The notes beneath the pieces were generated by a model that was given only the letters and a program-made list of their open reading frames with translations, made no database searches and was not told the DNA's origin. Positions 1-64,000 of a stretch of 64,000 nt of DNA are shown in pieces. Numbering within the stretch: position 1 is the first letter of the stretch; each line of letters begins with the position of its first letter. The position numbers and the translations under genes are program-made. Origin of the DNA: Candidatus Peregrinibacteria bacterium (GTDB taxonomy: Bacteria > Patescibacteriota > Gracilibacteria > UBA1369); contig OY970195.1 of assembly GCA_963708185.1 (NCBI GenBank), positions 1,056,001 through 1,120,000 on the forward strand. Direction: 5' to 3'.

Positions 1-1084
1 GGAGCATGATCGCCGAAAGGTTGACCATGGCATAGGCGAAGAGCGAACCGAAATTCGTAACAGTGGCGATCTGTTTGAGGCTCCCGAAAAATGGCAGCAC
101 CGCAGCCACGAAGCCTGTGATCAATACGGCCGCGTAGGGCGTTTTGAACTTCTTGTGAATTCTATTGAAGATCTGCGGGAGGGAGTTGTTCCTTGCCATG
201 GCGAACGATACGCGTGAGACGCCGATGAGGGTCGTGAGCAAAACGCTCATTGTCGCGATGATGGCGGCGAAGCTGACGAGAACTTTGAGCCAGGAGATTT
301 TAATGCCGTAATCGACGGCATCGGCGATCGGTGAGGCCGAAGCCGCCATCTGCTGATAAGGGATGAGCCCCACGGTGACGATTCCCACCAGAACGTAAAT
401 AACGGCGGAGAGGAGCAGTGCCAGGATGATGGAGTTCGGCACGGTCTTTTTGGGATCCTTAATCTCTTCCGCCGCGGACGAAGGTCTCCCGAATCCTATG
501 AAAGCGAAAAAGATCAGCGCAGCCCCGTTCAACACTCCGTTGATTCCCAGCGGCATGAACGGATGGTACAGCGAAAAATCCAGGTGCGAAAACCCGATGA
601 CGATAAACAGGGTGAGAGCGATGATTTTCAACACCACCAGAATACCGTTAAAAACGCTCGACATTTTTATTCCGACCAGATTGATCAACGTCAACAACAC
701 CACCGCGAAGACCGCCACGTACACCGATGAAAATTGCGGGTAAAGAGCGGTCACGTAACTTCCCAGCCCCAGGCTCACAGCGGCAGCCGCCACCATGTTC
801 TCAAAAATCCAGATCCATCCGGTGATAAAACCCGAGAATGGTGAAATCGTCTTTTCAGCGTAGACGTAAAGGCTTCCTTCCTGCGAATATTTCTGGCTGA
901 GCCGGACGTAACTGTAGGCCGTCAAAGCGGAGATCGCTCCCGCAATGAGAATGGAAAGGATGACGGCCGGCCCCGCCAATCCCGTTGCCACGCCGGAGAT
1001 GACGAATATTCCGGCTCCGATGATCGCCCCGATCGCCAGCGCGGTGGCATCAAAAAAATTGAGTGATCGTTTAAGTCTCAGCAT
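1..1084 (-). CDS. APC-family amino acid permease (3' end runs off the window)
   Basis: Read manually on the minus strand from ATG at 1084: MLRLKRSLNFFDATALAIGAIIGAGIFVISGVATGLAGPA..., followed by GSLYVY, AEEIKDPKKTVP and HKKFKTPY motifs typical of APC permeases. Not in the ORF track because it has no stop in the window. Confidence 0.9.
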   Translation of the reverse strand, partial: MLRLKRSLNFFDATALAIGAIIGAGIFVISGVATGLAGPAVILSILIAGAISALTAYSYVRLSQKYSQEGSLYVYAEKTISPFSGFITGWIWIFENMVAAAAVSLGLGSYVTALYPQFSSVYVAVFAVVLLTLINLVGIKMSSVFNGILVVLKIIALTLFIVIGFSHLDFSLYHPFMPLGINGVLNGAALIFFAFIGFGRPSSAAEEIKDPKKTVPNSIILALLLSAVIYVLVGIVTVGLIPYQQMAASASPIADAVDYGIKISWLKVLVSFAAIIATMSVLLTTLIGVSRVSFAMARNNSLPQIFNRIHKKFKTPYAAVLITGFVAAVLPFFGSLKQIATVTNFGSLFAYAMVNLSAIML

Positions 1085-1190
1085 AAAGAAAATTATAACC
1101 ACAGAATATCAGTGTCGGGGAAAGATGTGAAGAAGTCGCCGGGAAACTTATTTGGCCGTAGCGGTTTTTTTTGATATCTTCAAATGGATT

Positions 1191-3104
1191 ATGGATTACA
1201 AGAAAATTACCGACTACAGCATCATTGGAGACCTTCTTACCTGCGCACTCGTAGGAAAGGACGGTTCGATTGACTGGTACTGTCTTCCCCACATGGATTC
1301 TCCGAGTGTTTTTGCGGCCATCCTGGATAAAGACAACGGCGGTAACTTTTCCATCGCGCCGGCCGGGAAGTTTTCGTCGAAACAGCAATATGTGAAGAAC
1401 ACCAACGTTCTCCAGACCCATTTCAAATGTAGGGGCGGCTACGTTACCGTCACCGATTTCATGCCGGTCAAACATATGGGAAGACTTTATGAAAGCTCTT
1501 TTCCCACCCTGATCCGGCAGATCAAATGTACGAAGGGAAAAGTGAATATCGATCTGGATTTCCGTCCGCGTTTTAATTACGGACGCGATGAAACCAGATT
1601 TGAACAGGAAGAAGACGTCAGCTGCGCGATGAACAGCAACGGGACGCTCACCATCCAGACGAAAATTCCTTTGACGGTTGAGGGTGATGCCCTGCGGGGT
1701 TCGTACAAACTCAAGCAGCATGAGACGGTCTGGGTGACACTTCAGTACAACGATGACCGCAGACTGAGCAATGAACACTGCCAGAACTCACTGGAAACGA
1801 CAATCGCTTTCTGGCGGAGCTGGGTGAACGATTCCGATGTTTTCCAGGATACGGGACTTTTCAAAAGTCCGTGGAAAGAGATGATCATCCGTTCGGGGCT
1901 GGTGCTGAAACTTTTGATCCAGGATCTGACCGGAGCCGTGTGTGCCGCCGCCACCACCTCCCTGCCCGAAGAGATCGGAGGGGTGCGTAACTGGGATTAC
2001 CGTTTCAACTGGATCCGCGATGCGTCGTTCACGGTCCGTGCCTTGTACAAACTCGGGTACATCCAGGAAGCAAAGAAAAACCTGGAGTGGTTCATGGGCA
2101 TCGCGGCGCAGCATAAGCGTCCCCACCAAATCCAGGTGATGTACGGATTGGGAGGCGAAAGCGACCTGAAAGAAGAGGTTCTGGACAATCTTTCAGGTTA
2201 CAAAGATTCAAAACCCGTCCGCATCGGCAACGGCGCCGTAAAGCAAAAACAACACGATATTTACGGAGAATTGATTAACGCTTTTTATGAAACCCGACGT
2301 TTCGGTATCGATATTTCAGAGAACGAATGGGAGCTGATCTGCAGGACCGTCCAGCACGTTTGCCGAATCTGGCGCGGTCGCGACGCCGGCATCTGGGAAG
2401 TCCGCGGGAAGGACCAGCATTTCGTCCATTCCAAGCTGATGTGCTGGGTTGCACTCGACCGCGCCATCAGGATCGCAAAAAAAATGCACAAGGATGTTCC
2501 GTCTTCATGGCTGGAAACAAGAAAAAAAATCCGCAAGGAAATCCTGGCCAAAGGGTTCAACAAAAAGCTCAACAGTTTTGTTCAGGCTTTTGGATCCGAC
2601 ACGCTCGATGCTTCGGCACTGCTTATCCCCATCGTCAGGTTTCTTCCGTATGACGATCCGCGCGTTCAGTCAACCGTCAACGCCATCCTGAAAAAACTGA
2701 CGACCAAAAGCGGTCTGGTGTACCGCTACGATACGAAAAAAACCGACGACGGGCTTCCCGGAAACGAAGGTGCTTTTTTGATCTGTTCCTTCTGGCTCAT
2801 CGACGTGCTGGCGTATTCCGGAAGAACCGAGGAAGCCAAGCATCTTTTGCTCAATATTCTTGAATACGCCAGTCCGACCGGGCTTTTTTCCGAAGAGGTC
2901 GATCCACGAACCGGGGAAGCCCTGGGCAACTATCCCCAGGCCTACAGCCACATCGGGATGATCAACAGTATCCTGTTCGTTGAAAAAGCGCGTAAGAAAA
3001 AGATGAAGATGCCGCCTTCCGTACAGGCAAAAAAGATCGCCATCAAGCTGAAAAACATGCTCAGGGAAAAACGGGCGGCCCGCAAGCGAAGGGAAAGAGA
3101 TTGA
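1191..3104 (+). CDS. Glycoside hydrolase family 15 (glucoamylase/trehalase-like)
   Basis: Motifs AAATTSLPEEIGGVRNWDYRFNWIRDA, DAGIWEVRG, GLFSEE and GNYPQAYSH. Start placed at MDYKK. Confidence 0.93.
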   Translation: MDYKKITDYSIIGDLLTCALVGKDGSIDWYCLPHMDSPSVFAAILDKDNGGNFSIAPAGKFSSKQQYVKNTNVLQTHFKCRGGYVTVTDFMPVKHMGRLYESSFPTLIRQIKCTKGKVNIDLDFRPRFNYGRDETRFEQEEDVSCAMNSNGTLTIQTKIPLTVEGDALRGSYKLKQHETVWVTLQYNDDRRLSNEHCQNSLETTIAFWRSWVNDSDVFQDTGLFKSPWKEMIIRSGLVLKLLIQDLTGAVCAAATTSLPEEIGGVRNWDYRFNWIRDASFTVRALYKLGYIQEAKKNLEWFMGIAAQHKRPHQIQVMYGLGGESDLKEEVLDNLSGYKDSKPVRIGNGAVKQKQHDIYGELINAFYETRRFGIDISENEWELICRTVQHVCRIWRGRDAGIWEVRGKDQHFVHSKLMCWVALDRAIRIAKKMHKDVPSSWLETRKKIRKEILAKGFNKKLNSFVQAFGSDTLDASALLIPIVRFLPYDDPRVQSTVNAILKKLTTKSGLVYRYDTKKTDDGLPGNEGAFLICSFWLIDVLAYSGRTEEAKHLLLNILEYASPTGLFSEEVDPRTGEALGNYPQAYSHIGMINSILFVEKARKKKMKMPPSVQAKKIAIKLKNMLREKRAARKRRERD

Positions 3105-3173
3105 TTTCTGCGCCATTGCGAGGTGAAAAAATTTCGGATAGGATGCAGGGGAATCATTTTTTAATTTCATCCT

Positions 3174-4202
3174 ATGGATACGCAAAAGCTCAACGGGGTT
3201 GCCAAGGCCATGGTGGCGAAGGGCAAAGGTATTTTGGCTATTGATGAGAGTTCGGGGACGTGTAAAAAACGTTTCGATGCCGCCGGCGTGGAATGCACCG
3301 AAGAAAACCGCCGAAAATACCGCCAGCTTCTCGTGAGCGCGCCGGGGATTGAAGAGTATATTTCGGGAATGATTCTCTACGATGAAACGCTGCGACAGAA
3401 GGACGATGCCGGTGTTCCATTTCCGCAAGTTTTAAAGAAAAAAGGTATTCTTCCGGGCATCAAGGTTGATATGGGAGCCAAGCCGCTCGCCCTCCACGAA
3501 GGCGAAATGGTGACGGAAGGGCTGGACGGTCTTCGTGAACGTCTCGCAGAATACGCGCAACTTGGCGCGGAGTTCGCCAAATGGCGCGCCGTTATCACGA
3601 TCGGCCCGAACATGCCTTCCCAGGCCTGCATCATGGCCAACGCCCACGCCCTTGCGCGCTATGCCGCCCTGGTCCAGGAAGCCGGCCTCGTTCCCATGGT
3701 TGAACCGGAAATCCTCATGGACGGGAACCATACGATTGAACAATGCTACGACGTCACGGCAAAAACTCTCCAGATGCTCTTTTCCCAGCTCGCCGAGCAG
3801 GGCGTGACTCCGGAAGGAACGATTTTAAAGGTGAGCATGGTGCTTTCGGGGAAGGACAGTTCTCCACAAGCCGGCCCCGACGACGTGGCGGCACAGACGG
3901 TGAAATGTTTGAAAGAAAACGTTCCGGCCAACCTTGCCGGTGTGGTGTTTTTAAGCGGAGGACAGAGCGATGAAAACTCCACGATCCACCTGGACAAGAT
4001 GAACAAGCTCGGCGGCCTGCCCTGGCCTTTGAGCTTTTCTTACGGCCGCGGCATTCAGGCTCCGGCGCTCAAAATCTGGGCGGCCAACATGGCGGATGTC
4101 GAAAAAGCGCAGGCCGCGCTCGTGTTCCGCGCAAAGATGAACGGTCTGGCGTCGACCGGTCAGTATTCCGCCGATCTGGAAAAGGATAAACCTTACGCGT
4201 AA
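3174..4202 (+). CDS. fba: Fructose-bisphosphate aldolase, class I
   Basis: GKGILAIDES, GIKVDMG, AKWRAV, VPMVEPE, FLSGGQS and FSYGR motifs. Confidence 0.95.
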   Translation: MDTQKLNGVAKAMVAKGKGILAIDESSGTCKKRFDAAGVECTEENRRKYRQLLVSAPGIEEYISGMILYDETLRQKDDAGVPFPQVLKKKGILPGIKVDMGAKPLALHEGEMVTEGLDGLRERLAEYAQLGAEFAKWRAVITIGPNMPSQACIMANAHALARYAALVQEAGLVPMVEPEILMDGNHTIEQCYDVTAKTLQMLFSQLAEQGVTPEGTILKVSMVLSGKDSSPQAGPDDVAAQTVKCLKENVPANLAGVVFLSGGQSDENSTIHLDKMNKLGGLPWPLSFSYGRGIQAPALKIWAANMADVEKAQAALVFRAKMNGLASTGQYSADLEKDKPYA

Positions 4203-4672
4203 TGCACAAAGCTTACTATCAAACGCCTCTCGGCTATGCCGAAATTACCGCTTCCGACCAAGCTGTTTTTGGCGTGCGGCTGGTTGACGGGCTTCCGAAA
4301 AAAACTGAAAAAACATCCGGAGCAGCAAGCGCCGTCCTCAAGCAATGCATCAGTGAACTCGACGAGTATTTTTCTGGTGGCCGGAAAAAGTTTACTGTCA
4401 AACTTGAACGGAACGGCACCGATTTTCAGAAAAAAGTCTGGCGCGCACTTGAAAAAATTTCGTATGGTGGAACGGCTTCGTACGCTGATATCGCCGAAGC
4501 GGTTGGTAGTCCCAAGGCCGTGCGCGCCGTCGGCCTGGCCAACAGTAAAAATCCCCATTGGGTGATCGTTCCTTGTCACCGGGTGATCGGAAAAAACAAG
4601 AAACTCGTGGGATATGCCGGGGGTCTTGTGCGAAAAAAGTGGCTCCTTGACCATGAAAAATCGCTGTCATAA
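4202..4672 (+). CDS. ogt: Methylated-DNA-[protein]-cysteine S-methyltransferase
   Basis: GTDFQKKVW, RAVGLANSKNP and the VPCHRV active site. Coupled to fba by TAATG. Confidence 0.93.
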   Translation: MHKAYYQTPLGYAEITASDQAVFGVRLVDGLPKKTEKTSGAASAVLKQCISELDEYFSGGRKKFTVKLERNGTDFQKKVWRALEKISYGGTASYADIAEAVGSPKAVRAVGLANSKNPHWVIVPCHRVIGKNKKLVGYAGGLVRKKWLLDHEKSLS

Positions 4673-4740
4673 ATCAAAAAGTCATTGCGTTATTTTTACA
4701 AGCGGGCAATAATAGCGGAAAGTCCGTTCATTTTTTGCTT

Positions 4741-5348
4741 ATGAAAAAAACTTTTGCGATCATCGGTTTTATGGCTTTGAGCACGGTTTTTCTTGCCGGA
4801 TGCCAGCAGGCTGTTCCCCAAAACAACCAACAAAATTCACCCAACCAGACGCCGTCGCAATCGGCTTCCCTCAACTTCGCCGACGCAGGAAAGGTTTATG
4901 ATCCCTGCGAACTTCTGACCGAGCAGGATGTGAAAGCAGTTTTCCCCGATGGAACGATTAAAGTAACGAAGCACGATACCGAAGCCAATACCGTCGGTCA
5001 AAAAATCTGTTACTATTCGGCGTCGGACAGCGATGTGAAATTTGCCCAACTTTCGGTCATGAGTACGGCTGCGCTTTCGGATGCCATGCGCGCAAACGGG
5101 CAGAACGCCGAAGCGATGTATACGAATGAAAAATCTTTTATTGATAACATTACTCCGGTTCCCGGGATCGGTGATGACGCTTACTATGGCGGAAGCGGGC
5201 TCGCTCTTGGGAGCGGATTGCATGTTCTGGATAAGGCGAAACAGACGAAATTCACCGTTATGGTGGGGTCGGAACCGGAAATAGTGATCAACAACAACAC
5301 CTGGACATTGAAAAATCCATCTCCCAGAAAATTCTCAGCCGACTGTAA
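4741..5348 (+). CDS. Lipoprotein (DUF3558-like), interrupted by an apparent 1-nt frameshift near 5265
   Basis: Lipobox FLAGC, DPCELLT and VPGIGDDAY motifs. Adding one base at GGGG 5265-5268 gives a natural C-terminus ...GTGNSDQQQHLDIEKSISQKILSRL* ending at 5348. Confidence 0.7.
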
Positions 5349-5373
5349 TTTTATCTTTTTACTTTTCTCCTCA

Positions 5374-5799
5374 ATGGACAAATCGCATCCCAAAAAAGAT
5401 ATGAAGAAAATGGACGACTCTTACTGGCGCGAAAAACTTTCCGACGAACAGTTTACGGTTTGCCGACTCAAAGGCACCGAGGCTCCGTTCAGCGGCGATC
5501 TGTATGACAATCACGCCAAAGGGAAATATGTTTGCGTTGCCTGCGGCTCCGACCTTTTTTCATCGGGTGAAAAGTTCGATTCCGGAACTGGATGGCCGAG
5601 TTTTTCCGAAGCCGCCAACAAGGAAAATGTGGGCTTTCAGGAGGATAGCAGCCACGGCATGCACCGTACCGAAGTCGTCTGCAACGTGTGCGGGTCTCAT
5701 CTGGGACATATTTTTGACGACGGGCCGACCCCAACCGGAAAGCGCTACTGCATCAACTCCGTGGCCTTGAAGTTCGTACCGGACAAAGAGAAAAAATAG
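5374..5799 (+). CDS. msrB: Peptide-methionine (R)-S-oxide reductase
   Basis: GTEAPF, CVAC, KFDSGTGWPSF, CNVCGSHLGHIFDDGP and RYCINS motifs. The start could instead be 5401. Confidence 0.93.
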   Translation: MDKSHPKKDMKKMDDSYWREKLSDEQFTVCRLKGTEAPFSGDLYDNHAKGKYVCVACGSDLFSSGEKFDSGTGWPSFSEAANKENVGFQEDSSHGMHRTEVVCNVCGSHLGHIFDDGPTPTGKRYCINSVALKFVPDKEKK

Positions 5800-5809
5800 C
5801 AGGGAAAGC

Positions 5810-6379
5810 CTAGGAGCGGCCTTTCACAAATTGAAGGGTCGTTTCGGCGATGCGTTTACCGTAATATTTTGCGCTCTGTGCCTCACCTTCCATGAGCGGA
5901 TGCTCCTGGTCGCGTGTGGATTGCGCACCAGAACCTGCCCAAATACCGTCTTTATTCAAAGGTTTATCTTCAAATTCGGGCAATTTGGTATTGGGTAACA
6001 GGTCAGTGCCGACCCAAATCATGCCGTGCTGCATGGCGAAGAGATAGATGTTCTGCAGGGTGCTGAGTTTGTCTCCGCTCGTGTTGCTGCCGGAGGTAAA
6101 TCCTCCCGAAATCTTGTTGGTCCATTTTTTCAACCTCCAGAACTGCGAGGTCGTTTCAAAAAACTTTTTCATTCCGGCTGAAAGCGTCCCCATGTAGGTC
6201 GGGGAGCCGAACACTACGGCATCCATGGCATGGAGTTCTTCCAATCTTTTCGCGGCTTCTTCGACGTCCATAAGGAAAACTTCGGTTTCTGGAACCATGC
6301 GAGCTCCTGCAACGACGTTTCCCGCCAGGAGTTTGGTGTGGCCGTACTGACTGTGATAGACGACTGCGATTTTCTGCAT
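5810..6379 (-). CDS. Flavodoxin-fold NAD(P)H:quinone oxidoreductase (WrbA family)
   Basis: YHSQYGHT, FGSPTYMG, SGDKLSTL and QHGMIWVG motifs. Confidence 0.88.
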   Translation of the reverse strand: MQKIAVVYHSQYGHTKLLAGNVVAGARMVPETEVFLMDVEEAAKRLEELHAMDAVVFGSPTYMGTLSAGMKKFFETTSQFWRLKKWTNKISGGFTSGSNTSGDKLSTLQNIYLFAMQHGMIWVGTDLLPNTKLPEFEDKPLNKDGIWAGSGAQSTRDQEHPLMEGEAQSAKYYGKRIAETTLQFVKGRS

Positions 6380-6490
6380 AGTTTTATACTGTTTATTAAA
6401 TAGGAACTTTTATTTTATTCATAAAAGATAATATTGCAAGTACGTACTTTTTTGATCTATACTATCCTTAAGTAAACTAATTATGAACTT

Positions 6491-6811
6491 ATGCCTCAAA
6501 AGAAGAATCAACTTTGTCCGGTAGAAATCACCCTCCGCGTTATAGGAGGGAAATGGAAACCCGTTATTCTGTTTTATCTGAGTGAAGGGACCTTGCGTTT
6601 TAACGAACTCAGCAAAAAGCTTCAGAACGTCACCCAGAAAATGCTGACGAAGCAACTGAGAGAAATGGAGACGGACGGTCTGGTGAAACGCAAAGTTTAT
6701 CCGGAAATTCCCCCGAAAGTGGAATATTCCATCACTCCATACGGAAAAACACTCAAGCCAATCCTTTCTTCGATGTGTAAGTGGGGCGCCGAGCATAAGA
6801 AAAGGGAGTGA
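6491..6811 (+). CDS. HxlR-family transcriptional regulator
   Basis: CPVEITLRVIGGKWK...LRFNEL...QKMLTKQLREME...PPKVEYSIT. Divergent from the WrbA-like gene. Confidence 0.92.
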   Translation: MPQKKNQLCPVEITLRVIGGKWKPVILFYLSEGTLRFNELSKKLQNVTQKMLTKQLREMETDGLVKRKVYPEIPPKVEYSITPYGKTLKPILSSMCKWGAEHKKRE

Positions 6812-6905
6812 CCTTTGCAAGTAAGCCCGTTTGTCCGTTGATTTTTTGGGCGTGACCGTTTATGATCTTTTGGCAAGCCGAGCGCGCAGCGCTTAAAGCC
6901 GGTAC

Positions 6906-7002
<97 letters not shown>

Positions 7003-7012
7003 AGAAAAAATC

Positions 7013-7597
7013 ATGATTACGAATGTTTACAGTAACATTATCATCGGGGCCTGTTGGATGGTTTTTTTGCTGTACTGGTTCATCTCCAGCTTTTTCGTCA
7101 AAGAATCCATGACGAAAAAAAAATGGCCCCTGAGGATTGCCGCCGCCGTTATTATCGCCTTCATTATTATCATCAGCAAAAACATTGGGACGGGATCGGT
7201 CCGGTATTTTTTCACTCAAACATTCATTCCAAGTTCTTTGACCATGGGAATTATCGGCCCGGTTTTAACTGTTTTGGGGCTTTGCGGAGCCATATGGGCA
7301 CGAACGGTTCTGGGAAGAAACTGGAGCGGCTATGTTACGTATAAAAAAGATCATGAACTTGTGACAAGCGGGCCATACAAGTTGGTAAGGCACCCCATTT
7401 ATTCGAGTCTTACCCTTATGTTCATCGGGACTTTTCTGGTGTTCCCGACCTTCTGGGCTCTTTTTTTATTCCTCTTTGATATCGGCATGTTCATCTGGAG
7501 GACAAAAAAAGAGGAAGCGATCATGCTGCGGCTTTTCGGGAAAAAGTACGAAGATTACATGAAGAGAACGAAAAGGCTGGTGCCGTTTATCTGGTAA
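7013..7597 (+). CDS. Isoprenylcysteine carboxyl methyltransferase (ICMT/Ste14)-family membrane protein
   Basis: Multiple TM segments; LGRNWS, HELVTSGPYKLVRHPIYS and EEAIM...FG..Y..Y..RTKRLVP motifs. Confidence 0.88.
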   Translation: MITNVYSNIIIGACWMVFLLYWFISSFFVKESMTKKKWPLRIAAAVIIAFIIIISKNIGTGSVRYFFTQTFIPSSLTMGIIGPVLTVLGLCGAIWARTVLGRNWSGYVTYKKDHELVTSGPYKLVRHPIYSSLTLMFIGTFLVFPTFWALFLFLFDIGMFIWRTKKEEAIMLRLFGKKYEDYMKRTKRLVPFIW

Positions 7598-7713
7598 GGA
7601 TTTCCGACGAAACGTTCAAGGCGTGCTTGCGATTGATATTTGCTTTTTAGGAAAGTACCCATTATCATTTTGTGGTTAAAAAGGGCGACAATTCGCTGGT
7701 TTGCCTTTCATGA

Positions 7714-7789
7714 GGCGGCGTAGTCAAGTGGTTAAGACAGCGGTTTGCAAAACCGCGACTCATCGGTTCGAATCCGATCGCCGCCTCCA
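7714..7789 (+). tRNA. tRNA-Cys(GCA)
   Basis: GGCGGCG...CGCCGCC TCCA acceptor, anticodon arm GCGGT-TT-GCA-AA-ACCGC, GGTTCGAATCC. Confidence 0.95.
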
Positions 7790-7802
7790 GTTTGATAGCA
7801 GA

Positions 7803-10454
7803 TTACATCTTCTCGAACGCCGTGATGCCCAAAAGGTGCAGGCCGTTTTTGAGGACCTGGCTGAAAGCAGCCACAAGGTTGAGGCGGCTCTGTTTAAGCT
7901 GGACTTCGGCCGTGGAAAGCACCTGGACGTCCTGGTAAAAACTGTTAAAAGCCTGGGAAAGCTCAAACAGATAGTTGGAGACGAGGTTGGGCTTGTAGGT
8001 CTCGGCTGCGGCCTCCACGACTTCAGGAAAACGCACAAGCATGCGGGCGAGCTCTTTTTCGGAGTTGTGACTTAACGGTTCGGCGGTACCACCGGAACTT
8101 TCGGGCCCGCCTGTCTCTGTGGTATTGGCTTCAAGGTGCTCAACCTTTTCCTCAACAAGTGTGAAGAGGTCCGTCTGGGATTCGTGTACGCCTTCCGGAA
8201 GAGGATCCTTGACGTGCGTCTTCACTTCACCGGTTCCCGGATTTTCTTCACCGGCTTTGCGCAGGATGCTTTCGGCTCGGGCGTGACTATACTGTAAATA
8301 GGGCCCCGTATTGCCCTCCAGCGAGAGCATCCTGTCCCAATCAAAGGTCAGGTTGGTTTCGCGGTTCTGTGAGAGCACCTGGTATTTGATGGCCCCGATG
8401 GCAACGCCTTCGGTAATGAACTCTTTTTCCGCGTCGGTGAGGGCCAGGCTTTTTTCCTGGACAACTTTTTCGGCGCGCTCAACGGCTTCGTTGATGAGTT
8501 CGTCCAGGAGAATGACCGTGCCTTTTCTGGTACTCATGCGCCCTTCCGGCATGCTCATGCGGCCAAAGACCACGTGGACGAGTTCGGCCTCGGTGAGGCC
8601 GAGTTGTTGCGCAGTAGCAAAAAGCTGCTGGAAGTGCAGTGACTGGGCGACATCGACGACGTAGATGATTTTTACAGGATGGAAACGCTTGATGCGGTCT
8701 TTGATCGAGGCGATGTCACGGGTGGCGTAGAGGGTGGTGCCGTCGGCTTTCTGGATGAGATACGGAGGATACTGGTCGTTTTCAAACTTCACCACGAGAG
8801 CTCCCTTTTCACCTTCCACGAACACTCCCTTGTTTTTTCCTTCTTCAATGATTTCTTTGGTGTCGCCTTCGTAAAAACTTTCCGGTAGATATTCCTGGAA
8901 ATGCACTCCAAGCCTGGAATAAAGCCTTTCGAGGTCTTTGATGCTCTCATCGCGGATCCACATCCATAAATGGCGGTTTTGCTCGTCGCCTTCTTCAAGT
9001 TTTTTGAACTCTTCACGGCCTTTGTCTTCAAGGGTCGGGTCTTTTTCCGCTTCATCGTGGAACTTCACGTAGAGTTTGAGCAGTTCGTTGAGAGGGTCTT
9101 TTTCCACTGTCTCGCGGTCCCCCCAGTTTTTGAAGGCGTAGATGAGTTTCCCGAACTGTGTCCCCCAATCTCCGAGGAAGTTTGCCGTAATAACGGAGTA
9201 ATTACAGAATGTCAGGATATTGGCGATGGACTGGCCGATAAGCGTTGAGAGCAGGTGATGGACGCCGAGCGGTTTGGCGATATTCGGTGAAGAGAATTCG
9301 ACCATGGCTTTCTTTCCCTGGCCGAGATCGTTTGAACCATAGTGCTCCTTGAGTCCGAGGATCTGCATGATTTCACCTTCGAGGTATTTGTTGTTGAGCG
9401 TGAAGTTCATGAAGCCCGGTTCGGCAAATTCGATCTTCTCTATATAAGGTAATGAGGGCAGGTTTTTCCGGATCATGTCCGACATCTCTCTCGGGGTCTT
9501 GTTGATGGACTTTCCCAGCTTGAGAGCGACGCTTGTTGCATAATCGCCGTGATCTTTGTCCTTGGGAGTTTCTACCTTCACCGGTTCGTAGAAAAGTTTG
9601 CTGCAGAATCCAAGGTTTTCACAGAGCCCCTGAACGGCTTTAGAAAGCTCCGCTTCAAGCTGCTGTTTGAGCGTCGGCTGGATTTTTTCCGGCCGCGGGG
9701 TTGATGGCGTCTGCTGTGTGGCTGGCGGTTTTGCTTGAGCTTCTTCGCGTTCCTCGGCGGCTTTTTTTTCGGCTTCCGCGGCCGCCTTTTGGGCTTCCTC
9801 CTCGGCTTTTTGGGCCATCTCTATCCGGTATTGCGTCTCTTTTTCAGAAATATAGTTCAAATCCACTTCCGGGTTATCCACCGAAAGCATGAACATCTCT
9901 TCGGGCGTTCCGCCACAATATTTTGTTATGGTTTTCGCGAACTCCTCAGGAAGTCTGTCGAACATTTCTTTGTCCATCGTTCCAATATCCACGAACCACA
10001 TCACCATATGCAGCGTTTCAGGCGTGTAGTCAAAATCGCGGGCCTTTTTCCCTTTCTTTGGAACGATGAAACCTATTTCAATATCTTTTTCGGTCTGATC
10101 CAGATCCTGTCCCAACGCCGGCGTTATGTATTTCAGGCTTAAATAGTGAACAATGTCCAGCGCGTTGTTTTCACTCTTCACCTCTTTCCCCTGCTGGATT
10201 TTGCGAAGAAGACTGTCCAGAAGCTGGGTTTCGGCAAGAACCTCACCCTCAATCATGGTCTTTTTGAGATGCGAGGTGATTTTTTCTTTACGGTCTTCCT
10301 TGTCGAGTTCTCTCTTTTTCTCAGCGCATACGCCGCGGAGCAGGCTGGAAACAATCGACGCTTTTCTGACGTTCTTGATATTTTTTACGACGAGGACGCC
10401 CACGCGGATGCCCGGGATTTTTTGAAGAAGATCAGGAGATAAGCGAATTTTCAT
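7803..10454 (-). CDS. argS: Arginine-tRNA ligase with an N-terminal B3/4-like domain and charged linker
   Basis: HGDYAT, EFSSPNIAKP, GDWGTQFGKL, KADGTTLYATRD, MSTRKG and GNTGPYLQYSHAR motifs. About 260 extra N-terminal residues. Confidence 0.95.
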   Translation of the reverse strand: MKIRLSPDLLQKIPGIRVGVLVVKNIKNVRKASIVSSLLRGVCAEKKRELDKEDRKEKITSHLKKTMIEGEVLAETQLLDSLLRKIQQGKEVKSENNALDIVHYLSLKYITPALGQDLDQTEKDIEIGFIVPKKGKKARDFDYTPETLHMVMWFVDIGTMDKEMFDRLPEEFAKTITKYCGGTPEEMFMLSVDNPEVDLNYISEKETQYRIEMAQKAEEEAQKAAAEAEKKAAEEREEAQAKPPATQQTPSTPRPEKIQPTLKQQLEAELSKAVQGLCENLGFCSKLFYEPVKVETPKDKDHGDYATSVALKLGKSINKTPREMSDMIRKNLPSLPYIEKIEFAEPGFMNFTLNNKYLEGEIMQILGLKEHYGSNDLGQGKKAMVEFSSPNIAKPLGVHHLLSTLIGQSIANILTFCNYSVITANFLGDWGTQFGKLIYAFKNWGDRETVEKDPLNELLKLYVKFHDEAEKDPTLEDKGREEFKKLEEGDEQNRHLWMWIRDESIKDLERLYSRLGVHFQEYLPESFYEGDTKEIIEEGKNKGVFVEGEKGALVVKFENDQYPPYLIQKADGTTLYATRDIASIKDRIKRFHPVKIIYVVDVAQSLHFQQLFATAQQLGLTEAELVHVVFGRMSMPEGRMSTRKGTVILLDELINEAVERAEKVVQEKSLALTDAEKEFITEGVAIGAIKYQVLSQNRETNLTFDWDRMLSLEGNTGPYLQYSHARAESILRKAGEENPGTGEVKTHVKDPLPEGVHESQTDLFTLVEEKVEHLEANTTETGGPESSGGTAEPLSHNSEKELARMLVRFPEVVEAAAETYKPNLVSNYLFELSQAFNSFYQDVQVLSTAEVQLKQSRLNLVAAFSQVLKNGLHLLGITAFEKM

Positions 10455-10680
10455 AACACATCACAACAAGCGATAACCGGGTGACAGTATACGAAATTCT
10501 TCTGTCAGGGACAATTCGAATCTTTATATTTGCGTTGACGTTTAAAAATTTATAACGATTCAAATGCTTTATTTGTCAATATAAACTTCTTGGTGAATGA
10601 GCTTACGGACTTCAAAAAAGACCCATTTTCTGATATAATTTTATGATTTAAACAAAAATAAAACTTAAACCAAAACAAAC

Positions 10681-12261
10681 ATGAACACTATGTCCATTCG
10701 TAAGCGCATTGCTTACGCTCTCGCTCCACTCGCAGTTTTGCTGCTCATCGACATGGTTCCCGTGAGTCATGCGCAGAGCATCATTCCGGAATCATCTTCC
10801 ACCGTCGCGGCTGCGGATACCACTCCTCCGAGCGACGTTGAAAACCTCAAGGCTACCCCCGCCGACGGCGCGGCCACCCTTACCTGGAACGTTGCCACCG
10901 ATAACGTGGGGGTCAAAGGTTACAGACTCTACTATGGATCAAAATCCGTCACCACGGACGGCGGCAGTTATGAAACAGGTCCGGTAGATGTCGGAAACAA
11001 GATCAGCTACGTCGTGAACAATCTTACCAACGGAACCAAATACTATTTTGCCCTGACCGCCTACGATGCGGCCGGCAATGAAAGCGTCAACTACAGTGTT
11101 GAAGCCAGCGCTACTCCCCTTCACGGGTCAGCCGACAAACAGGCTCCGCAAGTTACCAAGGCGACGGCTGTCGATAAAAGCCATGTCCGCGTCACTTTCA
11201 GTGAAGCCGTCCAGCTCCCGACAACTCATCCAGAAAACGCTTTCAGCATCAAAAATGATACGACAAGCGTTCAGCTTCAGGTTATGAATGCCACCATGGA
11301 CGCTTCCGACGCTTCCAATAAATCGGTGCTCCTGGAAACGGCCAACCAGCAGGCGGGCGCTTCCTACATTCTTACCGCAGGCATCGACATCAAGGACCTT
11401 GCCGGTAACCCGATTGTGAGCGGAACATCCGATACCGCCGCTTTCACCGGAACCGACCTCGTTGCTTCCACACAGCAGCCGGCCCTGTTCCAACAGACCC
11501 AGGCCCAGAGCCAGCAGGTCGAAGGCCCTCAACTCGTTGGAGTCCAGGCCGTTGACGGAACACACCTTCAGGTAACGTTCGATAAACCGGTCGTTTTGAA
11601 CAGCAACCCTGCTGAAAACTTCATTATTACCGAACAGGAAACCATTGAAAATACCCTCGATATTCTTAACGTCAGCCTTAACGCTTCCGGTAATCAGGCC
11701 GTTTTGACCACTGCTCCGATGAAACCTATCGGCTACAACCTCATTGCCGTTGATATTACCGACAAACAGGGCAACGCCATGAGCGTTGAGAACAACGCCA
11801 CCGTGTTTACCGGGGTTGCCGCCATGGTTGAAACCCAGATGGCTACCCAGCAGGCTTCCAGCCAACAGGTCGCGGACACCACTCCTCCCGAAGACGCCAC
11901 TAATTTTACCGCTGCGATGATCAAACAGCTCATCGTTACCCTGAACTGGACCCGCAGCCTGAACAGCGCCGGCGATCTCGTGAAGTACGTTCTCTATATG
12001 AGCACCGACGGCAAGACCTTTGGTGCCGGAATCGACGTTGATCCTACCTCAAGCACTTTTGACGTCACCAACATCATGCCGGGCGTGAAATATTTCTTCA
12101 AACTCGTCGCTCTCGATAATTCCGGCAACGCAAGTCCGGGCGTGATGACCACTTTCACCCTGCCAAAGACAGGTCCTGAACTTGGGCTTTTGCTTCTCGG
12201 TTCACTGGGTGCCGGCAAAGTGTTCGGACGCAAAAAGAAGAAAAAAAACGTCCGCAAATAA
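10681..12261 (+). CDS. Secreted fibronectin type III/Ig-like surface protein with LPXTG-like anchor
   Basis: Signal peptide, DTTPP...ATDNVGVKGY...YYFALTAYDAAGNES FN3 repeats, and a C-terminal LPKTG followed by a hydrophobic stretch and RKKKKK. Confidence 0.85.
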   Translation: MNTMSIRKRIAYALAPLAVLLLIDMVPVSHAQSIIPESSSTVAAADTTPPSDVENLKATPADGAATLTWNVATDNVGVKGYRLYYGSKSVTTDGGSYETGPVDVGNKISYVVNNLTNGTKYYFALTAYDAAGNESVNYSVEASATPLHGSADKQAPQVTKATAVDKSHVRVTFSEAVQLPTTHPENAFSIKNDTTSVQLQVMNATMDASDASNKSVLLETANQQAGASYILTAGIDIKDLAGNPIVSGTSDTAAFTGTDLVASTQQPALFQQTQAQSQQVEGPQLVGVQAVDGTHLQVTFDKPVVLNSNPAENFIITEQETIENTLDILNVSLNASGNQAVLTTAPMKPIGYNLIAVDITDKQGNAMSVENNATVFTGVAAMVETQMATQQASSQQVADTTPPEDATNFTAAMIKQLIVTLNWTRSLNSAGDLVKYVLYMSTDGKTFGAGIDVDPTSSTFDVTNIMPGVKYFFKLVALDNSGNASPGVMTTFTLPKTGPELGLLLLGSLGAGKVFGRKKKKKNVRK

Positions 12262-12361
12262 ATATGCTGCACGCGCGGCGCCCTCACGGGAGCCGTAAGG
12301 CGTTCACAGGAACGCCGGCGTGGCTCACACACGTATCTCCTTAGAGAGATAGAGATAGATA

Positions 12362-12398
12362 GCCAAGAAGGCTCCGTCGCAAGACGGGGCTTTTTTGG
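12362..12398 (+). terminator. Rho-independent terminator
   Basis: GGCTCCGTC-GCAA-GACGGGGC stem-loop followed by a T-tract. Confidence 0.8.
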
Positions 12399-12491
12399 TG
12401 AGGAATGGTGCCGGGCGTTCGAGGCTTTGTGCGGTCAATAACATTAGATTTCTTTCACAAAAATTTCATGGGCGCCGCGTAGTGTAGTGCC

Positions 12492-13391
12492 ATGAATCAT
12501 CTCAAAAAATTTCTGCTGATCGGGCTGGCATGTCTTGCCGGGGTCGTCATGGTGCTGTTTTTTTGTCTCCTGTCCTTGCCCGACGGACGGCTGCACGTTT
12601 TTGTCCTGGACATCGGGCAGGGAGATTCCATTCTCATCCAGACGCCGAGCGATGAAAGGATCCTCATTGACGGCGGCCCCGATGACGCCGTCCTCCAGCA
12701 GCTCGGCAAGGTGATGCCTTTTTACGAAAAAGATATCGATGTGGTTGTTTTGAGCCATCCGCATCTGGATCATGTGAACGGACTGGTGGAGGTCCTCAAA
12801 CGTTATCACGTGGGGTGCGTCATGATGACCGGCGTGAGCTACAATTTTTCCGGGTATACCGCTTTTCTGGAACAGGTGAGTGAACACCACATTCCCGTGG
12901 TCTACGCCGGGGCGCATATTGCAACGGCCAACGGAGAAGTCCCCGCGGATTATGTTTTGGGAAGCGTCACGCTGGATATGCTTTTTCCCTTTGAGTCAGA
13001 ACAGGGCAGGACATTCGAAAATCAAAACAACGGATCGATCGTGTTCCGGCTTTTGTACGGTAAACGCAGTTTTTATTTTCCCGGAGACCTGGAGATGGAG
13101 GGAGAGGAAAAGCTTGTCGAGACCACGCTCGACCTGCACGCGGATTTTTTAAAGGCTCCGCACCATGGCAGCAGGACGAGCGATACGATTCCTTTACTGG
13201 AACGAATCCAGCCCGATTACGCGGCGATTTCCTGCGGCGTTGGCAACAAGTTCGGTCATCCCCACCCGATCACGATCCAGCATTTTCAGGAACTTCACAT
13301 TGCGACGTATCGAACAGACCTCGACGGAATTATCGAAGCAGTGAGCGACGGTGACGCCCTGTGGGTCAAGGCATGGGGAAAAGGCGTGTAA
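12492..13391 (+). CDS. ComEC/Rec2-type metallo-beta-lactamase-fold nuclease domain protein
   Basis: LDIGQGDSILI, LIDGGP, SHPHLDHVNG, PHHGS and GHPHP motifs; N-terminal TM segment. Confidence 0.9.
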   Translation: MNHLKKFLLIGLACLAGVVMVLFFCLLSLPDGRLHVFVLDIGQGDSILIQTPSDERILIDGGPDDAVLQQLGKVMPFYEKDIDVVVLSHPHLDHVNGLVEVLKRYHVGCVMMTGVSYNFSGYTAFLEQVSEHHIPVVYAGAHIATANGEVPADYVLGSVTLDMLFPFESEQGRTFENQNNGSIVFRLLYGKRSFYFPGDLEMEGEEKLVETTLDLHADFLKAPHHGSRTSDTIPLLERIQPDYAAISCGVGNKFGHPHPITIQHFQELHIATYRTDLDGIIEAVSDGDALWVKAWGKGV

Positions 13392-13464
13392 TTTTCTTGT
13401 AATACTTTTTTTGCTATAGTGTTTCTAATTACCTTTCTTCATTACTCCTTAAAACAACTATCCT

Positions 13465-14979
13465 ATGAAAATGAAAAGGAACTCCCTCATCGCAGGGATC
13501 ATAACGGTATTGCTTGCTACGGCGGTCGCACCAGCGTTAGCAAGTATGACTCCAGTTGATCTTTCAGCTGAATCTTCATTTACCGATGTCGTGGCATCGA
13601 ATCCTCACTATGCCGCTATTTCTTATCTTCAGGGCATTGGCGTCATCCAAGGCTACCCTGACGGAACCTTCAAGCCCGACCAGGATATTCCCAGGGTTGA
13701 AGCGTTGAAATTGATTCTGGTTCCCCAGTTTAAACATTGGAATAATGCTCAGGATGCTTTCCAGGCGGGAGCTTCCACGCCGGTTTCTTTTTCCGATACC
13801 GACACGAGTCAGTGGTACTGGCAGTATATCCAGGAAGGTTATGATAACGGGCTGGTTCAGGGCTATCCCGATGGAACGTTCAAGCCAGCTTCTCCGGTAA
13901 ATAAAGCTGAAAACCTGAAGATGCTTTTGAACCGCTACTTCCAGGATGATGCTTCGAAACTGGATGCTTATCAAAGCGGAACAAAGTTCGGCGACGAAGA
14001 AGCAAATACCTGGTATACAAAGTACGTTAATGCTGCGGCAACAATGAATGTCGTCGTTGCCGACAGTTCCGGGAACATCAATCCGGCGGCAAACGTCACC
14101 CGCGGAGAGTTTGCCGAAATGGTCTATCGTTTGATGAAAATCGATGACGACGGAGTCACAACTTTTGATGCCTCAATTCCGGACCTTACCATTTATACTA
14201 ATCATCAATATGGGTTTTCCTTGACCACTGCCCCGGTTTGTGACGGACAGTTTTCGATTCAAGATGTGACCCCCGTTTCCTCAACTCAAGCCAGCAGTGA
14301 AACTCTGGATTTGGGTGTCTATGTGCCTCTTTCCAAGCAGTGGACGGCACAATCGGCATGGTACAATCTTAACGTGATGTCTCAAGCAAATTATGACAAA
14401 ATTCCAGCGACTGAATTCCCGGGACAACCTCCAATCCTTTTGAAACTTGATAACGGCATGCTTTTGACGGTATTGACTCCGCAGGATGCTCCGACAGATA
14501 TCAATGACTGTACGATTTCGGCGGTTAAATCGGTGGCTGCAACTTCCTCAACTCAGGAGGTTTCCTCGACCCAGGCTTCCGTTTCCACGATGCAGATAGA
14601 AGGTTTGACCTTTACTCTTCCAAATGGATGGAGTGTTGCCAGCAACGCGAATGGCCAAGCGGATTTGAATGTTCCCGACCCGCAATATCATGTAACGATC
14701 CCCATGGAGGTCATATTAAATCCAGGTTACGCAACATTGAGCGATGCACAGCAGGAGGCTTTACTGAAGACCACTGCTTCAGGCGCTAAAATTTATGAGA
14801 ACACCTGCGCGCCTTCAATTGCATGTTATTTTTTGGAATATAACGGCAATCTTTATGATGTTGCATTTGGAGAACCGAATAGCAATGAACCCGTACCGGC
14901 AAATCTTGAAGGAGCTTGGTATCCTTCAACAACCGTTACTGCTGACGATACGCTGAATTTTACCGCAACTGTACAATAA
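13465..14979 (+). CDS. S-layer homology (SLH) domain surface protein
   Basis: Signal peptide; two GYPDGTFKP SLH repeats plus a third ending VTRGEFAEMVYR. Confidence 0.85.
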   Translation: MKMKRNSLIAGIITVLLATAVAPALASMTPVDLSAESSFTDVVASNPHYAAISYLQGIGVIQGYPDGTFKPDQDIPRVEALKLILVPQFKHWNNAQDAFQAGASTPVSFSDTDTSQWYWQYIQEGYDNGLVQGYPDGTFKPASPVNKAENLKMLLNRYFQDDASKLDAYQSGTKFGDEEANTWYTKYVNAAATMNVVVADSSGNINPAANVTRGEFAEMVYRLMKIDDDGVTTFDASIPDLTIYTNHQYGFSLTTAPVCDGQFSIQDVTPVSSTQASSETLDLGVYVPLSKQWTAQSAWYNLNVMSQANYDKIPATEFPGQPPILLKLDNGMLLTVLTPQDAPTDINDCTISAVKSVAATSSTQEVSSTQASVSTMQIEGLTFTLPNGWSVASNANGQADLNVPDPQYHVTIPMEVILNPGYATLSDAQQEALLKTTASGAKIYENTCAPSIACYFLEYNGNLYDVAFGEPNSNEPVPANLEGAWYPSTTVTADDTLNFTATVQ

Positions 14980-15022
14980 TTCTCGCGTGGATTTATAAAT
15001 GCGTATCAATGCAGTGAAATGT

Positions 15023-15059
15023 AAAAAGAGCCTTGCGAACGCAGGGCTCTTTGGGTTTT
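15023..15059 (+). terminator. Probable bidirectional terminator between convergent genes
   Basis: AAAAAGAGCCTTGCG-AA-CGCAGGGCTCTTT hairpin. Confidence 0.7.
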
Positions 15060-15093
15060 GGTGAAGGCATTCCTGAAGCTTTCTGAATCAGAG

Positions 15094-15327
15094 TTACTCC
15101 TTTTCGCGCTGGATTTTCGCGCCGAGGCTTCGCAGCTTCTCATCCAGGTTTTCGTCGCCGCGGGATTCGTTTTATACGCTCACTTCGCGGGACCCGCGAG
15201 ACCCGCGCTCGTTCGCCCTCGCGCCGTGCGCTTGGTATCGACCGCGGCACAGTGCATTTATTCCTCCACGCGGTCTATCTTCGCGCCGAGGCTTCGCAGC
15301 TTCTCATCCAGGTTTTCGTAGCCGCGG
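15094..15327 (-). repeat. Direct repeat of the murA 3' end (15094-15163 vs 15258-15327)
   Basis: 47 of 48 nt are identical (15116-15163 vs 15280-15327). The copy reads RGDENLDEKLRSLGAKIQREKE*. Confidence 0.9.
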
Positions 15328-16529
15328 TCGATGTATTTGATGTTGGAAATTTCCGTGGTGCCGCGGGCGCACAATGCGGCGAGGACCATGGCGGCGCCGG
15401 CGCGGATGTCGATGCTGGCAATGGGTACGCCTTTGAGCTGGGTCGGCCCCGTGATAATGGCCTGGTGCGGATTGAGTATCTGCACATCCGCACCCATCTT
15501 TTCAAGCTCAAAAAGATAGTTAAGGCGTCCGTCAAAAAGTGTTTCAAAAATTTTGCTATCACCGTGGGCCTGGGTCAGCAAAATGGCAAAAGGTGCCTGA
15601 AGGTCGGTTGGAAAACTCGGGTAGACAGCGGTGCGCAACATTTCCAGGGCCTGGAGTTTTTCGGTTGGCAAAAGTCTGACTTCATTTGCGGAAAGTTCAA
15701 ACTTCGCTCCGGTTTCGTGAAGCTTCTGCCAGAAACTGTCGAGCTGTTCGGTTTCGATGCCCTTCACGGTAACTTCCCCTTTGGTCACGAGCGATGCGAT
15801 GGCAAACGTGCCGGCTTCAAGGTAATCGCCGGTAATGCTGTGTTTTGATCCTTTGAGTTCCTTGACTCCTTCGATCGTCAAATGATGCGTTCCGATGCCG
15901 GTAATGTTCGCTCCCATCGTGTTGAGGAAACGGCACAGGTCCTGAACGTGCGGTTCCATGGCTGCGAGGCGGACGACGGTTTTTCCCGGCGTCATTGCAG
16001 CGAGCATAATAAGATTCTCCGTGGCCGTCACGCTCATTTCTGGCATGCTGATGCTTGCGGGCTTCAGAACGGTGCGTTTGATATGCAGCGACTGCGTTTC
16101 ATCGAGCACCTCCGCTCCCATGGCGCGGAAAGCATAGGTGTGGGCGGACGCGGAACGTTTTCCAAGGACGCATCCTCCGGGGAAAGGGATATGAACTTCC
16201 TTAAATCTTTGCAGGAGCGGCCCGATGAGCAGAATTGAAGCGCGCATGCTGTTGATGTACTTGTCGGTAATTTTGGACAGATTCAGTCCTGATGGATCGA
16301 TTTTTGCCTTGTGGTCTGAAAATTCAATCTTCACGTTGAGTTCCTCAAAAATCTTGAAAAGAGTATGGATATCCGCAATGTCGGGGATGTTGTCGATTTC
16401 GCTGATGTCGTTCGTAAGGAGCGCGGCACATAAAATGGGGAGGGCGGCGTTTTTTGATCCGCTCACGGTTACGGACCCTTGAAGCTTGTGCTGTCCCTCG
16501 ACGATAAATTTCTGGAGCTGGTTGTTCAT
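15258..16529 (-). CDS. murA: UDP-N-acetylglucosamine 1-carboxyvinyltransferase
   Basis: SGSKNAALPI, MRASIL, PGGCVLG, FPTDLQAP, DIRAGAA and IDRGYE motifs. Confidence 0.96.
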   Translation of the reverse strand: MNNQLQKFIVEGQHKLQGSVTVSGSKNAALPILCAALLTNDISEIDNIPDIADIHTLFKIFEELNVKIEFSDHKAKIDPSGLNLSKITDKYINSMRASILLIGPLLQRFKEVHIPFPGGCVLGKRSASAHTYAFRAMGAEVLDETQSLHIKRTVLKPASISMPEMSVTATENLIMLAAMTPGKTVVRLAAMEPHVQDLCRFLNTMGANITGIGTHHLTIEGVKELKGSKHSITGDYLEAGTFAIASLVTKGEVTVKGIETEQLDSFWQKLHETGAKFELSANEVRLLPTEKLQALEMLRTAVYPSFPTDLQAPFAILLTQAHGDSKIFETLFDGRLNYLFELEKMGADVQILNPHQAIITGPTQLKGVPIASIDIRAGAAMVLAALCARGTTEISNIKYIDRGYENLDEKLRSLGAKIDRVEE

Positions 16530-16615
16530 TGCGAAAATGGGTTGTGGTTGAGATTATAGCCTTTTTAAAAGCCCAAGAAAAGTGGTATAATAAGAAGATA
16601 CCTGTCTTGAGATAT

Positions 16616-17296
16616 ATGGCTAAGCGACGCGCCAAGCGAACAATCGGACCCAGTCATTTCCACCATGATCTTGTGATGATGGCCACGGGTTTTGTGTTCG
16701 CTTTTTTCTTTTCCGTGGTCGTTTTTGAGATCTTCAATGCGCATTTCCACTGGATCGGCGAAGGTTCCGTGAGCTCCGGCGGCGCACAGCAGGTCTCGGG
16801 AATCAACGAAACGGTCCATGGCGCCGCCTCCCAAAGCATGCAGCAGACGGCCTCGGAACTTCTCGTCAGCGCCGAAAAAAGCGGCCCGGCTTACGCCGTC
16901 CCGGGACAGAAACACGTCACCTTGATGAAGTTTTCACTCAGTCCGTCCAACACCGGCTTCGTGACTTCGATGAGTTTTGACCTCGATAAACTCGCGCATC
17001 CATACGACCTGCAGAGCCTCCAGCTTTTTTACGGGGATGAGCAGCTCGGGGATGTCTCATTTTTTGAAGGCAAAGGTTCTTTTAAAAATCTGATGATCAA
17101 AGTCGAGGCGAACCGCCTGATGGAGTTCACACTCACGGGAACGGTCAGCGGCCAGGCACAAATCGGTGACCGGCTTATCACGAAATTCGCATCTGATCTG
17201 GGCATCGTCGCGAATGACAATAACGGTTTCGACTTTTCGGTCCTGGGAACGGATACGGCTTCAGGGCCTGCCACCAGCATCGTTCACGGACCCTGA
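16616..17296 (+). CDS. Hypothetical membrane-anchored protein with a beta-rich extracellular domain
   Basis: One TM helix near the N-terminus. Start placed at MAKRRAK, downstream of a TATAAT box. Confidence 0.65.
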   Translation: MAKRRAKRTIGPSHFHHDLVMMATGFVFAFFFSVVVFEIFNAHFHWIGEGSVSSGGAQQVSGINETVHGAASQSMQQTASELLVSAEKSGPAYAVPGQKHVTLMKFSLSPSNTGFVTSMSFDLDKLAHPYDLQSLQLFYGDEQLGDVSFFEGKGSFKNLMIKVEANRLMEFTLTGTVSGQAQIGDRLITKFASDLGIVANDNNGFDFSVLGTDTASGPATSIVHGP

Positions 17297-18822
17297 TCAT
17301 ACGAGCGGTGACGTGGGCTGGACACGGTAGGTGAATGCTTCGAGGATGTCCTCTTTTGCGATGGTTTCGTGACGGTTGAGATCTGCCACGGTACGCGAGA
17401 GTTTGAGGATGTTGTGAAAACTGCGCATCGAAAGTTTCGACCTGTTGGCGTATGAGGTCACAAGTTCTTCGGTCCGTGAATCCATCCGGCAATATTCTTT
17501 GACCTCGCCAGCTTTTATTCCGCTGTTGAGGGAAATCTGTTTTGAACTGAAACGGCTTTGCTGTCTGCGACGGGCTTCCATGACGTTCTTCCGGATCTCT
17601 TCCGAACTTTTTTCCGAAGATGACGATTGGAGCCTGACGGGTTCACGGTGGAGCCTGACAAGAAGATCGAACCGGTCCATGAGCGGTCCGGAAATTTTTT
17701 TGTGGTATTGGGTTATGGCGCCGTTCCCGCACTTGCAGTGTTGTTCTTTACTTCCGTAATATCCGCACGGACAGGGGTTCATTGCCGCGATCAGCGTAAA
17801 ATGCGCCGGAAAGGTCACGCTGTGGTTGAGCCGTGACACGGTGATTTTTCTTGACTCGAGAGGCTGGCGGAGTGATTCGAGGAGCGATCGGCGGGCTTCG
17901 GCGATTTCGTCGAAAAACAGTACGCCGTGATGGGCAAGTGATATTTCACCGGGCTGGGCGTGTGCGCCCCGCCGATAAGCGCCGGGATTGTACAGGTTTG
18001 ATGGATTCTTCGAAACGGGCGTTGCAGAGAAATATTTTGCCGGCTGGCAAGAAGTCCCCCGGCGGAATAAATTTGCAGCACTTCGAGCATTTCGGTCGTG
18101 GTGAGGTGAGGCAAAATTCCCCTGAGGGCCCGGGCCAGTAAAGTTTTCCCAGTGCCCGGCGGACCGAACAGGAGCATATGATGTCCGCCCGCCGCCGCGA
18201 TTTCAAGCGCACGCTTCGCCTGGAGCTGTCCTTGAATCATGTTCATGTCTATCTCAATGTTGTTCCCGGTTTGCCGCGGTCCGAAAGTTCTTTTTGCGTC
18301 CTGAACGGGTTTGAGAGTGCCGTTCCCTCTGCAATGCGATATGATCTGCCCAAGGTTTTTGACGCCGTAGATTTTGGGATAATTCGTCAATGACGCTTCC
18401 AGCATGTTCGCTTCGGGGATAAACAGGTCCATGTTGTGGTTGCGTGCAAAAACAGCCATTGAAAGCGCTCCCCTGACCGGACGTATCTCGCCGTCCAGGG
18501 CGAGCTCGCCGACAATAATCGTTCGCGGCGGGACTTTGATTTGCTTCGACGCTTCGAGCAATCCCAACGCCATTGGGACATCGAAACATGCTCCGTTTTT
18601 CCGCAAATGCGCCGGCGCGAGGTTGATGATCTTTTTTTGTTGCGGATAGTCGGCACCGCTGTTCTTGATCGCGGAACGGATGCGTTCCTTGGCTTCCTGC
18701 ACAGCTGTATCACCGAGGCCCACGATGGACAGGCCCGGAAGCCCGGCGAGAATATCGACCTCCACTTCGATAAGCGAAGCTTCGAGTCCTTCGGTAAAAC
18801 ATGAAAAAATTTTTACGGCCAT
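17297..18822 (-). CDS. comM: YifB/ComM Mg-chelatase-like AAA+ ATPase, split by an apparent 1-nt frameshift near 17956
   Basis: IVGLGDTAVQEAKERIRSA, GPPGTGKT and AAMNPCPCGY motifs. Restoring one base gives the continuous PGEISLAHHGVLFFDE...LRQPLE. Confidence 0.9.
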
Positions 18823-19046
18823 AAGGGTTGTATATTCACTTTTCACTGTATCGAAGCCATCATGAATTTTTCCTCAAAACACTCTAAATTTTTCTCCCGA
18901 AAAAAGACTTGATTTTTCGTTTCCGCAGCCTATAATTTCGCCCAATTTGTAACGATTATTACACACCAGCCTGTGTAATATTCGTGAACATTCGGCGTTA
19001 TACCTTTTGAAACGAATTTTATTTATTAATTTTTAATAGGAAATAT

Positions 19047-21026
19047 ATGACTATGAAGATGTCAGCTCTCGAGCCGAACGAACCTGAACAACAGGCTCAC
19101 AATGCGCCAAAACCACAAGGTGAAGACCACTCACCAAGTGGAGAATACCCGGTCAACGATCAGGAATCATCGAAAATTCAGGTTCCAGTCGATCACGTCC
19201 AGGACGACGATATTGAAGCTTTCAGCAATCGCCCAACCGATCTGCCTCCTCCTCCTTCCAATGAAACAGTCGAGGCGCCTGTTGAATCCGGACGCCAGGT
19301 TATCGCCAAGAAAACAACCGAAATCCTGAAACCGGCCAACGACAACCGACTTCACTCCGATAATCTTGATGAAGCTTTTCAGGCATTTGAGGAACATGCT
19401 CCATACCAAGCCCACATTGATCATGCCGTCCGTGATGCCAAACTTACGGAAGAGGTTGAAATGCATTTCAAGGAACAGGAACGTGCGAAAGCTTATTTTG
19501 AACTCGGAAGAAAAAACCGCGGATTCTTTACGAAGATCGCCGACGCGGCCAGCCATGTCTGGAGCGGCACGACTCCTGAGGAACGCGCCCGCGGCCAAAG
19601 AAACACAGGCGGCATTCGCGGACTGTTCATCAGTGAAGCTCAACGACTGCAGGAACTCATGCAAAAAACGGGGATCTCTTCCGCCCCGACCTCAAAAAAC
19701 GTACAATCTTCAATGGTTGAAGAGGTCAAAAGCGCAGCCTCGAAAGTCGTGGCAGGTGTAGGAGGTTTCTTTAAAAAACTTTTTCCTCCCAGAGCACGCA
19801 AGGCGGTGGCCGCCGGCGCTGTCGTCGTGGGGGCCACGGTTTTGGGAATGTCCGAATGCGGACGCGGAGGTTGTAACGGCAACCATCCGGGTCACGTGGG
19901 ACCTGTCGCATCAGCGACGTCGAGTTCCGATGCAGGAAAGGCTCCAGCTCCAAGCCAGTCGGTCGCTCAAGTTCCTGCTCCGGCACCTTCCGATACAACA
20001 AATGAAGAACCCGAACCTACCCCCAAACCGATTGATCAGGAGCCAAAACACCAGACTTATAAACCTGCTCCAAAACTTGCAAAAATCAGCACACTTCCAA
20101 AAACGAATGTTTATCATCCTCCAAAGATTGTCGAAAAGCCAAAGAAAACCGGGGAACTCAAGGAATGCGCTGACGATACCAAGCTCACTGCGACCACGCT
20201 TGATAAATGTCTCGTCAAAGCTGAGGATGCCGATAAATTACGCAAAGATCTTCTGACCCAGGTTGATGAACAGCAGAAAGTTCTCAACGGCGTTTACGCT
20301 CCTATGAACGGTCCGGCTTTTGTCAGCATGAACCCGTACCGCAAAGACAGTAAACAGCTCGATTTCCTCACCGACGCAGGCAAAAAAGAGCCGGGCCAAT
20401 ACGGTCAAATGATGCCGGTCAATCCGCAGAGCGACGTCAATGCAGCCAATAAAAAAATTGTCGACGAATCGTTGACAAAGGCCAGAGGCCTCATCGCCGC
20501 TGCAAGAACTCCGAAGGATTTCTACACCATCACCGAACTGCTCGGCAACATCGGCATCCGCATCGACTCGCTCATTGCCGACCGCGGTAAACAGATCGCG
20601 GCGAATGTTGACGCGGCCAACGAACTGAACATGAAAGTGGCTAAAGACAAGATCTCCGAAATCGAAAAAAATACCGGAAAAACCATCAATGCCGTTCCTT
20701 TCAGCGAAACCCGCCAGCACGGAACCGTCACCAAATCGACCATCGACATTCCGGTCACCAAGGAACTGCTCAACAGCAATGAAAGTGCGGTTCTCGACAC
20801 TCCGAGAACCGGTGACGATCCTGATAAAATCATCGCTTCCGTCCAGACAAAGCTCGGATATTACCGCAGTCTCCTGGACCTCAACCGAACGCTTGATGAC
20901 GTCCGCGTCCAGCAGCACACCGCCGACGTACGTTTGCGTGAAGCCATGAAGGCCGCTCAAGGAAGCAATGGCGGATCTGTCGGCGCTTCTGCCCGAAAAC
21001 CACGCATGAGTGCTTCTCTCTACTAA
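19047..21026 (+). CDS. Large hypothetical protein (acidic/Pro-rich N-terminus, central TM, helical C-terminus)
   Basis: 659-aa open frame with coding-like codon usage, an upstream TTGATT/TATAAT promoter-like pair and an AGGA element before the start. Confidence 0.75.
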   Translation: MTMKMSALEPNEPEQQAHNAPKPQGEDHSPSGEYPVNDQESSKIQVPVDHVQDDDIEAFSNRPTDLPPPPSNETVEAPVESGRQVIAKKTTEILKPANDNRLHSDNLDEAFQAFEEHAPYQAHIDHAVRDAKLTEEVEMHFKEQERAKAYFELGRKNRGFFTKIADAASHVWSGTTPEERARGQRNTGGIRGLFISEAQRLQELMQKTGISSAPTSKNVQSSMVEEVKSAASKVVAGVGGFFKKLFPPRARKAVAAGAVVVGATVLGMSECGRGGCNGNHPGHVGPVASATSSSDAGKAPAPSQSVAQVPAPAPSDTTNEEPEPTPKPIDQEPKHQTYKPAPKLAKISTLPKTNVYHPPKIVEKPKKTGELKECADDTKLTATTLDKCLVKAEDADKLRKDLLTQVDEQQKVLNGVYAPMNGPAFVSMNPYRKDSKQLDFLTDAGKKEPGQYGQMMPVNPQSDVNAANKKIVDESLTKARGLIAAARTPKDFYTITELLGNIGIRIDSLIADRGKQIAANVDAANELNMKVAKDKISEIEKNTGKTINAVPFSETRQHGTVTKSTIDIPVTKELLNSNESAVLDTPRTGDDPDKIIASVQTKLGYYRSLLDLNRTLDDVRVQQHTADVRLREAMKAAQGSNGGSVGASARKPRMSASLY

Positions 21027-22180
21027 ACACGGGGTGTAACGAACTGAACGAACTGTTCGAGCACCTGACGCAACCTCCCGGCCTCCATGACAAAGCTTAT
21101 CAGCACATGGAGGCCTTTTTCGTAATCGTAAAAATAGCCGGGATGAACGAAGATGCCGGTCTGCTCCATCAGCTCTATCACAAAATCTTCGTCGGAACCG
21201 TGATAGCCATGGATTTGAGCAAAGAGGTAAAGCCCTCCCATTGGTTTGCTGAAGGTGATATGGTCGTTTGTTCCTAAAATTTTCATGGCTATTTTTCTGC
21301 TTTCTTCAAGCCTTTTCCGGTAATCCAGAACGAAGCTGTTTCCTTTCTCCATGATGACGGGCAGCATGGACTGGCTCAGTTGGTTCGCGGCCAGGAATGT
21401 ATCCACCGAAAGTTCGAGTTCATCAAGATAGCGTGGAGCATTGGGGCCGGTGGCGACGATCCAGCCGAGTTTGAGTCCAGGGAGCGCATAGGTTTTGGAT
21501 ATGCCGCTGAGCGTAAAAATATCGACGTCATGTGTTGAGGTCTTTTCCATAGCCGCCACACGCGGAAACTTCTCATCGTCATAGACGAACTCACTGAATA
21601 CTTCGTCGCTGATGACGGCGAGACGGTGTTTTTCCGCCACAAAAAGTACGGCCTCAAGATTTTCTTTCGTCAGGACGCCGCCGGTCGGGTTATTTGGTGA
21701 GATCAAAACAATGGCTCTCGTCTTTTCTGAAATGTTCGATTCCAGGTCTCGGACGTCGACCTGCCAGTTGTTCGAAGCGTCGAGTTGATAATGGCCCAAG
21801 CTTACGTTCGCGATTGCGGCGATGTGGTCAAAAAGCGGATATCCGGGATTGGGAAAAAGGATCTCTCCGTCTTTCCCGCCGAGCAACCGGAACATGTGCA
21901 GATAACTTTCGCTCGTGCCGGAGGTTACAAGAATGTTGTCGGTGTTTATGCGGAATCCGCGCGTTTCATAAAATTTCTTTATGGCTCCTCGCGCTGAAAA
22001 GTCCCCTTTGGGATCGGGGCTGTATTTGGGATTGTTTTGAAAATTTCTGAATCCTTCTTCAAGGATTTCGGGTGGAAAAACCACACCGGATTCACCGGGA
22101 CTTCCGGAAGAAAGATTGATGATCCGCTTGCCCTCTTTTTTGAGTCTGGTGCGCGTTTTTTCGATACGGTTCAACTCCAT
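21023..22180 (-). CDS. PLP-dependent aminotransferase, class I/II
   Basis: TSGTSES, SPNNPTG, ISDEVF and SGISKTYALPGLKLGW motifs. Confidence 0.9.
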   Translation of the reverse strand: MELNRIEKTRTRLKKEGKRIINLSSGSPGESGVVFPPEILEEGFRNFQNNPKYSPDPKGDFSARGAIKKFYETRGFRINTDNILVTSGTSESYLHMFRLLGGKDGEILFPNPGYPLFDHIAAIANVSLGHYQLDASNNWQVDVRDLESNISEKTRAIVLISPNNPTGGVLTKENLEAVLFVAEKHRLAVISDEVFSEFVYDDEKFPRVAAMEKTSTHDVDIFTLSGISKTYALPGLKLGWIVATGPNAPRYLDELELSVDTFLAANQLSQSMLPVIMEKGNSFVLDYRKRLEESRKIAMKILGTNDHITFSKPMGGLYLFAQIHGYHGSDEDFVIELMEQTGIFVHPGYFYDYEKGLHVLISFVMEAGRLRQVLEQFVQFVTPRV

Positions 22181-22181
22181 A

Positions 22182-23364
22182 TTATTCCGCGAAACGCAAT
22201 TGGAAGACTTTGTCGCCCTGGAGGTAGTACAGCGATTTTCCGTCCTGGGAAGCCGTTACTTTCGACGGGAACGGATCCGTGGTGATGATCGTGATGAGCC
22301 TTGCCTGGTTGGCGACGAGTGAAAAATCGACGAAAGAGTACGTCGGCGTAACTTGTGGAGGCGTCGCACCCGCAGCCTCGGCTGCGTTCACCGCAACGCT
22401 GACTTCTACAGTGCTTTGATTTTCTCCGAGCGGAACGAGCTGTCCTTCCAGCGTTTTCATGTCCGCGGTGTCAGGAAGCTTCTGGTTGGTCACGGCGAGA
22501 AGACGGTTGCGATTCACGATAGCCACGTCATCGAGTGGCGTCTTGAGGTCGAGTTGCGTTGTTTTTCCGTCGTCGCCGCGGTAGAGGAAAACCGATTCGG
22601 TGCTGTCGGACTGCGCGCGGGCTGCAAAAAGAAAATCATAGGTCCCGGGTATCCAGCGAAGATCACGGATGAAAGGATAAGTAAAAAGACTTGCCCTGTT
22701 CTGGGCCTGCCGATCGACGAGATAGAGCGTAGACTGATCGGCGCCCTGATCAATGATGGCCACTTTGTTGGCGTCGGACGACGGTATGACGACGTAATGC
22801 TGCAGGTCGCGAAGGAAAGAGGTGACGATCTGGGGTTCGCCCAAGTCGCCGGCGTCGCTGATGGAAGCCAGGTATAGGGTTTGACGATAGTTCTGGGGAT
22901 TACGGACAATATAGCAAACGGCCTTTCCGGAGTCGTTGAAAAACAGCTGCGTCGAAGCACCGATGCCAAGTTTTTCACGCTCGGCTGGGGTGAGCTGCGG
23001 TTGCGGCGGGAATGTTTCGTCGGCGGTTTTATCGGTCTGACCAATGACGGGGATGAAGTCAAAATTTACGGTATCTTCGTAAGGTTTCCCCAGAGGGACC
23101 GTGGCGCTTTCCGTGACGGACTTATAGCCCGTTTTCTCGAATCCGAGGGTGTAATCGCCGGGGGCAACGGTGATGGTGCACTCGTCGGTCGTACAGGTTT
23201 CTGTCCTGCAGCCCCGTGATGTTGACGGTATACGGGGCCGTGGCGTGGATGACAATGGTTCCTCTGTTCAGGAATATTGCCCACACTAAAAAAAGCAATC
23301 CGAGGATGACCGCCCCGATGAGTACTCCGAGCCAGATTTTTCGTTGGACGTCTTCAGCGATCAT
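22182..23364 (-). CDS. PEGA-domain/beta-propeller-like membrane-anchored protein, apparent frameshift near 23206-23215
   Basis: The N-terminal TM segment (MIAEDVQRKIWLGVLIG...) is in one frame and the PEGA-like VAPGDYTLGFEKTGY segment in another. Confidence 0.65.
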
Positions 23365-23743
23365 GATTCGAGAATATTGGGAAAATGTTGGATATAGGCC
23401 GTGCGGGAAGTTCTCTCGTAATAAATATCGATGAGATCGAGCTGCCACGCCGAAGTTCGATAATGGCTTCCAATAAAGGAAAAAATGGCGCGCAGGAGTT
23501 TCTGTTTTTTACGGGGCCGAAAGACTCCGCCCCTCTTCCGAAGTTCTTTCCCGAACGAAGTTTTACTTCAACAATGGTGATTATATCATTTTTTTCCATG
23601 ATGAGGTCCAGTTCGCCTCCGCGGATGTAAAAATTGCTTCTGATGAATTTATATCCTTTTCGCAAAAGGTAGCGAAGGGCTATTTTTTCACCGAAACGAC
23701 CCTTTGACGTGGTATTTTCGACTTGAAAGATTGGATCAATCAT
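23361..23743 (-). CDS. yraN: YraN-family (UPF0102) endonuclease-like protein, apparent frameshift at the A-run 23505-23510
   Basis: GRFGEKIALRYL, GELDLI and VEVKLR motifs. Adding one A gives KKQKLLRAI...WQLDLIDI...IQHFPNILES*. Confidence 0.85.
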
Positions 23744-23933
23744 GACTTATTCATGTTCAATTGATGTTGAAAAGTCGGCAATTTTGCTTTTGATCAGGCA
23801 AAATCCAAGAATAGCGCAAAAAGATGAAAACCTTTTGAAAAAAAACTAAAATTTTGGGAAACTGAAGTTCCCAAGTGACCGGGCATGTCCCGGACTCACT
23901 GACGTTTTGTTCTCCACGTTTTTTCTCTTCAAC

Positions 23934-25307
23934 ATGAGTGACGAACTCTTAAAAGTTCCGCCCCACAGTCTGGATGCCGAGCGTTCGACCCTGGGAAGTC
24001 TTCTGATTGACAAAGACGCCATTACCAAGGTGGCCGATTTTCTCAAACCCGAAGATTTTTATCATGAGAGCCACGCCCGGATCTATCAGGCCATGATCGA
24101 TCTTTTTGAAAAACGTTCACCGATCGACCTGCTCACGCTCACCAGCATTCTCGAGGACAGAAAGCAGCTTGAAGGTATCGGCGGAGCGTCCTACCTTGCC
24201 GCACTGACCAACGAAGTTCCCACGTCGACCCATGTCTTCCAGTACGCGATGATCGTCAAACAGAAGGCGACGCTCCGCCGCATGATCGCAGCGGGAAACG
24301 CCATTGCGGCTCTCGGCTATAACCAGGACGAGCCTATTGAAAACCTTCTCGAAGAGGCCGAAAAAAATCTCTTCGGCGTATCTCAGACGTTTTTGAAGGA
24401 CCGGTTTGTCCATATCAAAGAGATTCTCAACGCGACCTACGACAAGATCACCGAGCTTCACGATCCGGCGACGAAAGATAAATACCGCGGCATCCCCACC
24501 GGATTCCATGATCTGGACAACATGCTTTCCGGATTGCAGCCGGCCGACCTGGTCGTGCTCGCAGCAAGGCCGTCGATGGGAAAAACGGCGTTCGCCCTCA
24601 ATATCGCCCAGAATATCGCCAAAAAAGGTTTTGCCTGTGGTGTCATTTCCCTGGAAATGTCCAAAGAACAACTTGTTGAACGTATGTTCTGCTCTCTGCT
24701 TTCCGTGGATTCGTGGAAGCTTCGCACCGGCAAACTGACGGAAGCGGACTTCATGCGCATCGGGGGCGTCATGGACGAACTTTACGCCATGAAAATTTTC
24801 ATCGATGATTCGGTGGGCAACTCCATCGCCGAACTCCGCGCCAAAGCCCGCCGCCTTCAGATGGAGCACGGACTTGATTTTCTGATTATCGACTATCTCC
24901 AGCTCATGAGCACCGGGCGCGGCGGTATGAACCAGACCAACCGCGTACAGGAAATCTCCGAGATTTCGCGTTCGTTGAAGTCGCTGGCCCGCGAGCTGCG
25001 CATCCCGATTTTGGCTTTGTCCCAGCTTTCCCGCGCCGTGGAGCTTCGTCCAAGCAAGATTCCGCAGCTTTCCGATCTGCGTGAATCGGGTGCCATTGAA
25101 CAAGATGCCGACGTGGTGATGATGATGTACCGTGAAGACTATTACGAAGAAGACAGCCAGCGTCCGGGATTGACCGACATTTTCATCCGCAAACACCGCA
25201 ACGGTCCGACGGGACACATCGAACTCGCCTTCAAGAAGGAACAGATGCGCTTCCTGACCATCGACAAAAAGCGCAACTCCAACGAATTCGCGCAAATGAT
25301 GGAATAA
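23934..25307 (+). CDS. dnaB: Replicative DNA helicase (no intein)
   Basis: PPHSLDAE, AARPSMGKTAFA, IIDYLQLM, LSQLSR, SDLRESGAIEQDAD and KHRNGPTG motifs. Confidence 0.97.
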   Translation: MSDELLKVPPHSLDAERSTLGSLLIDKDAITKVADFLKPEDFYHESHARIYQAMIDLFEKRSPIDLLTLTSILEDRKQLEGIGGASYLAALTNEVPTSTHVFQYAMIVKQKATLRRMIAAGNAIAALGYNQDEPIENLLEEAEKNLFGVSQTFLKDRFVHIKEILNATYDKITELHDPATKDKYRGIPTGFHDLDNMLSGLQPADLVVLAARPSMGKTAFALNIAQNIAKKGFACGVISLEMSKEQLVERMFCSLLSVDSWKLRTGKLTEADFMRIGGVMDELYAMKIFIDDSVGNSIAELRAKARRLQMEHGLDFLIIDYLQLMSTGRGGMNQTNRVQEISEISRSLKSLARELRIPILALSQLSRAVELRPSKIPQLSDLRESGAIEQDADVVMMMYREDYYEEDSQRPGLTDIFIRKHRNGPTGHIELAFKKEQMRFLTIDKKRNSNEFAQMME

Positions 25308-25312
25308 CCGCG

Positions 25313-25852
25313 CTAAAGATTTTTTCGTTTCGAACCGGGGACAATATCGATGAGCGGAAGCGCCGGATCTTCCGGGCTTTTCATCCTGGAATAGCGGCTG
25401 ATTTTCAAAAGCCAGTCCAGGGCCTCTTCAGTACTGCTGCATTGCTGGAGGATTTCAAAAAAACAGGCGTGGATTTCCCTGGCGGTTTTGGGATCCCTGC
25501 TGTTGATGTAGATCGTTCCCCGGTCCTTGAAACTCAAGATGAGCATCTGGTAATGTTCGATCTTTTCGGGTGCGTTGAGATACTTCGGATGTTCTTTGTC
25601 ATTATCTTCCAGGCAGGCTTTCGTGAACATGCGTACTCCGGTTCTCACGCTGGCGATCTCGTGCATGAATTTATGGGTGTCTTCCTCCCATCCCTTCAAC
25701 ATTCCGTAAAATTCCTCGGTCCTGGCTTCGTAGACGCGGCTGCCGTGGAGGTCGGCGTTACGGTCAAGTTCACCCATGACCGTCACATAATCTTCGATCG
25801 TGATTTCGGGGGTTTCAGTTGTGTCTTCCGGAGCTTCGCCCATAAAAAGCAT
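25313..25852 (-). CDS. Hypothetical protein
   Basis: Open frame filling the gap between dnaB and lysK; no recognisable motif. Confidence 0.6.
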   Translation of the reverse strand: MLFMGEAPEDTTETPEITIEDYVTVMGELDRNADLHGSRVYEARTEEFYGMLKGWEEDTHKFMHEIASVRTGVRMFTKACLEDNDKEHPKYLNAPEKIEHYQMLILSFKDRGTIYINSRDPKTAREIHACFFEILQQCSSTEEALDWLLKISRYSRMKSPEDPALPLIDIVPGSKRKNL

Positions 25853-25901
25853 GTTAAGGGGTTTAACATACCGCCAAGAATCGGCTTTGGCAAACTGTTT
25901 T

Positions 25902-27569
25902 TTAGATGTCGAGAAGTTTCAGGACCTTCTCACGATCAACCGCCCAAAGAAAAGTTGAAAGTCGCGGGCCGGTGTCAGCGCCAATAAGGAGGTTATAGAC
26001 GTCCTTGAAAAAGGCTCGTTGGCGCGGACTGTTTTCCTTGTCGGAAAGTGAAGTGTCTTTGGGGATGGAATACACGAGCAGTTCCAGTTCGTGGATGGAT
26101 TCGATTTTTTCTCCGAGCTTCTTGCGAAGTGTGCGGATGTACTCTTTGGCCTGGTCGGACATGGCCGCAAGGTATTCATTGTTCACTTCGTCACGGAGTT
26201 TGATGATCTCCTGCGGATTGTAGGTCTCAAGCCAGTTTTTTGCTTTCTGAAGCCTTATTTCAACGGACTTTTCATCGTAATCCATCTCCACGCCCTTCAG
26301 GAGCTCCATGACTTTGTCGGGCTGCCACTGGACGATCTGTCCGAACGCCACGGCATAACGGAACGGGATCGGATTGGAACACATGGTCTTTTCAATGTCA
26401 TCAAAACTCAGTTCCAGGGCCGCGGTGGAAATCACCGAAAGTTTTCCACCATCCGGGGATCCATGACCTTCCCGGTAGGCTTTGCATTCACGATCGAACT
26501 CTTCGTACTGGCGATTGATTTCACTGTCAAAAGCCAGCTGGAATTTCTGGTGCGGATTTTTGCGGAAGTAGAGCCATTTCAAAAGTTCGGGTTCGTAGAC
26601 TTCCAAAAGATCCGCGGGAGAAACGGCGTTGCCTTTGGAGCCGGACATTTTGGAACCCAGTCCCTGGATGCCGATAAATTCGTATCCCACGAAGACCGGG
26701 CCTTGGCGATTGAAAATCTTCTGCGAAAGGATGCTGGAAGTGTCGTAGCTCCCGCCCGGCGAAGCGTGATCGTGACCGCCGGGTTCGAACGTCACTCCTT
26801 CGGCTTTCCAGCGCATCGGCCAGTCGATTTTCCAGGCAAGCTTGGCGATGTGATCCCTGGAAAGGTCCACCGTTTCGGTTTTTCCCGTGTCCCTGCATTT
26901 GTAGGTGACGCTTGTTTTGCCGTCGTATTCAAGGATTTCAGTGTTATCCTTGCCGGTGAAACGCGAATACAAAGAGATCGGGTAGTACGCGGCGCGATAC
27001 TCTTTTTCGTCGATATTTTTTTCGGCCTTGCCCTTGTCGGACATGAAGCTCAGGAGGGTCCGGGCGATTTCGTCACGACGCTGCAGGCAGTAAAAAATCT
27101 CATCGTCATAGCGACCCGATGTGTACTCTTTTGTCTGATAGCGGTAGTCGAGTTCAATGTTGAGCTCTTTCATGGCGTTTTCAAACTCCACTTCGAAGCG
27201 GCGGGCGTAGGATTCGTCCTTGCCTTCGGGATCGGGGATGGAGGTCAGCGGTTTGCCGACGTGCTCCATGTAGGAGAGGTCGACGCCCGCCGGCACTTTC
27301 CTGAAGCGGTCAAAGTCATCCCATGAAAAGAGTAGACGGGCCTTTTTCCCTTTCTTCTGAAGTGATTTGACGACCGCGAGCGACGTGATGACGTCGCGGA
27401 AATTCCCGAAATGGACCACCCCGGAAGGGCTTATTCCCGCTGCGCACGTATAAAGCTGTTCATCGGGAAACGTTTCGATGACTTTTTCTGCTAGCGTATC
27501 GGCCCAGTATTGATTTACATTATTCAACAGTTTGGCCAGGACTCTTCCGGAAGCGGCATTGCTCTGCAT
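25902..27569 (-). CDS. lysK: Lysine-tRNA ligase, class I
   Basis: WAD, GISPSGVVHFGNFRD, WDDFDRFRKVP, KLAWKIDWPMRW, KMSGSKGN and GPRL motifs. Start position uncertain. Confidence 0.95.
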   Translation of the reverse strand: MQSNAASGRVLAKLLNNVNQYWADTLAEKVIETFPDEQLYTCAAGISPSGVVHFGNFRDVITSLAVVKSLQKKGKKARLLFSWDDFDRFRKVPAGVDLSYMEHVGKPLTSIPDPEGKDESYARRFEVEFENAMKELNIELDYRYQTKEYTSGRYDDEIFYCLQRRDEIARTLLSFMSDKGKAEKNIDEKEYRAAYYPISLYSRFTGKDNTEILEYDGKTSVTYKCRDTGKTETVDLSRDHIAKLAWKIDWPMRWKAEGVTFEPGGHDHASPGGSYDTSSILSQKIFNRQGPVFVGYEFIGIQGLGSKMSGSKGNAVSPADLLEVYEPELLKWLYFRKNPHQKFQLAFDSEINRQYEEFDRECKAYREGHGSPDGGKLSVISTAALELSFDDIEKTMCSNPIPFRYAVAFGQIVQWQPDKVMELLKGVEMDYDEKSVEIRLQKAKNWLETYNPQEIIKLRDEVNNEYLAAMSDQAKEYIRTLRKKLGEKIESIHELELLVYSIPKDTSLSDKENSPRQRAFFKDVYNLLIGADTGPRLSTFLWAVDREKVLKLLDI

Positions 27570-27660
27570 ATTCGTTGTAAAAAGTACCTCTGCATTTATA
27601 TGGAATTTCTTCTTAAAAGTCAAAAGGGTATAATACGCTCACTGTGATCATTACGCGCAT

Positions 27661-29414
27661 ATGAAACACTTGTGGAAGCAACTTCAGGACAAAGTGAACC
27701 ATTTCTTCAAAAGAGACCCGGGCAAACCCCCCAAGAAACATCCATGGCTGATGGGCATCGCCGCCTTTTTGCTCTTTCTGATTCTTTATCTTCTCTCATC
27801 CCTGGGAACATTGAGGGTCTTTTTACCGACCTATCCCCAGTTGAGCGGGTTGCCGTTCGGTTCGAAAAACTATTTGATCGTTTTCCAGAACAACGATGAA
27901 CTGAGACCTGCCGGCGGCTTCGTTTCCTCTTTTGGTATCGCCAAGTTCCGCTACGGGATTTTTACGGGGATCGACGTTCAGGACGTATACGGTACGGTTG
28001 ATAACCACCCGTATATGGAGCCTCCCTATCCGATGAAACAGCTTTTGGCCAATCAGTTTTATCAGGGATATACCTTCCGCGACGCCAACTACAACGCCGA
28101 CTATCCAAAAAGCGCCGCCGAGCTTGTGCGCATGCTTCATCTTACCCAGCCAAATCTGCAGATCGACGGCGTTATCGCGGTCAACTATTCCTTCCTAGAG
28201 GACCTGCTTGGAGCCGTGGGATCGATGGATGTCGACGGCAAGCTTTTTACCAAGGATAATCTATTCAGCATGCTTGAATATGAGGTGAACAACGTCGACC
28301 GTCATAACGTTGAAGACCTGCAGAACCGAAAAAACATTTTGAAAGATTTTGCCCAAAGGCTTATCAAGAAAATACTGGTCAGCCCCCTGAAGCTTCGACG
28401 CGTCAGTGACACCATCGTCCACAGCCTGGCCACCAAAGAGATCCAGCTCTATTTCAACAATACCGACCTGGAAAAAATGGCCCAGGACAACGGCTGGTCG
28501 GGTGAATGGCCACAAACGCTTAACGGCGATTTTCTCGGAGTGGTCGAAGCGAACCTCGGCGGAATGAAGTCCGATCGCTACATTCAACGTAACGTGAAAT
28601 ACCACGTCAAGGTCCAGGACAATCCGGACACCGGAGAGAAAGAACTCATCGGCGAAGTGACGATCGATATCGATCATTACGGCGTGGAAGACGTTCCGAT
28701 GAACGGTGAGTATACGGGATTTTTCAGAACCTACGTACCGCGGGGAGCGACGCTTCTTGACGCTTCCAGCGACAATCCCAAAAGCTTGTGGAAACAGGAT
28801 GACGGCCTGTACACCGTTTTCGGCAACGTCGTCCGCCTGAGCCCGGCAAGTCGACCCAGCTCTCCTATAAATATAAACTTCCCGCGGACGTGCTCAAAGA
28901 CAGCCACTATCAGCTTTTTATCCCAAAGCAGTCGGGGACCGATCAGGACTACTATACGGTGATCTTTGAGGCGGAACAGGGCAACACCATCGACTCCCAG
29001 AGCTTCAAACCCAAGGAAAACGCCGCCATTTACCAGCAGGAACTGACCTCCGACGTTTCCCTGGACCTGAATGTTCTTCCGGACAAACTTCCGCCCAACG
29101 TCATCTATCAGGCCATCGAAGCCATGAACAAAATCACTATCGTTTTCAACGAAAACGTCAGCAACGAGTCGGCAGAAGATCCTTTGAACTATGAACTCAA
29201 AGATCTGGATGCCAACCATCCCGAATCCACGGACCATCTGCAGATCGACCACATCGACCACCAAGGGAAATCCGTCGTCATTTACACGAAGTACATGACA
29301 AGCCAGCCGGAGGAGCACTACCAGGTGACGCTCAAGAACATCAGCGATACCCACGGTAACGTCATCGATCCGAATCCGAAGAATATCACCGTGGTGCAGC
29401 GCCTCACAAACTGA
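27661..29414 (+). CDS. DUF4012-domain membrane-anchored protein with C-terminal Ig-like domain, apparent frameshift at CCC 28842-28844
   Basis: YLIVFQNNDELRPAGGF, RDANYNADYP and NLGGMKSD motifs. One added C joins SPGKSTQLSYKYKLP to ORF 28890-29414. Confidence 0.8.
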
Positions 29415-29509
29415 GGTTTTCTTCTTCACGGTGAAAGGTTGCAGCGCTTGCCTCTTCAAGAAAAACATTCTATGATGAGCCCCTTTCAACTTTTTTACCC
29501 TCTTTTGGC

Positions 29510-30319
29510 ATGACGGAAAATGGAGAAGAGCAAAGCGGCACCTTCATTATTGAAGACGTTGAAAATTTCATAAGTTCTGAACGGGCTACCTACCTTCCTG
29601 ATATCACCAGGGCCACTTTCCAGAGGATCGGCAAAGGGATGGATCGCCTGACAAAACTTTTCGGCGACGTGTTTTATCACAAGCCCGGAAGAAAATCCAA
29701 AGACGTCGTTTTCGTCGAAGAAATTTACCAGTCACTGCTCAACGGAGAGATCGATGACGGCGAGTGCATGGTCGGCCACATCTTCGCCCGGACTGAAGGT
29801 ATGACGGACCGCATTTTTTTCAGTACGCCAAAATCATTGATTCTTTTCGGCTGCGAACCTCAAAGGATTACAAAGGAACATCCTGAACCCCGGCATCCGC
29901 TCCTGATGCTGCTCGACCCAAAAGAGGGCATGTTCCTGAGGCCTTCTGCCGCTTCTACATTGAATTTCGGGCAGATCGTTTTTGACCGGTGCGGAGTGAC
30001 TGAAGACCGGGCCACCCCTTATGCTTTTGACCAGGAGGAGAAAAAAGTATGGAAAAAACACCTGGAACGCTGGCGGATCGATGATAAAGACATGGACGGA
30101 ATGAGAAAGATTTTCGGTTTGAGCATTCTGGAACTTCTGCGTTGGAAACACCGCAACGAACCCCAACCCGCTCCCCATATTGTCAGCTACGCCGATTTTC
30201 ATCGCAGGCTCTTTGACGCTTCCCATTCGGTGAGCGCAGGTCTTAACGCGGTCAACGGTCTCATCGAAAAAAAGTTCGGAGGCGGGCCCGATAAACCCGA
30301 TTCCTATAAGACTTACTAA
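29510..30319 (+). CDS. Hypothetical protein
   Basis: 269-aa open frame; no recognisable motif. Confidence 0.65.
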   Translation: MTENGEEQSGTFIIEDVENFISSERATYLPDITRATFQRIGKGMDRLTKLFGDVFYHKPGRKSKDVVFVEEIYQSLLNGEIDDGECMVGHIFARTEGMTDRIFFSTPKSLILFGCEPQRITKEHPEPRHPLLMLLDPKEGMFLRPSAASTLNFGQIVFDRCGVTEDRATPYAFDQEEKKVWKKHLERWRIDDKDMDGMRKIFGLSILELLRWKHRNEPQPAPHIVSYADFHRRLFDASHSVSAGLNAVNGLIEKKFGGGPDKPDSYKTY

Positions 30320-30383
30320 TTGCCGCTTGAGAGTTGGAAGGCCTTCCTCTACAATGGGGCCATCTCTTGGATTTGCCCCTTTG

Positions 30384-32180
30384 ATGGATAAAATCGCCGT
30401 TTTAGATTTCGGAGGACAGTACGCACATCTCATCGCGAACCGAGTGCGGCGTCTGGGGGTGTTCAGCGAAATTTTCGACGGGGAGATGCCGGCGGAAAAG
30501 CTGAAAGACTACAAGGGAATTATTTTTTCGGGAGGTCCGCAGAGCGTGTATGAACACGATTCCGTGAAATGCGATCCGAAGATTCTTGAACTCGGCGTGC
30601 CGATTCTGGGTATTTGTTACGGCCATCAGCTTTTGGCATATATCCAGGGCGCGCAGGTCGAGCCAGCACAATTGCGCGAATACGGTTTGACTGAAATGAA
30701 GGTTCTCAAAGCTGAAGGCGTTTTCAAGGGTCTCGACCCCATTGAAACCGTATGGATGAGCCACGGCGACTCGGTGAAGGAACTTCCTCCCGGCTACGAG
30801 GTCATCGGCCAAACGCCGGGCGAACACGCCGCCATCGCCAATTTTTCCAAAAATTTCTACGGGTTCCAGTTCCACGTCGAGGTCGCCCATACCGTCCACG
30901 GGATGAAAATCCTTCAAAATTTTCTGGATATCTGCGGAGCCCATTCGTCCTGGAAGATCGACGATTTCATCTCGCAGGAGATCGATGCCATTCGTCAAAA
31001 GGTCGGCGACAAGAAAGTTTTCATGATGGTGAGCGGCGGCGTTGATTCCACCGTCGCCTTTGCGTTGCTGGAAAAAACGCTGGGAGCCGACCGCGTCTAC
31101 GGACTCTTTGTGGATACCGGTTTTTTGCGAATGAATGAACGCAAACAGGTGGAAACGGCCCTGCAGTCAGTGGGATTCGCCAATCTGCATATCCGTGACG
31201 AAAGCAAAAGATTTTTTGAATCTTTGAAAGAAAAATATGATCCCGAAGCGAAGAGAAAAATTATCGGCGATCTTTTCCTGGAGGTCCAGCAAGACGTCGT
31301 CAATGAACTCAAGCTCAATCCCGATGAATGGCTTTTGGGCCAGGGAACCATTTACCCCGACACCATCGAAACCGGCGGCACCAAGCACGCGGCAAAGATC
31401 AAAACCCACCACAACCGCGTTCCCCAGATCGAAGAACTGATGAAACAAGGGCGTATTATCGAACCGCTTTCCCAGCTTTATAAAGACGAAGTCCGCGAGG
31501 TCGGTGAAAAACTGGGGCTTCCATCCGCCATGGTGTGGCGACATCCCTTCCCCGGTCCGGGACTGGCAGTCCGCTGCTTGTGCGCACAGGAAGAAAAGTA
31601 TCCCGCCCACCACACACTCATCGAAAAAAAGATCGACGAATTCCTGAAGCCTCATCGCCTGACCAGCAAGATCTTGCCGATCCAGAGCGTGGGAGTCCAG
31701 GGGGATTACCGTACGTACAGCCATCCTTTAGTGCTCATCGGACAAGCCGACTTTTCCGTTTTGGACGAACTTGCCACGCAGCTGATTAACCAGTTCAAAG
31801 ATATCAACAGGGTCATCCTGATGCTCGCTCCCAATACGATCGACACCCTTAAAGTTCAAAAAGAATATCTGACGTCCAGCCGCATCCACTTGCTTCAACA
31901 GGCAGACGCAAAGGTTTCCGCGTTCCTGATCAAACACAACCTCCAGCGACAGATCTGGCAATTTCCAACGGTTTTGCTGCCCTTGAGCGTCAATAGGGAA
32001 AGCGGAGAATCCATCGTGCTCCGTCCCGTCAGTTCCGAAGAAGCCATGACCGCAAGCTTTTACCGCATTGATCCGGGCATCCTTCAGGAACTTTCGGAAA
32101 GCATTGCCAAAATTCCGGGCATCACCTCGGTATTTTATGACGTCACGAACAAACCTCCCGGCACTATCGAGTGGGAATGA
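30384..32180 (+). CDS. guaA: GMP synthase (glutamine-hydrolysing)
   Basis: LDFGGQY, GICYGHQ, WMSHGD, SGGVDS, GTIYPD, KTHHN, HPFPGPGL and KPPGTIEWE motifs. Confidence 0.97.
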   Translation: MDKIAVLDFGGQYAHLIANRVRRLGVFSEIFDGEMPAEKLKDYKGIIFSGGPQSVYEHDSVKCDPKILELGVPILGICYGHQLLAYIQGAQVEPAQLREYGLTEMKVLKAEGVFKGLDPIETVWMSHGDSVKELPPGYEVIGQTPGEHAAIANFSKNFYGFQFHVEVAHTVHGMKILQNFLDICGAHSSWKIDDFISQEIDAIRQKVGDKKVFMMVSGGVDSTVAFALLEKTLGADRVYGLFVDTGFLRMNERKQVETALQSVGFANLHIRDESKRFFESLKEKYDPEAKRKIIGDLFLEVQQDVVNELKLNPDEWLLGQGTIYPDTIETGGTKHAAKIKTHHNRVPQIEELMKQGRIIEPLSQLYKDEVREVGEKLGLPSAMVWRHPFPGPGLAVRCLCAQEEKYPAHHTLIEKKIDEFLKPHRLTSKILPIQSVGVQGDYRTYSHPLVLIGQADFSVLDELATQLINQFKDINRVILMLAPNTIDTLKVQKEYLTSSRIHLLQQADAKVSAFLIKHNLQRQIWQFPTVLLPLSVNRESGESIVLRPVSSEEAMTASFYRIDPGILQELSESIAKIPGITSVFYDVTNKPPGTIEWE

Positions 32181-32405
32181 TCATTCCTCTTCGCCCGCGC
32201 CCTCCAGTGTTTGCAACTGCCCTCCGCGAACGTGGTTCATGACGGCGGAAATTTCCTGTTCCGAAAAAAAGTAGGACTGGTCGCCGTTCCTTTCAAAACG
32301 TCTTTTGCCGGCAAGAAATTCGCCAGGAAGTTCCCATTCTTTCCCCCCTTCATTGTCCCAATCTTCGTAAAGATTTGCATTGTCGAGGCGGCTGTTTGAG
32401 CTCAT
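32181..32405 (-). CDS. Small hypothetical protein
   Basis: 74-aa ORF filling an intergenic gap. Confidence 0.4.
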   Translation of the reverse strand: MSSNSRLDNANLYEDWDNEGGKEWELPGEFLAGKRRFERNGDQSYFFSEQEISAVMNHVRGGQLQTLEGAGEEE

Positions 32406-32476
32406 GGATGGTTCATAAAAATTTGTCCTGCACTTATATAGAGAATTGGCGCAAAAAAAGCAATGGATTTTAGCGA

Positions 32477-33682
32477 TCAGGAAAGCAGCGTCATCACCAG
32501 CCCCGCCACAACAGGTATGATGACGTTATCATCGACGACCTGACTGATGTATCTGACCGTCACCGATTCGAAAACCATGCCGGCAACGCTCCCGAAAAAA
32601 GCCACCGGGAAACTGACAAAAAAGAAAGCTGCAAGTGTGGAAGCCACGATGGCCAGTGCCGTGCCCTCCAGGTGCTTGCGGGGATTAAGCGGATTTTTGA
32701 TCTTGCCGAAATACGTTCCGATGATGGTGGTTATGGCGTCACCGACTGCCATGATCGATATCGCGGCGAGGGCTATGTCCTGCTGGAAAAACTGTAAGGA
32801 CAACAATGCTCCCAGCACCAGAAAAAATGACCCTTTGCCGGGAAAACTTTTGAGATCTTCCGGACGTTCAAAAAACAGCAGCATTTTGTCGATGACCGGG
32901 ATGCGGTAAAAACGGACCAGGATCGAAAGCAGGCCTCCCAACAATAAAATTACGAAGAGTACTTGTTCATTCAAAAGCTGCAATTTCAGCAACAGAACGA
33001 TTGTCGCACCGGTGAGGACATGAGCGACCTGGCGCCTGAGTTCGAGCTTGTCTTTGACGTGATAAATGAACCATTCAAGAATCTTGTGGTGCTCCTCAAG
33101 ATAGATCCAGAATCTTGCGACCGCGTAGCCCACCATGCCCCCCAGAATAAGGTCGCTCAGATAATGTACCCCAAGGTAGAGACGGCTTAAAGCAATCGTC
33201 AGGATGATGGCTTTGCTTAAGATCTGGAGTTTTTTTGTCGGAAAAATTCTGGGGAGAAAAGGCCAGAGAGAAAAACAGAAAGCCGTATGGAGACTGGGCA
33301 TTGAAAATCCCGAAGCCTGGGTCAGGGGGATGGTCGCAACCACGGCGGCCGCGTAAGGACGCGGCGTCTGGAAAAGGACTTTTGCCAGATAGCTGATTTC
33401 AAGCGCCGTCCCTCCCGTCAAACCGACCAGGAAAAAATCCTGGAATTTTTTGTTCTTGAGAAGATAAAATATAAGGACGATAAAACAGTAGAGCATGCCG
33501 AAATCCGTCATGAACAGCATAAAAGCGTCCAGCGGGTACACGCGCAGCGCCCCAACGATTTTCAACACGGCGTCGTCGGCAAAAAGCGCGAGGTACAAAG
33601 CGATGAGTCCCGCGAGCATCCCCCACTTCTCGATGGAGGAAAAGACAGGTTTTACGAAATATTGGCGAAGCGTTGTGAACAT
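32477..33682 (-). CDS. PAP2 phosphatase fused to a dolichol/polyprenol kinase-like (CTP_transf_1) domain
   Basis: PAP2 motifs KVLFQTPRP, SMPSLH and SRLYLGVHYLSD, then ELRRQVAH, VGDAITTIIG..FG, NPRKHLEG and DDNVIIP. Confidence 0.85.
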   Translation of the reverse strand: MFTTLRQYFVKPVFSSIEKWGMLAGLIALYLALFADDAVLKIVGALRVYPLDAFMLFMTDFGMLYCFIVLIFYLLKNKKFQDFFLVGLTGGTALEISYLAKVLFQTPRPYAAAVVATIPLTQASGFSMPSLHTAFCFSLWPFLPRIFPTKKLQILSKAIILTIALSRLYLGVHYLSDLILGGMVGYAVARFWIYLEEHHKILEWFIYHVKDKLELRRQVAHVLTGATIVLLLKLQLLNEQVLFVILLLGGLLSILVRFYRIPVIDKMLLFFERPEDLKSFPGKGSFFLVLGALLSLQFFQQDIALAAISIMAVGDAITTIIGTYFGKIKNPLNPRKHLEGTALAIVASTLAAFFFVSFPVAFFGSVAGMVFESVTVRYISQVVDDNVIIPVVAGLVMTLLS

Positions 33683-33691
33683 TGCAGGTCA

Positions 33692-34519
33692 TTAAACGGA
33701 TTTTTGACCGGACAGATCAACGTGCCTGACATCTTCAAGCTCGTGCTCAAAAAATTCACTCCCCATGGTCTTGAATTTTTCCGGATCGTTCGTGGTGAGG
33801 TAGACTCTTTTGCCTTTTCTCGTGAGCTCTTTTTGGATCTCGGGGTGTCGCCGAAGATAGTCTTTGAGGCTTTCGGCAAGGATCGGGCCCGGGTTGAGCA
33901 CGTGAACGTTCTTTCCCATGATGCGCTGAAAATCTTTATAAAGAAACGGATAATGCGTGCATGCGAGAATCAAGGTATCGACATTGTGCGTTTTTAAAGA
34001 ACGCAGATATTTTTTGAGGATCATTCTGGTTTCCGGTTTCTTGTGCCAGTGTTCCTCAATGAGCGGGACCAGCAAAGGACAGGCCTGTTTGGCTATCTTA
34101 ACGTCCGGGCGAAGATGCGCGAGCTCATGTTCGAAACTCTTACTTTCAATGGTGCTTTTTGTCCCCACTACGCCGATTTTCCCACTGTGAGAAATCTTTA
34201 CCGCAGCTTCGACCTGGGGTTTGATCACACCGAGAATCTTGCGATCGGTGACATTGGGTTTGCGGAGATACTTTTCCTGCAAATGTCTCAACACGTTCGA
34301 TGACGCAGTATTGCAGGCGATGATGATCAGTGCGCAGCCTTGGTCGAAAAGATATTCCACCGCCTGTTCGGCAAAATGAATCAGTGTCTCCGTGGAACGG
34401 TTCCCGTAGGGCGCACGGGCGTTGTCGCCGAGGTACATGTAGTCGTATTCGGGCAGTTCTTTCAAAAAGTCCTTCAAAATGGTAAGTCCGCCGTATCCTG
34501 AATCGAAAACGCCAATCAC
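33692..34519 (-). CDS. murI: Glutamate racemase
   Basis: IGVFDSGYGGLT, PYGNRS, IACNTAS and LACTHYP motifs; GTG start at 34519. Confidence 0.96.
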   Translation of the reverse strand: MIGVFDSGYGGLTILKDFLKELPEYDYMYLGDNARAPYGNRSTETLIHFAEQAVEYLFDQGCALIIIACNTASSNVLRHLQEKYLRKPNVTDRKILGVIKPQVEAAVKISHSGKIGVVGTKSTIESKSFEHELAHLRPDVKIAKQACPLLVPLIEEHWHKKPETRMILKKYLRSLKTHNVDTLILACTHYPFLYKDFQRIMGKNVHVLNPGPILAESLKDYLRRHPEIQKELTRKGKRVYLTTNDPEKFKTMGSEFFEHELEDVRHVDLSGQKSV

Positions 34520-34658
34520 GGGTTGAGAAAAAAAAGTAAGAAGAAAGAAGTTGCAAGAAGAATCCGGGGCAATTGTAGAGTTTCCGTGTGAGTATGCAAA
34601 GAGATTTCCTTTTTTTGGTGAATTTTTGTACACTGTAGGCCAGTATGTTTTTTTGTTT

Positions 34659-35399
34659 ATGGAAAAAGAAGGTTTCAGCTGGAAAGTACAGGCCACCTTT
34701 GTGATCACCGGAATCCTTGTGGGGGTTTTGGTGACGGCGCAGTTCAGAAGTTCGATCCCGGCAAGTTCCTATCCATACGACGAATACAAGGTTCAGCAGG
34801 ATCTGATCAAAAGCTATACCGATGATCAGGCCGTTTTGAAGACCAAAATCCTGAATCTGCGTAAACAGATCGATGACAAGCAAAAACAGTCCGGAACCGC
34901 CGTCCAGAAAACAAACCTGGACGTCCTTGAACAGTTGAAAAACGAAATAGGCCTGGCCACGGCTAAAGGTGACGGCATCGAAGTAACGCTCAACGACAGC
35001 CCTTTTGCCCAGCGCGCCTCCAGCGACGGCTCTGAGCAGTTTCTTATCCATGCCGCCGACCTGCGTGACGTCGTCAACCTTGCTTTCAGCGGCCAGGCCG
35101 ATGCCGTCGCCATCAACGGTCAGCGCGTCATAGCTTCCACGCCGATCACTTCCGTCGGAAATACCATTCTCGTCAATAACTTCCATGTCCTTCCACCCTT
35201 CACGATTACCGTGATCGGCGAACAGGATCTTTTGCTCCAGCGCTTCAACGACCCGACGACGCTGACCGATCTGAATAAGCGCGCTAAAAACCAGAAAATA
35301 ACCTATACGTTCGAGGCAAAACCCAACCTCGTCATCCCCGTGTATAGTGGAGATTTCCGCCTGAAATACGTCCAAGCCGTTAACGACACGATGCCATGA
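34659..35399 (+). CDS. DUF881-family protein (YlxX/YlxW-like)
   Basis: TM segment plus coiled coil, G.GIEVTLND, IHAADLRDVVN and AVAINGQRV...GNTILVN motifs. Confidence 0.88.
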   Translation: MEKEGFSWKVQATFVITGILVGVLVTAQFRSSIPASSYPYDEYKVQQDLIKSYTDDQAVLKTKILNLRKQIDDKQKQSGTAVQKTNLDVLEQLKNEIGLATAKGDGIEVTLNDSPFAQRASSDGSEQFLIHAADLRDVVNLAFSGQADAVAINGQRVIASTPITSVGNTILVNNFHVLPPFTITVIGEQDLLLQRFNDPTTLTDLNKRAKNQKITYTFEAKPNLVIPVYSGDFRLKYVQAVNDTMP

Positions 35400-36037
35400 A
35401 ATACAAAGTAAAATATCGTGATTTAACGATCATCATCACCGGCATCCTTCTCGGATTCCTCGTTGTGCTGCAGTCACGGTCTTTCGGGGACGTTCAGAAC
35501 CAGATAGGGCGCGACAGCCGTGCCAACGTGTTCCGTGAAATTCAGATCCTCAAAGACACCAACCAGAACCTGGGCGATGAAATCACGGATCTTGAAACAC
35601 AACTCGACCAGGCGTCGAACCAGGAACAGGCCCTCAAGGGCATCCAGGATGAAATCCAGAAAGATAAGGTCATTGCCGGACATGTTGACGTAAGCGGCCC
35701 CGGCGTCGAACTCACCGTGAAAAACGTTCTGCCCGCCCTGTGGTTTACCGACATCGTCAATGAAATGTGGTCGGCCGGAGCAGAAGCCGTGAGCGTCAAT
35801 GACATCCGACTTACGAATACGACTATCGGTTTCGATACCCTGCCCAACGGACAGATCTCACTCAACGGAGTGATTCTCACCGCGCCGTACCGCTTTGACG
35901 CCATCGGCGATAAAAAGACGCTTGATGACGCATTGAGCCAAACCGGCGGAATTATCCAGAGGATAAGAGACAGCATTGCGGGCGTCGACGTAAGCATCGA
36001 TCAAAAAGACCTCGTCCAGATGGTTAAAGTCATCTAA
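35396..36037 (+). CDS. DUF881-family protein (YlxX/YlxW-like)
   Basis: GPGVELT, DIVNEMWSAGAEAVSVNDIR and PY...AIGD motifs; ATGA overlap with the upstream paralog. Confidence 0.88.
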   Translation: MKYKVKYRDLTIIITGILLGFLVVLQSRSFGDVQNQIGRDSRANVFREIQILKDTNQNLGDEITDLETQLDQASNQEQALKGIQDEIQKDKVIAGHVDVSGPGVELTVKNVLPALWFTDIVNEMWSAGAEAVSVNDIRLTNTTIGFDTLPNGQISLNGVILTAPYRFDAIGDKKTLDDALSQTGGIIQRIRDSIAGVDVSIDQKDLVQMVKVI

Positions 36038-36049
36038 CTCTTTTCCCGA

Positions 36050-36742
36050 CTATTTTATCGGAAAAAGGAACCAAAGCGGTTGAAGCAGAAGGAGAATAAA
36101 CAACAGAATGAGATAGATTCTTTTATTGAACCTTTCCTCGCGGTAGTTATTCATCGTCATCTCAAGTTCCATGACCTGACTATCAAGATCCTTGCGTAAA
36201 CGGCCCTTTTCGGCCTGTTCGTTGGCCAGGTCGCGCTTGTGGTCGAGAAGAGGCACACTCTCTTTTAAACTGGCCTCCAATTGCCCCACACGGTAATTCG
36301 CCATCTCCAGGCGCTGTTCCTTTTCGCGGAGTTCGTTCTTCAGCTCCTCGTAAAGCTTTTTATACACTTCAACATCCTCATCAACGCTGTGATTATTTGG
36401 CCTTTGCGTGCTTTTTTTCGGCATTTCGCGAACTTCGATGGTTCCGTCTTCGGACTCAACGGCGTGGAAGGTATTTCCCTCACTGTCTATCGACATGTCG
36501 ACTGGGATGATATCCTCTTTGTCGATAGACATTCGTGCTGTCGACATGTCGACAGCATTGTCGACTCTTCTTTGAGCCTTTAACTGCTTTATCTCTTTTC
36601 TATCCAGCCAAATCCTTCCGTCTCTCCGCTCATGCGACAGCTTACTCGAAGAGATATATCTGTCTACTGTCCTGACGGATATCTTTAGAAGCCTGCTAGC
36701 GGTTTTTCGATCAATATCGTACATAGTGGATACATGAGACAA
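36050..36742 (-). CDS. HTH (MerR/excisionase-like) DNA-binding protein with coiled coil and C-terminal TM helix
   Basis: IDRKTASRLLKISVRTVDRYISSSKL HTH, heptad-rich LYEELKNELREKEQRLE..., and a hydrophobic tail IYLILLFILLLLQPLWFLF. The start could be a few codons later. Confidence 0.8.
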   Translation of the reverse strand: MSHVSTMYDIDRKTASRLLKISVRTVDRYISSSKLSHERRDGRIWLDRKEIKQLKAQRRVDNAVDMSTARMSIDKEDIIPVDMSIDSEGNTFHAVESEDGTIEVREMPKKSTQRPNNHSVDEDVEVYKKLYEELKNELREKEQRLEMANYRVGQLEASLKESVPLLDHKRDLANEQAEKGRLRKDLDSQVMELEMTMNNYREERFNKRIYLILLFILLLLQPLWFLFPIK

Positions 36743-36933
36743 ACACTACCTAACGTCTATAGACATAAAATTGACATCGAGGAGACACTGTCGACATCGA
36801 TTTTAAGCCATCGGGAGACATTAGTCCAGGGTCTTCTTTCAAAAATACGTCGATTCCGCGTCCCTCCTTGCTTCGGCGCTGTCAATGTCGACTCGTCGTG
36901 TCTACCTTCTGTCTATGGACACGTCTATAGACA
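36484..36933. repeat. Array of palindromic TGTC-N4-GACA and TGTCGACA motifs
   Basis: 12-mers at 36484, 36520, 36754, 36910 and 36922; TGTCGAC(A) at 36496, 36539, 36547, 36559, 36789 and 36886; perfect 22-bp palindrome at 36536-36557. Confidence 0.85.
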
Positions 36934-37072
36934 CCTCAAAAAGAGTCAAATAGCTCCCGGTACCTTCACGAAAAAATTACCTCAAAAACCTGAAAAATCT
37001 TCCGGGATCTTCGCTATAAATTCCCAACCGCGACGAGTTTACTTTTTTTTGATTTTGATTATAATTCTAACT

Positions 37073-37816
37073 ATGGCTGTGCTGAAAAAAATAAAAATTT
37101 ATCTTCTGCTAACGACACTCAGTCTGGGTAGTATTCCGCTTACATATGCGGAAAGTTCGGCAAATACCGGTCTCTTCATCACTCGCGGGGAAGCCGTTCA
37201 CGATATTGTCGATACTTTTGATTTGAAAACAAAAAATGCTCAGTTCATCAAACAATGCCTTGATCACCTCGATGAATGTTTCTTCGTATTTACGGCCATG
37301 ACCCGCTATTACCAGGTCAGTCTTGACCCGATGCAGCTTTACCCGGACGTGACGTACGCTTACCGGTATGCCAGCGATATCAACATCGCCACCATGCTCG
37401 GGCTCGTCCACGGCAACATCGACGAAAAAAACAGCCCTTTCTACCCGCGTTCCTACATGACGAGAATACAGGCCTTGAAAGTCATTCTGGGGGCAGCCGA
37501 CCTTATGGATTGGCGTGAGAAATTCGAACTGGTAAGGGATTTGGGCAATGAAGACGCCTTGCGCAACCAGACAAGCCCTTTCAAAGACGTTTCCGCGCTT
37601 CCGAACGACACCTGGTGGTATCCACGATATGTGAATTTTGCTCTTGATGTCGGCATCATCGATGCGGGACAATACTTCCGCCCGGATGAAGCCATCACCA
37701 ATGCCGAGTTCCGGGATATGCTCACACGGGCCCTCAAAGAGTCTGAAACTTTCCATGCAGCAACAAATCCTCAAGCTCAGCCATCAGCAGATTCAAGCCA
37801 GCAAGCCCTCCATTGA
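37073..37816 (+). CDS. Secreted SLH-like domain protein
   Basis: Signal peptide; ITRGEA, YPDV, TRIQALKVIL, FKDV...WWYPRYV and FRPDEAIT motifs. Confidence 0.75.
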   Translation: MAVLKKIKIYLLLTTLSLGSIPLTYAESSANTGLFITRGEAVHDIVDTFDLKTKNAQFIKQCLDHLDECFFVFTAMTRYYQVSLDPMQLYPDVTYAYRYASDINIATMLGLVHGNIDEKNSPFYPRSYMTRIQALKVILGAADLMDWREKFELVRDLGNEDALRNQTSPFKDVSALPNDTWWYPRYVNFALDVGIIDAGQYFRPDEAITNAEFRDMLTRALKESETFHAATNPQAQPSADSSQQALH

Positions 37817-38318
37817 GGAGGTGAAGCTCAAGAAACGTATGCCTTTGTACGTGGTTCTGGACAATATCCGGAGTATTTACAACGTGGGCGCCATGTTCAG
37901 GACCTGCGACGCTGTTCTCGCCAAAAAAATCATTCTCTGCGGAATTACCGGGCATCCGCCGAGAAAGGACATTGATAAAGTCGCTTTAGGGGCTGTTGAA
38001 GTGGTTCCATGGGAATACTGTCCATCCATCACCGAAACCCTCCTGAAACTCAAAGAAAACGGGGTCAAAATATGCGCTCTGGAACTGACAAAACAGAGTC
38101 TCAATTATCATGAGGCTTCATATGCCTTTCCGATGGCGCTGATCGTCGGAAATGAGGTTGACGGCATCAGTGAGGAAGCGATGCCTTATGTTGATTTTTC
38201 GATCGACATTCCGATGCTGGGCAGAGCAAACTCCTTGAATGTGGCGACGGCCCTGGGCATAGCGGCCTATGAGATTCAGTACCGATATCAACATGCTACA
38301 ATGAAGGCCGATTCATAA
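37755..38318 (+). CDS. SpoU/TrmH-family RNA methyltransferase
   Basis: VLDNIRSIYNVGAMFRT, VGNEVDG and IPMLGRANSLNVA motifs. Confidence 0.92.
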   Translation: MQQQILKLSHQQIQASKPSIEEVKLKKRMPLYVVLDNIRSIYNVGAMFRTCDAVLAKKIILCGITGHPPRKDIDKVALGAVEVVPWEYCPSITETLLKLKENGVKICALELTKQSLNYHEASYAFPMALIVGNEVDGISEEAMPYVDFSIDIPMLGRANSLNVATALGIAAYEIQYRYQHATMKADS

Positions 38319-38323
38319 TTTCT

Positions 38324-38815
38324 ATGCTCAAGCTGGAGTTTGAAAATCAGGTGAAAAATTTTCGTGGAACAAAAAAAATTTTTTGGCGGTACTTTCAAAA
38401 AACAGAAAAGATCCTGCTGAAACTTCCCGGATTTCAGGGAAAACTCAAAGGGACCGTCATGATCATCCTGACCGGCGACGCCCAGGTCCATGCTTTGAAC
38501 AGGGAATACCGGAGCGTGGACAAACCCACGGACGTCCTTTCTTTCAGCTATTTCGGCGAAAAAAAATTCCCGGGAGACGACGCAATCGGTGAGATCGTCA
38601 TCTCGGTGCCTACGGCGAAAAAACAGGCAAAAGAGCACAAGAAAACGTTGGGCCAGGAGCTGTCCTTTTTGTTTTTACACGGTCTTCTTCATGTTTTCGG
38701 TTTCGACCACATCAAGAAAAAAGAGCGGCAAGTGATGTTCGATCTTCAGGATGAAATTGTCGGCGACGACAGCTGGAGAGCCATTTGCGAGGCCGAAGCC
38801 GAAGAGGCTTATTGA
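38324..38815 (+). CDS. ybeY: rRNA maturation endoribonuclease YbeY
   Basis: LNREYR..DKPTDVLSF and HGLLHVFGFDH motifs. Confidence 0.95.
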   Translation: MLKLEFENQVKNFRGTKKIFWRYFQKTEKILLKLPGFQGKLKGTVMIILTGDAQVHALNREYRSVDKPTDVLSFSYFGEKKFPGDDAIGEIVISVPTAKKQAKEHKKTLGQELSFLFLHGLLHVFGFDHIKKKERQVMFDLQDEIVGDDSWRAICEAEAEEAY

Positions 38816-38824
38816 TGAGCTTTC

Positions 38825-39373
38825 TTAGAGTTCCTTGAACGTGCTCGGGGCGATGTCGATCTTGAGATTTTCTTCCGAGCGGGCCTTTGCTTTGACGGGG
38901 ACTGTGGCCTCGACGTCCTTGACGATGATGCGGTCTTTTTTTATCTCCAGAATGTTTCCGCGGGCGATAATTTTTTCGTCATACGGGAACAGCCCAAGGA
39001 TGTTTTTGGCGATGGCCAGTTTCGTCATGACATAAAATTTTGGATTCATACCGATGTCGTAGACCTTTCCCAGGTATTTGCCTTTCTCGGTAAAAACCCG
39101 GTTGTACATGATGCGTATCTCTTTTTTTAAAACCTGCTGGACCTTGATGATTTCTCCGGTTTCAAGAATATCTTCCTGGTCGTGGATAAAGATGTTGTCT
39201 TCCCAGAACAAAATGTCGGCGGGTGCGATGACATATTGCCCGCGGGGAGCCAATAAAAATCCCACGACTTTTCCGGTTTCCGGTTCGATGACGATGTCTC
39301 CGACCCGGCCGGCGGGCATTCCTGAGGTCGTGAGAATCGGTGCGCCAATGGTTTGGGTGTAGTAGCGGTCCAT
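38825..39373 (-). CDS. Tandem PRC-barrel domain protein
   Basis: IGAPILT.SG...GRVGDIVIEPETGKVVGF and VFTEKGKYLGKVYDI repeats. Confidence 0.8.
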   Translation of the reverse strand: MDRYYTQTIGAPILTTSGMPAGRVGDIVIEPETGKVVGFLLAPRGQYVIAPADILFWEDNIFIHDQEDILETGEIIKVQQVLKKEIRIMYNRVFTEKGKYLGKVYDIGMNPKFYVMTKLAIAKNILGLFPYDEKIIARGNILEIKKDRIIVKDVEATVPVKAKARSEENLKIDIAPSTFKEL

Positions 39374-39483
39374 GTTTCCAGTGTATCAAATGCTCCGCCA
39401 GCCTGGAACAGGGTTTTATTGACTTTATGCAGGGGTTCGCCTATAGTTTTTTCGCTTTTTCCAAGGTGAAGAGCCTTGTGTTT

Positions 39484-39560
39484 CGGGGTGTAGCGTAGTT
39501 GGCTAGCGCGCCTGGTTTGGGACCAGGAGGTCGTAGGTTCGAATCCTATCACCCCGACCA
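39484..39560 (+). tRNA. tRNA-Pro(TGG)
   Basis: CGGGGTG...CACCCCG ACCA acceptor, anticodon arm CCTGG-TT-TGG-GA-CCAGG. Confidence 0.95.
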
Positions 39561-39624
39561 TGTTCCGCATGGTGCCCGGAAGCAATTGCCGTGCAACCCC
39601 CCGACCATTGTTTTATTCCGTTTT

Positions 39625-39960
39625 ATGAACACTCCGGATATCATTCCAGAATTTTCCGAGGACTTTATCGCTGAGGTCTCAAAACAGTGCAGGGAGCTCG
39701 GCTTTGAACCTCAACAATCCACAGGAAACAAAGGCATGCGGTTCGTACGCAAATCGAAGCTCAAAGCTCCCGGTGTGAACGTGCGTATTGACCGGAGAAA
39801 AGACGCCAACAACGAGACGGTGACGGCCGTCAGCGTCGACGGAGAGCCCTACCGGGTTTACGGAGGCTCCGTGGAAGCCGTGCGTGAATCCGATCCTCAA
39901 AAAGTGATTGAGATTATCCAGCGACGCCTGGAATTTTACAGGAAATTCAGCAAAAAATAG
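39625..39960 (+). CDS. Small hypothetical protein
   Basis: 111-aa frame starting MNTPDIIPEF, downstream of tRNA-Pro. Confidence 0.55.
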   Translation: MNTPDIIPEFSEDFIAEVSKQCRELGFEPQQSTGNKGMRFVRKSKLKAPGVNVRIDRRKDANNETVTAVSVDGEPYRVYGGSVEAVRESDPQKVIEIIQRRLEFYRKFSKK

Positions 39961-39969
39961 CGTGCCAGT

Positions 39970-42429
39970 TTATTTGTTCTGGTTCGGCGGATAGGCACTG
40001 AACCTCCAGTGGTCCCAGTTGATGAGATCGCACTGTGTTTTGGTCAGGGTGTCACCGGTCTTTTTTAGCTTGATGCTGCCGTCATCGTTGACTTCATCGT
40101 AAGACATGAGGTTCCCGACATCTCCGGCGCCCTGGAGGGCGCCTCCGTTAGGGTCTTTTATCCTTTGTCCGCTCAAGTGATGGGCCAGTTCGTGCGCCAA
40201 TGTTCTTCCATCCAAGTCCTTGGCGTTATTGATCGTGATGTTCGCCGCCATTTTCCCATCTGCACTCAGTTCATCCGTTTCGCGCGTTCTCTGGCTGGCA
40301 CCGGCTTCGGAAATGTCATTGGTATAGATCACGGGGGTGCAGGCTCGCATCGGCGATACCGGCTGACCCGTTCTTACCATGTCGGCGACGGTTTCTTCGG
40401 AAAGGGTTTTCCACTGCGCGGCGTTCAAGGTGAATCCGGTGACGTCGATCTTGAGAAAATGCGCACAGTTGCAGCTTGCGGCATTCCGGTAGTAGATATC
40501 CTCGGCCTGTTTTGCGTCGTTTTTGACGTCGTCGAGGGTCACGCCGATGCCCGGCTCGATGAACGCGTTGATGCAAATTCTTTTTTCAGTTTTGCCCTTG
40601 ATGGCCGGAAAAGGCCTTGAGTAGACGGGAACATACACGGAATTTTCGGCTTGTTTGACTTTTGTTCCGCTGCCCGGACGATAGAGCGTTTCACTGTACG
40701 CGGGATCGTTTGAGGTCAGTGTAATTCCGCCGTCGAGCGTAAATTCGCCTTCAGGGAATCCCTGAAAAACGAGATCGCCGATCGGACCGTCATAGGCATC
40801 GCCCGGAAGTTTCGTTCCGGTGAGGGTCACCAACGCGTTGCCGCTTCCATCGGTCGTCTGGTCGGTTTCCAAGAGTGAAGAAAAGGTCGAATTTGGGTTG
40901 AATCCAACCAACTGGAGCTCAGGAGGGACGACAAGCTGTATCTGGAAATTATTCACGGAGGAACCTTTCTGCGGGTTAAAAAGCAGCACGGGGACCCTTG
41001 TTATTTCCGTCGTAACCTCATACCCGGGTTCTCCGCCGAGAGCAAAAGGCATGATGTCCACCGGCTCGGTCATGCTTCTGGCGACTCCTCCCGCTTCGCC
41101 GGTAAACTGGAGGTTTGCCATCCCGAATGCATCGGGCGTGAAGGTGACTTCCGCCGTCCCGTCGTAGTTATCATGCACCGAAATATCGCCGAAATTTGCC
41201 GTGGCTGAAAACTGTGCCTCGGGAACGATGTTGTCGTACTGATCGACCAAAGCCAGCTCGTATTGCCGCCTCCCGGCGGAGTTCTGGTTCGGACCAAGCG
41301 TATCCTGGAGCGCGAGTTTGGACGGAGACCCCGGAAGGAAGTCTATGGACTCCTGGGTTTCTTCACCGCTCGCGTTGTCCTGGATAATCAGCGTGTTTGC
41401 TCCACTGAAATTGCTGGAAACCTGCACTTGATAGTTGCCTTGGCCAAGATCATGGTAGGTAAAGTACTTGATCGGCGACGTTCCATCTTCATTGGAGTCT
41501 ACGGAGGGTCTCCAGAAATAGACGCTCAAATCACCATTTTCTACAGGATCTCCGGCTGCTGACGCAACGGAAAAATTGACGTCGTAATATGAACCGGCCG
41601 CAACCGTTCCGTTTTGCGGACTGATACCATCGACGCGGAACGTCATGGTTGGCGATGAAGGCGGCGTTACGGCTGTCGATCCTGTTGAAACCTGGGAGAG
41701 ATCAACCTGCAGAATCGAAGCATTCGCGTCCCGAGTATAGGCTTTGCCGAGTTTGCGCACCGCAAGGGAGCGGAACATCAGTTCGGCCGTTTTGGCGCGG
41801 GACAGGCCTGCCGCAGGACTGTAGAAAAGACCGGTTTCTTCAAGAAGACCGTTAGCTTTGGCGAAGGCCACGTACGTCGTGAACCACTGGCTCGCCGGGA
41901 CATCTTCATACGGTGCCGACAAGTTCGTGCCCATGCTCCATTGCTGGAGTTCTCCAAGCATTTTCAGTGCCTCCACTTTATTGACTTCCTGTGCGGGGCG
42001 ATAGGTTCCGTCCGGATATCCTTCAACGACGCCTTTTTCTTTGGCATAGCAAACATAGGGAGCAAACCATTCCGTGTGGACGTCAGGGAAACAGTCGTGA
42101 TACACGGTGGGATCGGGGTTCACTCCTTCAAGGAGAATGAAAAGTTTCAGTTCTTCGGCACGGTTCAGGACGCGGTCGGGCTGAAATGTCCCGTCAGGAT
42201 ACCCGCTAAAAATATTCTGATCTTTGAGGTAGCTGATGGCCGTCCAGTTGGGACTCGACGCATCGACGTCCGGAAAAATCGTTGATGATTGCGTCATTTG
42301 AGCCGTCTGGGTTGAGGGGTCGCTTTGGGTACCCGTCGTGTTCTGGGCGAAACCGACGTTGGCGACGAGCACGAGGAAGACTCCGCTCAAAACAAAGAAG
42401 GCTATTTGGGGAAGGTTGATTTTTTTCAT
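39970..42429 (-). CDS. SLH + Ig-like surface protein with a C-terminal zinc-metalloprotease-like motif
   Basis: Signal peptide, GYPDGT SLH repeats, Ig-like segments, then RTLAHELAHHL and an NLMSY Met-turn-like motif. Confidence 0.8.
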   Translation of the reverse strand: MKKINLPQIAFFVLSGVFLVLVANVGFAQNTTGTQSDPSTQTAQMTQSSTIFPDVDASSPNWTAISYLKDQNIFSGYPDGTFQPDRVLNRAEELKLFILLEGVNPDPTVYHDCFPDVHTEWFAPYVCYAKEKGVVEGYPDGTYRPAQEVNKVEALKMLGELQQWSMGTNLSAPYEDVPASQWFTTYVAFAKANGLLEETGLFYSPAAGLSRAKTAELMFRSLAVRKLGKAYTRDANASILQVDLSQVSTGSTAVTPPSSPTMTFRVDGISPQNGTVAAGSYYDVNFSVASAAGDPVENGDLSVYFWRPSVDSNEDGTSPIKYFTYHDLGQGNYQVQVSSNFSGANTLIIQDNASGEETQESIDFLPGSPSKLALQDTLGPNQNSAGRRQYELALVDQYDNIVPEAQFSATANFGDISVHDNYDGTAEVTFTPDAFGMANLQFTGEAGGVARSMTEPVDIMPFALGGEPGYEVTTEITRVPVLLFNPQKGSSVNNFQIQLVVPPELQLVGFNPNSTFSSLLETDQTTDGSGNALVTLTGTKLPGDAYDGPIGDLVFQGFPEGEFTLDGGITLTSNDPAYSETLYRPGSGTKVKQAENSVYVPVYSRPFPAIKGKTEKRICINAFIEPGIGVTLDDVKNDAKQAEDIYYRNAASCNCAHFLKIDVTGFTLNAAQWKTLSEETVADMVRTGQPVSPMRACTPVIYTNDISEAGASQRTRETDELSADGKMAANITINNAKDLDGRTLAHELAHHLSGQRIKDPNGGALQGAGDVGNLMSYDEVNDDGSIKLKKTGDTLTKTQCDLINWDHWRFSAYPPNQNK

Positions 42430-42510
42430 GGGGCAAGTGGTCAAATTATGTTTATTGTACCGCACTGCCCCATGATTTTTCAAATTTCAGAATTGATCCG
42501 TTCCTGATCA

Positions 42511-43248
42511 CTACTTCGTGAAGGTGAACGTCTGGATCATGTCAGCGACCTGATTGTAGTAGCCGTCGAGAACGTAATCGGAAATATCCTGCGGGGAGGG
42601 CTGGTCTCGATAGTCGCTGGCGTTTTCCACCTGTTCAATGGCGAAACACATGCCTTTATGGACGGTTCGGTAACTGTTCGCTTGGATGTACTGCATGGTC
42701 GCCGCATCCTGGATCGGTATAACGGTAAAATCGATACCATTGATGGTTTTGACGGTGGTCTGGACGGCGAAATTAGGATCCGGTTTCAGACAGTTCTGCA
42801 CGTCATCGGGATTGTCGCTGACCCCGATGCGAAGTTCGGTATCAAAATAACGAGGATAGCTGGAATCATTTTCTATTGTGAAAACAGGGATGCTGACAAC
42901 GGGAGTTCCTTTTGATGTGTCAGGGGCCAGTACTCTCCAGTCGCCGGAAAGGAAATGGAAAGACTGGAAACTTTCGCTTGGTGTCAGGTTTTCGGGATAT
43001 GCAACCTTAAAGCCGTATTTCTCGTTGCTATAGATTTTTGTACCGCTCTGTTGGGTCATCATTTCTTCGGTCGGCGCTATCGTTACGGAAGCCTGTTGAT
43101 TTTTCGTGGTTGCCGGCTGGGATTGGGACGTGGTTGTTTCCCGGGGGACAGTATTCGAAGTTTCCGGCGCTGACGGAGTTTGCGTGCAGCCGGCAATGAT
43201 GAGAACTGCAGCAAGTCCGGCCGTGGAGAAAGCGATGCGTTTCGACAT
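42511..43248 (-). CDS. Lipoprotein (PsbP-like YxNxxYGF module)
   Basis: Lipobox IIAGC, Thr/Ser-rich linker, IYSNEKYGFKVAYP, C-terminal MIQTFTFTK. Confidence 0.75.
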   Translation of the reverse strand: MSKRIAFSTAGLAAVLIIAGCTQTPSAPETSNTVPRETTTSQSQPATTKNQQASVTIAPTEEMMTQQSGTKIYSNEKYGFKVAYPENLTPSESFQSFHFLSGDWRVLAPDTSKGTPVVSIPVFTIENDSSYPRYFDTELRIGVSDNPDDVQNCLKPDPNFAVQTTVKTINGIDFTVIPIQDAATMQYIQANSYRTVHKGMCFAIEQVENASDYRDQPSPQDISDYVLDGYYNQVADMIQTFTFTK

Positions 43249-43397
43249 ATGAATGTGGAGGATTAAAGGGTTTGGAGTTATTTTGAAAAATGCTAGCATT
43301 GTTTGGGACTTCGAGAAAGCGAAATTGTTTCTGTTTTCGCGGCTTTTTTGGCATAATGCTGGTTACATATTTCATTTCTTATCCCATTAATTTTTTT

Positions 43398-43820
43398 ATG
43401 CCTCAACTGACTTTCAATTATGCCGCCATCGTGGTGTGCGGCGTTGTGTACATGGTGATCGGCATGGTCTGGTACGGCCCGCTCTTCAATAAGACCTGGG
43501 CAAAAATGAACGGCTTTGATCTGTCCGATAAAAAGAAAATGAAAGAGATGCAGAAGAAGGCGGGGCCTTCGTACGTCGTATCTTTTATCGGCAGCCTGGT
43601 CATGGCGTACGTGCTTTCGATGTTCCTCGACCTGAGCATGGCAAAGACGGCCATGGACGGAGTCATTACGGGCTTCTGGGCCTGGCTCGGTTTCGTTGCT
43701 CCTACCTCGCTGTGCATTTATATGTTCACGCAGAAACCGGTCAAACTCTGGATGATCGACAGCGGTTATGCGCTGGTTTCTTTGCTGGCTTTCGGTGCCA
43801 TTCTTGCGGCGTGGGTTTAA
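43398..43820 (+). CDS. DUF1761-family membrane protein
   Basis: NYAAI...GMVWYGPLF.K.W, WLGFVAPT and IDSGY motifs. Confidence 0.85.
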   Translation: MPQLTFNYAAIVVCGVVYMVIGMVWYGPLFNKTWAKMNGFDLSDKKKMKEMQKKAGPSYVVSFIGSLVMAYVLSMFLDLSMAKTAMDGVITGFWAWLGFVAPTSLCIYMFTQKPVKLWMIDSGYALVSLLAFGAILAAWV

Positions 43821-43838
43821 AAATTTTCACAGGTTCAT

Positions 43839-43868
43839 GCAAAAGCCCCGCGAATGCGGGGCTTTTGC
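43839..43868. terminator. Bidirectional Rho-independent terminator
   Basis: GCAAAAGCCCCGC-GAAT-GCGGGGCTTTTGC between convergent genes. Confidence 0.85.
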
Positions 43869-43887
43869 GGTAAGGAAGGACAGAGGG

Positions 43888-44250
43888 TTATTGCTCCTTA
43901 TCTTTTTTGAGCTTTGAACGGGTGAGCTGGATTTGCGCCCGGATGGTTTCATGACTGATGTGAGCTTCAAGTTTCGTTATACATTCTTCGATGTGGATGA
44001 TACAAACCTGTATGTCACTTTTTGCCTTTTCCGTTTCCTCAACTTGCTGAAAATTTTCCATTCCTGTTTTTTGACGACGTAATTCCTGAACGATCCGTTC
44101 AGCTTCGCCGTTGAATCCAGTGTTGGGATTTTTGAGGGCTTCAAAGACATTTTTGAAAAGATCGTTGAGCGTGAGAATCGCTTTCCAGGTTTCAGGATTT
44201 TCGTCTTCCTGACTATTTTCCTGCGGATTTTTCGGGAATTTTTGGTCCAT
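43888..44250 (-). CDS. Hypothetical helical protein
   Basis: 120-aa ORF ending near the shared terminator. Confidence 0.55.
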   Translation of the reverse strand: MDQKFPKNPQENSQEDENPETWKAILTLNDLFKNVFEALKNPNTGFNGEAERIVQELRRQKTGMENFQQVEETEKAKSDIQVCIIHIEECITKLEAHISHETIRAQIQLTRSKLKKDKEQ

Positions 44251-44364
44251 CGTTTTGTGTAAAGGTTTTTTATTCTATCATTTTTTCTTATTTTGTCAAT
44301 TTCGCGTTGACTTTGGATTTTTTTGGGAGGATAACGGAGGTGACAATACGTAACCCTGACCGCT

Positions 44365-45222
44365 ATGGAGGTCATGCAGTCCCAACATTATCGGGAAGCA
44401 GGGGAACAGGCGAAAGATGTCTTGCGCCTGCACGCTACAGCTTTGGATCAAAAAGAAAAGCGTTCTTTGGAGGTGGATATTTTACGTGCGGAAAATCTGA
44501 AAAAGATCGAGGGTGCCACTGGCTTGCGCTTTGACGTTTTCAGGAAAACCGATCCTCACGTCGCTGCTTTTATTACGGTTGCGGAGCAACAAACGTTCAT
44601 GGCCGAGCATTCGCTGGATAACCTTGGGTGGGCCATGTATGCGGCAAAACATGAACTGAAACACAAGCAAACCAAAGACTTCATGCAGCTTGGGAACGAG
44701 AAGATCACCGTGTTCAGCGACCAATATAATGCCCTTGATGAGGCGCTCAACGGTGTGGGCATCGACATGAAAAGCGTCAACTGGATCGAAGGGTTTACGG
44801 ATCTTTTAACGGCGCGGGAGATCGGCGAGCACGCCAACAGCGGATACAACGACCATGAAGTTCCTGCGGCGGAACAGCTGGATGATTTGTGCGTTGAAAT
44901 GACCGGGGCTTCCTTGGCCGAAGCTTTCAATATGAACAACGTAGGGTTGTTTACCGCGCGGCTTCGTCAGTTATGCGAAATGCTGATGCTCAAGAAAGCC
45001 TATGAACACCTGGCGGCGCAGGATAAGGACGCAGCCGCGCTGCGCAGCGATGTGGAAGCAAAAATTATAACCCTCCGTCCGATTATCCACAGCAAAGAGG
45101 ACGCGGAAAGAGCCGTCGGAAAAATCGTCTGTGAATGTATTGCCCTCAAGGAAGTTCGCCGCTATGTTGGCCTGGATGAAAACCTTTCGAGCCTATCAAC
45201 ACCGTCCGGAATGCTTTCGTGA
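44365..45222 (+). CDS. Hypothetical protein with HExxH...EG zincin-like motif
   Basis: AAKHELKHK followed by WIEGFTD. Confidence 0.65.
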   Translation: MEVMQSQHYREAGEQAKDVLRLHATALDQKEKRSLEVDILRAENLKKIEGATGLRFDVFRKTDPHVAAFITVAEQQTFMAEHSLDNLGWAMYAAKHELKHKQTKDFMQLGNEKITVFSDQYNALDEALNGVGIDMKSVNWIEGFTDLLTAREIGEHANSGYNDHEVPAAEQLDDLCVEMTGASLAEAFNMNNVGLFTARLRQLCEMLMLKKAYEHLAAQDKDAAALRSDVEAKIITLRPIIHSKEDAERAVGKIVCECIALKEVRRYVGLDENLSSLSTPSGMLS

Positions 45223-46399
45223 CGTCGACGAGTCCACGTGGAAAAACTGGATCTGGCAGCAACAGCATGCCGTTCGAAACCGGTTCGGCTTACGGAAAAT
45301 ATTTCCGGCTTTTCCAGATATTGAACTGCAAAAAGCCGAGTCCTGGGAACAACGGGGTTTCCGTTTTTTAATCACTCCCTACGTTGCGTCGATTATCCAG
45401 AAAGACCTGAATGGAAACCCTTTGCAGCATGACCCTGTATGGCGGCAGGTTTTCCCGGTTTTCGGCGATGCGAAAGAAACCCGAGTCCCTCCCGATGAAT
45501 ACTCGCCCGATCATGAGAATTGGGAGATTGAAGAGGAGATGATTTCGCCGATTGCCCTGCACAAGTACGATAACCGCGTGCTCGTGATGACGAGCGACGT
45601 TTGTCTGGGCTATTGCGTGTACTGTTTTCGCTCGCTCCAGTCGGATGATAAGGCGGAAAAGCATGGAGGAAAGCCCTTCTGGGAGGAGACCATTGAAGCG
45701 ATCCGCCAACGTCCTCAGGTGGAAGAAGTGATTTTGAGCGGCGGCGATCCGCTGCTGTACGACAACGCAAACATTGAAGAAATGCTGCGGGATCTGCGAG
45801 GGATTGCCCACCTGAAAGCGATCCGCATTCACACCCGGGCGTGGCTCCATAATCCATACCGTTTTGATGCCGTTCTGTGCGGGTTGTTGAAAGAATATTC
45901 CGTTACGGAACTGGGCGTCCACGTGATTCATTCTCAGGAATTGACGTGTGATTTTGTGGAAGCCGCGCAACGGGTGCGGGCGAGCGGCGCCATGACGATG
46001 CTGATGTGCGATACGCCGCTGGTGCGCGGTGTGAACGACAACGCGGATACTTTGCATGAACTGTTCATGGGTTTGTATACCAGCGGCGTGAAGCCTTACT
46101 ACTTGAGTCATGTGATGCCGAATATTCCGGGAGCCGCAAGCCAGCGGACGAGCGTCAAAGAAGGCCTGCGACTCTATAATTCTCTAAAAAGACGAATATC
46201 CAATCCCGCCATGCCGGAATATATCCTGACGCACCGCACTGGCAAAAAAACCGTCCCGGACTGCGAGGATGGCACACCGGATTTTCTTTACGAGAAGGAT
46301 CAAAACGGCTGGCCGGTTATCCGTTTCAAAGACTGGAAAGGACAATGGGAAACCTATCTCGACGCCGAGGAATCCCCGGCAGCTTCCACATCATTGTGA
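45176..46399 (+). CDS. KamA-family radical SAM/PLP amino acid 2,3-aminomutase
   Basis: W.NW.WQQQH, HKYDNRVL, CLGYCVYCFR, EVILSGGDPL, IRIHTR, LVRGVND and GVKPYYL motifs. Confidence 0.9.
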   Translation: MKTFRAYQHRPECFRDVDESTWKNWIWQQQHAVRNRFGLRKIFPAFPDIELQKAESWEQRGFRFLITPYVASIIQKDLNGNPLQHDPVWRQVFPVFGDAKETRVPPDEYSPDHENWEIEEEMISPIALHKYDNRVLVMTSDVCLGYCVYCFRSLQSDDKAEKHGGKPFWEETIEAIRQRPQVEEVILSGGDPLLYDNANIEEMLRDLRGIAHLKAIRIHTRAWLHNPYRFDAVLCGLLKEYSVTELGVHVIHSQELTCDFVEAAQRVRASGAMTMLMCDTPLVRGVNDNADTLHELFMGLYTSGVKPYYLSHVMPNIPGAASQRTSVKEGLRLYNSLKRRISNPAMPEYILTHRTGKKTVPDCEDGTPDFLYEKDQNGWPVIRFKDWKGQWETYLDAEESPAASTSL

Positions 46400-46459
46400 G
46401 GAGGCGAGCTTGACCTGGAAGCGGATTTCTATTAGATTTGCTTTCCTCATTTTTGCTTT

Positions 46460-48004
46460 ATGTCAGACGACGACATCAATAAACCAGGCGGACCCGACGA
46501 TGATAAAGACCGTGAAGATCTCGATTATGACGACGAGGATTCGGGCATCTTCCGCAGAAAGGGTGTATCGAAGCGTTTGTCCAGCAGTCTCTACAGCGAT
46601 GATTTTTCCGGCACGCCGGACGAGGTCAAAGCGTACATTGAACGACGCCTGCAACTGCAGAATGTTTATAACGTCCGCAAGGAGATGCGTGACAGCTTCC
46701 GTAATTTTGCCGAACGCAACCAATGGCTTGGCGGTGTTCTGGGGATAAATTTTGTCTCTCCGACGACGGCCCAGAGAATATCCGAAGAAGAGCAGTCGAT
46801 GAAGTTTCTCTCCATTCGCAAGACGGCCGTTCGAAATCAAGATCCAAACGTAGCACTCCTTGAGGCCGACTACACGCGCAGAGAAATCGAAAAGGACCCG
46901 AAAGTCATGAATGCCGAAGAGTACGCGAAATATATCGCCGGCAAAAAAAGACACCTGCTGAAGGAGGGAAAATACAAAAAATGGCGCGATGCCATGCTCG
47001 GCTTAAGGAATCGCTTCAAAAGCGACCCGGAGATGCACGCTTTTTACAGGATCATACGCTATGAAGCATGCAGCGCCTTTACCAGAGTTCTACTTGAGGA
47101 AAATCCAGATAAGATCGCCGAAGGGCTGATGTATCTCGGCGGCATCGAGCTTTTTGACGCCGAAGACCTCCTTGATGTTCCAAAAGAAATCTTCGAGCTG
47201 GAACATATCCGTGAACGTCTCATCGCTCTGCTTGAAGAGCTGATTCCCGGTTATTATTTGGGGGTCCGCACCCATCTGGTGAAACTGGGGTTCTTTCAGA
47301 GTTATTCGGATATCGACCACCACCTCCGGATCGTCGTAAAGGTGAAAGAGATCCTGGAAGACGCTTTGAACCGCGACGCGGCCGTATTTGCCGAGTACCG
47401 TGAAAGTTTCATCAAAGGAGGCATGGAACTTAAATTCAGTGAGAGGGATGAAAAACATTTCAAGGAAAAACTGTTGAGAAAACTGAGGATCGCCGCCGCA
47501 AAGTCACCGGGAAAGTACCTCGCGGAACGCAACCATCTCGACATGCTCAACGTCATGGATGCGGAAGAGGCCGATGCCGATCCGCAGACGCGGTGGTATC
47601 TGCTGGGGCATAAGCTACAATGGGGTAGTATTCATCCATGGGCGCTCTCCAAGATGGAAAGGCTCTGGCGTTTTTGCGGACTGAGCGTCATGGACGATGT
47701 TTCGACGGACGAGTTTGAAAACCAGGAAGATTCCGAACTGCAGGGAAGTCCCCTCAAGGCGGTTACGATTGATTATATGCCGCTTACGAACAAAAATTTC
47801 AGTACTGAGGTTATCGCCGACATGTCGGCCCATTTTTGCCAAGCCGAAAAGGAGCTGTACGAGCAGATGGAAGAAGAAACGAAAAAACTTTCCCAGGACT
47901 ACCTTGATTACGCCGCGGGGGAAATATACAAACTCCAGAGCCGATTTCCGCAGTATGACGGCATGAACGGCGGAAAGGGTTATATGGCGCACATCATACG
48001 TTAA
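46460..48004 (+). CDS. Hypothetical helical protein with acidic N-terminus
   Basis: 514-aa open frame; no recognisable motif. Confidence 0.7.
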   Translation: MSDDDINKPGGPDDDKDREDLDYDDEDSGIFRRKGVSKRLSSSLYSDDFSGTPDEVKAYIERRLQLQNVYNVRKEMRDSFRNFAERNQWLGGVLGINFVSPTTAQRISEEEQSMKFLSIRKTAVRNQDPNVALLEADYTRREIEKDPKVMNAEEYAKYIAGKKRHLLKEGKYKKWRDAMLGLRNRFKSDPEMHAFYRIIRYEACSAFTRVLLEENPDKIAEGLMYLGGIELFDAEDLLDVPKEIFELEHIRERLIALLEELIPGYYLGVRTHLVKLGFFQSYSDIDHHLRIVVKVKEILEDALNRDAAVFAEYRESFIKGGMELKFSERDEKHFKEKLLRKLRIAAAKSPGKYLAERNHLDMLNVMDAEEADADPQTRWYLLGHKLQWGSIHPWALSKMERLWRFCGLSVMDDVSTDEFENQEDSELQGSPLKAVTIDYMPLTNKNFSTEVIADMSAHFCQAEKELYEQMEEETKKLSQDYLDYAAGEIYKLQSRFPQYDGMNGGKGYMAHIIR

Positions 48005-48040
48005 GGTGTTTCGCAGCAAGAGTTGCTGTATGCTGTTTTC

Positions 48041-49357
48041 ATGAAGAATACCATTGCCATTTTGGGAGGAGGAGCCGCGGGCATGATGGCCGCGATTGCC
48101 GCCGCCGAAGGATTACGCGGAGGACGCGTGCTGCTTTTTGAGAAAAACAAATATCTTGGGGCCAAGGTACTCATCAGCGGCGGCGGCCGGTGCAATGTGA
48201 CCACGGGCATTTTTGACGTGCGCAAGCTTATGGAAAACTATCCCCGCGGCGCAAAATTTTTGATGTCGGCGATGTTCCGTTTTCCTCCGGAAAAAGTGAA
48301 AGAGTGGTTCGAATCGCACGGCGTTCCGCTAAAAACCGAAAAGGATTTACGTATTTTTCCGGTTTCGGATGATGGAAAAGACGTGGTCGGTACGCTGGAA
48401 AATGAGCTGCGAAAACTTGAGGTGGAAATTATGACTGACGCGAATGTGGTTGATGTGCGAAAAAAAGACGATGACAGTAAGCAGGCTGGACATGGAGCGG
48501 GCCCCGCAGAAAACCCTTTGCCACGTTCAAAATTTTTATTGACGCTCAAGGACGGACGCACCTTTGAAGCCGACGTTGTGATCATCACCACCGGAGGCAA
48601 CGCCTACCGCCACACCGGTTCCACAGGTGACGGCTACGCTTTCGCCAAGCATTTCGGGCACACCATCACTCCGCTGTCGCCTTCACTGAACTCGTTCATG
48701 GTGAGTGAACAGTGGATCACGAAACTGGCGGGCGTTTCTTTTGAAAAAGCGGGACTCACACTGGAAAATCACGATCGAAGCCGCACCTATACCCGCCGGG
48801 GGCCGATCGTTTTCACCCATCACGGGGTAAGCGGACCGGCCGCTTTCGCGCTTTCGGCAGCGGCTTCGTATGAACAGTACGACCGCAATAAACCGATGGA
48901 TCTTTTTCTGGATTTTTTCCCCGACGAAAGTTCCGATCATCTGCAAAAACGCTTCATGGATCTGGCGGATAAAAGCGGGAAAAAGTTTCTGGTGAATTTC
49001 CTGGACATGTTTTTGCCGCGTTCGCTTTGTTCCGTATTCGTGGAAATTTCCAAAACTGACCCTGAACTTTTTACGAGCAAACTCGGCCGTGATGCACGCG
49101 AAAAAATTCTCGGTCTTATGAAAAAACTGCGTGTCACCGTGGTTGGACGCGGCGCGGGGGACGAGTTTGTTACGGCCGGCGGCGTGGCTCTGGATGAGGT
49201 CAATACGAACACCATGGAATCGAAAAAACAGCCCGGCCTGTATTTTGCCGGAGAGATTCTGGACATTGACGGTTTTACCGGAGGTTTCAATCTCCAGGCT
49301 TCCTGGGCCACTGGAAAATTAGCCGGAGAACACGCGGCGAAGTCTTTCTTGTTGTAG
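48041..49357 (+). CDS. HI0933/BaiN/YhiN-family flavoprotein
   Basis: GGGAAGMMAA, KVLISGGGRCNVT, TGSTGDGY, FTHHGVSGP, VTAGGV and GEILDIDGFTGGFNLQ motifs. Confidence 0.93.
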   Translation: MKNTIAILGGGAAGMMAAIAAAEGLRGGRVLLFEKNKYLGAKVLISGGGRCNVTTGIFDVRKLMENYPRGAKFLMSAMFRFPPEKVKEWFESHGVPLKTEKDLRIFPVSDDGKDVVGTLENELRKLEVEIMTDANVVDVRKKDDDSKQAGHGAGPAENPLPRSKFLLTLKDGRTFEADVVIITTGGNAYRHTGSTGDGYAFAKHFGHTITPLSPSLNSFMVSEQWITKLAGVSFEKAGLTLENHDRSRTYTRRGPIVFTHHGVSGPAAFALSAAASYEQYDRNKPMDLFLDFFPDESSDHLQKRFMDLADKSGKKFLVNFLDMFLPRSLCSVFVEISKTDPELFTSKLGRDAREKILGLMKKLRVTVVGRGAGDEFVTAGGVALDEVNTNTMESKKQPGLYFAGEILDIDGFTGGFNLQASWATGKLAGEHAAKSFLL

Positions 49358-49440
49358 GTTTCAGCTGATTTTAAGAGCGAGGCCCGACGCATACGGATTG
49401 AACCGAATGCGCCGAGCCAGCTGGCTTCACGAAAGAAAAA

Positions 49441-49489
49441 AGTAAGGAAAGCCTTCGGGGGGGCCGGAACCGGTCCGACCCCCCGAAGT
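49441..49489 (-). terminator. Probable terminator of the 49519-50280 gene
   Basis: Long CTTCGGGG...CCCCGAAG stem with a T-rich tail on the minus strand. Confidence 0.6.
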
Positions 49490-49518
49490 TGATGCACACT
49501 CCACGCGAACCGCCCCGG

Positions 49519-50280
49519 TCAGGCGCGGGCGCGAGTGGGCTTGCTGCCCTCGAGCACCGGCGGCATCACGTTCTGGATGGTCGCCATGTACTCGGTGGCC
49601 GTCTCGACGACATCGCGCGGAACGTTCGTCGTCGGATGGGCCTCCTCGGTCCTCAGCCCCTTCACGACCGGAGTGATCGTGGCGGGATTGAGCTTGCCCT
49701 GGGTCTTGATGGCCGTGGGCAGGATCGCGGCGATGACGTTGTTGTCCGGCGAACCGAAGTTGCCGACCTGACGGAGAGCGACCTGGGCGAGCGACTGCTT
49801 GTTGTTGTCGCCGAAGTCCACCTCCGTGGTGACCATCGCGTTGAAGATCGAGGCGACGCCCTGGCTCGTGATGATCGGGTCGATGTCCTTCCCTCCGAAA
49901 ATCTGCTTCTGCCCCTTCGTCAGCGCGACGTGATCGGCGTTGGCGAGACATGCGTTGAGGAAGATCCCCCACGCCCGTCCCGCCGGCTCGAGGAACATCG
50001 CCGTCGAGGCGATGTAGCGCTCGGCCTGCTGAACACGCTCACGCACGTCGTCCTTGATCTTGCCGACGGTGTCGTCCAGGGCCTTGGTGATGGTCGGGCC
50101 GAGGATCTCCTCCGTGAGGCCGAGCGTGCGGATCATGGCGATCGCACCCGGGTTCTCGAGGAAGAAGTTGCGGTTCTCCTTGATCGCGGTCTCGATGGTG
50201 AGGGCGATGAGGATCTCCGGACGGACGTTGACGACGATGTGGGTGGGCTTGAGCTTGTGGTAGTTATGGGTAGTCTGCAT
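49519..50280 (-). CDS. Hypothetical protein with strongly G/C-ending codons
   Basis: 253-aa frame from MQTTHNYHK. Third codon positions are almost all G/C, which also leaves the antisense frame open. Confidence 0.7.
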   Translation of the reverse strand: MQTTHNYHKLKPTHIVVNVRPEILIALTIETAIKENRNFFLENPGAIAMIRTLGLTEEILGPTITKALDDTVGKIKDDVRERVQQAERYIASTAMFLEPAGRAWGIFLNACLANADHVALTKGQKQIFGGKDIDPIITSQGVASIFNAMVTTEVDFGDNNKQSLAQVALRQVGNFGSPDNNVIAAILPTAIKTQGKLNPATITPVVKGLRTEEAHPTTNVPRDVVETATEYMATIQNVMPPVLEGSKPTRARA

Positions 50281-50649
50281 TTTTTTGTACCGTATCCTTG
50301 TTGGAAACTCCCACGGGAAATCCGTGGAGGTGATTTCGGAAACCATTTCCGAGAGCACCTGAAAAAGATGAAGTCGCCGTTTTTGCGGCGGGGCGGGCTT
50401 CATCCCTTGCTGGTACCATCGGAAACTTCCGTAACGGTAGTGTGTTTTGCTTTGTCCTCCCGGCGCTGTACCTTGCGGCATGGCACGGGAAACAAATCCC
50501 AAATACTTTTTCTTCTGCATGTGAAAGATCAGCTTGCGGGTTTTCTTTATTCAAAAAAAACACGCGAGTGATATTCAACCGAAATCTGCAAACTTAGTCA
50601 ACCCGAAGTTCTTGCTGAATTCCTGTTTTGTTGAATTTTAAGCTGTTTT

Positions 50650-51873
50650 TTAGACCTTTTTTAGGTTTTTGAGGTACTCGGCGAGAGCGGCGAGGGCATC
50701 CTTGAGTTCTTCAGGCTTGGCACCGAAGGACGCGCGCACGTAGCCGGGTTTGCCGAACGCCGATCCGGGGACCATAGCCACGTTGGCTTCTTCCAGAACG
50801 TGTTCGCAGAATTTGACGTCATCATAGAATTCGCGGTCAAAGGCGCGCAGCGGGACGAAGCTGTAGAACGCGGAGTGAGGCGCCTTCAGACCCGCTCCGG
50901 GAAAAAGATCGTTGAAGGTGTCGGTAAAAACATCTCGGCGGTGTTTCATTTCCTTGTTGATTTCCGGAGTGATTGTTGAGGCTTTATCCAGCGCAGCGAT
51001 GGCCGCCCACTGACTGATGATGCTGGTCCCCGTGATGCTCTGCCCCTGGATCTTGATGAGCGTTTTGGTGATCTCCTCCGGGGCGAAAACGAAGCCAACG
51101 CGCCAGCCGGTCATGCCGAAGTTCTTGGAACAGCTCTGGACGACGATAACGTGGTCCGCGTGATCCCAGAACGATCCGCAGGAAACGTATGTTTTGTTGT
51201 CGTACGTAAGACCGCTGTAGACCTCGTCGGACATGACGAAGATGTTTTTGTCGCGGCAGACATCAAGGATTTTTTTGAGCTCCTGTTCGGTGTAGAGCAC
51301 GCCCGTGGGATTGGACCCGTTATTGATGATGAGCATTTTGGTTTTGGCGGTGCAGGCCGCGGCGATTTGCTCGGGCCGGACCTTCCAGGCGTTTTCGCTT
51401 AAAACGCCATCCGCCCTTAGGGTTGAGGCGTCTTTTTCTTCGGTCTGGACGATAACCGGCCGTCCCCCAAAAAGCGAAACCATCGGCGGATAGGAAACCC
51501 AGTACGGCGCGATGACGATGACTTCGTCACCTTCGTTTAAAAGGGCCTGCAGCAGCAGATAGATGCCGAACTTGCCACCGCAGCTCACCAGGGTGTTTTT
51601 GATGGCGTAGTTAGTCTTATACAGCTCGTTCGTCCAGAGCGAGGCTTTATCGCGCAGCTCCTCGACGCCGGCGACCGGAGGATAGAGCGTACGACCCTGG
51701 TCTATGGCCAGGTCAACCTCCTGCTTCATGTAGTGCGCGGTGTTCATGATGGGTTCGCCAGCGGACAGGTTGAAAACGCGCTGGCCGGATTTCTTCTTTT
51801 CCTGGGCGATGGAATTGATCGTGACCGTCGCTGACGGCGGAATGTGGACCCGAGAGGAAAAAATGTCTTTCAT
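50650..51873 (-). CDS. Aspartate/aromatic (prephenate) aminotransferase, class I
   Basis: NLSAGEP, GGKFGIY, APYWVSY, SNPTG, SDEVY, SCSKNFGMTGWRVG and VPGSAFG motifs; last gene of the aro operon. Confidence 0.9.
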   Translation of the reverse strand: MKDIFSSRVHIPPSATVTINSIAQEKKKSGQRVFNLSAGEPIMNTAHYMKQEVDLAIDQGRTLYPPVAGVEELRDKASLWTNELYKTNYAIKNTLVSCGGKFGIYLLLQALLNEGDEVIVIAPYWVSYPPMVSLFGGRPVIVQTEEKDASTLRADGVLSENAWKVRPEQIAAACTAKTKMLIINNGSNPTGVLYTEQELKKILDVCRDKNIFVMSDEVYSGLTYDNKTYVSCGSFWDHADHVIVVQSCSKNFGMTGWRVGFVFAPEEITKTLIKIQGQSITGTSIISQWAAIAALDKASTITPEINKEMKHRRDVFTDTFNDLFPGAGLKAPHSAFYSFVPLRAFDREFYDDVKFCEHVLEEANVAMVPGSAFGKPGYVRASFGAKPEELKDALAALAEYLKNLKKV

Positions 51874-51915
51874 GAAGGTCTTGAAAAGTTCACGCACACT
51901 TTAGCATGGGTTTTG

Positions 51916-52209
51916 TTATTTTTGGATGCTTTTTGACTCTTCCATGACGAGGTCAAAAATTTTGCGAAGAGTTTTGTAGGTGATGCCATGTTTTTTGGCG
52001 AGCGCCTGGTGAAATTTTTTGAGTTCTTTTTCGCGTTTAGGGTCTTTTATTTTGATGTTTTCGCGTTTTTTTATGGTACCGATTTTTCGCGAAACGGCCA
52101 TGCGCAGCGCTACGCTTCGTATGATCGATGCGTCGAGCCGGTCTATGGCGGCGCGGAGTTCAATGATGTTTTTATCGGCCTGTTTTTGAGGTTTTTTTGA
52201 TGATGTCAT
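51916..52209 (-). CDS. Chorismate mutase (AroQ class)
   Basis: LRAAIDRLD...R..VSRKIG.IK...IKDPKRE...IF..VMEESK pattern. Confidence 0.9.
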   Translation of the reverse strand: MTSSKKPQKQADKNIIELRAAIDRLDASIIRSVALRMAVSRKIGTIKKRENIKIKDPKREKELKKFHQALAKKHGITYKTLRKIFDLVMEESKSIQK

Positions 52210-52954
52210 GATCAAGTTTTTGTAAGGATCTGAGAAAAATTTGGCGAGTTTTTTTTGTGTAAGGGTTGGCGCTTTGCATGTCGTAAAAAAGTTCCCATGT
52301 GTCGTTGTGAACCATCTCGTTCATGCGAAGCAGCGTCTGGTAATCCGGTGTTGAAATGGCTTGCGTATGCAATTTGATGTCGGCAAGAGCGCGACCGATG
52401 AAGTGTACGAGCGCCTGGGAGCGGGCCATCTGGCGGTCGTGCTGTTCAGGCGTGGCATGGATGATCTTGAGATGAAGTTCTTTGAGAATTTTTTCAAAAT
52501 TCCGGAGCTGGGTTTTACTTGAATGAACATCGCAGACAACTATTTTTTGGTTTTTGAGACCGAAACGTTTGACGGAATCGGGGCCGAACAGCGGATGGGT
52601 GGCAATGACCGGTTGTCCTTTGGGAAGCAGTTTTTCCATGGCCCTTACTGGTGCTGCTTTCACTGAGCAGGCGTCGATGACCACCGTTTCAGGAGGCAGA
52701 AGAGTAGCGATTTTTTTACAGATGTTGTCGATCCGGGAAATGGGAACGAGCAGAAAAACAAGATCGGATCTGGCGACTTCCGGGAGTGAAACAAATCGTA
52801 TTTTTTTTGAGGCAGACGAATTTCCGGATGAAATCTTATCAAAAACTTTTACCTCTCCGAGCGGTTTGAGGCAGCTCGCCCAGAGTTTTCCAAAACGTCC
52901 GTATCCGATGATGCCGAAGGTTGGTTTTGCCGATTTTGCGGCCCTTTTCTTCAT
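52172..52954 (-). CDS. tyrA: Prephenate/arogenate dehydrogenase
   Basis: GIIGYGRFG, DACSVK, THPLFGP and EQHDRQMARSQALVH motifs. Confidence 0.92.
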   Translation of the reverse strand: MKKRAAKSAKPTFGIIGYGRFGKLWASCLKPLGEVKVFDKISSGNSSASKKIRFVSLPEVARSDLVFLLVPISRIDNICKKIATLLPPETVVIDACSVKAAPVRAMEKLLPKGQPVIATHPLFGPDSVKRFGLKNQKIVVCDVHSSKTQLRNFEKILKELHLKIIHATPEQHDRQMARSQALVHFIGRALADIKLHTQAISTPDYQTLLRMNEMVHNDTWELFYDMQSANPYTKKTRQIFLRSLQKLDHDIIKKTSKTGR

Positions 52955-53598
52955 TTTGTGACAACGATAAAAGTGGTGAGATTGGGATGATTGTCCTGGA
53001 TGCCTTTAGCCAGAAGTTTGAGTTTATAGAGCTGCGCGGAACGCGCCGGGGCGATGACGGCGGTGTCTTTTTTAAGTACGCCTTTGGCCAGATCACGGGC
53101 GGCTTTGGCCGTATCTTCCCATTCAATGAGCTGTGCATTCGGGAATTCGCGGCGGATGTATCGTTCGCACTGGGAGATGGCCTGCGGGTGGGTGGCAATT
53201 TTTTTGATCTGTTTTTTGGTGATGCCGGGTTTGACCATGAGGCACTGGTAGACTTCGAACCAGAGTTCGCCGGTGTATTTAAAAAGATGGTTCCCCATGG
53301 CTTCAAACGCCGTTTGCACAAGACCGCCGCGCGAGTTCACCACGGGAAAAATGCCGATGTCGGCCTGCCTGCGGTCGAGAGCCTTGAGCACGCCTTCCAT
53401 GTCGATGGAAAAAACGATTTTCGGTTTGATGCCGTTGCGCTGGGCGTACAACAGGCCGGCTTCTTCGCTGAACGATCCGGCGTCGCCGGAGACGGCGATG
53501 CGGAGTTGTTGCCTGACGGTAGTTCCACGGGCTGGTCGCCGTGATTTTTTAGAGGTCTTCAAGGCGTGCAGTTTTGTTAAGTAATACGTGATCAACAA
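52951..53598 (-). CDS. pheA: Prephenate dehydratase (catalytic domain only, no ACT domain)
   Basis: GDAGSFSEEA, PVVNSRGG, THPQAISQC, DTAKAA and IQDNHPNLTTF motifs. The true start is probably downstream of 53598. Confidence 0.88.
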   Translation of the reverse strand: MLITYYLTKLHALKTSKKSRRPARGTTVRQQLRIAVSGDAGSFSEEAGLLYAQRNGIKPKIVFSIDMEGVLKALDRRQADIGIFPVVNSRGGLVQTAFEAMGNHLFKYTGELWFEVYQCLMVKPGITKKQIKKIATHPQAISQCERYIRREFPNAQLIEWEDTAKAARDLAKGVLKKDTAVIAPARSAQLYKLKLLAKGIQDNHPNLTTFIVVTK

Positions 53599-54709
53599 GG
53601 ACGAGGGCGACCATGGCTTCTCCGATGGGGACGGCGCGGGGGGCGACGCAGGGGTCGTGGCGACCGTGGACTTCGATGGTGGCTTTACGTCCTTTTGTGT
53701 CCACGGTTTGCTGTTTTTGGGCGATGCTGGAGGCGGGTTTCAACGCGAATCTAAGGATGATGGGCTCGCCGTTGCTGATGCCGCCGACCATGCCGCCGGC
53801 GCGGTTGGTTGCGGTGCCTATGCGTTTTGAACTGTGCGAGCCGCGCGAGGATTTGACGAGCGCGGCGGATTTTGCGATCCACCGGTCGTTGTTCTGCGAA
53901 GCGCGCCGGGAGGCGACGGCGAAGCCGTCGCCGATCTCGAATCCTTTAACCGCGGGAATACTCATGATGCCTTGGGCGAGGTCGGCGGAGAGCTTGTGAA
54001 AGACCGGTTCGCCGAGGCCCGGTGGAACATTTTGGGCGATGATTTCCACGACGCCGCCGATTGAATCGAGGTCTTTGCGTGCGGTTTCGACCTCTTTGAT
54101 CATGGCCTTGAGGACTTTTGGGTCCGGGCAGCGGAGAGGGTTGGATTCGATGAATTTTTGATCAAATGTTTTGGAACGACCGCCGCCGAGAGCTGCGTGA
54201 ATGGCTTCTGCGTTGGTGATTTTTACCGTGCCGATCTGCGTGATGTAGCCGAAAATTTTGACGCCGGATTTGGCGAGGATTTTTTTGGCGATCGCACCGG
54301 CTGCCACGCGGGCAATGGTTTCCCGCGCGCTGGCTCTGCCACCGCCGCGCCAGTCACGGAAACCGTACTTGGCGTCGCAGGTAAAGTCCGCGTGGCCTGG
54401 CCTGTAGAGTTCTTTTATTTTCTCGTACGGCTTGGAAATGTGGTCTTTGTTATGGACCAGAATCGCGATGGGGGTTCCCGTGGTTTTGCCTTCAAACGTG
54501 CCGGATAAAATTTCGGCTTCGTCTTTTTCCTGGCGCGTGGTGGTGAGGTGACTCGTCCCGGGCCGGCGGCGGTCAAGTTCTTGCTGGATGTCTTTTTCGC
54601 TCAGGGCGAGTCCCGCAGGGCAGCCGTCAATGACCACGCCAATGGCTTTGCCGTGCGATTCGCCGAAAGTGGTGATTTTGAAGAGTTGTCCGAAAGAGTT
54701 TCCAGGCAT
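53549..54709 (-). CDS. aroC: Chorismate synthase
   Basis: TFGESHG, RRRPG, RPGHAD, GGGRASARET, GGISNG and GRHDPC motifs. Confidence 0.97.
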   Translation of the reverse strand: MPGNSFGQLFKITTFGESHGKAIGVVIDGCPAGLALSEKDIQQELDRRRPGTSHLTTTRQEKDEAEILSGTFEGKTTGTPIAILVHNKDHISKPYEKIKELYRPGHADFTCDAKYGFRDWRGGGRASARETIARVAAGAIAKKILAKSGVKIFGYITQIGTVKITNAEAIHAALGGGRSKTFDQKFIESNPLRCPDPKVLKAMIKEVETARKDLDSIGGVVEIIAQNVPPGLGEPVFHKLSADLAQGIMSIPAVKGFEIGDGFAVASRRASQNNDRWIAKSAALVKSSRGSHSSKRIGTATNRAGGMVGGISNGEPIILRFALKPASSIAQKQQTVDTKGRKATIEVHGRHDPCVAPRAVPIGEAMVALVLVDHVLLNKTARLEDL

Positions 54710-54723
54710 AGTTCCCGCGGAGG

Positions 54724-55851
54724 TTAGTTAATAAAAAATTCCAAAGCTTTTTTGACGATTTTTTTATCGACAGGATGGCCGAACATGCCTTTAGCATCGG
54801 TTTTCACTTTTCCTATGCGCTCGAGCAAAACATATTTTACTTTGCCGCTGCCGGATTTTTTATCCATCAGTGTCAGCCTCAAAATATCTTCAATCTTAAA
54901 ATTGCAAAGGTCTTTTTCCTTAATACCGAACTGTTTCATGCTCTCACGCACGGTGCGGAAATCTTTTTCGCTCAATACGCCGAGCAGTTGCGCAATCTTG
55001 CTTTCCACGAGAATGCCGAGCGCCACACTGTAGCCGTGGAGAAACCTGTAGTTACTCAGATGTTCGACGGCGTGGCCGATGGTGTGTCCCCAGTTGACGA
55101 CCATGCGCTCGTTGGCTTCGTGCTCGTCACGGACAACGACGCCGATTTTGAGTTCGATTGAACGCGCGATGATTTTTTGGAGCAATGTTTGTTTTTTTGC
55201 GAGAATGTTTTTCCAGTTTTTTCTGGTGAATTCGAACGAGGGTTTGTCGTAGGTGAGAAAAATTTTCACGGACTCCATAAGGCCGTTGACGAGCTGTTCA
55301 CGGGGGAGTTTCTTGAGACAATCGGTATCGGCGATCACGGCTCTGGGATGCCAGAAAGCGCCGACGAGATTTTTGCCGTACGGCGTGTCGACGCCGACTT
55401 TTCCGCCGATGGAACTGTCGACCATGGCAAGAAAAGAGGTGGGAATTTGGATGTAAGGAATTCCGCGCATGTAGGTCGCCGCGACGTAGCCCGCGGTGTC
55501 ACCGACGACGCCACCGCCGAGGGCCAGGATCATGGTGTCGCGGCCGCATTTTTTGGCGAGCATGGCGTGGGTGAGTTTGCGGTGCGTGTCTTCGTTCTTG
55601 TACTTTTCACCGGAAGGAAAAGTGATGAGATCGGCACGCAAACCGGCTTCGTGAAAACTTTCCAGGAGTTTGTTTCCGAACAGTTTTTTCAGGGATGCCC
55701 CGGTGATAATGACGTACCTCGACGCCGGTTTGCCGTTGGAAAACTTGAAACGGCTCACGGTTTTCGGAAGATTTTTGAGCAATCCCGGCCCCACGAATAT
55801 GCGATAGTGCTGCGCTTCCGGGCGTGGCAACATGATGTCGAGTGTTTTCAT
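54724..55851 (-). CDS. aroB: 3-dehydroquinate synthase
   Basis: GGGVVGD.AGYVAATYMRG, MVDSSIGGK, KNLVGAF, NWGHTIGHA and HGYSVALG motifs. Start at MKTLDI (55851). Confidence 0.95.
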   Translation of the reverse strand: MKTLDIMLPRPEAQHYRIFVGPGLLKNLPKTVSRFKFSNGKPASRYVIITGASLKKLFGNKLLESFHEAGLRADLITFPSGEKYKNEDTHRKLTHAMLAKKCGRDTMILALGGGVVGDTAGYVAATYMRGIPYIQIPTSFLAMVDSSIGGKVGVDTPYGKNLVGAFWHPRAVIADTDCLKKLPREQLVNGLMESVKIFLTYDKPSFEFTRKNWKNILAKKQTLLQKIIARSIELKIGVVVRDEHEANERMVVNWGHTIGHAVEHLSNYRFLHGYSVALGILVESKIAQLLGVLSEKDFRTVRESMKQFGIKEKDLCNFKIEDILRLTLMDKKSGSGKVKYVLLERIGKVKTDAKGMFGHPVDKKIVKKALEFFIN

Positions 55852-56884
55852 GACTGTGAGGCTATGGTGTGTAAGAGTTCTTCGGTCTGTTCCCAACTCA
55901 GGCACGGATCGGTAATGGAAAGTCCCTCCTTGTCCACGGTTTCGGCGGTAAGCTTTTCGGCCTTCTGGCAACCGCTTTTGAGGAAACTTTCGAACATGAA
56001 TCCTTTGACGAGTTTGCGAAGATCGGGATACAGCTTGAGGGCGGCCATGACTTCCTGCGCCACGTTGATCTGCTGGATGGGATCTTTGACCCCGTCGATC
56101 TTGCAGTTGTCGTGGCTGGCGTCGATGACGATGGCGGGGTTGCTTACCGCGGCTTTTTCCAGGTATTTTTTGGCGATCATAATGTCTTCCACGTGGTAGT
56201 TGGGACGGTCCAGGCCGCCGCGCAGAACCAGATGCGCGTGGGGGTTGCCGTGGGTTTCGACCTGGGCGCCGTGGAACACGGCGGTGTGGCCGTGCTGCGC
56301 GGCGATGATGCTGTTGACGCCGATTTCGAGCGATCCACTCGTGGGGTTTTTCATGCCCACGGGGCATTCGACGGCGGAAGCAAAGATACGGTGTTCCTGA
56401 TCTTCGGTGCTGCGGGCGCCGATGGCCACCCAGGAGAGTAGTTCAATGAACCCTTTGGCGTTGTGGGTGAAGACCGCTTCGTCGGCGATGGGCAGGCCCA
56501 TTTCGATGACCTTCACCATCATGCTGCGTGCGTAGCGGATACCTTCCCCGATGTCCGGCGGCGCGAAGGGATCGGGCTGGTTCACGGGCCCGTCCAGCCT
56601 TTGCTCGTGCGGGGTTTCTGAATGTAGACGCGCATGATGATCTTGAGTTTGTCGTGCAGTTTCTCTTCAAGTTTTTTGAGTTTTTCCGCGTATTTGAGCG
56701 TAGCATCGTACGGCCAGGCGGAACACGGTCCGACGATGACGAGCATACGGTCATCTTTTCCGCCAAGGATGTCTTTGACCTCCTGCTTGTCGCGGGCGAC
56801 TTTTTCGTAGGCTGTATCGGAAAGCGGGAATGCCTGGATGATCTCTTCGGTACTGGGAAGCTGTTTGACGGTCGTAAGGTTCAT
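55848..56884 (-). CDS. aroF: DAHP synthase, class I-alpha, split by an apparent 1-nt frameshift near 56586
   Basis: IVGPCS and RVYIQKPRTSKGWTG in one frame; NQPD, AIGARSTE.Q.HR, GMKNPTSG, LRGG, IDASHDN, ESFL and SITDPCL in the next. Confidence 0.9.
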
Positions 56885-56919
56885 TTTTTAAGAAGAAGAA
56901 TGAAGTAAGAATATTGATT

Positions 56920-57750
56920 TTACGCAGGGAGGTCGATCATTGATATGAATTCCGGGGCGATTTTTTCATATAAAGGAGCTTTTCCGAGCCATAATTCAAC
57001 CTGGGCGAGCGCCTGGGCGATGAGCATGACGACTCCGGAAACCGTTTTGGCGCCGACGGCTTTTGCGTCTTTGAGCAGCTGCGTTTCGAGCGGATTATAA
57101 ATGAAATCGAAAACGGCCTGGTCTTTATGGAAAAGATTTTTCGGGAAGGGCGATTCGTCCGCGTGCGGTTCCATGCCCACCGGTGTCGCGTTGACGATAA
57201 CGTCGATTCTGGCTTCGTGCAGATCTTTTTCGCTGACCGATTTTCCGCCGAACTCTTTCATCAGTTCCTTCGCTTTTTGTTCTGTGCGGTTGTGACATAA
57301 AATGTTTGCTCCTTGTTTTTGCAGGAACCAGCACAATGGTCTGGCCGCACCTCCCGCTCCAAGAACGAGAACGTTTTTTGACGCCAACGGGACTCCTTCC
57401 AGCGCATGTTCGATACCGACGACGTCGGTATTATACCCGTAGAGTTTCCCGTTCAGACTCACAACCGTGTTCACCGCGCCGATTTTTTTCGCGGCGTCGT
57501 CGATGATGTCTATGTGCTTCATGACTTCCTGTTTATGGGGCAGGGTGACGGCAAGAAGATGGATAGGGAGCGTGCGCATTATGCCGATCATTTCGCCGAT
57601 ATTTTCCTGCTGAAACGCCAGCAGAACGGCGTTGACGTTCATGGTTTTGTAGATGAGTTCATGGATCTGCGGGCTCCAGGTATGCGCCAACGGGAAGCCT
57701 GTGACGGCGTTGAGCTTCGTTTGCGAGTTGAGGTGGAACTGTTTATCCAT
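56920..57750 (-). CDS. aroE: Shikimate dehydrogenase
   Basis: G.PLAHTWSP..H, VTLPHK, GAVNT, NTD, GAGGAAR, NATPVG and YNPLET motifs. Confidence 0.95.
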   Translation of the reverse strand: MDKQFHLNSQTKLNAVTGFPLAHTWSPQIHELIYKTMNVNAVLLAFQQENIGEMIGIMRTLPIHLLAVTLPHKQEVMKHIDIIDDAAKKIGAVNTVVSLNGKLYGYNTDVVGIEHALEGVPLASKNVLVLGAGGAARPLCWFLQKQGANILCHNRTEQKAKELMKEFGGKSVSEKDLHEARIDVIVNATPVGMEPHADESPFPKNLFHKDQAVFDFIYNPLETQLLKDAKAVGAKTVSGVVMLIAQALAQVELWLGKAPLYEKIAPEFISMIDLPA

Positions 57751-57756
57751 GGCTTG

Positions 57757-58227
57757 TTAACGGGATTTACGTGGTTTGCGTGATTTAGGCGCCGGTGCGA
57801 TTTTTTTGGAAAGAATTTTCAGCGCTTCGAGATAGCCTTTTTCTTTTTTCCCCGCGATCTGGGCGACGCACGCCGGCGCGGTGACTGAGGTTTTGCGCCA
57901 TTGTTCGCGTTTGTTGATGTTGGAAAGATGGACTTCCACCGCTGGAATTTCAGCGTCCAGGATGGCGTCGTGGATGGCGAAACTGTAATGGGTGAAAGCG
58001 CCGGGATTGATAATCATTCCTGCGGCTTTCGGCGCATTCTGCTGTATAAAATCGATGATCTCACCTTCGTGGTTGGACTGGAACGTTTTGACGGTGAACC
58101 CGTACTTTTTCGCTTCGCCCGCAATGAGCGCTTCAAGATTTTTCAGGGTCAACGTTCCATAATGTTTTTCGGGACGGCGTCCGAGAAAATTGAGATTCGG
58201 GCCGTGGATGAGCAGTATGGTTTTCAT
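57757..58227 (-). CDS. aroQ: Type II 3-dehydroquinate dehydratase
   Basis: HGPNLNFLGRR, QSNHEG, INPGAFTHYS and EVHLSN motifs. Confidence 0.96.
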   Translation of the reverse strand: MKTILLIHGPNLNFLGRRPEKHYGTLTLKNLEALIAGEAKKYGFTVKTFQSNHEGEIIDFIQQNAPKAAGMIINPGAFTHYSFAIHDAILDAEIPAVEVHLSNINKREQWRKTSVTAPACVAQIAGKKEKGYLEALKILSKKIAPAPKSRKPRKSR

Positions 58228-58745
58228 GGTAATTTCTTAAGGATTTCGTTGACGGCTTCATCGACCGATCCCGTATTTTCCACGCTGATATTCGCAAGGT
58301 TTTTGAAAATCGGCTCTCGCTCCTTCCACAGCTTCTTGAAGCTGGTGATCGGCTCTTCGTCCTTCGGGAAAAATGCCGGCTTTCCGTTGATCATTATCCG
58401 TTCAAAAACGATACTCTTGGGCGCGGAAATTTCAATCACGAGATGCCGTTTTATCAACGCCCGGTTCTGTTCCGACATGGGAGTTCCTCCGCCAACCGCC
58501 AAAACCATCGGGCTGTCGGACGCGGTGATTGCGGAAAGTACGCTCGCTTCAAGTTCGCGGAAATATTTTTCCCCGTGCCGTTCCATAATACCGCGGCAGG
58601 AAAGTTTTTCTCCCTTTTGTGTTTCATGCACTTCGACGATGTTGTCGTCGAGATCCACGAAGGCCATTCCCAGGGCTTTCGCCAGGCCTTTTCCGATCGT
58701 TGATTTTCCTGAGTTTTTGAATCCTATAAGGACGATGTGTTGCAT
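58224..58745 (-). CDS. aroK: Shikimate kinase
   Basis: LIGFKNSGKSTIG, FVDLD, GEKYFRELE and AVGGG motifs. Confidence 0.92.
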   Translation of the reverse strand: MQHIVLIGFKNSGKSTIGKGLAKALGMAFVDLDDNIVEVHETQKGEKLSCRGIMERHGEKYFRELEASVLSAITASDSPMVLAVGGGTPMSEQNRALIKRHLVIEISAPKSIVFERIMINGKPAFFPKDEEPITSFKKLWKEREPIFKNLANISVENTGSVDEAVNEILKKLP

Positions 58746-58754
58746 AAATATTTT

Positions 58755-60065
58755 TTAAACTTTGATTTCCATATTCGCGCCGATTTTGTTCATGTCATCG
58801 ACGAAGTCCGGGAAGGTCTTATTGATGCCCTCCGCGGTGTCGATTGTCGAGTCTCCGTCGGCAAGCAGTCCCGCGACGGCAAGCGCCATGATGGTGCGGT
58901 GGTCGTTGTAACCGTGGAGATCGGCACCTTTGAGTTTGCTTTGATAAATGGTGAGCGAATCTTCTTTTTCTTCGAGTTTCACGCCCATTTTCTTAAGTTC
59001 CGTTGCCATGGATTTGATGCGGTCCGTCTCCTTGATACGCGCGTTTTCAACGTTCATGAGAACGGTTTTCCCTTCCGCCTGTGTGGCGACCACGGCAAGG
59101 GTGGGAAGCATGTCGGGGATGTCGCCACAGTTGATGGTTGCTCCTTTGAGAGGCTTGTCGCCTTTCACGATAAGGTCGGTGCCTTTTACGGTGATGTCAG
59201 CTCCCATCTGCTGCAGAAGGGCAATGATCTGTTTGTCTCCCTGGGGATCGTCCATATCCAGCCCGTGAAGCGTAATATGACCGGGCAGCAAAATTCCCGC
59301 GGCGATGAGATATGAAGCCGAAGAAAAATCTCCGGGAATGATTTTATCAACCGGGTGGTACTGTTGGTTCCCGAAAATCCTGAAGGTATCCACCCCGTCT
59401 TTTTTGCTGTGCCCGTAGCGGATTTTCTGTTCGTCGAGCCAGGCCAGGGTCATGTCGACGTACGGACGTTCGTGGAGGTCTTTCACTTCGATTTCCGAAT
59501 TTTTTTTGGCACATGGGAGGCTTAGCAGCAGCGCAGAAAGATATTGCGAGTTTGTCCCGTCAACCGTTGCGTAGCCTCCCGCAAGTTCACCTCTTAACCC
59601 AAGTGGACAACTATCGTTGTTGTCATATGATACGACTTCCATCCCCAGATCTTTGACCGCCTGGATGATGCTGGCGAGCGGTCTTTTTTGCATCTGTTCC
59701 CCGCTGGCGAGGGTCAACAGGACCTCGGGATCTTGGCGAAGACCGATGAGCGGGATGGTCAACGTTGTGGTAATGCCGGAATTTGCGGAAAAAAGATCCG
59801 TTTCTGCTGTATCGAGCGGAACCCCTTCACTCTCCACGGTCACTTCAAGTCCGCCGGAACTGTTTTCGGTGTAATTGATGGTGGCGCCAAGCTTTCTGCA
59901 GACGTCAATGGCGGCGCGACCGTCCTCGGCATCCAGCAGATTATGCAAATGCGATGTCCCGCTCGCCATCGTCGCAATGAAAAGGGCTCGCACCGAGTGG
60001 GATTTCGAGCTTGGAGTCAGCGCTTCTCCGTGAAGTTCTTTCACGGGGTGGATGATGATTTTCAT
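58755..60065 (-). CDS. aroA: EPSP synthase
   Basis: PSSKSHSVRA, NSGITT, SQYLSALL, PYVDMT, PGDFSSA, QGD, RIKETDRI, DHR and KTFPDF motifs. Confidence 0.96.
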   Translation of the reverse strand: MKIIIHPVKELHGEALTPSSKSHSVRALFIATMASGTSHLHNLLDAEDGRAAIDVCRKLGATINYTENSSGGLEVTVESEGVPLDTAETDLFSANSGITTTLTIPLIGLRQDPEVLLTLASGEQMQKRPLASIIQAVKDLGMEVVSYDNNDSCPLGLRGELAGGYATVDGTNSQYLSALLLSLPCAKKNSEIEVKDLHERPYVDMTLAWLDEQKIRYGHSKKDGVDTFRIFGNQQYHPVDKIIPGDFSSASYLIAAGILLPGHITLHGLDMDDPQGDKQIIALLQQMGADITVKGTDLIVKGDKPLKGATINCGDIPDMLPTLAVVATQAEGKTVLMNVENARIKETDRIKSMATELKKMGVKLEEKEDSLTIYQSKLKGADLHGYNDHRTIMALAVAGLLADGDSTIDTAEGINKTFPDFVDDMNKIGANMEIKV

Positions 60066-60075
60066 GGTTGGTAAG

Positions 60076-60156
60076 AAAAAAATAAAAAAGCCTTCTCCTG
60101 AAGGCTGCGAGAGGTTCCAAAACGGTCACATGCTCTACGCCTTCAGGTGTCTGAAG
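60076..60156 (-). promoter_or_regulatory. Transcription attenuator (protector 1:2, antiterminator 2:3, terminator 3:4)
   Basis: On the mRNA: CTTCAG-ACAC-CTGAAG (60141-60156); CCTGAAGGC pairing with GCCTTCAGG (60139-60147 with 60097-60105); AGCCTTC-AGGA-GAAGGCT plus U-tract (60106 down to 60076). Confidence 0.88.
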
Positions 60157-60200
60157 TTGTAAAAGAAGAAGTAACCGAAAGTTTTGGAAAGATTGTTCAT
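60135..60200 (-). CDS. Phe/Tyr-rich attenuator leader peptide MNNLSKTFGYFFFYNFRHLKA
   Basis: Manual translation: ATG AAC AAT CTT TCC AAA ACT TTC GGT TAC TTC TTC TTT TAC AAC TTC AGA CAC CTG AAG GCG TAG; 5 Phe and 2 Tyr within 9 codons. Confidence 0.88.
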   Translation of the reverse strand: MNNLSKTFGYFFFYNFRHLKA

Positions 60201-60209
60201 GACGGTTGA

Positions 60210-60239
60210 AGTATATGTCGGCGCAGGGAAAATTGTCAA
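60210..60239 (-). promoter_or_regulatory. Sigma70-type promoter of the aro operon
   Basis: TTGACA (60239-60234), 18-nt spacer, TATACT (60215-60210), about 10 nt upstream of the leader ATG. Confidence 0.7.
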
Positions 60240-60274
60240 TTTGCTTTTGTGTCCGTTGCCCGGTTCCACACAAC

Positions 60275-60302
60275 AAAAAAGCCCCCGCGAGCGGGGGCTT
60301 TT
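60275..60302 (-). terminator. Rho-independent terminator of the pilin gene
   Basis: AAAAAAGCCCCCGC-GA-GCGGGGGCTTTT hairpin. Confidence 0.85.
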
Positions 60303-60322
60303 GAACGTCTTGTCAAAATCTC

Positions 60323-60721
60323 TTAGCCTGTCGCTCCGCCTCCGCCTGCACCAAGAACGGTGTTGACGATAGCGAATGAAAGCAGGATCACGACGATACC
60401 GATAACGGCATACATGATGATCTTTTTTGCAGATTCGATCTTTTCCTGGTTACCTGCAGCGGTGACATAGAGGAAACCTCCGTAAATGATCATCACCACG
60501 GCAATCAAACCGAGGAAGGTGAGAAAGAAGTTTACAATGGTTAAAGCCAAAGAACGGAAACTTCCCTGACCGCCCGTGGCAGTGCTGATAGCTTGAGGGT
60601 TGTCTGTCGGGCTAATGAAGCCTTGTGCGTTCGCGGTAAGAACCGGAGCAAATGATGCCATCATGAGTGCCATGCTTGTAACAAAGCCGACGGCAATATG
60701 TTTGAGAGATTTTTTTGACAT
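60323..60721 (-). CDS. CPR-type pilin (TrbC/VirB2-like)
   Basis: Signal peptide, then IVNFFLTFLGLIAVVMIIYGGFLYVTAAGNQEKIESAKKIIMYAVIG. Confidence 0.88.
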   Translation of the reverse strand: MSKKSLKHIAVGFVTSMALMMASFAPVLTANAQGFISPTDNPQAISTATGGQGSFRSLALTIVNFFLTFLGLIAVVMIIYGGFLYVTAAGNQEKIESAKKIIMYAVIGIVVILLSFAIVNTVLGAGGGGATG

Positions 60722-60804
60722 AGATGTGGGGTTAGTTATTTGATTTTGTTTTCTCTTCCTTCTATTCTACCAAATTTTCCTTTAAAAAGCAACAGGGCGT
60801 GAGC

Positions 60805-61770
60805 TTAAATAAAGAGTCCCTGAGGCGAAACGAGCTGGACCTCACGTTCAAGCAGTACGCCGAAACGCTCTTTTACCTTTTCCTGAAGCCGTTTACTCAG
60901 CTCCAAAACATCTTTTTGGGTGCCGTTTCCGGTGTTCATGAGCCAGTTGGCGTGCTCTTTGGAGACCATGACGCCCCCGACCTGCATGCCTTTAGCCCCG
61001 ATCTGTTCCAGCAGGTGACCCGCCTTGGTTTCGGGCGGCTGGGGGTTCTTGTAGTCGGGGGTTACGGGATTTTTAAAGAAAGAGCCCGAGCATTTGCCTT
61101 TTGGCTGTTTGCTGATGCGGTTCTTAACAATGTCCATGGCCTCGTCCAGGGCCGTTTTGGCGGTCACGGGATCGGCCATTTTGAGGCGGAGCCAGACTTT
61201 CAGGACCGTTTCGCGGGTTTTTTTGATCCTCGACGAACGGTAGCTGAAGTCCATGTCCTTTTTGCCGGCTTCGAGCAGACTTTCCTCCTTGCTATATACC
61301 AACGCTTTTTCAAAGACATCCTTGAGTTCTATGCCAAACGCGCCGGCATTGCCGCGTACCGCCCCTCCTAATGTTCCGGGCAGGCCCATCATCTTTTCCA
61401 TGCCGGTCAGCTTGTTCTTGAGCGCGAACTGGATGACCTGGGAGAGCAGGAGTCCCGCATCCGCAGCCACAAGGGACTCTTCCCTGGAGTCCGGGAGGGC
61501 TTCAAGGGCGATGTTTTTCGCCTGGATGTGGATGACGAGCCCACGGTAGCCCTCATCGGCAAAAATGGTGTTGCTCCCTCCTCCAAGGACAAAAACTGGG
61601 ATTCCCAGCTTGCCGGCGGCTGTAATGAGCGGCTCAAAAGCGGCCGTATCGGTCAGTTTATAGAAAAGATCGGCCGGACCGCCGATGCCAAACGTCACCA
61701 AAGGCGCCAGGGGCTTGTTTTGTTCTATCCCCGGAAATTGCTGGATCAATTGTTGATAGTGTTCATTCAT
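60805..61770 (-). CDS. murB: UDP-N-acetylenolpyruvoylglucosamine reductase
   Basis: TFGIGGPA, LGGGSN, GLPGTLGGAVRGNAGAFG, FSYRSS, GSFFKNP, HANW and LEREV motifs. Confidence 0.95.
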   Translation of the reverse strand: MNEHYQQLIQQFPGIEQNKPLAPLVTFGIGGPADLFYKLTDTAAFEPLITAAGKLGIPVFVLGGGSNTIFADEGYRGLVIHIQAKNIALEALPDSREESLVAADAGLLLSQVIQFALKNKLTGMEKMMGLPGTLGGAVRGNAGAFGIELKDVFEKALVYSKEESLLEAGKKDMDFSYRSSRIKKTRETVLKVWLRLKMADPVTAKTALDEAMDIVKNRISKQPKGKCSGSFFKNPVTPDYKNPQPPETKAGHLLEQIGAKGMQVGGVMVSKEHANWLMNTGNGTQKDVLELSKRLQEKVKERFGVLLEREVQLVSPQGLFI

Positions 61771-61830
61771 GCTCGCAAAGCATACCACAGATTTCCTGCA
61801 CGGTGATCTGTTTCTCCGCCGCACGGCTCA

Positions 61831-61859
61831 TTGACACTGTGGGCTTCTTCCCATATTAT
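61831..61859 (+). promoter_or_regulatory. Sigma70-type promoter for the tRNA-Thr/tRNA-Tyr pair
   Basis: TTGACA, 17-nt spacer, TATTAT. Confidence 0.7.
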
Positions 61860-61887
61860 CTCTCTGCTTTTTTGTCATGGCGAACGC

Positions 61888-61963
61888 GCCACCTTAGCTC
61901 AGTTGGTAGAGCAATTGTTTTGTAAACAATGGGTCGTCGGTTCGAGTCCGACAGGTGGCTCCA
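61888..61963 (+). tRNA. tRNA-Thr(TGT)
   Basis: GCCACCT...AGGTGGC TCCA acceptor, anticodon arm ATTGT-TT-TGT-AA-ACAAT. Confidence 0.94.
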
Positions 61964-61979
61964 TTCGCACATGTTTTAC

Positions 61980-62065
61980 GGGCAGGTACTCAAGCGGCCA
62001 ACGAGGGCAGACTGTAAATCTGCTGGCTCACGCCTACGGGGGTTCGAATCCCTCCCTGCCCACCA
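61980..62065 (+). tRNA. tRNA-Tyr(GTA)
   Basis: GGGCAGG...CCTGCCC ACCA acceptor, anticodon arm GCAGA-CT-GTA-AA-TCTGC, long variable arm. Confidence 0.95.
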
Positions 62066-62149
62066 TGTTTTTATTATTTTACCCCAGATGACAATCTGGC
62101 CAAATTTACGTATAATTGTATTGTAAATAAATTTCAAAAACAAAATTTT

Positions 62150-63943
62150 ATGACTGACACCGTCAAATCCGGTATTGCGGCAGTAAAAGTACTGGAAGAG
62201 TGGGGAGTAAAGCATATTTTTGGTATTCCTGGCGGCTCAATTAATAGTCTCATGGATGCTCTTTTAGCCGAGAAAGACAATATCGGCTATATCCAGGTTC
62301 GGCATGAAGAAGTCGGAGCGATGGCTGCGAGTATGCATGCAAAGTTTACGGGACACCTTGGAGTTTGTTTCGGGAGCGCGGGACCGGGAGGCACGCATAT
62401 GATGAACGGACTATATGATGCGCGCGAAGACCATATGCCGGTACTTGCTCTTGTCGGACAATTCTCGACTGCGGGTATGAACATGGATGCTTTTCAGGAA
62501 ATGAACGAAAACCCGATTTATGCCGATGTCTCGGTGTACAACCGCACGGTAATGACCGCTGAGCAGTTGCCTCATGTGATTGATGAAGCAATCCGGCAGG
62601 CATACGCAAAAAAAGGAGTAGCGGTCGTGGAGTTGCCGGTGGATCTGGGCTGGAAAGACATTCCGGCAAGGAAATCTTACTCCAGCGCGGATGCTCATCG
62701 GCAATATCCACATCCTTCATTGAATGTGCCTGATCTTGAAGCTGCCGCAAAAATCCTTAACCAATCGGAAAAAACGATTATCTATGCAGGCATTGGAACC
62801 CGGGGTGCGGGTGCGGATGTTATAAAACTTTCACAAAAGATCAAGGCGCCGATCGCCGTGACTGCTATCAATTTTGATAGTTTCCCTCATGATTATGAAG
62901 CGTTGCTGGGTTCGGCAAACCGCGTTGCGACCAAGCCGGCGAATGAGGCGTTCCCAAATGCGGATACCGTGGTTTTTGTAGGAAACAATTATCCGTTCGC
63001 CGAAGTCACCAATATTTTTAAAAACGTTAAAAATTTCATTCAAATTGATATAAATATCGCGAACCTGGGGAAGAGGCATCATGATGATGTGGCAATTCTA
63101 GCCGATGCCGGCGATGCCATTCGGGAACTTACAAAAATGGTGGAGGAGAAAGCGGAAACTGCATGGTGGAGAGCAAACATCAACAATATTAAGAATTGGC
63201 GCGATTATGTGAAACATCTTGAAACAAAAACTTCGGGAGATTTGCAGCTGTATCAGGTTTATCATGCCATTAACGAGCATGCGGCACCCGACGCGATTTT
63301 CTCGATTGATGTGGGTGACGTTACCGAGACGTCGATCCGTCATCTGCATTTGAACCCGAAGCAAATGTGGCGTACGTCAAATCTCTTTGCGACCATGGGG
63401 GTCGGGCTTCCAGGAGCGATAACGGCAAAACTTGATTTTCCCGATCGCCAGGTGTGGGCGCTTTCCGGCGATGGCGCTTTCCAAATGGTCATGCAAGATC
63501 TGGCCACACAGGTCCAGTATAAACTTCCGATTGTAAATGTTGTTTTCGCAAATGCTCAATACGGTTTCATCAAAGATGAACAGGAAGATACGAACACCGG
63601 GTTTCTTGGAGTGGAGTTTATGGACGTAGATTACGCGAAAGTCGCCGAAGCAATGGGGGCGAAATCTTACACGGCGAGAAAAGTTGAGGATTTAAAGGAT
63701 ATTTTTGACCGGGCTGAAAATGACAGGAAAGCGGGCCATACTGTGCTGATAGATGTAAAGATATCAAAAGAAAGACCGATCCCCGTCGAGCATCTCATGC
63801 TGGATCCTGCAATTCATAAAGAAGTGGACATCAAAAATTTCAAATTACGCTTTGAGGCGGAAAATTTGAAACCATTCAGTGAATTCCTCGAGGCTGAGGG
63901 AATTAAGCCCGTTTATACATCGACTGATCTCGGAGGATTTTAG
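62150..63943 (+). CDS. spxB: Pyruvate oxidase (ThDP/FAD; SpxB/Pox type)
   Basis: GIPGGSINS, QVRHEEVGA, GSAGPGGTH, MDAFQEMNENP, FATMGVGLPG, GDGAF and YGFIKDEQE motifs, resembling lactic-acid-bacterial pyruvate oxidase. Confidence 0.9.
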   Translation: MTDTVKSGIAAVKVLEEWGVKHIFGIPGGSINSLMDALLAEKDNIGYIQVRHEEVGAMAASMHAKFTGHLGVCFGSAGPGGTHMMNGLYDAREDHMPVLALVGQFSTAGMNMDAFQEMNENPIYADVSVYNRTVMTAEQLPHVIDEAIRQAYAKKGVAVVELPVDLGWKDIPARKSYSSADAHRQYPHPSLNVPDLEAAAKILNQSEKTIIYAGIGTRGAGADVIKLSQKIKAPIAVTAINFDSFPHDYEALLGSANRVATKPANEAFPNADTVVFVGNNYPFAEVTNIFKNVKNFIQIDINIANLGKRHHDDVAILADAGDAIRELTKMVEEKAETAWWRANINNIKNWRDYVKHLETKTSGDLQLYQVYHAINEHAAPDAIFSIDVGDVTETSIRHLHLNPKQMWRTSNLFATMGVGLPGAITAKLDFPDRQVWALSGDGAFQMVMQDLATQVQYKLPIVNVVFANAQYGFIKDEQEDTNTGFLGVEFMDVDYAKVAEAMGAKSYTARKVEDLKDIFDRAENDRKAGHTVLIDVKISKERPIPVEHLMLDPAIHKEVDIKNFKLRFEAENLKPFSEFLEAEGIKPVYTSTDLGGF

Positions 63944-64000
63944 TTTGTTTTGAGTTTGATGAAACGGACCATCCACCAGACGAACGACCCCGCGAAAAAG

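Follow-up and report, generated by a model that had tools for sequence, protein, structure and literature searches.

A putative Phe/Tyr leader-peptide attenuator preceding the complete aromatic amino acid operon of a Candidatus Peregrinibacteria bacterium

In a 64,000-nucleotide stretch of the genome of an uncultured Candidatus Peregrinibacteria bacterium (hereafter the window), an 11-gene operon leading from DAHP synthase to Phe and Tyr is preceded, on the minus strand, by a short ORF (sORF) rich in Phe and Tyr codons and by a terminator that an alternative helix can switch off. Since this arrangement is conserved in relatives, the element is very likely a classical ribosome-sensing leader-peptide attenuator, which would make expression of the whole operon depend on how much charged tRNA-Phe and tRNA-Tyr is available. 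We infer the start site, translation of the sORF, stalling and regulatory output from sequence elements and a thermodynamic model. The mechanism itself is textbook and already known; what appears to be new is the lineage, the mixed Phe/Tyr(/Trp) codons, the probably leaderless start and the control of an entire pathway. All sequence-level features of the pheL/trpL-type architecture named in the original prediction were found and are conserved in relatives, and the element is nonetheless not an Rfam Phe_leader (see below).

The elements follow each other in the canonical attenuator order: promoter, sORF, competing helices, terminator and aroA. The sigma-70-like promoter (60239-60210, minus strand) consists of TTGACA at 60239-60234, an 18-nt spacer and TATACT at 60215-60210; it matches the consensus at 11 of 12 positions and is the top promoter-like site in 51000-64000. 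Its −10 hexamer is followed 9 nt later by the leader ATG; the leader mRNA is therefore probably leaderless or carries a 5′ UTR of 1-3 nt, as judged from promoter geometry. The leader ORF (60200-60135, minus strand) has 21 codons followed by TAG and would encode MNNLSKTFGYFFFYNFRHLKA. Codons 8-16 (60179-60153), reading F G Y F F F Y N F, contain five Phe (TTC, TTC, TTC, TTT, TTC) and two Tyr (TAC, TAC) codons, and 69 nt separate the stop codon from the aroA ATG (60065). The promoter about 10 nt before the ATG, the 21-aa ORF with its aromatic cluster and the distance of some 70 nt to aroA were thus all as originally predicted.

Three helices can form in this RNA. Helix 1:2 (60156-60141), an anti-antiterminator or pause hairpin, pairs CTTCAG (60156-60151) with CTGAAG (60146-60141) across an ACAC loop. 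In the minimum-free-energy fold it is lengthened by TTTTAC/GTAGAG and carries outer stems at 60189-60181/60123-60115 and 60176-60171/60129-60124. The antiterminator 2:3 (60147-60097) pairs CCTGAAGGC (60147-60139) with GCCTTCAGG (60105-60097), and AGAG (60136-60133) can pair in addition with CTCT (60113-60110). The intrinsic terminator 3:4 (60106-60076) consists of AGCCTTC, an AGGA loop and GAAGGCT (60106-60089), then TTTTTATTTTTTT, with the U-tract reaching 60076; this 7-bp stem with four G-C pairs, a 4-nt loop and a T-run was picked up by our scan for terminator-like sites. The three hairpins had been described as mutually exclusive. All three were found where predicted, but helices 1:2 and 3:4 are compatible and coexist in the terminated state, and only 2:3 excludes both. 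The leader folds at −37.5 kcal/mol (z = −4.0), a value equalled by none of 200 shuffles.

Pfam scans of the region downstream define the controlled operon (60065-50650, minus strand): aroA (60065-58755), aroK (58745-58224), type II aroQ (58227-57757), aroE (57750-56920), DAHP synthase (56884-55848), aroB (about 55850-54724), aroC (54709-53549), prephenate dehydratase (53598-52951), prephenate dehydrogenase (52954-52172), chorismate mutase (52215-51916) and an aminotransferase (51897-50650). The DAHP synthase gene bears a 1-nt frameshift near 56585 in this assembly. Genes overlap or lie at most 35 nt apart, and the sole terminator-like site within the operon on the minus strand, at 51110, is weak. 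Gene order is identical in three relatives (G002, G170 and G063). The operon contains the common pathway and both terminal branches and no trp genes among its 11 genes, which fits the predicted match between the mixed control codons and an operon making Phe and Tyr; TrpA was not found above cut-off in the window genome, which is 99% complete. The 0-44 nt between the T-run and aroA hold no separate aroA promoter. Upstream of the leader, a pilin gene ends in its own strong terminator (60302-60277), and the gene at this place differs in relatives, being gyrB-like in G034 and G023 and another one in G058 (read from translated gene ends). The element therefore belongs to aroA. An ilvB-like gene at 62150 was considered as a leader-controlled gene and rejected: it has no leader and two tRNA genes lie upstream.

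In the mechanism that we propose, the polymerase would start at the 60239-60210 promoter and a ribosome would translate the (nearly) leaderless ORF. Region 2 spans the final sense codons together with the stop (CTG AAG GCG TAG) and is therefore covered by a ribosome that has arrived there. With ample Phe and Tyr, the ribosome would reach the TAG and mask region 2, region 3 would pair with region 4, and the terminator hairpin with its U-tract would halt transcription before aroA. If the leader is not translated, 1:2 and 3:4 would form together and termination would be expected too. When Phe-tRNA or Tyr-tRNA is scarce, the ribosome would stall in the F-G-Y-F-F-F-Y-N-F block and cover region 1; the free region 2 would then pair with region 3 to form the antiterminator, permitting read-through from aroA to the aminotransferase gene.

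We modelled this switch by computing partition functions with the ribosome footprint masked, an equilibrium treatment, whereas real attenuation is kinetic and needs polymerase and ribosome to be synchronised. For the window leader, the predicted terminator probability is 0.79 in the free RNA, 0.002-0.06 with the A-site on F13-N15, and 0.79 again with the ribosome at the stop; the antiterminator 2:3 forms with the footprint on F13. The original prediction, that stalling on either Phe or Tyr codons induces read-through, is borne out in part: in silico, the terminator is fully lost only for stalls at F12/F13, Y14 and N15, while stalls at F8-F11 give partial relief (0.50-0.61) and one at F16 gives none. 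The same behaviour is predicted for all 17 order-level leaders, that of the window genome among them. With the ribosome at the stop, terminator probability is 0.47-0.98; with the A-site on an aromatic codon its minimum is at most 0.13 in 17/17 (0.002 in the window genome), and it is high again within about 1-2 codons of the last aromatic codon. Dinucleotide-preserving shuffles of the whole sequence before the terminator reached the observed contrast in 31 of 1360 cases overall and in 1 of 80 for the window genome. In three of the 17 leaders (G034, G170 and G073), and in that of a genome from another class (G492), the untranslated RNA is predicted to be antiterminated.

Conservation was assessed in the order, where 23 of 205 genomes carry this aroA type (E <= 1e-90). 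The element was scored when an ATG-started sORF of 10-30 codons, with at least four F/Y/W in seven codons, lay directly upstream of aroA together with a hairpin and a T-run. It is present in 17 of the 23, spanning three families, and in G492, from another class, which was the only new genome among the four of 401 phylum-sample genomes with this aroA type. Two metagenome contigs (L104 and L118) add further cases. The search upstream of aroA in relatives thus returned both the aromatic sORF with its terminator and, as detailed below, covarying helices, the antiterminator weakly so. The six genomes without the element beside aroA include one of the same genus (G004), and hence the element is dispensable. 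Further aroA loci were searched by the same criterion, widened to sORFs of 7-45 codons starting with ATG, GTG or TTG. None of 20 distant loci (L012-L031) has such an sORF, and among 41 others (L036-L076) only one does (L049), a weak, TTG-started case. A metagenome scan for the exact core motif returned 36 matches, of which two are genuine, both with aroA on the contig; the remaining 34, which have neither an aromatic sORF nor a terminator nor aroA, were discarded as chance matches.

Wherever it occurs, the element is adjacent to aroA, whichever gene stands upstream. All 20 leaders (17 order-level, G492, L104 and L118) combine F with Y codons, and eight of them also contain W. A promoter equivalent (9-11 of 12 positions) precedes all 17 relatives' leaders and a terminator is present in each. 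The −10 hexamer and the ATG are separated by 7-12 nt in 12 of the 17 and by 21 nt in the other five, which implies a short 5′ UTR devoid of a Shine-Dalgarno sequence in the latter. No convincing Shine-Dalgarno was found in any of the 17 leaders, the best match (4 of 5) lying inside the −10 hexamer of G063. At the peptide level, genera g1 and g39 show a recurrent MNN at the N-terminus and (L/V)KA at the C-terminus, and the N-terminal half is freely variable. Those C-terminal codons that are conserved fall exactly on RNA region 2; in other families an ending in QRG(L/F) replaces LKA, and regions 1 and 3 change as well.

Helix sequences differ between families while the architecture is kept. In genus g1, regions 1/2/3/4 are CTTCAG/CTGAAGGC/GCCTTCAG/GAAGGC; in family f6 they are CTTCGC/GCGAGGC/GCCTCGC/GCGGGG. 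G170 shows a joint change of region 2 (GTGAAGGC) and region 3 (GCCTTCAC); the antiterminator-only pair of f6, which in G063 is U-A, is C-G in both G066 and G065; and in G166 and G169 a U-A pair of the terminator (alignment columns 100/111) is replaced by C-G, a compensatory change. Most helix positions are invariant in the closest group. For the P1 and T helices of eight sequences, 95.3% of cells are paired, versus 38-63% when the partners are slid, three pairs have changed on both sides, and the covariation score was reached by none of 500 shuffles; RNAalifold gives the same P1 and T fold for these sequences, predicting helix 1:2 independently. The covariance-model alignment of 17 rows yields 94.5% paired versus 43-57% slid, with both partners changed in 11 of 18 pairs and a score again reached by 0/500 shuffles, figures to be read knowing that the model structure guided the fitting of the cross-family alignment (A5) and that two of its rows are probably spurious. 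Covariation in the antiterminator is weak: 90.4% of cells are paired versus 33-60% with partners slid, both partners have changed in two pairs, and the score was reached by 82 of 500 shuffles. From eight g1/g39 leaders we built a covariance model; it finds seven leaders from other genera or families precisely at the coordinates predicted independently, with marginal E-values (0.005-0.12 in 124 kb); G079, G084 and G492 were missed.

We also asked how unusual the leader is within its own genome. Among 20,589 ATG-started sORFs of 8-45 codons in the whole 1.437-Mb genome, the aroA leader is the only one with at least seven F/Y in a nine-codon window, and eight have six. A second MNN-started, Phe-rich sORF (1163367-1163408) was rejected, as it lies in a T-rich spacer at a gene end. 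Scanning the genome for intergenic sORFs with at least four of one residue in seven codons followed by a terminator gave 13 rows, corresponding to 10 distinct sORFs, and revealed no other attenuator, in a scan that would miss sORFs with only two regulatory codons. A Leu-rich sORF (974492) precedes a penicillin-binding-protein-like gene and an Ile-rich one (922003) sits beside a bidirectional terminator; both were set aside. An initial scan of 5′-UTR terminators in this genome had been too noisy, a spurious 111-aa ORF masking the real leader.

Trp codons in the leaders show a suggestive association with trpA: TrpA was found in four of seven genomes with W-containing leaders versus one of ten without W, a comparison among genomes that are related and so do not count as independent. 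In one genus, G065 combines W with trpA and G063 has neither; yet no TrpA match was obtained in G169, whose peptide is identical to that of G166. In G067 and G084, the trp operon is preceded by a separate sORF that carries tandem Trp codons. Since the masking model predicts a weak switch for G067 (0.28 to 0.05) and none for G084, we regard these WW leaders as candidates only.

Alternative helices alone would also fit a switch operated independently of translation, set by an RNA-binding protein (TRAP- or PyrR-like), by uncharged tRNA or by a metabolite, with the sORF incidental. The missing Shine-Dalgarno and the free RNAs already predicted to be antiterminated (G034, G170, G073 and G492) speak in its favour. 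We nevertheless consider it improbable, because the one feature present in all 20 leaders, across divergent sequences and helices, is an ATG frame with an F/Y(/W) cluster ending just before region 2, and because the modelled antitermination window closes within about 1-2 codons of the last aromatic codon. The leader, only about 115 nt long, is too short for a T-box. Searched against Rfam, 60066-60240 gave no family, T-box or riboswitch match (E <= 10), and matches to Phe_leader (28 bits), Leu_leader and RNAI were rejected because they fall on the pilin gene terminator (60272-60376) and cover a terminator only. Among six relatives' loci (E <= 1), none matched at the gathering score and five had no match at all. 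The best score for RF01859 Phe_leader was the sub-threshold 27.9 bits of the G034 leader, against a gathering score of 55, and the element is not a member of that family.

Even less probable, in our view, is that the sORF is a gene in its own right, encoding a hydrophobic micropeptide from its own promoter and terminator, with aroA expressed by read-through or from another promoter and no sensing of amino acids. Conservation of the frame as an ORF and the recurrence of MNN and (L/V)KA in g1 and g39 would agree with this, but so freely varying an N-terminal half would not, and the conserved C-terminal codons are those of region 2, changing with regions 1 and 3 in other families. Moreover, aroA has no promoter of its own in the short spacer behind the T-run, and the element stays beside aroA in every case, whatever the upstream gene. 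The reading that we disfavour most strongly is that a T-rich sORF and an ordinary terminator occur together by chance and regulate nothing. T-rich intergenic DNA does readily yield Phe-rich frames, as at 1163367-1163408, and the metagenome scan illustrates how often the core motif arises by chance. Against it stand the unique genome-wide F/Y maximum of the leader, its retention across three families and another class, the shuffle controls for fold and masking contrast, the helix covariation, and the fact that, of the metagenome matches, precisely the two on contigs carrying aroA proved genuine. A ribosome-mediated attenuator remains the reading that we prefer.

Gene regulation in CPR/Patescibacteria is almost uncharted. 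The literature search found no paper linking leader-peptide attenuation with CPR, Patescibacteria or Peregrinibacteria, in keeping with the original remark that no described attenuator of this kind was known in CPR, and no mixed Phe/Tyr leader. We propose, tentatively, that the Peribacterales and at least one other CPR class possess lineage-specific, probably leaderless, multivalent aromatic leaders, which would be the first ribosome-mediated attenuators recognised in CPR. If this is true, transcription and translation would be coupled in these minimal cells, probably with leaderless initiation, and leader codons would be tuned to the chorismate products of each genome, Phe and Tyr everywhere and Trp preferentially where a Trp pathway exists. 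The attenuator would also indicate that some reduced, presumably host-dependent bacteria make their own Phe and Tyr and adjust the pathway to charged-tRNA supply. The complete pathway here contrasts with the few amino acid biosynthesis genes reported for Ca. Peribacter riflensis in PMC4736985. Movable into E. coli or a PURE system, the element offers a handle on the behaviour of CPR leader RNAs. Such sORFs fall below gene-calling cut-offs; our covariance model, or a simple rule (aromatic-rich sORF and terminator before aroA), would find them.

Leaderless leader peptides have precedents. Deinococcus deserti has 14 predicted ones upstream of tRNA synthetase and amino acid biosynthesis genes, their mRNAs starting at the AUG or 1 nt before it (as described in PMC4007540), and polycysteine leaderless sORFs are presented as Cys-responsive attenuators in mycobacteria (bioRxiv 10.1101/834739). 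The −10 spacing of 7-12 nt in 12 of 17 leaders resembles these cases; phyla, amino acids and target operons differ, and the start site proposed here is deduced from promoter geometry. Comparative genomics has revealed classical attenuators (trp, leu, ilv, cys, hisS) outside Proteobacteria, in Actinobacteria and Firmicutes (PMC1262725, PMC2965389), and Tyr genes of low-GC Gram-positives are under T-boxes according to work cited within one of these two reports.

The mechanism proposed here is that of the paradigm, E. coli trpL, with the difference that, as opposed to trpL superattenuation, untranslated G034, G170, G073 and G492 RNAs are predicted to read through. E. coli tyrA/aroF are controlled by TyrR and not by an attenuator. 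Sensing of several amino acids by mixed codons in one leader is known from thrL (Thr and Ile) and ilvL (Ile/Leu/Val), which the aroA leader resembles in this respect; the role of regulatory codon number is treated in PMC1183508. The closest likeness is to E. coli pheL-pheA and pheM-pheST (RF01859), with their short ORF bearing a run of Phe codons and the same 1:2 / 2:3 / 3:4 logic, an intrinsic terminator immediately ahead of the first structural gene, and Phe biosynthesis as the controlled pathway. PMC3082878 describes pheL as mostly gamma-proteobacterial, with a few candidates in Bacteroides and Desulfobacterium. Compared with these leaders, the codons here are a mix of Phe and Tyr, with Trp in 8/20, instead of Phe alone; the host belongs to the Peribacteria/CPR, a Shine-Dalgarno is lacking and the start is probably leaderless; and the leader precedes the whole common pathway with both terminal branches rather than pheA alone. 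The known repertoire would thereby gain a mixed Phe/Tyr(/Trp) leader peptide over a complete DAHP-to-amino-acid operon.

In the window, aroA (minus strand; ATG at 60065) is preceded by a compact leader whose upstream neighbour is a gene of the T4SS-pilin family (Pfam PF18895, 60721-60323) with a strong terminator of its own in the terminator scan (60302-60277). The leader opens with a promoter-like sequence, TTGACA-18-TATACT (60239-60210); with 11 of 12 positions matching, it scores highest among sites of this type on both strands between 51000 and 64000. It is followed by a 21-codon sORF (MNNLSKTFGYFFFYNFRHLKA, then a stop; 60200-60135) carrying five Phe and two Tyr in codons 8-16. Three helices can then form: the pause or anti-antiterminator helix 1:2, CTTCAG-ACAC-CTGAAG (60156-60141); the antiterminator 2:3, CCTGAAGGC (60147-60139) with GCCTTCAGG (60105-60097), extendable by AGAG/CTCT; and the terminator 3:4, AGCCTTC-AGGA-GAAGGCT (60106-60089), with a U-tract running to 60076. 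Promoter, sORF, codon content, the three helices and the U-tract thus all correspond to those of the original prediction.

Two controls argue that this leader is not a chance feature. In a census of the 1.437-Mb genome covering all 20,589 sORFs that start with ATG and have 8-45 codons, the leader alone carries at least seven Phe or Tyr codons within nine, and its RNA folds at -37.5 kcal/mol (z = -4.0), a stability equalled by none of 200 shuffles.

To model the switch, we placed a ribosome on each codon in turn, excluded from pairing the stretch that runs from 15 nt upstream to 10 nt downstream of the first base in the A-site codon, and calculated the terminator helix's Boltzmann probability in a transcript cut at the hairpin end; the model is at equilibrium and assumes kinetic coupling. 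For the window leader, this probability is 0.79 in free RNA and falls to 0.06, 0.002 and 0.04 with the A-site at F13, Y14 and N15. It is 0.79 again from F16 onwards, stop codon included, and only partial relief (0.50-0.61) is predicted at F8-F11. In this model, the proposed read-through on stalling would be full for stalls at F12/F13, Y14 and N15, partial at F8-F11 and absent at F16. Across 17 leaders of the order, terminator probability is 0.47-0.98 with a ribosome at the stop codon, drops to a minimum of 0.13 or less with a ribosome on an aromatic codon, and becomes high again about 1-2 codons from the last aromatic codon. When all sequence upstream of the terminator was shuffled with dinucleotides preserved, the observed contrast was reached by 31 of 1360 shuffles overall, and by 1 of 80 for the window leader. 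In four genomes (G034, G170, G073 and G492) the model favours the antiterminated form for RNA that is not being translated; termination there would require a translating ribosome, making these leaders a variant of the trpL scheme.

Among 205 genomes of the order, the window's type of aroA (E <= 1e-90) is present in 23, and in 17 of these 23 it is preceded by an ATG-started sORF of 10-30 codons with at least four F/Y/W per seven codons, at most 260 nt upstream, followed by a hairpin and a T-run. By family, the leader is found in 5/8 (f1), 4/4 (f15) and 8/11 (f6) genomes; none adjoining aroA was detected in G004, G010 and G023 (f1) or in G040, G067 and G085 (f6). An even sample of the phylum yielded this aroA type in 4 of 401 genomes, the sole new one, G492, belonging to another class; its leader (...NFWYFSF...) has both terminator and antiterminator. 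A metagenome motif scan gave 36 exact matches. The two whose contig also carries aroA are true leaders, and in one of these Tyr prevails (...TYGYYFYNFSY...); the remaining 34 lack every other leader feature and were discarded as chance matches. Even under a looser rule (7-45 codons; ATG, GTG or TTG starts), distant aroA loci gave such an sORF in 0/20 (L012-L031) and 1/41 cases (L036-L076), the latter weak and TTG-started. The upstream neighbour is a pilin gene in some genomes and a gyrB-like gene (judged by the gene end) or yet another gene in others, so the leader travels with aroA.

In close relatives that have lost the leader, aroA lies about 40 nt after the pilin terminator (G004, locus L006), or a terminator directly follows the gyrB-like gene, with neither promoter nor sORF (G023, locus L008); the latter terminator resembles the attenuator terminator of G034. 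In a sample of 60 relatives, many genomes of the order outside the 23 carry a different aroA (31-37% identity). The nearest aroA outside the lineage share about 40% identity and belong to MAGs of Armatimonadia, Spirochaetes, Nitrospinota and Chlamydiae. The patchy aromatic operon may have been acquired horizontally.

The helices themselves are conserved. On an alignment of eight leaders from genera g1 and g39, RNAalifold independently yielded helix 1:2, its extension and the terminator. Helix 1:2 and the terminator are paired in 95.3% of alignment cells (38-63% when slid), with three pairs altered on both sides and a covariation score matched by none of 500 shuffles. The antiterminator is paired in 90.4% of cells (33-60% when slid), with two pairs altered on both sides; its covariation is weak (score matched by 82/500 shuffles) because most columns are invariant. 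Some pairs used by the antiterminator only do change in concert: C-G in the window leader to G-C in G170, G166 and G169 (columns 55/106), and, in f6, U-A in G063 to C-G in G066 and G065. The comparison between families is stronger support than these pair counts within g1/g39. Regions 1/2/3/4 read CTTCAG/CTGAAGGC/GCCTTCAG/GAAGGC in g1 and CTTCGC/GCGAGGC/GCCTCGC/GCGGGG in f6, so that all three helices are re-formed by different bases, while their positions with respect to the last aromatic codon and the stop are kept. A covariance model of the eight leaders recovered seven leaders of other genera or families (E 0.005-0.12 in 124 kb), at coordinates identical to the independent predictions; it missed three and gave two weak, probably spurious rows. 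In the model-fitted cross-family alignment, a fitting which biases toward structure, 94.5% of cells are paired (43-57% slid), 11 of 18 pairs are altered on both sides and no shuffle of 500 matches the score.

A sigma-70-like promoter with 9-11 of 12 positions matching stands before each of the 17 leaders of the order. The distance from the end of its -10 hexamer to the ATG is 7-12 nt in 12 leaders and 21 nt in the other five, and no leader has a convincing Shine-Dalgarno match. These short distances and the missing Shine-Dalgarno suggest that the peptide is likely translated in a leaderless or near-leaderless manner, in line with the 'nearly leaderless' start first proposed for the window, where the -10 ends 9 nt before the ATG. 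Leaderless leader peptides have precedents in Deinococcus deserti (PMC4007540) and mycobacteria (bioRxiv 10.1101/834739).

A mix of Phe and Tyr codons is present in all 20 leaders (17 from the order, G492 and the two metagenome contigs), and Trp codons in eight (G034, G166, G169, G170, G171, G073, G065 and G492). TrpA is found in 4 of the 7 genomes of the order with Trp in the leader vs 1 of 10 without; within genus g50, G065 has both and G063 neither. This association of Trp codons with the Trp pathway is suggestive only, since G169 breaks the pattern and related genomes do not count as independent samples. Tandem-Trp sORFs, each with a promoter-like site before and a hairpin and T-run after, also lie upstream of trp operons in G067 (...RKWWRL..., L093 reverse complement 4861-4935) and G084 (...KSWWRR..., L095 578-640); the masking model predicts a weak switch in the former and none in the latter. 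In G067, the trp genes continue directly into aroA without a separate Phe/Tyr leader.

The operon downstream comprises, on the minus strand, aroA, aroK, type II aroQ, aroE, DAHP synthase, aroB, aroC, prephenate dehydratase, prephenate dehydrogenase, type II chorismate mutase and a class I/II aminotransferase. Gaps are at most 35 nt or genes overlap, the terminator scan gave a single weak same-strand site inside its 9.4 kb, and the gene order is common to G002, G170 and G063. As proposed, it is a Phe and Tyr operon: the 11 genes encode the full route from PEP and E4P to both amino acids, without trp genes, and TrpA (PF00290) has no match above cut-off in the genome (99% complete).

DAHP synthase is read in two frames (56884-56582 and 56585-55848, minus strand) owing to a 1-nt frameshift near 56585 (within 56540-56640), and its orthologues in G002 and G170 are uninterrupted at this position; the break may have arisen in assembly or may genuinely inactivate the first enzyme of the pathway. 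In the ORF given for aroB (547 aa; 54724-56367, minus strand), which overlaps the C-terminal frame of DAHP synthase, the dehydroquinate synthase domains begin only at about residue 190-248, so the true aroB start is probably near 55850. On the plus strand, tRNA-Thr(TGT) and tRNA-Tyr(GTA) (61888-62065) lie between a murB-like gene and a gene for an acetolactate-synthase-like TPP enzyme (62150-63943), which has a promoter-like site (62088-62116) but no leader peptide.

The leader falls outside the Rfam Phe_leader family: the window leader gave no match, and the best among its relatives reached 27.9 bits, where the gathering score is 55. Sub-threshold matches at 60272-60376 on the minus strand (Phe_leader at 28 bits, Leu_leader, RNAI and others) all lie on the pilin-gene terminator, which produces them by chance resemblance; their closeness to the leader can mislead. 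Leader-peptide attenuators are known from Proteobacteria, Actinobacteria, Deinococcus and some Firmicutes (PMC2965389, PMC1262725, PMC4007540). Of these, pheL is essentially gamma-proteobacterial with a few candidates elsewhere (PMC3082878), and in Actinobacteria no such attenuator was found for operons of Phe or Tyr (PMC1262725). Peribacteria are a class of Candidatus Peregrinibacteriota, placed in CPR (PMC4736985), and a term search of that paper, the only one retrieved on amino acid biosynthesis in Peribacteria and Peregrinibacteria, returned no mention of regulation. In keeping with the statement that no ribosome-mediated attenuator is known from CPR bacteria, our search for CPR, Patescibacteria, Peregrinibacteria and Peribacteria, in literature mostly outside subscription journals, yielded no description of one.

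We consider with high confidence that the aroA leader is a real, conserved and very probably functional ribosome-mediated attenuator. The mechanism itself is textbook. What is new is its occurrence in a CPR lineage as an independent RNA family, its multivalent Phe/Tyr(/Trp) codon block, its probably leaderless start and its predicted control over an aromatic operon of 11 genes that is complete. Sequence anatomy, conservation and the masking model bear out the proposed pheL/trpL/hisL-type architecture, and the window leader very probably follows the same working scheme as pheL, trpL and hisL.
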